Source: a virus
Taxonomy: Duplodnaviria; Heunggongvirae; Uroviricota; Caudoviricetes
Virus record (IMG/VR): IMGVR_UViG_2913123054_000006
Span: 1 to 10,322 of that record
DNA: 10,322 nucleotides
Reading direction: 5' to 3' (one strand)
Shown here: in pieces, positions 1 through 10,322 of the stretch
How positions within the stretch are numbered: the stretch's first letter is position 1
Layout of the letters: the number at the start of each line of letters is the position of its first letter
Notes under the pieces: model-generated
What the model saw: only the letters and a program-made list of their open reading frames with translations
The model's database searches: none
Told to the model about the DNA's origin: nothing
Made by a program: the position numbers and the translations under genes

Positions 1-684
1 GTGTCGAATCACCTGCTCAGGGGTAAAACCCTGCTGGAGGAATTTTTCCAGTTCCCGTATCGCCCCGTTAGCACCCTGCTCCGTTCGAATCGGTTTTCGC
101 AATGCCTGGCGAAATTCAACCCACTCACGCCAAAGCGAGACAGAAATCCAGTTCGGCAAAGCAATATCCAGAGGGTCAAACTTTTTGACACCTCGATTCC
201 CCCGGGGGGGATTTAGGGGGGGATCTGTTTTTAGATCTTTATCTGTATCTTTATTAGTTGCCTTTGTGTTGGCATCATGTTCAAACACCACTCCAACATC
301 TGTTTGAACACCTGTTAAATTTCCCTCTTGTTTTGTTCGAACATCTGCTTCCTTTCTGCTTCTTCTGGCCTGAACAGATGCTTTTCCTGCGGCTGATTTT
401 TTGGTTAACTTTTCCCTGACTGATGCCAGATCTTCCTCAATCCGAAGATGCCCCCATTCGTCGCCGTTATCGCAAAAAAACTCCCGCAAGGATGGTTCAA
501 CATCAGCCCATCGCTCGTTAGTCAGACGGGCAATTTTTGCCAGCCTGTTTTTGGGTATTGGCTTTCCTGTTTGCCAGTAATTGAACATCAGCAACAAATA
601 CGCACCGTGTTCCTCTGCTGACAAATGCATGGTGTCAGCCAGGTAATCAGCTATGTACAGTTGCATGTATGGTAATGCGGCCAT
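1..684 (-). CDS. ydaU: YdaU-like prophage protein (DUF1376-like N-terminus); C-terminal end runs off the window start; N-terminal start ambiguous (ATG at 684, 666 or 735)
   Basis: Manual reverse-strand translation: the frame is open from ATG at 735 through position 1 with no stop (none of the plus frame-1 triplets 1..735 is tta/cta/tca). It is missing from the ORF track, presumably because it has no in-window stop. Product ...MQLYIADYLADTMHLSAEEHGAYLLLMFNYWQTGKPIPKNRLAKIARLTNERWADVEPSLREFFCDNGDEWGHLRIEEDL... then a basic/Pro-rich linker and ...FDPLDIALPNWISVSLWREWVEFRQALRKPIRTEQGANGAIRELEKFLQQGFTPEQVIRH. Recognised from memory as Rac YdaU-type. Start at 684 preferred only because of a weak GGGG about 6 nt upstream. 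Supersedes track ORFs 1..216(+) and 9..191(-). Confidence 0.55.
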   Translation of the reverse strand, partial: MAALPYMQLYIADYLADTMHLSAEEHGAYLLLMFNYWQTGKPIPKNRLAKIARLTNERWADVEPSLREFFCDNGDEWGHLRIEEDLASVREKLTKKSAAGKASVQARRSRKEADVRTKQEGNLTGVQTDVGVVFEHDANTKATNKDTDKDLKTDPPLNPPRGNRGVKKFDPLDIALPNWISVSLWREWVEFRQALRKPIRTEQGANGAIRELEKFLQQGFTPEQVIRH

Positions 685-747
685 AATTGCCCCGTATGAT
701 GCTGCCCGGTGGCTTAGAATAAGCACAACCAGCATGGAAACTTTTGC

Positions 748-1170
748 TTAATGAACAATGACAGAATCGTCGGAAGACCCACCGCCGCTGAAATGCGCTT
801 TCCGGTAAACGGCCTGAACTGCATCATCATGCGCATCAATTGCCGTACTCAACGCTTCCTGCGCCGCCAGTAATGCACGGCGTTCCAGGGTATCGAAGAT
901 GCAGAGTCGGTGACGCAGCTCGCGCGGAAGGATTGCCAGAATTGCTGGGATCAGCTTCTGAATTTTTTCCCTTTGCGCTTTTGTTTCACCTTTCAACCAG
1001 CGGTGATAGATGTTCTGCTGATTATTCCAGTCCTTGCCTGGTACCAGGGGCAATTCGCCGCCCCCCTGGCGCAGATATTCTTCAGTAATTGCGTTAGCGA
1101 CCCACGCCTGCCCTTTTTCGGCTGCCAGGGCTAACAGCACTGATTCGATGTGCTCATGCCTGATTTTCAT
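748..1170 (-). CDS. ydaT: YdaT-like protein (Rac-prophage YdaT family; toxic/regulatory partner of YdaS, reported CII-like)
   Basis: Track ORF, 140 aa, MKIRHEHIESVLLALAAEKGQAWVANAITEEYLRQGGG...; length and sequence match my memory of Rac YdaT. Lies immediately downstream of the cro-like gene on the same strand; its start overlaps the ydaS stop by 17 nt (1154..1170). Confidence 0.8.
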   Translation of the reverse strand: MKIRHEHIESVLLALAAEKGQAWVANAITEEYLRQGGGELPLVPGKDWNNQQNIYHRWLKGETKAQREKIQKLIPAILAILPRELRHRLCIFDTLERRALLAAQEALSTAIDAHDDAVQAVYRKAHFSGGGSSDDSVIVH

Positions 1171-1381
1171 GAATCACCTTCCCAGGTCGTTTTGCCTTAC
1201 GATATTCGTCATAAACTTTGGGGTCGTACTGAAGCTCCCCGCCAGATGCTTTTTGTAGACGCATCGCGCGACCTTCGGGAACCAGTTCTCCCCATTGAGA
1301 AACAGCAGATGGATCAACGCCAGCAGCTTTCGCCACTTTGGCCTTCGTGCCATAAAAATTAATTACGTCTGATTTAAACAT
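1154..1381 (-). CDS. ydaS: Cro-like small HTH DNA-binding protein (YdaS/Cro family)
   Basis: Track ORF 1154..1408. Preferred start is the internal ATG at 1381 (MFKSDVINFYGTKAKVAKAAGVDPSAVSQWGELVPEGRAMRLQKASGGELQYD...), preceded on the minus strand by GGGGGAG. Sequence pattern is close to P22/lambdoid Cro proteins (..DHFG..AVAKALG.S.AAVSQW.E..PE..A.RLE..T.G.L.Y) from memory. Divergent from the repressor gene across a 77-bp intergenic region. Confidence 0.75.
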   Translation of the reverse strand: MFKSDVINFYGTKAKVAKAAGVDPSAVSQWGELVPEGRAMRLQKASGGELQYDPKVYDEYRKAKRPGKVIHENQA

Positions 1382-1394
1382 CACTCCCCCACGC

Positions 1395-1407
1395 TTGAGT
1401 TTTCTCA
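1395..1407. promoter_or_regulatory. Candidate operator site 1: 13-mer TTGAGTTTTCTCA, identical copy at 1931..1943
   Basis: Exact 13-bp direct match between 1395..1407 and 1931..1943, read directly. Site 1 abuts the predicted -10 of the minus-strand ydaS promoter and is flanked by CTTGAG (1394..1399) / CTCAAG (1418..1423, 1428..1433) inverted hexamers. Confidence 0.45.
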
Positions 1408-1437
1408 ATATTAATCACTCAAGGAATCTCAAGTCAA
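1408..1437 (-). promoter_or_regulatory. Candidate sigma70 promoter for ydaS-ydaT (PR-like)
   Basis: On the minus strand: TTGACT (plus 1432..1437), 18-bp spacer, TAATAT (plus 1408..1413), about 20 nt upstream of the ydaS start. Overlaps the repeated motifs in the racR/ydaS intergenic region. Confidence 0.45.
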
Positions 1438-1458
1438 GGATTATTAAGATATCTAAAT

Positions 1459-1866
1459 ATGAACGAGAAAACTTTAGGTCAACGAATTAGAGAAAGACGC
1501 AAACAGGTTGGCTTAAGTCAAAACGATTTAAGCAAGGCTGCTGGCGTATCTGGCTCATCAATTTCATTGTGGGAAAGTGACCATACAGCCCCGCGCGGGC
1601 AAAATTTGCATCGCCTAGCCGAGGTATTGCAATGCTCACCGACTTGGATACTGTTTGGCGACGAGGATAAAACACCGGATCCCCCAGTTGCACTCAACAA
1701 CGCCTTAGACTTATCGGAAGATGAGTTTGAGATGTTGCGATTATATCGCGCACTACCAAAATCAGAGCAACAAGCACAAATCAGCGAACTTCGTGCCCGC
1801 GTTGAGAATTTTAATCGCCTATTCACCGAGCTACTAGAAGCTCGCAAACGTAATAAGCATCAATAA
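1459..1866 (+). CDS. racR: CI-like prophage repressor, XRE-family HTH (RacR-like); no peptidase S24 domain evident
   Basis: Track ORF, 135 aa. N-terminal HTH_3 signature QRIRERRKQVGLSQNDLSKAAGVSGSSISLWESD. Divergently oriented to the cro-like gene across a short operator-containing intergenic region (classic cI/cro layout). No in-frame upstream start (TGA at 1396..1398) and no Shine-Dalgarno within 15 nt of the ATG. Assignment as RacR rests on synteny with ydaS/ydaT, not on recalled sequence. Confidence 0.65.
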   Translation: MNEKTLGQRIRERRKQVGLSQNDLSKAAGVSGSSISLWESDHTAPRGQNLHRLAEVLQCSPTWILFGDEDKTPDPPVALNNALDLSEDEFEMLRLYRALPKSEQQAQISELRARVENFNRLFTELLEARKRNKHQ

Positions 1867-1933
1867 TCATCCCTTCATAAAAATTTAAAGCCTTACATTT
1901 CAATGTGTTGGCTTTATTTCACATTTAATATTG

Positions 1934-1977
1934 AGTTTTCTCATCAAAAACACTTGACCTGTAGACATGAGAAAACT
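1934..1977. promoter_or_regulatory. Candidate operator 2: inverted repeat AGTTTTCTCAT (1934..1944) / ATGAGAAAACT (1967..1977) bracketing a -35 element
   Basis: 11/11 perfect inverted arms separated by 22 bp that contain TTGACC (1954..1959). The left arm lies within the second copy of the 13-mer TTGAGTTTTCTCA (1931..1943). Confidence 0.45.
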
Positions 1978-1982
1978 AAATT
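1954..1982 (+). promoter_or_regulatory. Candidate sigma70 promoter (PL-like) driving the rightward small ORFs and possibly the kilR-recE-int block
   Basis: TTGACC (1954..1959), 17-bp spacer, TAAATT (1977..1982). First good promoter downstream of the repressor gene, embedded in the operator-like inverted repeat. Confidence 0.45.
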
Positions 1983-2054
1983 ACATTCCATCAAGACACC
2001 GCACGGTGTTCTCAGCAAACAGTTCCGCCACCCGGCGTTAAGGGGAGAGATAAG

Positions 2055-2189
2055 ATGGAGCATTACGAAGTAGTTCAGTATTTGATGGATTGTTGCGGTA
2101 TCACTTACAACCAAGCTGTACAGGCTCTACGCAGGAACGACTGGGATCTCTGGCAAGCAGAAGCCTCTATCCGCAACAACAAGATGTGA
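2055..2189 (+). CDS. Small hypothetical protein, 44 aa (possibly YdaG-like; below the ORF-track size cut-off)
   Basis: ATG at 2055 preceded by strong SD AAGGGGAGAG with 5-nt spacing. Translates to MEHYEVVQYLMDCCGITYNQAVQALRRNDWDLWQAEASIRNNKM, stop TGA 2187..2189. Position and length fit the small genes that follow racR in Rac, but I cannot confirm identity from memory. Confidence 0.45.
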   Translation: MEHYEVVQYLMDCCGITYNQAVQALRRNDWDLWQAEASIRNNKM

Positions 2190-2199
2190 GATTCGCAAA

Positions 2200-2355
2200 A
2201 TGCAAAAAATCGGCCTCGGCAACAACGAATCCCTGGTGTGCGGCGTGTTCCCCAACCAGGATGGAACGTTCACCGCCATGACTTATACCAAAAGCAAAAC
2301 GTTTAAAACCGAAGCTGGCGCACGTCGCTGGTTGGCAATACATTCAGGTGAATAA
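2200..2355 (+). CDS. Small hypothetical protein, 51 aa (possibly YdaF-like)
   Basis: ATG 2200, MQKIGLGNNESLVCGVFPNQDGTFTAMTYTKSKTFKTEAGARRWLAIHSGE, stop TAA 2353..2355. Weak RBS. Stop is followed 1 nt later by the start of the next gene (TAAaATG), suggesting a coupled operon. Preferred over track ORF 2090..2281, which has an implausible S/P/R/C-rich composition. Confidence 0.4.
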   Translation: MQKIGLGNNESLVCGVFPNQDGTFTAMTYTKSKTFKTEAGARRWLAIHSGE

Positions 2356-2356
2356 A

Positions 2357-2719
2357 ATGAACGAAACAGAATTAAAACACGTTATCGCTCTGCTTCTGGA
2401 GGATGCAAAGCGCCTCCAGCAGCTGGAACCAAATGCAGGCACTGAAGAACGAATTATTATGGCTAATAAAAGTCTACATTCTGCATATGATACAAATACA
2501 AAGCAAACAGATAAAAATATTATTGTTTATGGGCACAGCGTTAACAGAGAATTTGCTTACTTTGTTCTGGAAAAATATCAACCTACATTTTGCCGGATAA
2601 TAGAAGAACTAACATTAAAAGGCAAAGATAAAGAGTTTGTTGAAAATGCTGTGGCAACGGCAAGCGCAGCAGCCGTTGCCAGTATCAAATCAATGATTAC
2701 TCTAGCGATTAACCAATAA
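2357..2719 (+). CDS. Hypothetical protein, 120 aa, no recognisable domain; accessory gene in the repressor-adjacent slot
   Basis: Track ORF 2348..2719 begins at GTG; preferred start ATG 2357 (MNETELKHVIALLLEDAKRLQQLEPNAGTEERIIMANKSLHSAYD...) with AGGTGA 5 nt upstream. Visibly AT-rich coding sequence compared with the flanking genes. Hydrophilic, no membrane segments. 3' end overlaps the convergent minus-strand ORF by 11 nt. Confidence 0.6.
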   Translation: MNETELKHVIALLLEDAKRLQQLEPNAGTEERIIMANKSLHSAYDTNTKQTDKNIIVYGHSVNREFAYFVLEKYQPTFCRIIEELTLKGKDKEFVENAVATASAAAVASIKSMITLAINQ

Positions 2720-2888
2720 ACCCAGGGGGGATATCACGCTGAGGCGGGTTAAGAAGCTCGGTAAACTCCGCTCTCAGGCGTTGAACTTCTGAAATAAAAT
2801 CGGCTTCACTGCAATCCCAGCCTTTGGGGTGCTTAAGTCGCAAATATTCAAAAACTAACGAATCAATTTCATTCATATTGGATAGCAC
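2709..2888 (-). CDS. Hypothetical small protein, 59 aa, convergent with the 120-aa gene
   Basis: Within track ORF 2709..3080(-). Preferred start is GTG at 2888 (then LSNMNEIDSLVFEYLRLKHPKGWDCSEADFISEVQRLRAEFTELLNPPQRDIPPGFIG), preceded by a perfect AAGGAG at 7-nt spacing; alternative ATG at 2876. The long N-terminal extension back to 3080 has no RBS and Pro-rich odd composition, so I reject it. Confidence 0.5.
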   Translation of the reverse strand: MLSNMNEIDSLVFEYLRLKHPKGWDCSEADFISEVQRLRAEFTELLNPPQRDIPPGFIG

Positions 2889-2921
2889 AATTATTCTCCT
2901 TACTGGTTGTGTGAGAACTCC

Positions 2922-2949
2922 AGTATACCACCGAGCCTGAAGTGGTAAA
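2922..2949 (-). promoter_or_regulatory. Candidate promoter with extended -10 for the 59-aa minus-strand gene
   Basis: Minus strand reads TTTACC (plus 2944..2949), 16-bp spacer, TGgTATACT (extended -10, plus 2922..2930), about 30 nt upstream of the AAGGAG/GTG start. Confidence 0.4.
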
Positions 2950-3072
2950 AAGACAGGCGCACAACACGAAGGCGCATTTCCGATATCCATAAAGAGTCGG
3001 TCTTGTCTGTTAAATTTAAATGGTGGGAGTGCGCCTCCGGTTGTGAATAACAACACTGCTGTATGTAGTCTT

Positions 3073-3122
3073 GGCGGCATCAGTTTTTCTTGAAGTTCGA
3101 CTGATGTCCGCCCTTTTTAAAG
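3073..3122 (+). terminator. Candidate intrinsic terminator upstream of kilR (tL-like)
   Basis: GGCGGCATCAG (3073..3083) pairs with CTGATGTCCGCC (3101..3112) as an 11-bp stem with one bulged T and a 17-nt loop, followed by CTTTTT (3113..3118). The U-tract is present only on the + strand. Confidence 0.4.
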
Positions 3123-3293
3123 TGAATTTTGTGATGCGGTGAATGCGGCTAAGCGCACGCGGCATAGTTAAAAGTCATGTTAGTCCTTATTGGTTTGGGT
3201 GGGAAAGCCGACTGTAATTGTTAACTGGTTGCAGTCACCTGGAGGCACCAGGCGCCGCATCAACAAAGTTCATTTGTAAAAATGGAGATAATT

Positions 3294-3515
3294 ATGATTG
3301 CACATCACTTCGGAACTGATGAAATACCACGTCAGTGTGTGACTCCTGGTGATTATGTTCTTCATGAAGGCCGGACATATATTGCCTCGGCAAACAATAT
3401 TAAAAAGCGAAAACTTTATATTCGTAACCTGACCACAAAAACATGCATTACTGACTGCATGATTAAAGTCTTCCTCGGTCGTGATGGTTTACCTGTAAAG
3501 GCGGAGTCATGGTGA
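3294..3515 (+). CDS. kilR: KilR, Rac-prophage FtsZ/cell-division inhibitor
   Basis: Track ORF 3282..3515; preferred start ATG 3294 ([73 protein letters not shown], 73 aa) with GGAGAT 4 nt upstream. Sequence and length match my memory of Rac KilR. Confidence 0.8.
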
Positions 3516-3685
3516 TGACTAAGAAAATAAAATGTGCTTACCACCTTTGCGATAAAGAAGTTGAAGAAAGCAAAAGCATTACAAGATCACTTCATTTCAT
3601 GCGTGGAGTTATCCCAACGACGGAAATGAAAAAATATTGTAGTGAAATCTGTGCCGAAAAAGACCAGATGGCACACGAACTTTAA
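3515..3685 (+). CDS. ydaE: YdaE-like small zinc-binding protein (56 aa; below ORF-track cut-off)
   Basis: ATG 3515 overlaps the kilR stop (tgATG). [56 protein letters not shown], stop TAA 3683..3685. Four Cys arranged as C-x4-C ... C-x3-C. Sits between kilR and racC as in Rac. Confidence 0.8.
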   Translation: MTKKIKCAYHLCDKEVEESKSITRSLHFMRGVIPTTEMKKYCSEICAEKDQMAHEL

Positions 3686-3759
3686 TTAACTGAGTATTCG
3701 AAACTGAATTTATGCCAGCAATGGCAGGGATTCGCTCAACCTTAATTAAGGAGAAAAAC

Positions 3760-4035
3760 ATGATTACCAATTATGAAGCCACTGTTGTAACTACCGATGA
3801 CATTGTTCACGAGGTTAATCTGGAAGGAAAGCGTATTGGCTACGTGATTAAAACAGAAAATAAAGAAACACCCTTCACTTTGGTTGATATCGATGGTCCA
3901 TCAGGCAACGTAAAAACACTTGATGAAGGTGTCACAAAAATGTGCCTGGTTCACATCGGAAAGAATCTGCCCGCAGAAAAAAAAGCCGGATTTCTGGCAA
4001 CTCTGATTGCAATGAAATTAAAAGGTGAAATCTGA
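3760..4035 (+). CDS. racC: RacC (Rac-prophage protein of unknown function, 91 aa)
   Basis: Track ORF 3712..4035; preferred start ATG 3760 (MITNYEATVVTTDDIVHEVNLEGKRIGYVIKTENKETPF...) with AAGGAG upstream. Matches recalled RacC sequence and length. Confidence 0.8.
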   Translation: MITNYEATVVTTDDIVHEVNLEGKRIGYVIKTENKETPFTLVDIDGPSGNVKTLDEGVTKMCLVHIGKNLPAEKKAGFLATLIAMKLKGEI

Positions 4036-4042
4036 AAGAAAT

Positions 4043-4063
4043 AGCCTGCGTATGGCGCAGGCT
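4043..4063. other. GC-rich perfect hairpin between racC and recE (8-bp stem AGCCTGCG/CGCAGGCT, loop TATGG)
   Basis: Read directly. No U-tract follows on the + strand; a T-rich stretch follows on the - strand. Possible RNA processing/stability element or a terminator for antisense transcription. Confidence 0.35.
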
Positions 4064-4135
4064 TGAACAGTGTGTATCCGGCAAGATCATTCACTGAACA
4101 AAACGAATTTTAATCTGAGTTGAGGTTAAAAAACA

Positions 4136-7100
4136 ATGAGCACAAAACCACTCTTCCTGTTACGGAAAGCGAAAAAATCATCCGGTGAACCTGACGTCGT
4201 CCTGTGGGCAAGCGACGATTTTGAATCGACCTGTGCCACTCTGGACTACCTGCTCGTTAAGTCAGGTAAAAAACTGAGCAGCTATTTTAAACCTGTTGCC
4301 ACGAATTTTCCTGTCGTTAATGACCTTCCCCCTGAAGGTGAGATCGATTTTACCTGGAGTGAACGCTATCAACTCAGCAAAGACTCCATGACCTGGGAAC
4401 TAAAACCGGGAGCAGCGCCAGACGACGTTCACCATCAGGAGAATGCACCGGAAACCGAAGAACCGGCGGGAGGCCAGGAAGAAAACACACGGGCAGACGC
4501 TCACGGGGATTGCCAGGATTGCGAAATCCCTGTAGCCACACTCAGTCTTACTCATCGTTTCCTTCATCTCTTCTTTTTCGGTCGGATGGAAGATGGAAAA
4601 TACAGCAATCACGCCACGCCGGAACAGCGTAATAACGTCATCCGGATGGAGATGGATACGGAGGATAGCTACCTCCAGAGCCTGCTTACAGCAGTACGTT
4701 CTCATCCTGAACTGGATAAGCTGGCAAACCATCATCTTGGCAGGTTGGCGGAGTCGGTATCCAGAGTGTTTACCCGCACAGAAACCCGTCGCATCAGCCC
4801 TGCTGAATTCGACAAATTCATTTCCACCTGGATGAAAACTGATTATCTGGAGCAGGGATTACTGACAAAAGAGTTGGCGAAGGGAAATTGCGTATCTGAA
4901 ATCAATCGCACCCCGTCGGGCGCAAATGCCGGTGGCGGTATTCTTACCGACCGTGGCGAAGGTTTTGTCCACGATGATGCATCACTGGCGCGCGATGTAG
5001 CCACTGGTGTACTGGCCCGTTCAATGGACGTGGACATCTATAACCTTCATCCGGCACACGCTAAACGCATTGAGGAAATTATCGCTGAAAATAAACCGCC
5101 CTTTTCTGTTTTCCGCGACAAATTCATCACCATGCCTGGCGGGCTGGATTATTCACGCGCCATCGTGGTTGCGTCCGTGAAAGAAGCACCAATTGGGATC
5201 GAGGTCATCCCCGCGCACGTCACTGAATATCTGAACAAAGTACTGACTGAAACCGATCATGCCAACCCTGATCCGGAAATCGTGGATATTGCCTGCGGTC
5301 GCTCCTCTGCCCCGATGCCGCAGCGAGTAACAGAAGAAGGAAAACAGGATGATGAAGAAAAACCGCAACCATCTGGAACAACGGCAGATGAACAGGGAGA
5401 GGCTGAAACAATGGAACCGGACGCAACTGAACATCATCAGGACACGCAGCCGCTGGATGCTCAGTCACAGGTAAATTCTGTTGATGCGAAATATCAGGAA
5501 CTGCGGGCAGAACTCCATGAAGCCCGGAAAAACATTCCATCAAAAAATCCTGTCGATGCCGATAAATTACTTGCTGCATCACGTGGTGAATTTGTTGACG
5601 GAATTAGCGACCCGAACGATCCGAAATGGGTTAAGGGGATCCAGACTCGCGATTCTGTGTACCAGAACCAGCCAGAAACGGAAAAAACCAGCCCGGATGT
5701 GAAACAACCTGAGCCAGTAGTGCAACAGGAACCGGAAATAGTCTGCAATGCCTGCGGTCAGACTGGCGGAGATAACTGCCCTGACTGTGGGGCGGTGACG
5801 GGGGACGCAACATACCAGGAAACATTCGATGAAGAGAATCAGGTTGAAGCTAAGGAAAAAGATCCGGTGGAAATGGAAGGCGCTGAACATCCGCACAATG
5901 AGAATGCTGGCAGCGATCCGCATCGTGATTGCAGTGATGAAACTGGTGAAGCGTCAGCTCCTGTAGCAACTGAAATCATGTGGCCGTCATATTTCGAGCC
6001 TGGCCGCTATGAAAACCTCCCGAACGAGGTTTATCACTCCGCCAACGGAATAAGCAGCACGATGCTGAAGGATGCCCGTATCAGCCTGATGTATTACCAC
6101 GGACGGCACATTGCCGGAACTATTCCGAACGAGGAAAGTGATGTACTGCTGCGTGGGCGGATCATTCACAGCTATGTTCTGGAAACGGATAAATTCGCTG
6201 ATGAATATGCCATTCCGGTACCGGTTCCTGAATATGTGGTTACTACTTCTAGCGAACTGATCGCCATCATTAAAAAACACAATGCCAGTCTGCCAGCACT
6301 GATGACACCAGAGCAGATGAAAGAGTGGATCGAAAGCTACAACAGCACTCTTATACAGCCACTGTCTGTAAGTGCCGGGGCCGAAGAAACAGGCATCCTT
6401 TACGGTTCGCTTCCGGTGGAATTTCGGCGTATTCCTGAGGGGGAAAAACACACAGCATCAGCAATGAAAGCCTGTATTAAAGAATACAACGCAAGCCTCC
6501 CTCCTCTGTTGAAAACCAGTGGAGCACGGGAGCAGCTTCTGGATCAAATTGAAACTGTAGACCCAGAACTGGCAAAAAAAGAACGTGCTAAATCTTTGCC
6601 TTACAACATCAGTGGCACAAAAGAGCAATTAACCGAAATCGCACGGAAAATTCGCCCGGAACTGGTGACACTGGAGGACTGGCAAAAACGCCAGCAAGAA
6701 GAAAATGCCGGGAAAACGTTTATCAGTCCGGATATGTATGAACAGGCAAAAAATATTCACGCGGCACTGCAAAACAATACCGATGCAGCAAGGCTACTTA
6801 ACCACCCGGATCGCAAATCTGAAATCAGCTATTTCGGGTTTGATGAAGAAACCGGGCTGGAAATCAGGGTCCGTCCTGATATCGAAATCCGGCTGCCATA
6901 CGAAAGCATTTGCGCTGACGTGAAGTCAGTCAGCCTCGGTTATGTGCGACAGGAACGACTTAAAGATCGCCTGCACCGTGAAATTATTGAGCGTGATTAT
7001 CACCTCAGCGCCGCAATGTATTGCGATGTGGCAAACCTGGACAAATTTTTCTGGATCTTCGTCAACAAAGATGCTGGCTATCACTGGGTGGCAGTCGTGG

Positions 7101-7267
7101 AAGCCTCGCAGGAACTCCTGGAACTTGGTCGACAGGAATATCGCCGGACGCTACGCCAGATAAACGAAGCCCTGGAGACAAACAACTGGCCAGCACCGAT
7201 TACCGAAAGTTATACCGACGAATTAAACGACTTTGATCTTCGTCGTCTTGAAGCACTGAGCATCTGA
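4136..7267 (+). CDS. recE: RecE-family exodeoxyribonuclease VIII (1043 aa) with a divergent C-terminal PD-(D/E)XK nuclease domain
   Basis: Track ORF with GAGGT SD. N-terminus [26 protein letters not shown]... and the long acidic central region match Rac RecE as I recall it. C-terminal domain carries RecE-like motifs (..RVRPDIEI.., ..ICADVKSVS.., ..[21 protein letters not shown]) but differs from the K-12 C-terminus I remember (..CRCRPDKII.., ..IMDVKTT.., ..[22 protein letters not shown]). Confidence 0.9.
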
Positions 7268-7278
7268 GGAAGGACACA

Positions 7279-8331
7279 ATGAACGAATTAACTCAACAAG
7301 AAAATATTAACTCTAATGTTGCGGTTTTCAGCCCTCAGTCCCTGGCTGCAATTCAGACATTTTCCCAGGTAATGGCTTCCGGCATGGCTACTGTACCGGA
7401 ACACCTCCGGGGAAATCCATCAGACTGCATGGCCATCACCATGCAGGCGATGCAGTGGCAAATGAACCCTTACGCAGTAGCTCAGAAAACTTTCGTTGTG
7501 AATGGTGTGCTCGGATATGAAGCGCAACTGGTTAATGCCGTAATCAGTACTCGTGGGCCGCTAACCGGGCGTATTGAATATGACTGGTTCGGGCCGTGGG
7601 AAAAAATTATCGGGAAATTTGAAATCAGGAAGAGCGACAAAGGGAAAGAATATCGTGTACCTGGCTGGAAGCTGGCCGATGAAAACGGGATCGGTGTTCG
7701 TGTCCAGGCAACACTACGCGGCGAAAGTAAACCACGCGTACTGGAATTACTTCTGGCGCAGGCCAGAACACGTAACTCAACGCTATGGGCCGACGATCCT
7801 CGCCAGCAGCTTGCCTATCTGGCGCTGAAACGCTGGGCGCGCCTTTATTGCCCCGAAGTGATTCTTGGAGTGTACACCAGGGACGAACTGGACGAGCCAC
7901 AGGAAAAAATCATTAATCCGGTTCAGGAACATAAAAACACTTCCGCTTGCCGCGCGGAACGTGAAACAACAATTATTGAGCAGGATGCCGGGGAAAACTG
8001 GATCGATGCTTTCCGTGAACGTATTGAGCAGGCACAAAGCACCGGGGAAACAACAGCACTTCGCCAGGAAGTGGAAGATCATAAAAATACACTTGGCGCT
8101 CTCTATACGGAACTTAAAGGAAAAGTGGTTCAGCGTCATCACCGTCTCAATGCTATTGCCCGTATCGAGAAGATGATAAATGACCTACCTTCTTCAGGTG
8201 ATCCAGAAGCAGAACAAAAATTTACTGCTCTGGAAAATACGCTGAATGCTGCCCGGCCACATCTGGGTGAATTATATGAGGCGTATAAAACGACACTGAC
8301 AGATATGAAACCAGAATATATCGGCTCCTGA
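7279..8331 (+). CDS. Putative phage single-strand annealing protein / recombinase partner of RecE (350 aa); family not assignable without a search, not canonical RecT
   Basis: Track ORF starting 11 nt after the recE stop with GGAAGGA SD, occupying the position recT holds in Rac (recE-recT-lar). Sequence (MNELTQQENINSNVAVFSPQSLAAIQTFSQVMASGMATVPEHLRGNPSDCMAITMQAMQWQMNPYAVAQKTF...) does not match K-12 RecT or lambda Bet as I recall them. Functional call is by synteny only. Confidence 0.5.
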   Translation: MNELTQQENINSNVAVFSPQSLAAIQTFSQVMASGMATVPEHLRGNPSDCMAITMQAMQWQMNPYAVAQKTFVVNGVLGYEAQLVNAVISTRGPLTGRIEYDWFGPWEKIIGKFEIRKSDKGKEYRVPGWKLADENGIGVRVQATLRGESKPRVLELLLAQARTRNSTLWADDPRQQLAYLALKRWARLYCPEVILGVYTRDELDEPQEKIINPVQEHKNTSACRAERETTIIEQDAGENWIDAFRERIEQAQSTGETTALRQEVEDHKNTLGALYTELKGKVVQRHHRLNAIARIEKMINDLPSSGDPEAEQKFTALENTLNAARPHLGELYEAYKTTLTDMKPEYIGS

Positions 8332-8394
8332 TATTGACTTTGGCGGTGTAGCCTCACCGCCATCACAAAATTTTATTTTATGAGAGAAAAGACA

Positions 8395-8589
8395 ATGCGG
8401 TATGAAAAAGTCAAACCATGCCCTTTTTGTGGTTGTCCATCAGTAACGGTGAAAGCCATTTCAGGATATTACCGCGCGAAGTGTAACGGATGCGAATCCC
8501 GAACCGGCTATGGTGGAAGTGAAAAAGAAGCACTCGAACGATGGAATAAACGAACCACTGGAAATAATAATGGAGGTGTTCATGTATAA
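8395..8589 (+). CDS. ralR: Lar/RalR restriction-alleviation protein (64 aa)
   Basis: Track ORF 8380..8589; preferred start ATG 8395 (MRYEKVKPCPFCGCPSVTVKAISGYYRAKCNGCESRTGYGGSEKEALERWNKRTTGNNNGGVHV). CPFCG...C..C zinc-ribbon-like motif. Matches recalled Rac Lar. Confidence 0.85.
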   Translation: MRYEKVKPCPFCGCPSVTVKAISGYYRAKCNGCESRTGYGGSEKEALERWNKRTTGNNNGGVHV

Positions 8590-8770
8590 AATTACCGCCA
8601 CTATTGAAAAGGAAGGTGGCACTCCTACTAACTGGACAAGGTACTCAAAAACAAAATTAACCAAATCAGAATGCAAAAAAATGCTCTCAGGTAAAAAAGA
8701 AGCAGGCGTTTCCAGAGAGCAGAAAGTAAAACTGATAAATTTTAATTGCGAGCAACTTCAGTCCTCGTGA
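8582..8770 (+). CDS. ydaC: YdaC-like small protein (62 aa)
   Basis: Track ORF 8510..8770; preferred start ATG 8582 (MYKITATIEKEGGTPTNWTRYSKTKLTKSECKKMLSGKKEAGVSREQKVKLINFNCEQLQSS) with GGAGGTG SD. Overlaps the lar stop by 8 nt. Position matches ydaC in Rac. Confidence 0.65.
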   Translation: MYKITATIEKEGGTPTNWTRYSKTKLTKSECKKMLSGKKEAGVSREQKVKLINFNCEQLQSS

Positions 8771-8802
8771 ATTGCATTGTATTCAAATTAAAACTTCATA
8801 GC

Positions 8803-8818
8803 TGATTATTAATAATCA
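8803..8818. repeat. Perfect 16-bp palindrome TGATTATTAATAATCA upstream of xis
   Basis: Read directly; its reverse complement is identical. Lies 52 nt upstream of the xis start in the ydaC-xis intergenic region. Function unassigned. Confidence 0.6.
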
Positions 8819-8869
8819 ACATCGGGCGTCAATTTCAGTCTAACATTGGCGCCTGCCAGAGGTGATGCG

Positions 8870-9085
8870 ATGGCACAAGTAATCTTTAATGAAGAGTGGA
8901 TGGTTGAATACGGCCTGATGCTTCGCACTGGTCTGGGGGCCAGACAAATTGAAGCATACCGCCAGAACTGTTGGGTGGAAGGCTTCCACTTCAAACGAGT
9001 ATCTCCTTTAGGGAAGCCAGACAGTAAGCGAGGGATTATCTGGTACAACTATCCAAAGATAAATCAGTTTATCAAAGACTCATGA
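8870..9085 (+). CDS. xisR: Excisionase-like protein (71 aa)
   Basis: Track ORF 8846..9085 begins at TTG; preferred start ATG 8870 ([61 protein letters not shown]...) with GAGGTG 6 nt upstream. Small basic protein directly upstream of, and coupled to, the integrase gene (stop TGA 9083..9085, int ATG 9087). Length matches Rac YdaQ/XisR. Confidence 0.75.
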
Positions 9086-9086
9086 T

Positions 9087-10322
9087 ATGTCTAAATTACC
9101 AACAGGTGTCGAGATTCGAGGTAAATACATTCGCATCTGGTTCATGTTTCGAGGAAAACGATGTCGGGAAACATTGAAAGGCTGGGAGGTTACTAACAGT
9201 AACATTAAAAAGGCCGGGAATTTAAGAGCGTTGATAGTTCATGAAATCAACTCCGGTGAATTTGAGTATTTAAGACGTTTTCCCCAGTCCAGCACTGGGG
9301 CAAAAATGGTGACAACGAGGGTCATAAAAACGTTCGGGGAACTTTGTGATATCTGGACAAAAATTAAAGAGACAGAGTTAACAACAAACACAATGAAGAA
9401 AACGAAATCACAATTAAAAACACTCAGGATAATAATTTGTGAGAGTACCCCTATATCACATATTCGTTATAGCGATATCTTAAACTACCGGAATGAACTG
9501 CTGCATGGAGAAACGCTTTACCTGGATAATCCAAGATCCAACAAAAAAGGAAGAACCGTGCGCACAGTTGATAACTATATAGCCCTGCTCTGTTCGTTGT
9601 TACGTTTTGCGTATCAGTCGGGATTTATATCAACCAAACCATTTGAAGGAGTAAAAAAATTACAGCGAAACAGAATAAAGCCTGATCCGTTATCTAAAAC
9701 AGAATTCAATGCATTAATGGAAAGTGAAAAAGGACAGAGCCAGAACTTGTGGAAATTTGCCGTTTACTCCGGGCTTCGTCACGGGGAACTGGCTGCTCTG
9801 GCGTGGGAGGATGTGGATTTCGAGAAGGGAATTGTGAATGTCAGAAGAAACCTGACGATACTTGATATGTTCGGTCCCCCAAAAACAAATGCGGGGATCC
9901 GGACGGTAACACTACTACAGCCAGCTCTTGAAGCACTGAAGGAGCAATACAAACTGACCGGGCATCATCGCAAAAGCGAAATCACTTTTTATCATCGGGA
10001 GTACGGCAGAACCGAAAAGCAAAAACTGCATTTTGTTTTCATGCCCAGGATGTGTAACGGAAAACAGAAACCTTATTACTCGGTAAGCAGTTTGGGTGCG
10101 AGATGGAATGCAGCAGTAAAACGTGCTGGTATTCGCCGCCGTAATCCGTACCATACGCGACATACTTTTGCCTGCTGGCTGTTGACGGCAGGAGCGAACC
10201 CGGCATTTATAGCCAGCCAGATGGGGCATGAAACTGCGCAGATGGTGTATGAAATTTACGGTATGTGGATTGATGACATGAACGACGAACAGGTAGCTAT
10301 GTTGAATGCGCGGTTATCGTAG
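9087..10322 (+). CDS. intR: Tyrosine-recombinase phage integrase (411 aa) with N-terminal arm-binding domain
   Basis: Track ORF. N-terminus MSKLPTGVEIRGKYIRIWFMFRGKRCRETLKG (arm-type DNA-binding domain). C-terminal catalytic signatures: LRHGELAALAWEDVD (box I Arg), HTRHTFACWLLTAGANP (H-x-x-R), HETAQMVYEIYGMW (His/Tyr). 411 aa as in Rac IntR. Stop TAG is the last codon in the window. Confidence 0.9.
   Translation: MSKLPTGVEIRGKYIRIWFMFRGKRCRETLKGWEVTNSNIKKAGNLRALIVHEINSGEFEYLRRFPQSSTGAKMVTTRVIKTFGELCDIWTKIKETELTTNTMKKTKSQLKTLRIIICESTPISHIRYSDILNYRNELLHGETLYLDNPRSNKKGRTVRTVDNYIALLCSLLRFAYQSGFISTKPFEGVKKLQRNRIKPDPLSKTEFNALMESEKGQSQNLWKFAVYSGLRHGELAALAWEDVDFEKGIVNVRRNLTILDMFGPPKTNAGIRTVTLLQPALEALKEQYKLTGHHRKSEITFYHREYGRTEKQKLHFVFMPRMCNGKQKPYYSVSSLGARWNAAVKRAGIRRRNPYHTRHTFACWLLTAGANPAFIASQMGHETAQMVYEIYGMWIDDMNDEQVAMLNARLS

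Follow-up and report, generated by a model that had tools for sequence, protein, structure and literature searches.

Recurrent dyads around a DicA-family repressor gene as predicted operators of an immunity cassette in a Rac-like prophage

The motif copies on both sides of the repressor gene in this DNA very probably serve as the operators of a lambdoid immunity cassette that is DicA/DicC-type and lies in a Rac-like prophage, as judged by sequence comparison. This reading was carried by the sites and their geometry, the family membership of the two regulators, the conservation of the sites and their covariation with the repressor allele in the window (the whole stretch of DNA analysed, 10,322 nucleotides) and its relatives. 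Since operators lie at a PR/PRM-like and at a PL-like promoter, a single repressor would co-regulate both operons. An earlier note on this DNA had proposed such lambda-like (OR/OL-like) duplicated operators with one repressor for both operons, and site geometry, conservation and covariation support the proposal; its assignment of the switch to racR/ydaS had to be given up.

Results

Blastn against K-12 matched positions 1-1176 to Rac at 97% and 2013-2335 at 93%, and, apart from 1177-2012 and some further segments that have been replaced, the backbone was 94-98% identical to K-12 Rac. Segment 1177-2012 had no Rac match in K-12 by blastn, only short patches of about 85% to Qin dicC/dicA. The repressor encoded there was 55% identical to K-12 DicA, with 135 aa in both, and its residues 1-72 matched the N-terminal domain structures of P22 C2 (1adr, 2r1j; E=2e-15). 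Domain searches returned HTH families alone (residues 6-71 of 135), and an S24 peptidase was not found. Across a divergent intergenic region of 77 bp, the Cro-like protein hit Pfam P22_Cro (6e-18, 64.8 bits) and was 61% identical to K-12 DicC, while its likeness to YdaS amounted to 33% identity over 43 aa and a Pfam YdaS_toxin score of 22.8 bits, below the cut-off of 30. BLASTP of the repressor against K-12 RacR gave no significant alignment (best E=1.8). BLASTP and the curated family models, of which DicA and DicC were passed, thus ruled out a RacR/YdaS identity of the switch; from the leftward ydaS-ydaT operon of the earlier note, ydaT was retained and ydaS gave way to a DicC-family gene. 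By these comparisons, DicA-type character is confined to the immunity cassette, and YdaT as well as the backbone on either side is Rac-type. The rightward operon contained ydaG-like, DUF1391, the kilR region, ydaE, racC, recE, recT, ralR, DUF1187 and int. DicF had no Rfam match and the downstream genes were Rac-type; the element is not the Qin prophage itself. The repressor allele is common: of 5426 complete E. coli genomes, about 800 contained most of a 681-bp query that ran across the repressor gene and the operator regions on both sides of it.

Table 1. Features of the window, with strand and supporting evidence
Feature	Position	Strand	Evidence or sequence
YdaT (CII-like), second leftward-operon gene	748-1170	-	98% identical to K-12 Rac YdaT; Pfam YdaT_toxin
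Cro-like regulator, DicC family, 75 aa	1154-1381	-	NF007282, 155.4 bits (cut-off 130)
DicA/DicC-type immunity cassette in Rac-like backbone	1177-2012	.	Holds every operator copy and both promoters
Operator 1 (Oc/OR1-like), predicted	1395-1408	.	TTGAGTTTTCTCAA; perfect dyad TTGAG-TTTT-CTCAA
Leftward PR-like promoter, predicted	1408-1437	-	TTGACT (1437-1432), 18 nt, TAATAT (1413-1408); consensus scan
Candidate weak operator (Om/OR2-like)	1419-1432	.	TCAAGGAATCTCAA; 2 mismatches to dyad; operator 1 is 24 bp away
Candidate operator (Oa/OR3-like) or repressor-promoter element	1444-1457	.	TTAAGATATCTAAA; 2 mismatches; adjoins repressor ATG
DicA-family repressor, 135 aa	1459-1866	+	NF007257 'transcriptional repressor DicA', 236.7 bits (cut-off 101), full length
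Fourth exact 9-bp core copy, status uncertain	1465-1473	-	Within repressor codons 3-5
Terminator-like hairpin closing repressor gene	1886-1916	+	Fold of 1878-1925: -11.2 kcal/mol, z=-4.1
Operator (OL distal), predicted	1931-1944	.	TTGAGTTTTCTCAT; 9 bp 5' of rightward -35
Rightward PL/dicBp-like promoter, predicted	1954-1982	+	TTGACC (1954-1959), 17 nt, TAAATT (1977-1982); consensus scan
Operator (OL proximal), predicted	1967-1980	.	ATGAGAAAACTAAA; fills rightward spacer, overlaps -10
Conserved 5' leader of rightward operon, right cassette junction	1986-2046	+	92% identical to Qin leader
Rightward early operon, presumed under PL-like promoter	2055-10322	+	Pfam; blastn to K-12 Rac; neighbourhoods of identical repressor elsewhere

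Exact plus-strand copies of TTGAGTTTTCTCA were found at 1395-1407 and 1931-1943, and ATGAGAAAACT at 1967-1977 was the exact reverse complement of 1934-1944, both precisely where the earlier note had placed them. Positions 1968-1980 form an inverted copy of the 13-mer (12/13 matching), and a repeat search returned arms at 1930-1944 and 1967-1981 of 15 nt each, 93% complementary with a 22 nt gap. The core AGTTTTCTC occurred in four exact copies, all inside 580 bp around the repressor gene. While the repeat described in the earlier note is real, the actual unit is not a 13-bp word but a 14-bp pseudo-palindrome, TTGAG-TTTT-CTCAA (5-N4-5), and there are more sites than two copies and an inverted match. 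The A/T centre of the P22 operator consensus is comparable to that of this dyad.

One dyad, operator 1, adjoins the leftward -10 and spans the predicted start of that promoter; two others lie around the rightward -35 and overlap the rightward -10. In the divergent region, two weaker matches bring the PR-side sites to three at 24-25 bp spacing, both weaker ones with 2 mismatches. The match at 1419-1432 may be a weak operator. The match at 1444-1457 was invariant in 51 unique sequences, though it may not be allele-specific, since it is nearly unchanged in loci with a different main operator. The fourth core copy was rejected as an operator because it lies in coding sequence, where coding constraint could equally account for its conservation, and is missing from the 75%-identical Buttiauxella loci. 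Both promoters named by the earlier note were recovered as consensus matches; the leftward -35 was retained in Buttiauxella and other alleles, and the rightward layout with its operators recurred in K-12 and in each of the alleles compared.

An exact 13-mer repeat appeared somewhere in 63% of first-order Markov simulations of 10.3 kb, and three different 9-mers were each present 4 times in the window, so that repeat counts alone weigh little. Count-based tests of the 9-mer and 13-mer repeats over the whole window were not significant, and a location-specific shuffle test was used instead. When the intergenic regions on either side of the repressor gene (1382-1458 and 1867-2054) were shuffled with dinucleotides preserved, only 4 of 5000 shuffles shared a word of at least 13 nt between them. 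It is the location of the match, not its existence, that is unusual.

The earlier note had tied its reading to conservation of the motif in prophages with the same repressor and to covariation with the repressor allele, and both were found. Operator columns had a mean minor-allele fraction of 0.008 among 51 unique sequences of the same allele, whereas the 8-nt flanks reached 0.117 (Mann-Whitney p=6e-8, a value that overstates independence, as do all p-values here, because the loci are phylogenetically related). Operator 1 was near-invariant in these relatives amid variable flanks, and the dyad persisted in Buttiauxella loci where the repressor is 75% identical and the flanks have diverged. The downstream sites were conserved like the upstream one and, in all the alleles compared, covered the -10 and the spacer: 1931-1944 was kept in relatives, Buttiauxella included, and 1967-1980 was likewise conserved, next to a hypervariable 7-nt stretch that separates it from the -35. 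For covariation, 147 unique related loci were compared (72 of this allele and 75 others). A TTGAG half-site was present both upstream and downstream in 67 of the 72 loci with the helix S[G/D]SSISLWES and in none of the 75 with other helices, where these positions were taken by dyads of the TTAGC/TTAGT, TTAGA or TAAC type; the remaining 5 same-allele loci had one site with an extra mismatch. The recognition helix of the Cro-like protein shifted in step with the operator. One IMG genome has both alleles, TTGAG-type and K-12-type DicA. The motif was absent from K-12 Rac, despite its 98%-identical YdaT, and all sites lie inside the swapped segment, indicating that the motif is linked to the cassette.

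The terminator-like hairpin after the repressor gene was almost unvarying among relatives. The leader of the rightward operon is continuous with Rac from 2013 and was recognisable in distant loci. No Rfam family matched the leader at gathering or permissive thresholds, and a structured RNA in it was rejected, as RNAalifold gave two short hairpins with zero compensatory changes.

Discussion

From the conservation and covariation reported here, together with K-12 genetics (PMC3441716, PMC10448788), we infer that the repressor binds these sites; its repressing or activating effect and the route of induction are likewise proposed from sequence. A dimer of the 135-aa repressor would read TTGAG-N4-CTCAA dyads, with an A-tract at the centre, through its P22 C2-type N-terminal HTH. 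P22 repressor uses indirect readout of four non-contacted central base pairs (PMC4267663), and the A/T-tract centre is consistent with indirect readout at the four central positions. In a lysogen, repressor at 1395-1408, on the -10/+1 edge, would block the leftward operon (cro-like gene, ydaT and replication). It may also boost its own transcription there, by analogy with K-12 DicA, which occupies Oc in vivo, keeps dicC repressed and stimulates dicA (PMC3441716). Repressor at 1967-1980 and 1931-1944 would block the rightward promoter and with it ydaG, ydaF, kilR, recET, ralR and int. With opposite effect, these sites are presumably also used by the DicC-like Cro protein. Because the repressor has no peptidase domain, induction would proceed by way of an antirepressor or an unstable repressor, and not by RecA-mediated cleavage.

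It is improbable that the sites are used by the Cro-like DicC protein alone, or that the leftward site is the sole true repressor operator and the downstream copies are relics. For K-12, direct binding of DicA was shown for Oc alone, Om and Oa being unbound (PMC3441716), and for the DicA site at dicB the evidence is graded as low and the location given as unknown (PMC7567609); the experimental anchor on the PL side is therefore genetic, not physical. The DicC-like helix also covaries with the operator, no less than the repressor helix, and the two proteins are indistinguishable as binders of these sites. However, deletion of dicA in K-12 derepressed dicBp 22-fold and deletion of dicC did not (PMC10448788), and the downstream sites equal the upstream one in conservation and position across alleles.

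Binding by YdaT, the CII-like product of the leftward operon, in place of the repressor/Cro pair is very improbable. K-12 YdaT, nearly identical to the protein here, does bind between racR and ydaS, at three operators (PMC11879457). However, it recognises an 18-bp TTGATT-N6-AATCAA, which differs in sequence and geometry (PMC9986795, PMC11879457), and K-12 Rac with nearly the same YdaT carries zero motif copies, the motif going instead with the DicA/DicC cassette and the recognition helices encoded in it. A search for YdaT boxes gave best matches at 1160-1177, 4888-4905 and 8802-8819, not above shuffles and not at the motif.

We give just as little credence to the inverted pair 1930-1944/1967-1981 being an RNA hairpin, for termination or stability, in read-through transcripts of the repressor gene rather than protein-binding DNA. 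The arms do fold into an 11-bp stem (-11.8 kcal/mol, z=-3.0), but no T-run follows it, and the stronger hairpin at 1886-1916 already ends the repressor gene. Transcripts from the rightward promoter are predicted to start 3' of both arms. Each site is itself a dyad, the copy at 1395 is without a nearby partner in non-coding DNA, and in other alleles, such as L012, the downstream sites are direct and not inverted, so that there is no conserved hairpin.

Least probable of all is a functionless coincidence in A/T-rich intergenic DNA, which could draw on the simulated 13-mer repeats, the equally frequent 9-mers and consensus promoter-scan counts not above shuffles, but which is opposed by the intergenic shuffle test, the third, inverted copy, the conservation of the sites amid hypervariable flanks and in Buttiauxella, and their covariation with the repressor allele, while Buttiauxella, Citrobacter and Yersinia loci speak against descent of the loci from a single recent clone.

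The reading of the motif copies as operators of the DicA/DicC-type cassette corrects an annotation trap, in that a mostly Rac-like prophage stands under a DicA/DicC-type switch and not under RacR. The results on RacR essentiality, the RacR operator and C-protein cross-talk are not transferable to it for this reason. The comparative data place the expected DicA-family site at the dicBp-type promoter, where the K-12 location is listed as unknown with low evidence (PMC7567609). No description of the exact motif was found in the searchable literature, and the TTGAG-T4-CTCAA operator specificity is apparently undescribed. It is possible, though we hold it at less than even confidence, that the allele represents an undescribed specificity orthogonal to K-12 DicA (TTAGT-N4-ACTAA), that a recognition code could be derived from the allele series and that a loop might bridge the operator sets. 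These sets are about 0.54 kb apart and enclose just the repressor gene, which might allow a repressor loop. If this held, several DicA-type prophages could coexist in one cell with no cross-repression, and the helices S-G-S-S-I-S-L-W, S-H-V-S-V-S-Q-W, A-H-V-T-I-S-Q-W and S-K-S-S-V-S-V-F-K-W, set against their dyads, would form a readable code covering a family of small non-cleavable repressors. The loci provide a small natural set of helix/operator pairs usable for orthogonal repressor design. No new regulatory principle is revealed, and the two-promoter arrangement is not new, having been documented already for lambda-like phages and for Qin of E. coli.

Compared with K-12 Rac, the backbone and gene order are the same and ydaT is 98% identical; there too the repressor gene lies between divergent PR-like and PL-like promoters (PMC5700373, PMC9638921, PMC11879457), and dyads TTAGGCATAGCCTA and TTAGGCATTACCTA 3' of racR flank the -35 and fill the spacer. 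However, RacR has 158 aa and no detectable similarity to this repressor, YdaS is distantly related to the Cro-like protein here, and the motif is absent. With lambda, the element shares a divergent PR/PRM-like region with about three operator matches at about 24-bp spacing and a second operator set at a PL-like promoter beyond the repressor gene. It differs in its 135-aa repressor, whose short C-terminal part is not a peptidase, in contrast to the S24 autopeptidase/oligomerisation domain of an SOS-inducible lambda-type repressor, in having two detected PL-side sites that are 36 bp apart and not adjacent, and in the distance between operator regions (536-572 bp vs 2.3 kb in lambda). The likeness to P22 lies in the repressor N-terminal domain, homologous to C2, and in a dyad of 5 contacted, 4 central and 5 contacted base pairs with an A/T centre (PMC4267663).

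For CP-933P, a cryptic lambdoid prophage of E. coli O157:H7, the equivalent co-regulation at PL933P/OL was shown experimentally: the Cro footprint overlaps that of the repressor in the divergent region, and similar operators occur at a second promoter, which is co-regulated (PMC8630535). In contrast to the system here, PaaR2 has low sequence similarity to CI and DicA, the PaaR2/YdaS/YdaT operators are 18-bp repeats (consensus GTTTAGTAA), and the PaaR2 gene heads a toxin-antitoxin operon (PMC8630535).

In the Qin prophage, Oc/dicCp and dicBp have been described since 1986-88 and were recently restudied (PMC3441716, PMC10448788). Both regulators are homologous to those here, and K-12 Oc (TTGTTAGTCATAACTAACAA) has the same register as 1395-1408, after the cro-side -10 TATCTT. 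K-12 dicBp shares the -35 TTGACC and the 17-nt spacing with the rightward promoter, TTAGTCATGGCTAA in its spacer is equivalent to 1967-1980, and another operator lies 5' of the -35. Three divergent-region sites about 25 bp apart, the conserved leader and a repressor without a RecA-cleavage domain are also shared. The differences are the operator, TTGAG-T4-CTCAA here vs TTAGT-N4-ACTAA in K-12, the recognition helix (SGSSISLWES vs SHVSVSQWER), the rightward operon, which is Rac-type here (kilR, recET, ralR, int) and dicF-dicB in Qin, and the Rac ydaT in the leftward operon. The layout is the known dicCp/dicBp (PR/PL-like) architecture with another operator specificity.

Gene identity and mosaic backbone

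The switch genes proved to be other than racR and ydaS, as which they had been named in the earlier note. The repressor had no detectable similarity to K-12 RacR; it scored 236.7 bits against the NCBIfam model 'transcriptional repressor DicA' (cut-off 101) and was 55% identical to K-12 DicA, both being 135 aa long. Its residues 1-72 matched structures of the P22 C2 N-terminal domain (1adr, 2r1j; E=2e-15). The Cro-like protein was 61% identical to K-12 DicC and only 33% identical to YdaS, over 43 residues. With the DicA and DicC models passed (Table), the racR/ydaS assignment was rejected.

Table. Features of the immunity region
Feature	Position	Strand	Description
Repressor gene	1459-1866	+	135 aa, HTH_3 protein
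Cro-like gene	1154-1381	-	DicC model 155.4 bits, cut-off 130
YdaT gene	next leftward gene		98% identity to K-12 Rac YdaT
Leftward promoter	TTGACT 1437-1432, 18 nt, TAATAT 1413-1408	-	consensus scan
Rightward promoter	TTGACC 1954-1959, 17 nt, TAAATT 1977-1982	+	consensus scan
Dyad 1	1395-1408		TTGAG-TTTT-CTCAA; perfect 5-N4-5, A-tract centre
Downstream dyad	1931-1944		TTGAG-TTTT-CTCAT
Downstream dyad	1967-1980		ATGAG-AAAA-CTAAA

In blastn against K-12 Rac and Qin, 1-1176, 2013-2335, 2927-4437, 4856-5965 and 8341-10322 were Rac at 93-97%, and 1177-2012, which contains all motif copies and both promoters, was replaced relative to Rac, with just short patches of ~85% to Qin dicC/dicA. A DicA/DicC cassette on a Rac-type background is lambdoid mosaicism of the ordinary kind. 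In this otherwise Rac-like prophage, the exchange took in the entire immunity cassette: cro-like gene, operators, repressor, terminator and PL-like promoter. One junction lies near 1176, at the ydaT start, and the other near 2013, in a leader whose sequence is conserved in both Rac and Qin. There was no blastn match to K-12 Rac in 2336-2926, 4438-4855 and 5966-8340.

The rightward genes were of Rac type (DUF1391, the kilR region, ydaE, racC, recE, recT, ralR/Lar with the RalA sRNA, DUF1187 and integrase), and the operon therefore does lead toward kilR-recE-int, as had been proposed. At the sieB position were two unannotated 123-aa ORFs, 2348-2719 (+) and 2709-3080 (-), neither with a Pfam or NCBIfam match. 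RecE (1043 aa) and RecT (350 aa) were longer alleles than those of K-12. The RalA antitoxin sRNA (Rfam RF02694, 210.8 bits; 8588-8766, -) lay directly downstream of a Lar/RalR-family ORF (8380-8589, +) and antisense to the DUF1187 ORF; sRNA and Lar/RalR ORF are the Rac type I toxin-antitoxin pair.

Motif copies and promoters

Read directly from the window, the motif and inverted-repeat coordinates claimed earlier were exact. TTGAGTTTTCTCA occurred without mismatch at 1395-1407 and 1931-1943, both on the + strand, with a 12/13 copy on the - strand at 1968-1980. ATGAGAAAACT (1967-1977) was the exact complement of 1934-1944, and a repeat search extended the inverted arms to 15 nt (1930-1944 and 1967-1981, 93% complementary, gap 22 nt). 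The 9-bp core AGTTTTCTC had four exact copies in the window, at 1398, 1465 (-), 1934 and 1969 (-).

A consensus scan of 1100-2400 returned exactly two promoter-like sites, the same two that had been named before. From the positions of their hexamers, the first motif copy adjoins the leftward -10, and the two downstream copies bracket the rightward -35, the second overlapping the -10. Between the repressor gene and the rightward promoter, just 3' of the repressor stop, a conserved terminator-like hairpin was found at 1886-1916 (-11.2 kcal/mol, z=-4.1), which a simple terminator scan did not pick up.

When two mismatches were allowed, the dyad pattern added 1419-1432 and 1444-1457; the divergent intergenic region then held three matches 24-25 bp apart, two of them needing two mismatches, and the count of this loose pattern across the window was not above chance. 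The site at 1444-1457, TTAAGATATCTAAA, adjoined the repressor ATG, where there was no Shine-Dalgarno sequence. It was invariant in 51 unique relatives and nearly unchanged in loci with a different main operator. The site may be Oa/OR3-like, or it may belong to a PRM-like promoter from which the repressor mRNA would be transcribed without a leader; the cI and paaR2 mRNAs are both leaderless (PMC8630535).

At its 5' end the rightward operon has a leader (1986-2046, CACCGCACGGTG ... GTTCCGCCACCCGGCGTTAAGGGG) that shares 92% identity with that of Qin ydfA and from 2013 on is continuous with Rac. It could also be recognised in loci of Buttiauxella and Citrobacter and in others more distant. RNAalifold gave two short hairpins with one-sided changes only, and no Rfam family matched the leader, which may represent an RNA element or a joint for recombination.

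Conservation and covariation with the repressor allele

Repeat counts alone were not beyond chance: among first-order Markov simulations of the window, 63% contained some exact 13-mer repeat and 71% a 9-mer present at least four times, and two unrelated 9-mers likewise occurred four times in the real window. The non-coding stretches flanking the repressor gene (1382-1458 and 1867-2054) were also shuffled with dinucleotides preserved. They shared a word of at least 13 nt in 4/5000 trials, and the repeat is thus unusual by its location, not by its existence.

Relatives came from three sets: 13 loci collected with the repressor (45-95% identity) from one-genome-per-species contigs, including Buttiauxella, Citrobacter, Yersinia, Rosenbergiella and Symbiopectobacterium; 80 nearly identical IMG/VR loci; and 160 further loci obtained with two other alleles as queries. 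The three strong sites were almost invariant among 51 unique window-allele sequences, and the most variable bases of the region adjoined them (1391-1394, 1409-1413, 1946-1953, 1960-1966 and 1984-1989). Over the 42 operator columns the minor-allele fraction averaged 0.008; it was higher both in the flanks of 8 nt (0.117, p=6e-8) and in the other non-coding columns (0.044, p=0.004). Buttiauxella loci, with a repressor ~75% identical and a diverged intergenic sequence, yet carried TTGAGTTTTCTCAA and CTGAGTTTTCTCAA on either side, at unchanged offsets.

Loci were grouped by helix-turn-helix segment, and for each locus the dyad half-sites present in both its upstream and its downstream region were taken. 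TTGAG was common to both sides in 67/72 loci with the window helix S[G/D]SSISLWES, the five exceptions retaining the sites with one extra mismatch each, and in 0/75 loci of other classes (Fisher p=2e-36, in which independence is overstated, the loci being related). TTAGC/TTAGT accompanied the K-12-type helix SHVSVSQWER (22/22 loci), TTAGA the helix AHVTISQWET (28/29), and TAAC-type dyads the helix SKSSVSVFKWE (both loci). The Cro-like recognition helix varied in step (GVDPSAVSQW in the window and Buttiauxella versus GIRLASLYSW in K-12). The motif is thus conserved in prophages with the same repressor, and by sequence its covariation with the allele is as expected of operators travelling with their repressor in an immunity cassette. 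A chance repeat is contradicted by the positional shuffle, the site conservation and this covariation.

Both alleles were found in IMG genome 2913112809 (loci L015 and L232, contigs _000003 and _000004), one a 100%-identical repressor with TTGAG operators, the other a K-12-type DicA with TTAGC/TTAGT, which is compatible with coexisting heteroimmune DicA-family prophages. The window repressor allele is common in E. coli: 797/5426 complete genomes contained 80% or more of a 681-bp query that covers the repressor gene plus the two operator regions, a single genome having up to 5-6 matching places, and the identical repressor protein with the same neighbours recurred in several assemblies.

Binding by YdaT or host factors is excluded by the same covariation. 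The site of YdaT is TTGATT-N6-AATCAA and not a TTGAG dyad (PMC9986795, PMC11879457), and the motif is absent from K-12 Rac, whose YdaT is the same. YdaT-box matches in the window were not enriched over shuffles, and the best in the immunity region, CTGATTTTCATGAATCAC (1160-1177, 2 mismatches), spanned the ydaT start codon. The 1930/1967 arms might instead act as an RNA hairpin, and they do fold (-11.8 kcal/mol); however, the predicted transcript starts downstream of this hairpin, each arm by itself forms a dyad, and the inverted arrangement is not retained in other alleles.

Proposed mechanism and comparison with known switches

As operators, the sites would be bound by a repressor dimer whose P22 C2-like HTH contacts the outer 5 bp of each half-site, the central TTTT/AAAA being read indirectly; in P22 repressor the four central base pairs are not contacted and A/T-tract centres are preferred (PMC4267663). 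Occupancy of 1395-1408 would block the leftward cro-like/ydaT/replication operon and, by analogy with K-12 Oc, may also activate the repressor gene, the distance from site centre to repressor ATG being 57.5 bp (~59 bp in K-12). Repressor on 1967-1980 would cover the rightward promoter at its spacer and -10, and binding at 1931-1944 may contribute cooperativity or prevent contacts further upstream. The Cro-like protein would act at the same sites. Since the HTH was the only domain detected in the repressor, RecA cleavage would not be the induction route; antirepressor action or repressor instability, a type of induction reported for DicA (PMC10448788), is more likely.

In K-12 Qin, the dicC-side promoter TTGACT-17-TATCTT is directly followed by Oc, TTGTTAGTCATAACTAACAA. 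DicA binds Oc in vivo, repressing dicC and activating dicA, and one base change abolishes binding (PMC3441716). The region 3' of dicA reads TTAGCTATAGCATA - 9 nt - TTGACC - 6 nt - TTAGTCATGGCTAA; this is dicBp, whose -10 overlaps the second dyad. According to PMC10448788, deletion of dicA derepressed dicBp 22-fold, and this promoter is PL-like, its operators being similar to those of dicCp (citing Bejar et al. 1988). Less probably, the sites serve the Cro-like protein only, or the downstream copies are non-functional: direct binding evidence in K-12 concerns Oc only, Om and Oa not being bound by DicA (PMC3441716), and the DicA site at dicB is a low-evidence listing of unknown location (PMC7567609).

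The promoter 3' of racR in K-12 Rac (locus L096, ~7960-8260) was laid out in the same way, the dyads being those of Rac: TTAGGCATAGCCTA adjoined a TTGACA -35, and the spacer, as far as TATAGT, was taken up by TTAGGCATTACCTA. A counterpart of PL under RacR control may thus lie upstream of ydaG.

The earlier observation was confirmed, and its OR/OL-like interpretation was right in principle, although attached to the wrong genes; given the Qin-like layout, that picture was already established for the DicA family. A search of 8 million full texts did not find this operator sequence, which, judged from the dyads, differs from K-12 DicA specificity in an architecture already known. A co-regulated PL/OL has been shown experimentally, and independently, in CP-933P (PMC8630535). 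Between the window and Qin the layout, the TTGACC -35 and the leader are shared, whereas the dyad sequence is different.

What the first reader, a model, noticed from the sequence alone, without database searches (positions are those of the whole stretch)
2357..2949. Uncharacterised convergent two-gene cassette (120 aa + 59 aa) in the repressor-adjacent accessory slot
Between the CI-like repressor and the kilR-recE early-left genes, where lambdoid prophages carry exclusion or defence cargo (rexAB in lambda; sieB in P22 and, as I recall, in K-12 Rac), this window has two ORFs I cannot assign to any family. One is a visibly AT-rich 120-aa gene (2357..2719, +) translationally chained to the small upstream ORFs. 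The other is a 59-aa gene (2709..2888, -) with its own extended -10 promoter (TGgTATACT) and perfect AAGGAG SD. They converge and overlap by 11 nt at their 3' ends, so their transcripts would be mutually antisense. Location, composition and architecture fit a moron-type superinfection-exclusion, abortive-infection or toxin/antitoxin-like module. No SieB-like multi-pass membrane protein is present.
Basis: partly seen in the sequence, partly recalled or inferred. Interest (0 to 1): 0.8.

Follow-up and report, generated by a model that had tools for sequence, protein, structure and literature searches.

The report
Conserved convergent gene pair replacing sieB
In the slot where related prophages carry the exclusion gene sieB, this Rac-like prophage carries two small, real, always-paired genes of unknown function that face each other, so it is a good untested candidate for a new prophage accessory or defence module.

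Summary
GeneA (2357-2719, +, 120 aa) and geneB (2709-2888, -, 59 aa, GTG start) converge with an 11-nt 3' overlap. GeneB has an AAGGAG Shine-Dalgarno and a TG-extended -10 promoter. The segment (about 2336-2959) is AT-rich and replaces sieB, or an 81-bp sieB-deletion scar, between identical flanks in other E. coli. Both ORFs are real genes (dN/dS about 0.1-0.35 across genera).

New findings:
- GeneB is a divergent member of the YdiH (PF15930) superfamily, whose function is unknown.
- GeneA joins a slot-wide 45-aa N-terminal module to a cassette-specific C-terminal domain.
- That C-domain and a YdiH-like gene co-occur, convergent and overlapping, in every prophage locus examined (more than 40 loci, about 9 lineages, down to about 18% identity).
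- GeneB's roughly 55-nt promoter/5'UTR is more conserved than any cargo. It drives unrelated small genes in 379 of 5426 E. coli genomes and in 8 sequenced phage records.

No homology to SieB, toxin-antitoxin systems or known defence systems was found, and structure searches were uninformative. Function is inferred only. The most likely reading is a lysogen-expressed cargo gene (B) opposed by an induction-expressed cognate partner (A) in an excludon arrangement. Exclusion or defence remains untested.

The parts
2336..2959 (.). Variable cassette segment that replaces sieB (574 bp in L002) or an 81-bp sieB-deletion scar (L003) between the end of ydaF and the shared spacer upstream of kilR
   Evidence: blastn breakpoints at window 2335/2336 and 2927-2936. 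The junction alignment shows true divergence up to about 2959. GC of 2336-2950 is 39.8% against 46.2% for the window.
2357..2719 (+). geneA, 120 aa, third gene of the early-left chain ydaG-ydaF-geneA; acidic, soluble, helical
   Evidence: ORF. Full-length homologs at 45-62% identity in Salmonella and Enterobacter. dN/dS 0.13-0.22. AF2 pLDDT 75.8. pI 5.9. PGAP annotates only 40 codons as a pseudogene, although the ORF is intact.
2357..2491 (+). N-terminal module of geneA (about 45 aa, two-helix hairpin), shared by many slot proteins that have unrelated C-termini
   Evidence: phrog_30817, 12693, 2982 and 32391 match residues 1-47 only. 193 hits, most of them covering only the N-terminal part of the query. 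Always found just after the repressor or ydaF. pN 0.105 against pS 0.683 shows protein-level conservation.
2510..2716 (+). Cassette-specific C-terminal domain of geneA (beta-hairpin plus two long helices); always co-occurs with geneB, with or without the N-module
   Evidence: HMM screens. C-domain-only versions in L018, L019 and L150. AF2 secondary structure E54-57, E60-63, H64-87, H92-119.
2709..2888 (-). geneB, 59 aa, GTG start; acidic two-helix protein; divergent YdiH (PF15930) superfamily; sits in the position and orientation of sieB
   Evidence: ORF. PGAP calls it hypothetical protein WP_001502430.1. Homologs found by eye and by HMM in all partner loci. Aligned start codons GTG/TTG/TTG/TTG/ATG. 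dN/dS 0.09-0.35. hhalign against the YdiH clade: 97.7%, E = 1.6e-12. AF2 pLDDT 80. pI 4.7.
2709..2719 (.). 11-nt convergent 3' overlap of geneA and geneB, with no intrinsic terminator between them
   Evidence: Coordinates. Overlap is conserved at 9-185 nt in 16 loci. No terminator-like site in the cassette.
2896..2901 (-). Shine-Dalgarno AAGGAG of geneB, 7 nt upstream of the GTG
   Evidence: Sequence. Conserved as AAGGAG, AAGGAA or AAAGGA in all lineages.
2922..2949 (-). geneB promoter: -35 TTTACC (2949->2944), 16-nt spacer, TG-extended -10 TGgTATACT (2930->2922)
   Evidence: Promoter scan. The -10 is conserved across genera.
2896..2958 (-). Conserved promoter/5'UTR 'expression module' with three inverted repeats: GCCTG(2958->2954)/CAGGC(2939->2935), ACCAC(2946->2942)/GTGGT(2931->2927), ACTGG(2924->2920)/CCAGT(2906->2902). 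It drives unrelated cargo genes in other prophages.
   Evidence: More conserved than the coding sequence. Precedes unrelated ORFs in L012/13, L014/15, L030, L051, L148 and L149. Found in 379 of 5426 E. coli genomes and 8 phage records. One covarying pair, A-T against G-C.
1954..1982 (+). Candidate early-left (pL/dicBp-like) promoter that would drive ydaG-ydaF-geneA and on to kilR
   Evidence: TTGACC-17-TAAATT in the promoter scan. Its role is inferred from position and from co-induction of ydaG, ydaF, kilR, ydaE and racC in K-12 (PMC11014345).

Best explanation
This is a mobile two-gene accessory cassette of Rac/DicA-type lambdoid prophages that occupies the sieB slot.

GeneB is a 59-aa, acidic, two-helix protein of the YdiH superfamily. 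It is read from its own conserved, TG-extended -10 promoter, against the direction of the repressor-controlled early-left operon. It is therefore most likely the cargo expressed in the lysogen.

GeneA is the third cistron of that early-left operon (ydaG-ydaF-geneA ... DicF-like RNA-kilR-recET), so it is made mainly after derepression. It consists of an N-terminal module common to this slot plus a C-terminal domain that exists only together with geneB.

The genes converge, overlap at their 3' ends and have no terminator between them. Each transcript would therefore run antisense into the other (an excludon): B on and A off in the lysogen, and the reverse on induction. At the protein level, the C-domain of A is proposed to bind or neutralise B. 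That would let the induced phage switch off its own lysogenic factor, as Esc does for SieB and aba does for BstA. B itself is proposed to be a small protein-binding inhibitor acting on an incoming phage or a host target.

Shown: the anatomy, that both are real genes, the family links, strict co-occurrence, alternation with sieB, and modular exchange.
Inferred: expression timing, transcriptional interference, A-B interaction, and any exclusion or defence phenotype.
For: - Same flanks carry sieB, a sieB-deletion scar or this cassette.
- GeneB has sieB's position and orientation and its own conserved promoter, Shine-Dalgarno and start codon.
- Both genes are under purifying selection.
- The A C-domain and B co-occur in both search directions: every B locus has the C-domain, and 25 of 25 loci found through the C-domain have B. 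This holds across about 9 lineages down to 17-19% identity, with the overlap always kept, and with or without the N-module.
- Loci with the N-module but other cargo have neither the C-domain nor B.
- A 98.9-100% identical cassette sits behind repressors that are only 24-35% identical, so it moves as a unit.
- No terminator lies between the genes.
- Literature: the K-12 early-left genes are co-induced 40-70-fold when RacR control is perturbed (PMC11014345). sieB-ydaF is an RNA-seq excludon (PMC12288877). sieB/sas/Esc and BstA/aba are precedents for a lysogenic factor with antisense control or cognate self-immunity at this kind of locus.
Against: - There is no expression data for this cassette.
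- The promoter is a consensus match; on its own the scan count for the region equals the chance expectation.
- There are no hits to any defence, toxin, antitoxin or exclusion family, no solved relatives, and only generic helical fold matches.
- A-B binding could not be modelled.
- Co-divergence (r = 0.89) is expected from linkage alone.
- Chromosomal ydiH works without any A-like partner, so B-type proteins do not intrinsically need A.
- sieB-type loci have no N-module ORF, so the analogy with sieB is positional only.
Confidence: 0.4

Rival explanations
1. A toxin-antidote 'safety catch'. GeneA's C-domain is a harmful early-lytic, host-takeover function like Kil. GeneB is the antidote made in the lysogen, and it neutralises leaky geneA until induction swamps it and antisense transcription shuts geneB off.
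For: - The A C-domain was never found without B (25 of 25), whereas a B-type gene can stand alone (K-12 ydiH). That asymmetry is typical of toxins and orphan antitoxins.
- The cassette lies inside the operon that also carries the toxic kilR.
- B is small and acidic, like many protein antitoxins or inhibitors.
Against: - No similarity to any toxin or antitoxin family.
- The genes are convergent, not co-transcribed, and B has no DNA-binding domain.
- The same asymmetry is equally expected if A is an anti-B factor.
- The slot otherwise holds sieB, an exclusion gene rather than a toxin-antitoxin pair.
Confidence: 0.2
2. Two functionally independent small accessory genes. They travel together only because they lie between two conserved, recombination-prone borders (the N-module and the promoter/UTR element), with no protein-level partnership.
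For: - The borders are far more conserved than the content, and unrelated contents sit between them. Anything inside would therefore be inherited as a block.
- Co-divergence (r = 0.89) is what linkage predicts.
- There is no direct evidence of interaction.
Against: - The pair stays together down to 17-19% identity across about 9 lineages and three or more genera.
- It also stays together in lineages that have lost or never had the N-module border (L018, L019, L150-type).
- It was never seen split or recombined with another cargo in more than 40 loci.
- Other cassettes in the slot also come as matched plus-strand and minus-strand pairs.
Confidence: 0.15
3. The functional unit is the antisense promoter and transcript, not protein B. 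A constitutive convergent promoter between pL and the DicF-like RNA and kilR damps leaky early-left transcription in the lysogen. The ORFs are passengers.
For: - The promoter/UTR element is the most conserved part and is independent of cargo.
- It lies just upstream of the DicF-like RNA and kilR.
- The sieB-ydaF excludon exists in K-12.
- One covarying pair suggests a structured or operator-like element.
Against: - GeneB has dN/dS of 0.09-0.35 with a conserved start codon and Shine-Dalgarno, so the protein itself is selected.
- This may be true in addition to the main explanation, but it cannot be the whole story.
- sieB-deleted 'empty' loci keep a promoter without any cargo, which fits a promoter role but says nothing against a role for protein B.
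Confidence: 0.1
4. Not a real feature. GeneA is a pseudogene remnant, as PGAP annotates it, and geneB is a chance ORF.
For: - PGAP marks only 40 codons of geneA as an incomplete pseudogene.
- The word-indexed protein search found only two near-identical geneB hits.
Against: - The geneA ORF is intact in all copies and has full-length homologs.
- Both genes have pN far below pS.
- GeneB homologs are present but often uncalled by gene finders.
Confidence: 0.02

Closest known systems
sieB (superinfection exclusion B) of Rac, lambda and P22, with its Esc antidote and sas antisense RNA
   Same: - Same genomic slot and orientation: between ydaF and the kilR-proximal spacer, opposite to the early-left operon.
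- Has its own promoter.
- Converges on ydaF and forms an excludon in K-12 (PMC12288877).
- In P22 the system has antisense control and a cognate escape protein.
   Different: - No sequence similarity.
- SieB in L002 is 162 aa, and its N-terminal half is visibly hydrophobic, whereas geneB is a 59-aa soluble acidic helix hairpin.
- Esc is an in-frame product of sieB (from my own knowledge of the P22 literature), whereas here the putative partner is a separate convergent gene.
- Exclusion activity of this cassette is untested.
YdiH family (Pfam PF15930, function unknown; E. coli K-12 b1685)
   Same: - GeneB's clade matches the YdiH-type clade profile-to-profile (97.7%, E = 1.6e-12).
- Orthologous slot genes in L009, L018 and L019 pass Pfam's threshold.
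- Similar length (59-69 aa), and the alignment covers the core of the protein.
   Different: - The window protein itself gets no Pfam hit.
- K-12 YdiH aligned to the geneB clade gives only 66% probability.
- K-12 ydiH is chromosomal, next to menI, rydB and sufA, and has no geneA-like partner.
- YdiH has no known function, so membership explains nothing mechanistically.
BstA/aba and lambda RexAB: lysogen-expressed defence genes in the repressor-adjacent mosaic hotspot
   Same: An accessory locus next to the immunity repressor. BstA has a cognate, locus-specific self-immunity element that lets the induced prophage escape its own defence (bioRxiv 10.1101/2020.07.13.199331). That is the logic proposed here for geneA and geneB.
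   Different: - BstA and RexAB are described there as lying downstream of cI, presumably sharing the repressor's promoter; geneB is antisense to the early operon.
- aba is a DNA element, not a protein.
- No homology to known defence models.
- Defence is unproven here.
Excludons (convergent overlapping transcription units with mutually exclusive expression)
   Same: Convergent genes with overlapping 3' ends and no intervening terminator. The neighbouring arrangement sieB-ydaF is a listed excludon.
   Different: The overlap is shown only at the DNA and ORF level here. Transcript ends and mutual interference have not been measured.
Rac-SA53 rac10/rac11 and other unnamed pairs in the same slot
   Same: Same architecture: a plus-strand ORF after the repressor, a convergent minus-strand small ORF behind the same conserved promoter/UTR element, then kil.
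   Different: The protein sequences are unrelated to geneA's C-domain and to geneB. They also have no Pfam or PADLOC matches.

Membership tests
SieB (superinfection exclusion B) | Sequence homology to SieB | tested here: not met
   No SieB or other significant Pfam hit for either ORF. tblastn of Rac-type SieB (from L002) against the whole window: best E = 1.8.
SieB (superinfection exclusion B) | Hydrophobic, membrane-type protein of about 160-200 aa | tested here: not met
   GeneB is 59 aa with GRAVY -0.38 and geneA is 120 aa with GRAVY -0.23. The alanine-rich C-terminal helix of geneA carries charged residues in homologs, and AF2 models it as one of two long helices. No dedicated transmembrane predictor was run.
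SieB (superinfection exclusion B) | Position between ydaF and kilR, opposite strand to the early-left operon | tested here: met
   GeneB replaces sieB between the same flanks and in the same orientation.
YdiH (Pfam PF15930) | Score at or above Pfam's gathering threshold (27 bits) | tested here: not met
   The window's geneB gets no hit even at E <= 10. Slot orthologs in L009 (29.5 bits), P0125 (30.1), P0126 (28.9) and P0132 (28.8) do pass.
YdiH (Pfam PF15930) | Profile-level homology to bona fide members over the core of the protein | tested here: met
   hhalign of geneB clade A4 against YdiH-type clade A5: 97.7%, E = 1.6e-12, 48 columns. K-12 YdiH alone against A4: 66%, E = 5.6e-5.
Type II toxin-antitoxin system | Two co-transcribed genes, and a recognisable toxin or antitoxin domain (often an antitoxin with a DNA-binding fold) | tested here: not met
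   The genes are convergent. There are no toxin or antitoxin domains in Pfam, NCBIfam or PADLOC.
Type II toxin-antitoxin system | One product toxic, the other neutralising it | not testable with these tools
   Needs expression assays.
Type I toxin-antitoxin (small hydrophobic toxin plus antisense RNA) | A small membrane toxin and a non-coding antisense RNA | tested here: not met
   Both strands encode proteins under purifying selection. Neither product is hydrophobic overall. No Rfam family lies inside the cassette.
Known anti-phage defence systems (PADLOC-DB v2) | HMM match of a component | tested here: not met
   No hits for geneA or geneB, nor for 8 alternative slot proteins apart from one chance-level match at E = 0.039.
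Moron / prophage accessory cassette | Present or absent between conserved neighbours; own promoter; deviant base composition | tested here: met
   Alternates with sieB or an empty scar. Own conserved promoter. GC 39.8% against 46.2%. A dedicated terminator was not found.
Moron / prophage accessory cassette | Expressed from the repressed prophage | not testable with these tools
   No transcriptome exists for a strain with this cassette. Inferred from the promoter and from the sieB precedent.
Excludon | Convergent genes whose transcription units overlap | tested here: inconclusive
   The ORFs overlap by 11 nt here and by 9-185 nt in relatives, and there is no terminator between them. Transcript ends are unmeasured.

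The most novel reading that the evidence does not exclude
The cassette is one member of an unrecognised plug-and-play hotspot in Rac/DicA-type lambdoid prophages of Enterobacteriaceae. In that hotspot a conserved antisense promoter/5'UTR module expresses interchangeable small effector proteins in the lysogen. Each effector is matched by a cognate early-lytic partner, and the partner often carries a shared 45-aa N-terminal adaptor. Together these would form a family of miniature two-protein 'exclusion plus self-immunity' systems, of which the YdiH-like/geneA pair is one. This would also give the first functional handle on the orphan E. coli protein YdiH.
Probability: 0.25. Interest if true: 0.8.

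Novelty: new variant of a known kind. Interest (0 to 1): 0.55.

Why it matters
Repressor-adjacent slots of temperate phages have repeatedly yielded defence systems (RexAB, SieB, BstA).

Here the slot is shown to have fixed borders: a strongly conserved N-terminal peptide module and a conserved promoter/UTR found in about 7% of complete E. coli genomes and in 8 sequenced phage records. The contents are interchangeable, wholly uncharacterised small gene pairs.

This gives three things:
- A simple rule for mining many new candidate prophage accessory or defence pairs that gene callers often miss or mis-annotate. PGAP calls geneA a pseudogene, and geneB homologs are frequently uncalled.
- A concrete, cheap-to-test hypothesis of lysogen-effector and induction-antidote logic.
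- A phage-derived context for the orphan E. coli K-12 protein YdiH.

If the pair has no phenotype, it is still a clean example of modular exchange at a mosaic hotspot.

Tried and rejected
Annotation and similarity searches:
- Truncated or divergent sieB: rejected.
- Family scans of both proteins: Pfam, NCBIfam and PADLOC gave nothing significant; PHROGs matched only geneA's N-module. Pfam on nine C-domain homologs: nothing.
- PDB sequence search with profiles: nothing at E < 0.4.

Ideas tested and dropped:
- C-terminal transmembrane anchor in geneA: rejected, because distant homologs carry Arg and Glu there and AF2 models it as one of two long helices.
- Word-indexed homology search for geneB found only 2 and then 5 clusters. 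This misleadingly suggested an orphan; reading the partner loci directly revealed the homologs. The exhaustive profile search added YdiH-type members but no functional lead.
- K-12 Qin YdfB being the N-module: not confirmed. No ydfB-labelled hit appeared among the DNA matches listed.
- RNA family in the cassette: none. The DicF-like and STnc100-like hits lie outside it.
- Consensus folding of the promoter element: the same two hairpins on both strands with only one covarying pair, so it cannot decide between an RNA structure and a DNA operator, or between strands.
- Literature on YdiH, DUF1391, Rac-SA53 and this slot: no functional study of these genes.

Errors and wasted calls:
- My 16-base motif scan of genome contigs was too loose. 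By my estimate about 280 chance hits would be expected.
- Alignments too diverse for the search for related loci.
Full report
OBSERVATION. The window is the immunity and early-left region of a Rac-like lambdoid prophage:
- YdaT/YdaS-like genes on the minus strand (748-1408).
- A CI/DicA-like HTH repressor (1459-1866, +; PF01381 E = 1e-16).
- A ydaG-like ORF (2055-2189) and ydaF/DUF1391 (2200-2355).
- The two ORFs of the finding.
- Then kilR, ydaE, racC, recE, a recT-like gene, a small ORF in the position of ralR, xis and int.

- GeneA runs from ATG 2357 to TAA 2719 (120 aa) and starts 1 nt after the ydaF stop.
- GeneB runs from 2888 down to 2709 (59 aa, GTG start).
- The two overlap by 11 nt.
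- AAGGAG lies 7 nt before the GTG.
- A -35 TTTACC, a 16-nt spacer and a TG-extended -10 TATACT lie at 2949->2922.
- GeneA has 37.5% GC against 46.2% for the window.
- No SieB-like sequence exists in the window.

THE SLOT. A megablast of 1900-3300 against 5,426 complete E. coli genomes found the flanks in thousands of genomes but most of the query in only six. The cassette core (2490-2950) is present in nine genomes at 98.9-100% identity. Between the same flanks, other strains carry sieB on the strand and in the position of geneB (L002). Others carry an 81-bp joint that retains the sieB promoter and is therefore a sieB deletion (L003). The variable segment is about 2336-2959. The cassette sits behind three repressors that are only 24-35% identical to each other (window, L001, L004), so it moves as a unit between immunity types.

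BOTH ORFS ARE GENES. PGAP annotates geneB as a hypothetical protein. It annotates only the first 40 codons of geneA, as an 'incomplete' pseudogene, although the 120-codon ORF is intact in every copy. GeneA has full-length homologs in Salmonella, Enterobacter and metagenomes at 45-62% identity. The word-indexed search made geneB look like an orphan. Reading the DNA next to each geneA homolog showed a convergent homologous ORF every time, including where the gene caller had missed it. In five lineages the start codon (GTG/TTG/TTG/TTG/ATG) aligns 7-8 nt after a conserved Shine-Dalgarno. Nei-Gojobori estimates give pN far below pS for both genes, with dN/dS of 0.13-0.22 for geneA and 0.09-0.35 for geneB.

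FAMILY RELATIONS. GeneB itself has no Pfam hit. Its most divergent slot orthologs (L009, L018/P0125, L019/P0126) pass the gathering score of PF15930 (YdiH, function unknown). A profile of the window's clade aligns to a profile of YdiH-type proteins at 97.7% probability, E = 1.6e-12. K-12 YdiH alone gives 66%. K-12 ydiH is chromosomal (between menI and rydB/sufA) and has no geneA-like neighbour. The literature offers no function.

GeneA is modular. Residues 1-45 match four PHROGs of unknown function and most of the roughly 190 database hits, all joined to unrelated C-termini. These proteins always lie directly after the repressor or ydaF, on the early-left strand. The module is conserved as a protein: pN 0.105 against pS 0.683. 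Residues about 52-120 form a separate domain.

THE PAIR. HMMs for the N-module, the C-domain and geneB were run over all fetched loci.
- Every prophage locus with a geneB/YdiH-like gene has the geneA C-domain convergent and adjacent.
- Loci with the N-module but other cargo have neither.
- In the reverse direction, 25 of 25 viral contigs recovered through the C-domain have geneB.
- In Lelliottia (L018), a metagenome contig (L019) and Klebsiella phage ST405-OXA48phi1.2 and its relatives (L150, L152-171), the C-domain occurs without the N-module, still paired with a YdiH-like gene.
- Across 16 representative loci the two proteins diverge to 17-19% identity, co-diverge (r = 0.89, which linkage alone would predict), and always keep a 3' overlap of 9-185 nt.

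The conserved unit is therefore [geneA C-domain] plus [YdiH-like geneB].

A CONSERVED EXPRESSION MODULE. The roughly 55 nt upstream of geneB (2896-2958) are more conserved across genera than the coding sequence. The same element precedes unrelated minus-strand ORFs in other prophages and in sequenced phage records: rac10 in Rac-SA53, an unannotated 95-aa ORF in Cronobacter phiES15, and others. Each of these has its own plus-strand partner. It occurs in 379 of 5,426 E. coli genomes and in 8 phage records, always unannotated. None of eight alternative cargos or partners matches Pfam or PADLOC. The element contains three inverted repeats. One pair, linking the -10 hexamer to the base before the Shine-Dalgarno, switches A-T to G-C in about half the lineages. 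That hints at an operator or hairpin, but the strand and the ligand are undetermined. The slot thus has two fixed borders (the N-module and the promoter/UTR) with swappable content between them.

STRUCTURE AND NEGATIVE SEARCHES.
- AF2 models geneA (pLDDT 75.8) as an N-terminal helix hairpin, a disordered linker, a beta-hairpin and two long helices.
- AF2 models geneB (pLDDT 80) as a two-helix hairpin.
- Both proteins are acidic and not hydrophobic overall.
- PDB sequence, PADLOC, NCBIfam and Pfam searches are empty.

MECHANISM. The steps that are shown are the anatomy, selection, pairing, mobility, and positional equivalence to sieB.

The steps that are inferred are as follows. GeneB is read from its own promoter against the early-left operon and is probably the lysogen-expressed cargo, as sieB is. 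In K-12, sieB-ydaF is listed as an RNA-seq excludon (PMC12288877). GeneA lies in the operon whose K-12 counterpart (ydaG, ydaF, kilR, ydaE, racC) rises 40-70-fold when RacR control is perturbed (PMC11014345), so it is probably made on induction. With no terminator between them, the two transcripts would interfere with each other.

The strict pairing of a cassette-specific geneA domain with geneB suggests a protein-level partnership. I favour geneA as the induced phage's antagonist of its own lysogenic factor. Precedents are P22 SieB/Esc/sas and BstA/aba. The mirror-image model, with geneA harmful and geneB its antidote, fits the observation that YdiH-type genes can stand alone while the C-domain never does, and it cannot be excluded. 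Pure linkage without interaction, and a mainly transcriptional 'insulator' role for the promoter, are weaker rivals. Whether geneB excludes phages is entirely untested.

NOVELTY AND VERDICT. I found no paper describing these genes, the N-module, the promoter element or the slot's pair-wise organisation. The kind of thing, an accessory cassette in the repressor-adjacent mosaic hotspot, is well known. The proteins and the two-border, cognate-pair architecture are not. I rate it a new variant of a known kind, of moderate to good interest: a solid, testable lead rather than a demonstrated system.

LIMITS. There are no expression or interaction data. Lineage counts are from limited, partly redundant samples. 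My motif scan of the species-representative genome collection was too loose and mostly noise, so the taxonomic census is incomplete.

Noticed in passing
window 3060-3113 (+): DicF-like sRNA just below Rfam's gathering score (45.1 against 48 bits, E = 6e-8, full-length model match). It lies in the shared spacer between the cassette and kilR, mirroring ydfABC-dicF-dicB in Qin.
   Followed up: partly
window 3115-3301 (+): Weak match to the Rfam sRNA STnc100 (31.9 against 47 bits, E = 1.7e-4), immediately upstream of and running into the kilR start.
   Followed up: no
window 2896-2958 (-); also L012, L014, L030, L051, L148, L149, L150: A roughly 55-nt promoter/5'UTR element more conserved than any gene it drives. 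It is present in 379 of 5426 E. coli genomes and 8 phage records and is unannotated everywhere. It has three inverted repeats, and one pair covaries (A-T against G-C) between the -10 and the base before the Shine-Dalgarno.
   Followed up: partly
L001 2837-2956; L004 2640-2759 (equivalent to window 2357-2476): RefSeq/PGAP annotates only the first 40 codons of geneA as an 'incomplete' pseudogene, although the 120-codon ORF is intact. GeneB homologs are uncalled in L007 and L008 and unannotated in Klebsiella phage ST405-OXA48phi1.2, and the minus-strand cargo ORF is unannotated in Cronobacter phiES15. Small genes in this slot are systematically under-annotated.
   Followed up: yes
L003 2812-2892: 'Empty' Rac-like loci are sieB deletions that keep the sieB promoter and a few bases of downstream sequence. 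The promoter survives without its cargo.
   Followed up: partly
L004 1727-2199; L009 2496-3809: Other cargo is inserted between the repressor and this slot in some relatives: a RelE/ParE toxin with a small upstream ORF in L004, and a DUF6414 protein plus an 85-aa minus-strand ORF in L009. The whole repressor-to-kil interval is therefore a multi-site hotspot.
   Followed up: no
L143/L173 and protein P0122: Some copies of geneB have a disrupted 3' end. P0122 reads through into a 102-aa product, and in L143 the HMM match is truncated. This indicates occasional decay of the gene.
   Followed up: no
window 4136-7267 and 7279-8331 (+): The ORF at the recE position is 1043 aa and the one at the recT position is 350 aa. 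From memory, both are longer than the K-12 Rac versions (about 866 and 269 aa). The extra recE sequence is acidic and low-complexity. Not examined.
   Followed up: no
L014/L015 and L149 (phiES15), minus-strand cargo: A recurrent alternative cargo family (MPTYLARVELYNAEPEDYEGLHKYM... and MFSVRVELRNSETADYTALHEKM...) sits behind the same promoter element in E. coli and Cronobacter phages. It has no Pfam or PADLOC match.
   Followed up: partly

Follow-up and report, generated by a model that had tools for sequence, protein, structure and literature searches.

A Rac-type prophage recE allele with an N-terminal platform as in K-12 RecE and a Gifsy-type nuclease domain

The analysed DNA, a stretch of 10,322 nt from a virus record (here called the window), carries a full-length recE gene and, starting 11 nt after its stop codon, a gene for a RecT-family annealase (Table 1). 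Both lie within an early-left region of Rac type with intR at its end, and ttcA is the site of near-identical copies of the allele in other genomes. The window RecE matches PF06630 (Exonuc_VIII) at aa 2-183 with 218 bits and PF12684 in its C-terminal part with 48.2 bits when the full protein is searched, while PF03837 is found in RecT with 147.5 bits. The allele is already deposited and annotated as recE or exodeoxyribonuclease VIII in RefSeq genomes and in phage Rac-SA53, and it is present in 192 of 5426 complete E. coli genomes. Our literature search retrieved no paper on its mosaic structure or on a chimeric origin of K-12 RecE. We are fairly confident that the window contains a recE-recT operon like that of Rac-SA53, intact and belonging to a Rac-type prophage, in which RecE combines a platform shared with K-12 and a Gifsy-type nuclease domain.

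Table 1 Features of the recE-recT locus (positions in the window)
Feature	Position	Strand	Basis
recE allele, full length, 1043 aa, ORF intact	4136..7267	+	ORF list and translation; Pfam; RefSeq/Rac-SA53 annotation
N-terminal block, aa 1-100, common to K-12 RecE, 93% aa	4136..4435	+	Block identity
Second mosaic patch, aa 101-240, no DNA-level homology to K-12, 18% aa	4436..4855	+	Alignment, blastn
Conserved 'platform' region of the N-terminal part, with acidic linker, aa 241-614	4856..5977	+	94% nt vs K-12
Block differing from K-12 Rac (nuclease domain and recT), ~2.4 kb	5966..8340	+	blastn map, junction alignments
C-terminal PD-(D/E)XK nuclease domain, long (Gifsy) subtype, aa 615-1043	5978..7267	+	
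H678, equivalent to K-12 H652 (active site)	6167..6169	+	Alignment to 3H4R; family alignment
168-aa all-helical insert, aa 694-861, tandem duplication of ~65-aa unit	6215..6718	+	Repeat score, AF2
Catalytic PD...D-x-K motif: D915 (RPD), D928 and K930 (ADVK)	6878..6925	+	Aligned with K-12 RPD / DVK
Cognate annealase of the RecT family, 350 aa, with a core (aa 30-209) and a helical extension at the C-terminus (aa 210-350)	7279..8331	+	PF03837
8-bp GC-rich inverted repeat (TGGCGGTG...CACCGCCA), K-12 homology restarts here	8341..8362	+	Junction alignment

K-12 RecE (866 aa, P15032) and the K-12 Rac locus (L002) served as reference. In the block alignment, the window RecE is 93% identical to K-12 RecE at aa 1-100 and 94% at aa 241-606 (93-95% overall), but only 18% identical at aa 101-240. 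The original prediction that the N-terminal ~600 residues are like canonical RecE therefore holds for the two outer blocks and fails for the patch between them, for which ML35 and Rac-SA53 carry still other alleles. From aa 607 to aa 1043 the global alignment yields 18% identity with 38% gaps, and a local alignment of the nuclease domain reaches 29% over 133 aa. The C-terminal domain thus does differ from that of K-12 RecE, and near-identity to K-12 is contradicted by the alignment. Neither close identity to K-12 aa 587-866 nor, with blastn, a DNA match to the K-12-type nuclease domain was found.

At the DNA level, window positions 4856-5965 match K-12 Rac with 94.2% and positions 8341-10322 with 96.1% identity, while blastn gave no match between 5965 and 8341. 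The K-12 counterpart of this block is L002 6771-8410. Its left joint (~5966-5978) coincides with the boundary between linker and nuclease domain, and its right joint lies 9 nt past the recT stop at an inverted repeat present in both alleles. This repeat has a terminator-like look, yet it was not called by the terminator scan and was not accepted as a terminator. The originally assigned start of the variable part, 5950, was within ~15-30 nt of the true joint, whereas its end had been set too early, at the recE stop (7267) instead of beyond recT. The comparison supports a gene that is mosaic relative to K-12, in which nuclease domain and adjacent annealase gene differ as a single contiguous block, as expected if the domain was exchanged together with its annealing partner.

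The identity falls abruptly at the left joint, and this is not gradual drift. Both domains match PF12684 and have a common fold and catalytic motif, as would fit a rapid in-place divergence of the C-terminal domain, starting from an ancestor like K-12 and without any exchange. However, identity drops from ~94% to <30% within a few codons and is back at 96% nine bases past recT, RecT changes in the same block, and both domains have far nearer kin in other loci, at 52-86% identity for the window type and at 63% for the K-12 type. Because of the breakpoints and the separate sets of close relatives, divergence in place is already refuted, and we assign it a vanishingly small probability. The window recE is a case of ordinary lambdoid phage mosaicism with a neat domain boundary.

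The RecE-type character of the C-terminal domain was borne out by a profile search, in which PF12684 scored 51.9 bits (cut-off 26) and its match was interrupted by an insert, giving two stretches. All of the predicted landmarks were found, namely RPD at aa 913-915, ADVK at 927-930, QEYRR at 1000 and NNWPAP at 1016. In the PDB, the domain has a sequence match to RecE (3H4R) only, for which an active-site role of H652 in the K-12 protein was described (PMC11611040). Among 17 homologues in the family alignment D915, D928 and K930 are invariant, and H678 is nearly so. The structure model of the whole domain reaches moderate confidence only (pLDDT 69.6), with values <50 for the first 61 and the last 26 residues. 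The domain has the RecE fold and is a genuine nuclease domain of the RecE type. As in K-12 RecE, it would act as 5'-to-3' exonuclease on double-stranded DNA ends and leave a 3' single strand, which the adjacent RecT would then anneal in a two-component single-strand-annealing recombination.

Over 98-99% of its length the nuclease domain is 51-53% identical to those of Gifsy-1/2 and mEp237, and it shares 52% identity with a Klebsiella prophage RecE. Gifsy-2 RecE aligns along the full length of the window RecE. The window protein has the long domain with a duplicated ~170-aa insert, fused to a RecE-like N-terminus, and by these sequence features its domain is assigned to the Gifsy-1/2 subtype. 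Since Rac is often cryptic and an IS3-family element interrupts the recE allele in some O145 genomes, the variant C-terminus might be taken for a decaying, non-functional remnant of a defective prophage. This is very improbable, given that the 1043-aa ORF is intact, that the domain with its insert is largely kept, together with the catalytic residues, across four genera (Escherichia, Salmonella, Citrobacter, Klebsiella), that the allele is 95-99.8% conserved in 190 genomes, and that it occurs in Rac-SA53, whose genome was deposited as that of a phage.

The insert is located at the position of loop 665-698 of K-12 RecE, which is disordered and lies at the rim of the DNA-entry channel (PMC11611040); according to the alignment, K-12 RecE itself has no such insert. 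Its internal repeat score of 68 compares with 25 ± 4.8 for shuffled sequences, and none of 500 shuffles reached it. AF2 predicted the insert alone as helical with a pLDDT of 90.6. At the same loop, the family shows graded insert lengths of ~30, 75 and 170 aa, and the insert columns are conserved in the alignment of 17 homologues. The insert is not basic, and Foldseek found no match for it in BFVD at E ≤ 0.001. SAP (PF02037) or SAP_new25 was the top or near-top Pfam match for all four inserts searched, but with E values of 0.05-0.25 and 11.5-13.7 bits these matches stay below the cut-offs (23.9-26.3 bits). Since hhalign against a small SAP alignment also gave a probability of only 9% (P 0.0036), a SAP domain label was not adopted. 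The insert would enlarge the rim loop projecting at the DNA-entry channel, and we infer that it either helps to hold the DNA end or offers a docking site to the long C-terminal domain of its partner RecT.

BLASTP detected no significant match between window RecT and K-12 RecT, while aa 10-349 of window RecT are 48.6% identical to the RecT proteins of Gifsy-2 and mEp237. Nuclease domain and RecT are not always inherited together, since in Rac-SA53 this nuclease domain is accompanied by another RecT core. A strict rule linking the C-terminal tail of RecT to the nuclease type was likewise discarded, as three loci with short exonucleases have a Gifsy-like RecT tail although their exonuclease C-termini are ordinary short-type. 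The pairing of tail and nuclease type is a tendency only.

The original prediction regarded the window allele as the swapped one. Mosaicism relative to K-12 is confirmed, but the direction of the exchange is probably the reverse, with the K-12 allele looking like the rearranged one. The window allele would keep the native architecture of long RecE proteins, and the K-12 allele would most likely go back to an in-frame fusion that placed a short exoVIII-recT operon, until then stand-alone, behind the platform, with the operon's start codon at the joint. RecE-like N-termini carry the long domain in relatives from Citrobacter, Salmonella and Klebsiella with graded divergence. The Citrobacter protein P0121 is 72-78% identical to the window RecE in the N-terminal and 79-94% in the C-terminal part, and P0122, P0123 and Gifsy-2 also have the long domain on a RecE-like N-terminus. 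Outside Escherichia, the K-12-type domain was a stand-alone gene in 74 of 74 loci found; the ORFs are 270-359 aa long (two of them apparently truncated), lack a platform and are closely preceded by an in-frame stop. These stand-alone domains are 47-64% identical to that of K-12, and six Escherichia, Shigella or contaminated-MAG loci carry the domain fused with 98.6-100% identity, so that a gap in identity separates fused and stand-alone loci. Because the K-12-type nuclease domain stands alone everywhere else, the K-12 fusion would have to be secondary.

The exonuclease of phage Edno5 (273 aa) illustrates such a stand-alone gene. It is 63% identical to the K-12 domain, the RecT of this phage is 71% identical to K-12 RecT, and exo and recT overlap by 11 nt (8 nt in K-12). 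Codon I595 (ATA) of K-12 recE coincides with the ATG start of the stand-alone exo genes, and 20 of 21 positions match between K-12 'ATAGAGCCAGGTATTTATTAC' and the stand-alone exo start 'ATGGAGCC...'. Window M615 aligns with K-12 I595; this Met is not conserved in Gifsy-2 and P0121-P0123 and was not accepted as a relic start codon.

In the opposite scenario, a Gifsy-type cassette of nuclease domain and recT entered a Rac prophage of the K-12 kind from some other lambdoid phage, and the window allele is derived. This would be in line with the K-12-type cassette outnumbering that of the window roughly ninefold in E. coli (1750 vs 192 genomes) and with a slot that is clearly exchangeable, as DnaQ-like and lambda Red modules occur at the same joint. 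Moreover, the linker that precedes the joint occurs only in E. coli Rac and is not shared by the Citrobacter/Gifsy relatives; for this reason a secondary insertion at the same joint retains some probability, and since the linker is hypervariable, continuity across the joint is not traceable in outgroups. However, the acquisition needs an illegitimate event at the exact joint of the original K-12 fusion, and that fusion would be secondary anyway. In addition, a neighbor-joining tree of the N-terminal region places the short-type alleles as one tight group inside the long-type ones, which are more diverse. Our argument on direction relies on parsimony and on this tree of eight N-terminal sequences from a recombining region. 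Altogether we judge acquisition by the window allele unlikely, though not negligible, and prefer a secondary fusion in K-12.

The RecE platform is the ~614-aa N-terminal part, comprising PF06630 and the acidic linker, which is common to K-12 RecE. A DnaQ-like exonuclease occupies the same joint in 4089 genomes. For the O157 DnaQ-type exonuclease, platform homology (82% nt) ends at 5961, and for the PapRG Rac allele (88% nt) at 5888; E. coli PapRG-04-4 has a lambda gam-bet-exo module in this slot of its Rac prophage. Since long, DnaQ-type and Red-type alleles use the same joint, the platform seems to work independently of which nuclease follows. We lean slightly towards a broader model, in which the ~610-aa RecE N-terminus is a general platform that receives, in E. 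coli prophages, alternative end-processing modules at one fixed joint: a long PD-(D/E)XK nuclease paired with a long RecT, a short one paired with a short RecT, a 3'-5' exonuclease of the DnaQ-like kind, or lambda Red downstream without any fused nuclease. This model includes K-12 RecE as a secondary fusion, in which the start codon of a once stand-alone exo would survive as I595 (ATA), and the insert as a functional module for DNA-end capture or RecT docking that is missing from the recombineering workhorse.

K-12 RecE/RecT is a standard recombineering tool. A RecET pair that occurs naturally in E. coli and combines the same N-terminus with a different nuclease and annealase provides a ready-made domain-swap control, which addresses the job of the platform and the determinants of RecE-RecT partner specificity. 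It also calls for caution, as the ancestral architecture of the family may differ from that of K-12 RecE. Full-length RecE was found to improve linear-linear recombination (PMC11611040).

The window shares with K-12 Rac the prophage type, the gene order racC-recE-recT-ralR-xis-int and, for near-identical copies of its allele, the site ttcA. Its nuclease domain shares the fold and the H...PD...DxK active site of K-12 RecE (3H4R), but is 160 aa longer and only ~18-29% identical. Window RecT belongs to another lineage than K-12 RecT and is 81 aa longer, and the 11-nt spacer between recE and recT contrasts with an 8-nt overlap in K-12. Gifsy-1 and Gifsy-2 of Salmonella as well as mEp237 resemble the window in having a platform, the long nuclease domain with duplicated insert, the 11-nt spacer, and a long RecT with the conserved C-terminus '...TL.DMKPEY'. 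Their platforms, however, are only ~33-66% identical to that of the window, and they are other prophages at other integration sites. Gifsy RecET is recombination-proficient in vivo when activated, according to the part of PMC8496262 that cites Lemire 2008.

Escherichia phage Rac-SA53 (KU052037) has essentially the same recE allele, with a 98.9% identical nuclease domain in the same genomic context (ttcA/attP just downstream of intR). It differs in aa 101-240 of RecE (49% identical) and in RecT, which is 64% identical overall, with a replaced core and identical last 50 aa. The stand-alone operons for short exonuclease VIII and RecT, such as those in Edwardsiella phage Edno5 and Yersinia phage vB_YenM_29.18, follow the same two-gene logic with enzymes of the same family, but lack platform and insert and are kin of the K-12 cassette, not of that in the window. 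Lambda Exo and Red-beta form a functionally analogous exonuclease-annealase pair, in which Exo belongs to another nuclease family (YqaJ, PF09588) and forms a trimer, compared with a tetramer for RecE (PMC11611040).

The window represents the early-left part of a Rac-type prophage, and near-identical copies adjoin ttcA, the K-12 Rac site, in E. coli ML35 and phage Rac-SA53. Compared with the 866-aa K-12 protein, its RecE is 93% identical over aa 1-100, 18% over aa 101-240, 94% over aa 241-606 and, with a large gap, 18% over aa 607-1043. By blastn, positions 4856-5965 (94.2%) and 8341-10322 (96.1%) align to K-12 Rac with nothing aligning between 5965 and 8341, and the junction alignments show an abrupt transition. 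The original prediction placed a divergent RecE-type nuclease domain at 5950-7267, and the residues it quoted are all present (RPD 913-915, ADVK 927-930, QEYRR 1000, NNWPAP 1016). With alignments, abrupt junctions and motifs in agreement, its observation is therefore confirmed: the C-terminal domain differs from that of K-12 without a DNA match, and the reading of a mosaic recE in which nuclease domain and recT differ together holds. The proposed start was nearly exact, but the end was wrong, as the differing block continues through recT to 8340. Likewise, the 600 N-terminal residues taken as canonical include a second foreign patch at aa 101-240, outside of which they are K-12-like.

Genes and mosaic features of the window
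Feature	Position (nt)	Strand	Product or residues
ydaT	748-1170	minus	
HTH repressor	1459-1866		
recE	4136-7267		1043 aa
second mosaic patch in recE	4436-4855		RecE aa 101-240
CxxC-x7-CxxC motif, acidic linker	5744-5791		RecE aa 537-552
insert in long nuclease domain	6215-6718		RecE aa 694-861
RecT-family gene	7279-8331		350 aa
mosaic joint inside recT, relative to Rac-SA53	7546-7803		RecT aa 90-175
ralR/lar	8380-8589		
DUF1187 gene	between ralR/lar and intR		
intR	9087 to window end		

The second patch has no DNA homology to K-12; here the Rac-SA53 protein is 49% identical and ML35 gives no DNA-level alignment, which makes at least three or four alleles for this stretch of the N-terminal region. 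The linker motif, which resembles a zinc knuckle, is common to K-12 RecE and is missing from the aligned Citrobacter, Gifsy-2, P0122 and P0123 homologues.

The window C-terminal domain scores 51.9 bits against Pfam PF12684, which exceeds the cut-off (K-12 nuclease domain, 102.8 bits), in a match broken into two stretches by an insert, and RecE 3H4R is the only solved structure matched by sequence (E 2e-7). K-12 H652 and the PD...DxK motif align with window H678, D915, D928 and K930, residues that vary little or not at all across 17 homologues. Together, these sequence matches show the domain to be a real RecE-fold nuclease and not a degenerate tail. The insert adds 168 residues at the rim loop, which in K-12 RecE comprises residues 665-698 and is disordered (PMC11611040). 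It consists of a sequence unit duplicated in tandem (local score 68 vs 25 ± 4.8 for shuffles, 0 of 500 reaching 68). The K-12 type has a loop of ∼30 aa here; the relatives P0144, P0146, P0147 and P0149 have ∼75 aa, or one unit, and two units (∼170 aa) occur in the window type, in the Gifsy type and in distant stand-alone enzymes of 430 aa. Modelled alone, the insert is confidently all-helical (pLDDT 90.6), and as a whole it had no match among the known folds searched. Pfam SAP hits in four of four insert sequences (E 0.05-0.25) and an hhalign comparison with a small SAP alignment (probability 9%) were all below threshold. The insert is slightly acidic and may serve DNA-end capture or docking of the cognate RecT.

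The original prediction implied that the window allele is the swapped form. Stand-alone short exonucleases, graded long types and the nesting of alleles point away from this, and the direction is probably the reverse, with K-12 RecE as the chimera. A profile built on the K-12-type (short) domain, searched against GTDB representatives (one genome for each species), returned six loci of 98.6-100% identity fused to the long N-terminus, from E. coli, Shigella, E. ruysiae and two evidently contaminated MAGs. K-12-type recE-recT at 99% on the MAG contigs L011 and L012 ('Proteobacteria bacterium', 'uncultured Roseburia sp.') most likely reflects bins contaminated with E. coli. The other 74 loci (47-64% identity; Edwardsiella, Proteus, Providencia, Pantoea, Aeromonas, Pseudomonas and others) are without exception stand-alone ORFs; they measure 270-359 aa, save for two seemingly cut short. 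Each is preceded within a few codons by an in-frame stop, and none of the 74 resembles the RecE N-terminus. The closest phage relatives are stand-alone genes too. Edno5 encodes an exo of 273 aa that shares 63% identity with the K-12 domain and a RecT that shares 71% with K-12 RecT, and the two genes overlap by 11 nt vs 8 nt in K-12. Met1 of the stand-alone genes aligns with K-12 I595, and K-12 'ATA GAG CCA GGT ATT TAT TAC' agrees in 20 of 21 positions with the 21 nt that open the Lonsdalea gene: its start, ATGGAGCCAGGTATTTATTAC (L024), differs from K-12 recE codons 595-601 (L002, 6783-6803) solely by ATG vs ATA. In this alignment, I595 (ATA) seems to be the relic of a start codon, now internal to the textbook gene.

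RecE-like N-termini carry the long domain at graded divergence, N- and C-terminal identities being 72-78% and 79-94% in Citrobacter (P0121), 19-39% and 59-72% in P0122 and P0123, and 33-64% and 43-59% in Gifsy-2. An NJ tree built on the shared region (nt 4856-5950) places the alleles of the short type, from K-12, S. flexneri and E. ruysiae (97.5-99.8% mutual identity), within the more diverse long-type alleles of the window, ML35 and Rac-SA53 (91-93%). However the window allele arose, K-12 recE must have formed when an exo gene, independent until then, was fused to the N-terminal platform; by parsimony, the window allele is likely the unreplaced form.

The joint after the platform is a general cassette slot for several alternative modules. 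Over 5426 complete E. coli genomes, it is followed by the K-12-type cassette in 1750, the window type in 192, an mEp237-type long domain in 96 and a DnaQ-like 3'-5' exonuclease domain (PF16473; the O157 prophage 814-aa 'exonuclease', without RecT) in 4089. DNA homology to the window stops at 5961 in the DnaQ-type gene vs 5965 in K-12. In the Rac prophage of E. coli PapRG-04-4 (L088, 3501-7144) homology stops at 5888, and a platform ORF truncated at 575 aa, without nuclease domain, precedes lambda-type gam-bet-exo, after which come the usual ralR-xisR-intR. The 814-aa protein of O157:H7 TX 265-1 (L089, 2802-5246) joins the RecE N-terminal region (PF06630) to PF16473, its gene being 82% identical in nucleotides to window 4862-5961; this DnaQ-like module is often multi-copy per genome.

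RecTs beside long RecE (Gifsy-2, mEp237, Rac-SA53) align full-length with the window RecT, including a ∼140-aa C-terminal extension terminating '...TL.DMKPEY', while those beside short exos mostly have the core alone in common (∼aa 2-215). In Rac-SA53, the nuclease domain is 99% identical in amino acids (98.9%) and the RecT core is replaced, aa 91-175 being ∼40% and the last 50 aa 100% identical, which fits the RecT C-terminus as a putative partner-binding module. Since a Gifsy-like RecT tail is found at three short-exo loci, the pairing of tail and nuclease type is a tendency, not a rule. Stand-alone short exos (L024-L078) pair with RecT cores of the K-12 type or the window type; identity to the window core reaches 77%, in Pantoea rodasii (L038), and most window-type cores there bear a third kind of tail, '...LLADF...YKYA...KATDVYLIRK.EL'. 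RecT core, RecT tail and nuclease thus appear to be shuffled semi-independently.

A recent study of lambdoid Rec modules covers RecE of the Rac and Gifsy types, DnaQ-like nucleases and 'RecE-2' proteins that lack a nuclease, and does not analyse how partner-interaction domains are shuffled (PMC12315714); a structural review notes that the N-terminal domain is present in some RecE homologues and absent in others (PMC11611040). In the published literature searched, we found no account of the structure of the window allele or of a chimeric origin of K-12 RecE. Our analysis adds the probable reversal of the swap, the use of one shared joint by several modules, and a duplicated insert located in the rim loop. 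The allele itself is already deposited and annotated; in several O145 genomes an IS3-family transposase splits it (E. coli O145 RM8843-C1, match H36), and the pieces are annotated as two partial proteins. BLASTP gives no significant match between the window RecT and K-12 RecT, although both belong to PF03837. The window recE belongs to the known Gifsy-type subfamily: RecE of Gifsy-1, Gifsy-2, mEp237 and Klebsiella prophages is 51-53% identical over the whole nuclease domain, Gifsy-2 RecE (961 aa) aligns full-length, Gifsy-2 RecT is 48.6% identical, and the recE-recT spacer is 11 nt in the window, Gifsy-2 and mEp237 alike. Gifsy RecET, once activated, is reported to promote recombination (Lemire 2008, as cited in PMC8496262).

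Follow-up and report, generated by a model that had tools for sequence, protein, structure and literature searches.

A Gifsy-branch RecT-family annealase and its matching RecE nuclease domain form one exchanged cassette in a Rac-type prophage

The window analyzed here, a stretch of 10,322 nucleotides, is a Rac-type prophage in which the recT position is occupied by an open reading frame at 7279..8331 (+). Our results indicate, with a probability that we put at roughly 0.88, that this gene encodes a RecT-family annealase of the Gifsy branch, that its cognate partner is the Gifsy-type nuclease domain forming the C-terminus of RecE, that the C-terminal tail of the annealase most likely docks this nuclease, and that both entered the prophage as one cassette. 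The protein is a known one, from a known subgroup and a known kind of module, and thus ordinary rather than new. Accordingly, the gene itself carries little weight, being a catalogued recombinase whose subgroup has been recognized since the early 2000s. The locus, on the other hand, provides a clean natural case in which a cassette has been exchanged at a domain boundary within recE, with nuclease domain and annealase moving together.

The open reading frame starts with ATG and specifies a 350-aa product. It lies downstream of a recE-like reading frame of 1043 aa, whose stop codon is found at 7265-7267, and is separated from it by an intergenic spacer of 11 nt (7268..7278, +; sequence tgaGGAAGGAcacaATG). 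The Shine-Dalgarno-like GAGGAAGGA upstream of the gene overlaps the recE stop, and no RNA structure beyond that of shuffled controls was detected at the junction between recE and the 350-aa gene (z +1.09). Further downstream, the reading frame at 8380..8589 encodes the Lar/RalR restriction-alleviation protein (Pfam Lar_restr_allev), and genes for an excisionase and a tyrosine integrase come next. E. coli strain L73 shows the same layout beside ttcA, the site at which Rac attaches. An earlier note, made from the sequence alone, had placed the gene in the recT position, 11 nt past recE and ahead of lar, in agreement with the reading frames and Pfam assignments. An additional 86-aa reading frame (8510-8770, +) overlaps the end of lar/ralR and matches a DUF1187/rcbA-like gene annotated in L73 and K-12; the region of the K-12 antisense ralA sRNA is presumably to be expected at the same positions of the window.

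Profile searches assign the 350-aa protein to the RecT family. Residues 30-209 match Pfam RecT (PF03837) with 147.5 bits (E 4.6e-43; curated gathering threshold 24 bits) over profile positions 2-190 of 198, K-12 RecT covering positions 1-187 of the same profile. The protein also matches PHROG 561, 'RecT-like ssDNA annealing protein' (E 1.3e-145), and is 100% identical to a RefSeq 'RecT family recombinase'. In the predicted model, the core adopts the Redbeta/RecT annealase core fold. The whole model returned no significant Foldseek match and the PDB sequence searches were empty, indicating that the structural link to known annealases is real but distant. PF03837 was the sole Pfam family found, with no sequence match to the lambda Redbeta family; the Pfam and PHROG searches returned no annealase family of the ERF, Sak, Sak4 or Rad52 type at E up to 0.01, and zero NCBIfam models matched the protein. 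Its full-length similarity to Gifsy RecT and to homologues named 'enterohemolysin' places it in the Gifsy-type/EHAP1-like subgroup. The context is likewise that of a recombination module, with a PD-(D/E)XK RecE directly upstream and an excisionase and integrase in the same prophage.

The earlier note, which gave the length of K-12 RecT correctly as 269 aa, had found the sequence unlike RecT. In direct comparison this impression holds, as BLASTP against K-12 RecT yielded no significant alignment (best E 0.36) and hhalign with a 42-sequence profile of the close family of the window protein did not find K-12 RecT (probability 0.3%). Taken with the PF03837 match, these results identify a member of the RecT family outside the K-12 RecT subgroup. 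The further suggestion of the note, that the protein is perhaps something other than RecT, did not survive: the Pfam search that it had proposed returned an annealase family, and the PF03837 match, the core fold and the RefSeq identity together rule out a 'not RecT' identity. The protein proved to be a known RecT-family variant highly identical to an annotated RecT, the very outcome that the note had set against its own idea.

Among named systems, the closest relatives are found in the Gifsy prophages and in lambdoid phages. Residues 10-349 of the window protein align with Gifsy-1 RecT (Salmonella Typhimurium STM2633) at 48.9% identity (E 6e-112), and HK225 RecT is 48.6% identical over essentially the whole length. 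The RecT proteins of Gifsy-1, Gifsy-2, HK225 and mEp237 belong to the same branch, C-terminal helical domain included, and the homologues of HK225 and mEp237, which share 49% identity with the window protein, are annotated as similar to Gifsy prophage RecT. In these phages and prophages the gene order is that of the window, with RecT following a long RecE that carries a Gifsy-type nuclease domain. The window nevertheless differs from Gifsy and HK225 by about 50% sequence divergence, and its RecE is chimeric, joining the N-terminal ~610 residues of K-12 Rac RecE to a Gifsy-type nuclease at the Rac/ttcA site. K-12 Rac RecT (269 aa, b1349) shares with the window protein PF03837 at the same profile positions, a Rac-type prophage location flanked by recE and ralR/lar and, presumably, the annealase role. 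However, where the window protein continues into a linker and a 110-aa helical domain, K-12 RecT stops after a short acidic tail, and it is paired with a different type of nuclease domain. The likeness to lambda Redbeta (Bet) is structural only (12% identity, different Pfam family), and the partner of Redbeta is lambda Exo, whereas that of the window protein is a RecE-type nuclease.

The boundaries of the exchanged DNA were delimited by blastn against K-12 Rac. The window is 94% identical to K-12 Rac over 2927-4437 and 4856-5965, lacks any DNA homology to it over 5966-8340, and is 96% identical to the region downstream of K-12 recT over 8341-10322, which sets the right edge of the cassette at 8332..8340 (+). 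The left part of the cassette (5966..7267, +) encodes the Gifsy-type PD-(D/E)XK nuclease domain of RecE, approximately residues 611-1043 (blastn, Pfam DUF3799); the RecE N-terminal region (4136..5965, +) is K-12-like save for a divergent patch at 4438-4855 (blastn; Pfam Exonuc_VIII, NCBIfam PRK09709). The 1043-aa reading frame is identified as RecE by Pfam Exonuc_VIII and the PD-(D/E)XK-like DUF3799 and by the NCBIfam exodeoxyribonuclease VIII equivalog. Its left junction, at codon ~610, falls directly after the acidic linker common to K-12 RecE, in the stretch (roughly residues 588-606) that is taken as the start of the K-12 nuclease domain in recombineering and crystallographic work, and the right junction lies 10 nt beyond the stop of the 350-aa gene. 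With these two junctions, the replaced unit is exactly the nuclease domain plus the annealase.

At the protein level, RecE is near-identical to K-12 RecE across much of the N-terminal 606 residues, and after residue ~610 identity falls to ~29% over a short stretch, bearing out the earlier proposal of a swapped nuclease domain. Over residues 614-1041 the nuclease domain shares 51% identity with HK225 RecE (698-1125) and ~45% with Gifsy-1 RecE, and D915, D928 and K930 of its D...D-x-K motif align with K-12 D748, D759 and K761, the residues assigned to catalysis. Nuclease and annealase have diverged from the same donors to about the same extent (respectively 51% and 49% identical to HK225, 45% and 49% to Gifsy-1), as expected of a co-inherited cognate pair. 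Together with the replacement of 5966-8340 as one cassette, this supports the note's idea of a coherent alternative exonuclease/annealase pair. Exonuclease-annealase pairs of the recE/recT type show partner specificity, and travel of the cassette as a unit fits this feature.

Further differences from K-12 Rac were observed outside the cassette. The patch at 4438-4855 (RecE residues ~101-240) is a second part of recE without DNA homology to K-12 Rac, and RecE residues 131-371 resemble HK225 RecE 292-525 (~31% protein identity), indicating that the RecE N-terminal region is itself mosaic. DNA homology to K-12 Rac is also absent over 1177-2012 and 2336-2926 in the immunity/early region, which contains an HTH repressor (1459-1866), a Cro-like gene on the minus strand (1154-1408) and a 123-aa reading frame (2348-2719) with no Pfam match. 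Not only the recombination cassette but also the immunity of this prophage thus sets it apart from K-12 Rac.

The 350-aa protein is composed of three parts. An N-terminal alpha/beta annealase core (approximately residues 15-195; 7321..7863, +), with pLDDT 80-90 over strands 100-158, is followed by an acidic linker (residues 196-237; 7864..7989, +; 24% D+E) that is predicted to be disordered (pLDDT ~30) and is variable and gapped in the homologue alignment A1. The C-terminal part, hereafter tail X (residues 238-350; 7990..8328, +), is a candidate docking domain for the nuclease and/or SSB. AF2 predicts helices over 238-347 (pLDDT 78-88) and the C-terminal region is 29% charged with a net charge of -5, in keeping with the helical, charged C-terminus that had been noted earlier. 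Tail X belongs to no Pfam family. An exhaustive search with residues 228-350 against 1.84 billion representative proteins gave 51 matches, always at the extreme C-terminus, and a RecT domain was present in all ten of the hosts of this tail that were scanned (275-756 aa), the longer of which resemble RecE-RecT fusion or deletion products. An E. coli protein of 364 aa in the same alignment (P0013) has an HK225/Gifsy-like core and is nearly identical to the window protein from about residue 190, indicative of recombination at the core/linker junction.

We compared tail and nuclease classes across ten systems, in which tail classes follow nuclease classes. Tail X, found in the window, HK225 and pAEv1818, accompanies the large Gifsy-type nuclease. 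The annealase of Aeromonas phage pAEv1818 has a core related to K-12 RecT (30.6% identity) with no detectable similarity to the window core, yet its last ~115 residues match the window tail (33.6%, E 3e-12), and its nuclease is Gifsy-type (46% identical to that of the window, 69% to that of HK225). Conversely, window-type cores (45-61% identity) are carried with different tails in some phages. The RecT proteins of the epsilon15-like phages (phiV10, TL-2011b, SPN1S) and of Yersinia phage vB_YenM_29.18 belong to the window core branch (48-61% over residues ~10-223) but end in a different and shorter tail (class Y; 42-57% mutual identity among TL-2011b, Klebsiella ST11-OXA245phi3.2 and Yersinia 29.18). 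Their partner is a compact nuclease of 272-273 aa that shares 49-53% identity with the nuclease domain of K-12 RecE (595-866). A unique tail in Sodalis phiSG1 goes with a divergent nuclease, and K-12 RecT has a K-12-type nuclease partner, yet lacks tail Y. In phiV10 the pair is annotated as a single 586-aa RecE-RecT fusion (L006 3116-4876, PhiV10p37), whereas TL-2011b has two overlapping genes (L007 2641-4340) with a nuclease 97% and an annealase 73% identical to phiV10; the single reading frame is either a genuine fusion or reflects a frameshift or sequencing difference.

Extending the comparison to viral loci with tail X, we found a full Gifsy-type nuclease domain (46-100% identity) directly upstream in 78 of 80, a count behind which there are few independent events, many of these loci being closely related. 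The two exceptions are deletion remnants: in L052 (4840-6264) the RecE N-terminus is fused in frame to the tail, and in L063 (5383-6378) the annealase is 5'-truncated and the nuclease lost. Deletion products are a recurrent finding (L052, L063, P0134, P0139): in some, the C-terminal part of the annealase follows in frame on the RecE N-terminus or on part of the nuclease, and 5'-truncated annealases without a nuclease are seen as well, which suggests frequent decay of the recE/recT module in prophages. A further 18 loci combine tail X with a K-12/pAEv-type core (67-88% identical to pAEv1818, with no similarity to the window core), and all 18 have a Gifsy-type nuclease; tail X was found beside no other nuclease type among the loci examined. 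Judged by this distribution, tail X is a separable module. As the gene order is nuclease, core, tail, replacement of the middle with both flanks kept is hardly explained by linkage alone and points to functional coupling between tail X and the Gifsy-type nuclease.

We propose a model in which RecE would resect DNA from a double-strand end in the 5' to 3' direction, and in which the annealase, anchored by its C-terminal domain, would be loaded on the emerging 3' strand, coat the overhang and anneal it to complementary single-stranded DNA. The C-terminal domain would most likely dock the annealase onto its own nuclease, and possibly also onto host SSB, a mechanism modelled on the Redbeta C-terminal domain, which binds lambda Exo and SSB at overlapping sites (PMC11611040). 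The nuclease domain and annealase would have entered the Rac-type prophage together, through recombination events within recE and immediately past recT. For the 350-aa protein, binding of single-stranded DNA and ATP-independent annealing of complementary strands are predicted, the nearest experimental evidence of function being the in vivo activity of Gifsy recET: a passage in PMC3121763, citing Figueroa-Bossi 1997 and Lemire 2008, states that mutationally activated Gifsy-1 and Gifsy-2 recET orthologues suppress recB recombination defects. That the helical C-terminal domain goes further and sets which exonuclease a RecT-branch annealase works with is a tentative proposal, to which we give slightly less than even odds. 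If true, the natural chimeras would already map out how tail swaps could re-pair annealases with exonucleases, and would settle whether RecT-type proteins use their C-terminal domain as Redbeta does, which a 2023 review called unknown (PMC11611040). A 2026 study distinguished compact bundle, disordered and extended bundle classes among RecT C-termini and already proposed coupling to exonuclease or SSB (PMC13490951), so the idea of tail coupling is not new and the natural chimeras are a small addition. The window protein fits its 'extended helical bundle' class. The comparative pattern lends testable, purely genomic support to partner specificity of RecT C-termini and could guide the design of recombineering pairs.

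A different account would have the C-terminal helices of a RecT-family annealase couple to the host, through the SSB tail or another host or phage factor, the link to the nuclease reflecting shared ancestry and physical linkage. The overlapping Exo and SSB sites of Redbeta (PMC11611040) are compatible with this account, as are the proposals that SSB or other factors may find a binding surface on extended helical RecT C-termini and that the contacts predicted for RecE are sometimes limited to a short element near the C-terminus (PMC13490951); moreover, tail loci are mostly from Enterobacterales, in which SSB tails are similar. However, where phages infecting the same hosts (E. coli, Klebsiella, Yersinia) pair this core type with a K-12-type nuclease, their tail is a different one, and the Aeromonas phage keeps tail and Gifsy-type nuclease on a different core. 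Since the tail switches with the nuclease within the same hosts and stays with it on another core, the pattern follows the nuclease and not the host, and we consider coupling to the host alone rather unlikely.

It is far less probable that the gene no longer functions and has stayed intact by chance as a remnant in a cryptic prophage. Rac-type prophages are often defective and the fused or truncated products described above recur in databases, but here the reading frame is complete and preceded by a good ribosome-binding site. Of the 193 E. coli genomes with the gene, 161 match it at no less than 95% identity, and it aligns end to end with homologues from many genera (49-85% identity; ~75 invariant positions among 42 sequences); a protein of this type is also encoded by the inducible phages HK225 and mEp237. 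Least credible of all is that the protein is a cytolytic toxin instead of a recombination protein, as the name 'enterohemolysin' would imply, given by NCBI or UniRef to several homologues with 58-70% identity and to one Klebsiella phage gene. The name stems from the haemolytic phenotype of a cloned phage fragment rather than from a proven toxin. All homologues so named contain the RecT Pfam domain, the core has an annealase fold and the gene always lies directly behind a RecE-type exonuclease in a phage recombination module. In addition, a passage of PMC8093625, citing Iyer et al. 2002, places the EHAP1-like group as a distinct subgroup inside the RecT/Redbeta superfamily.

The gene is present in 193 of 5426 complete E. 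coli genomes (about 3.6%), every time on the chromosome. The K-12 recT allele, found in 1749 of the same 5426, is about nine times commoner, leaving the window allele in a minority of roughly one in ten. The RefSeq entry identical to the window protein stands for a cluster with 855 members. The homologue search yielded more than 6400 sequences, mostly from Enterobacterales; among the matches listed, PF03837 was present in 120 of 120, and the names given are 'RecT family recombinase', 'recombinase RecT' and, historically, 'enterohemolysin'. A RecT 100% identical to the window protein is also encoded by 'Actinobacillus phage vB_Apl-pPE4' (L093; GenBank PP818812.1, 1-7845), which is attributed to Actinobacillus pleuropneumoniae. 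Its early region is that of a Rac-type E. coli prophage (ydaT, DicA-like repressor, Kil, exodeoxyribonuclease VIII), and with the identical RecT this makes the attribution to an Actinobacillus host look doubtful.
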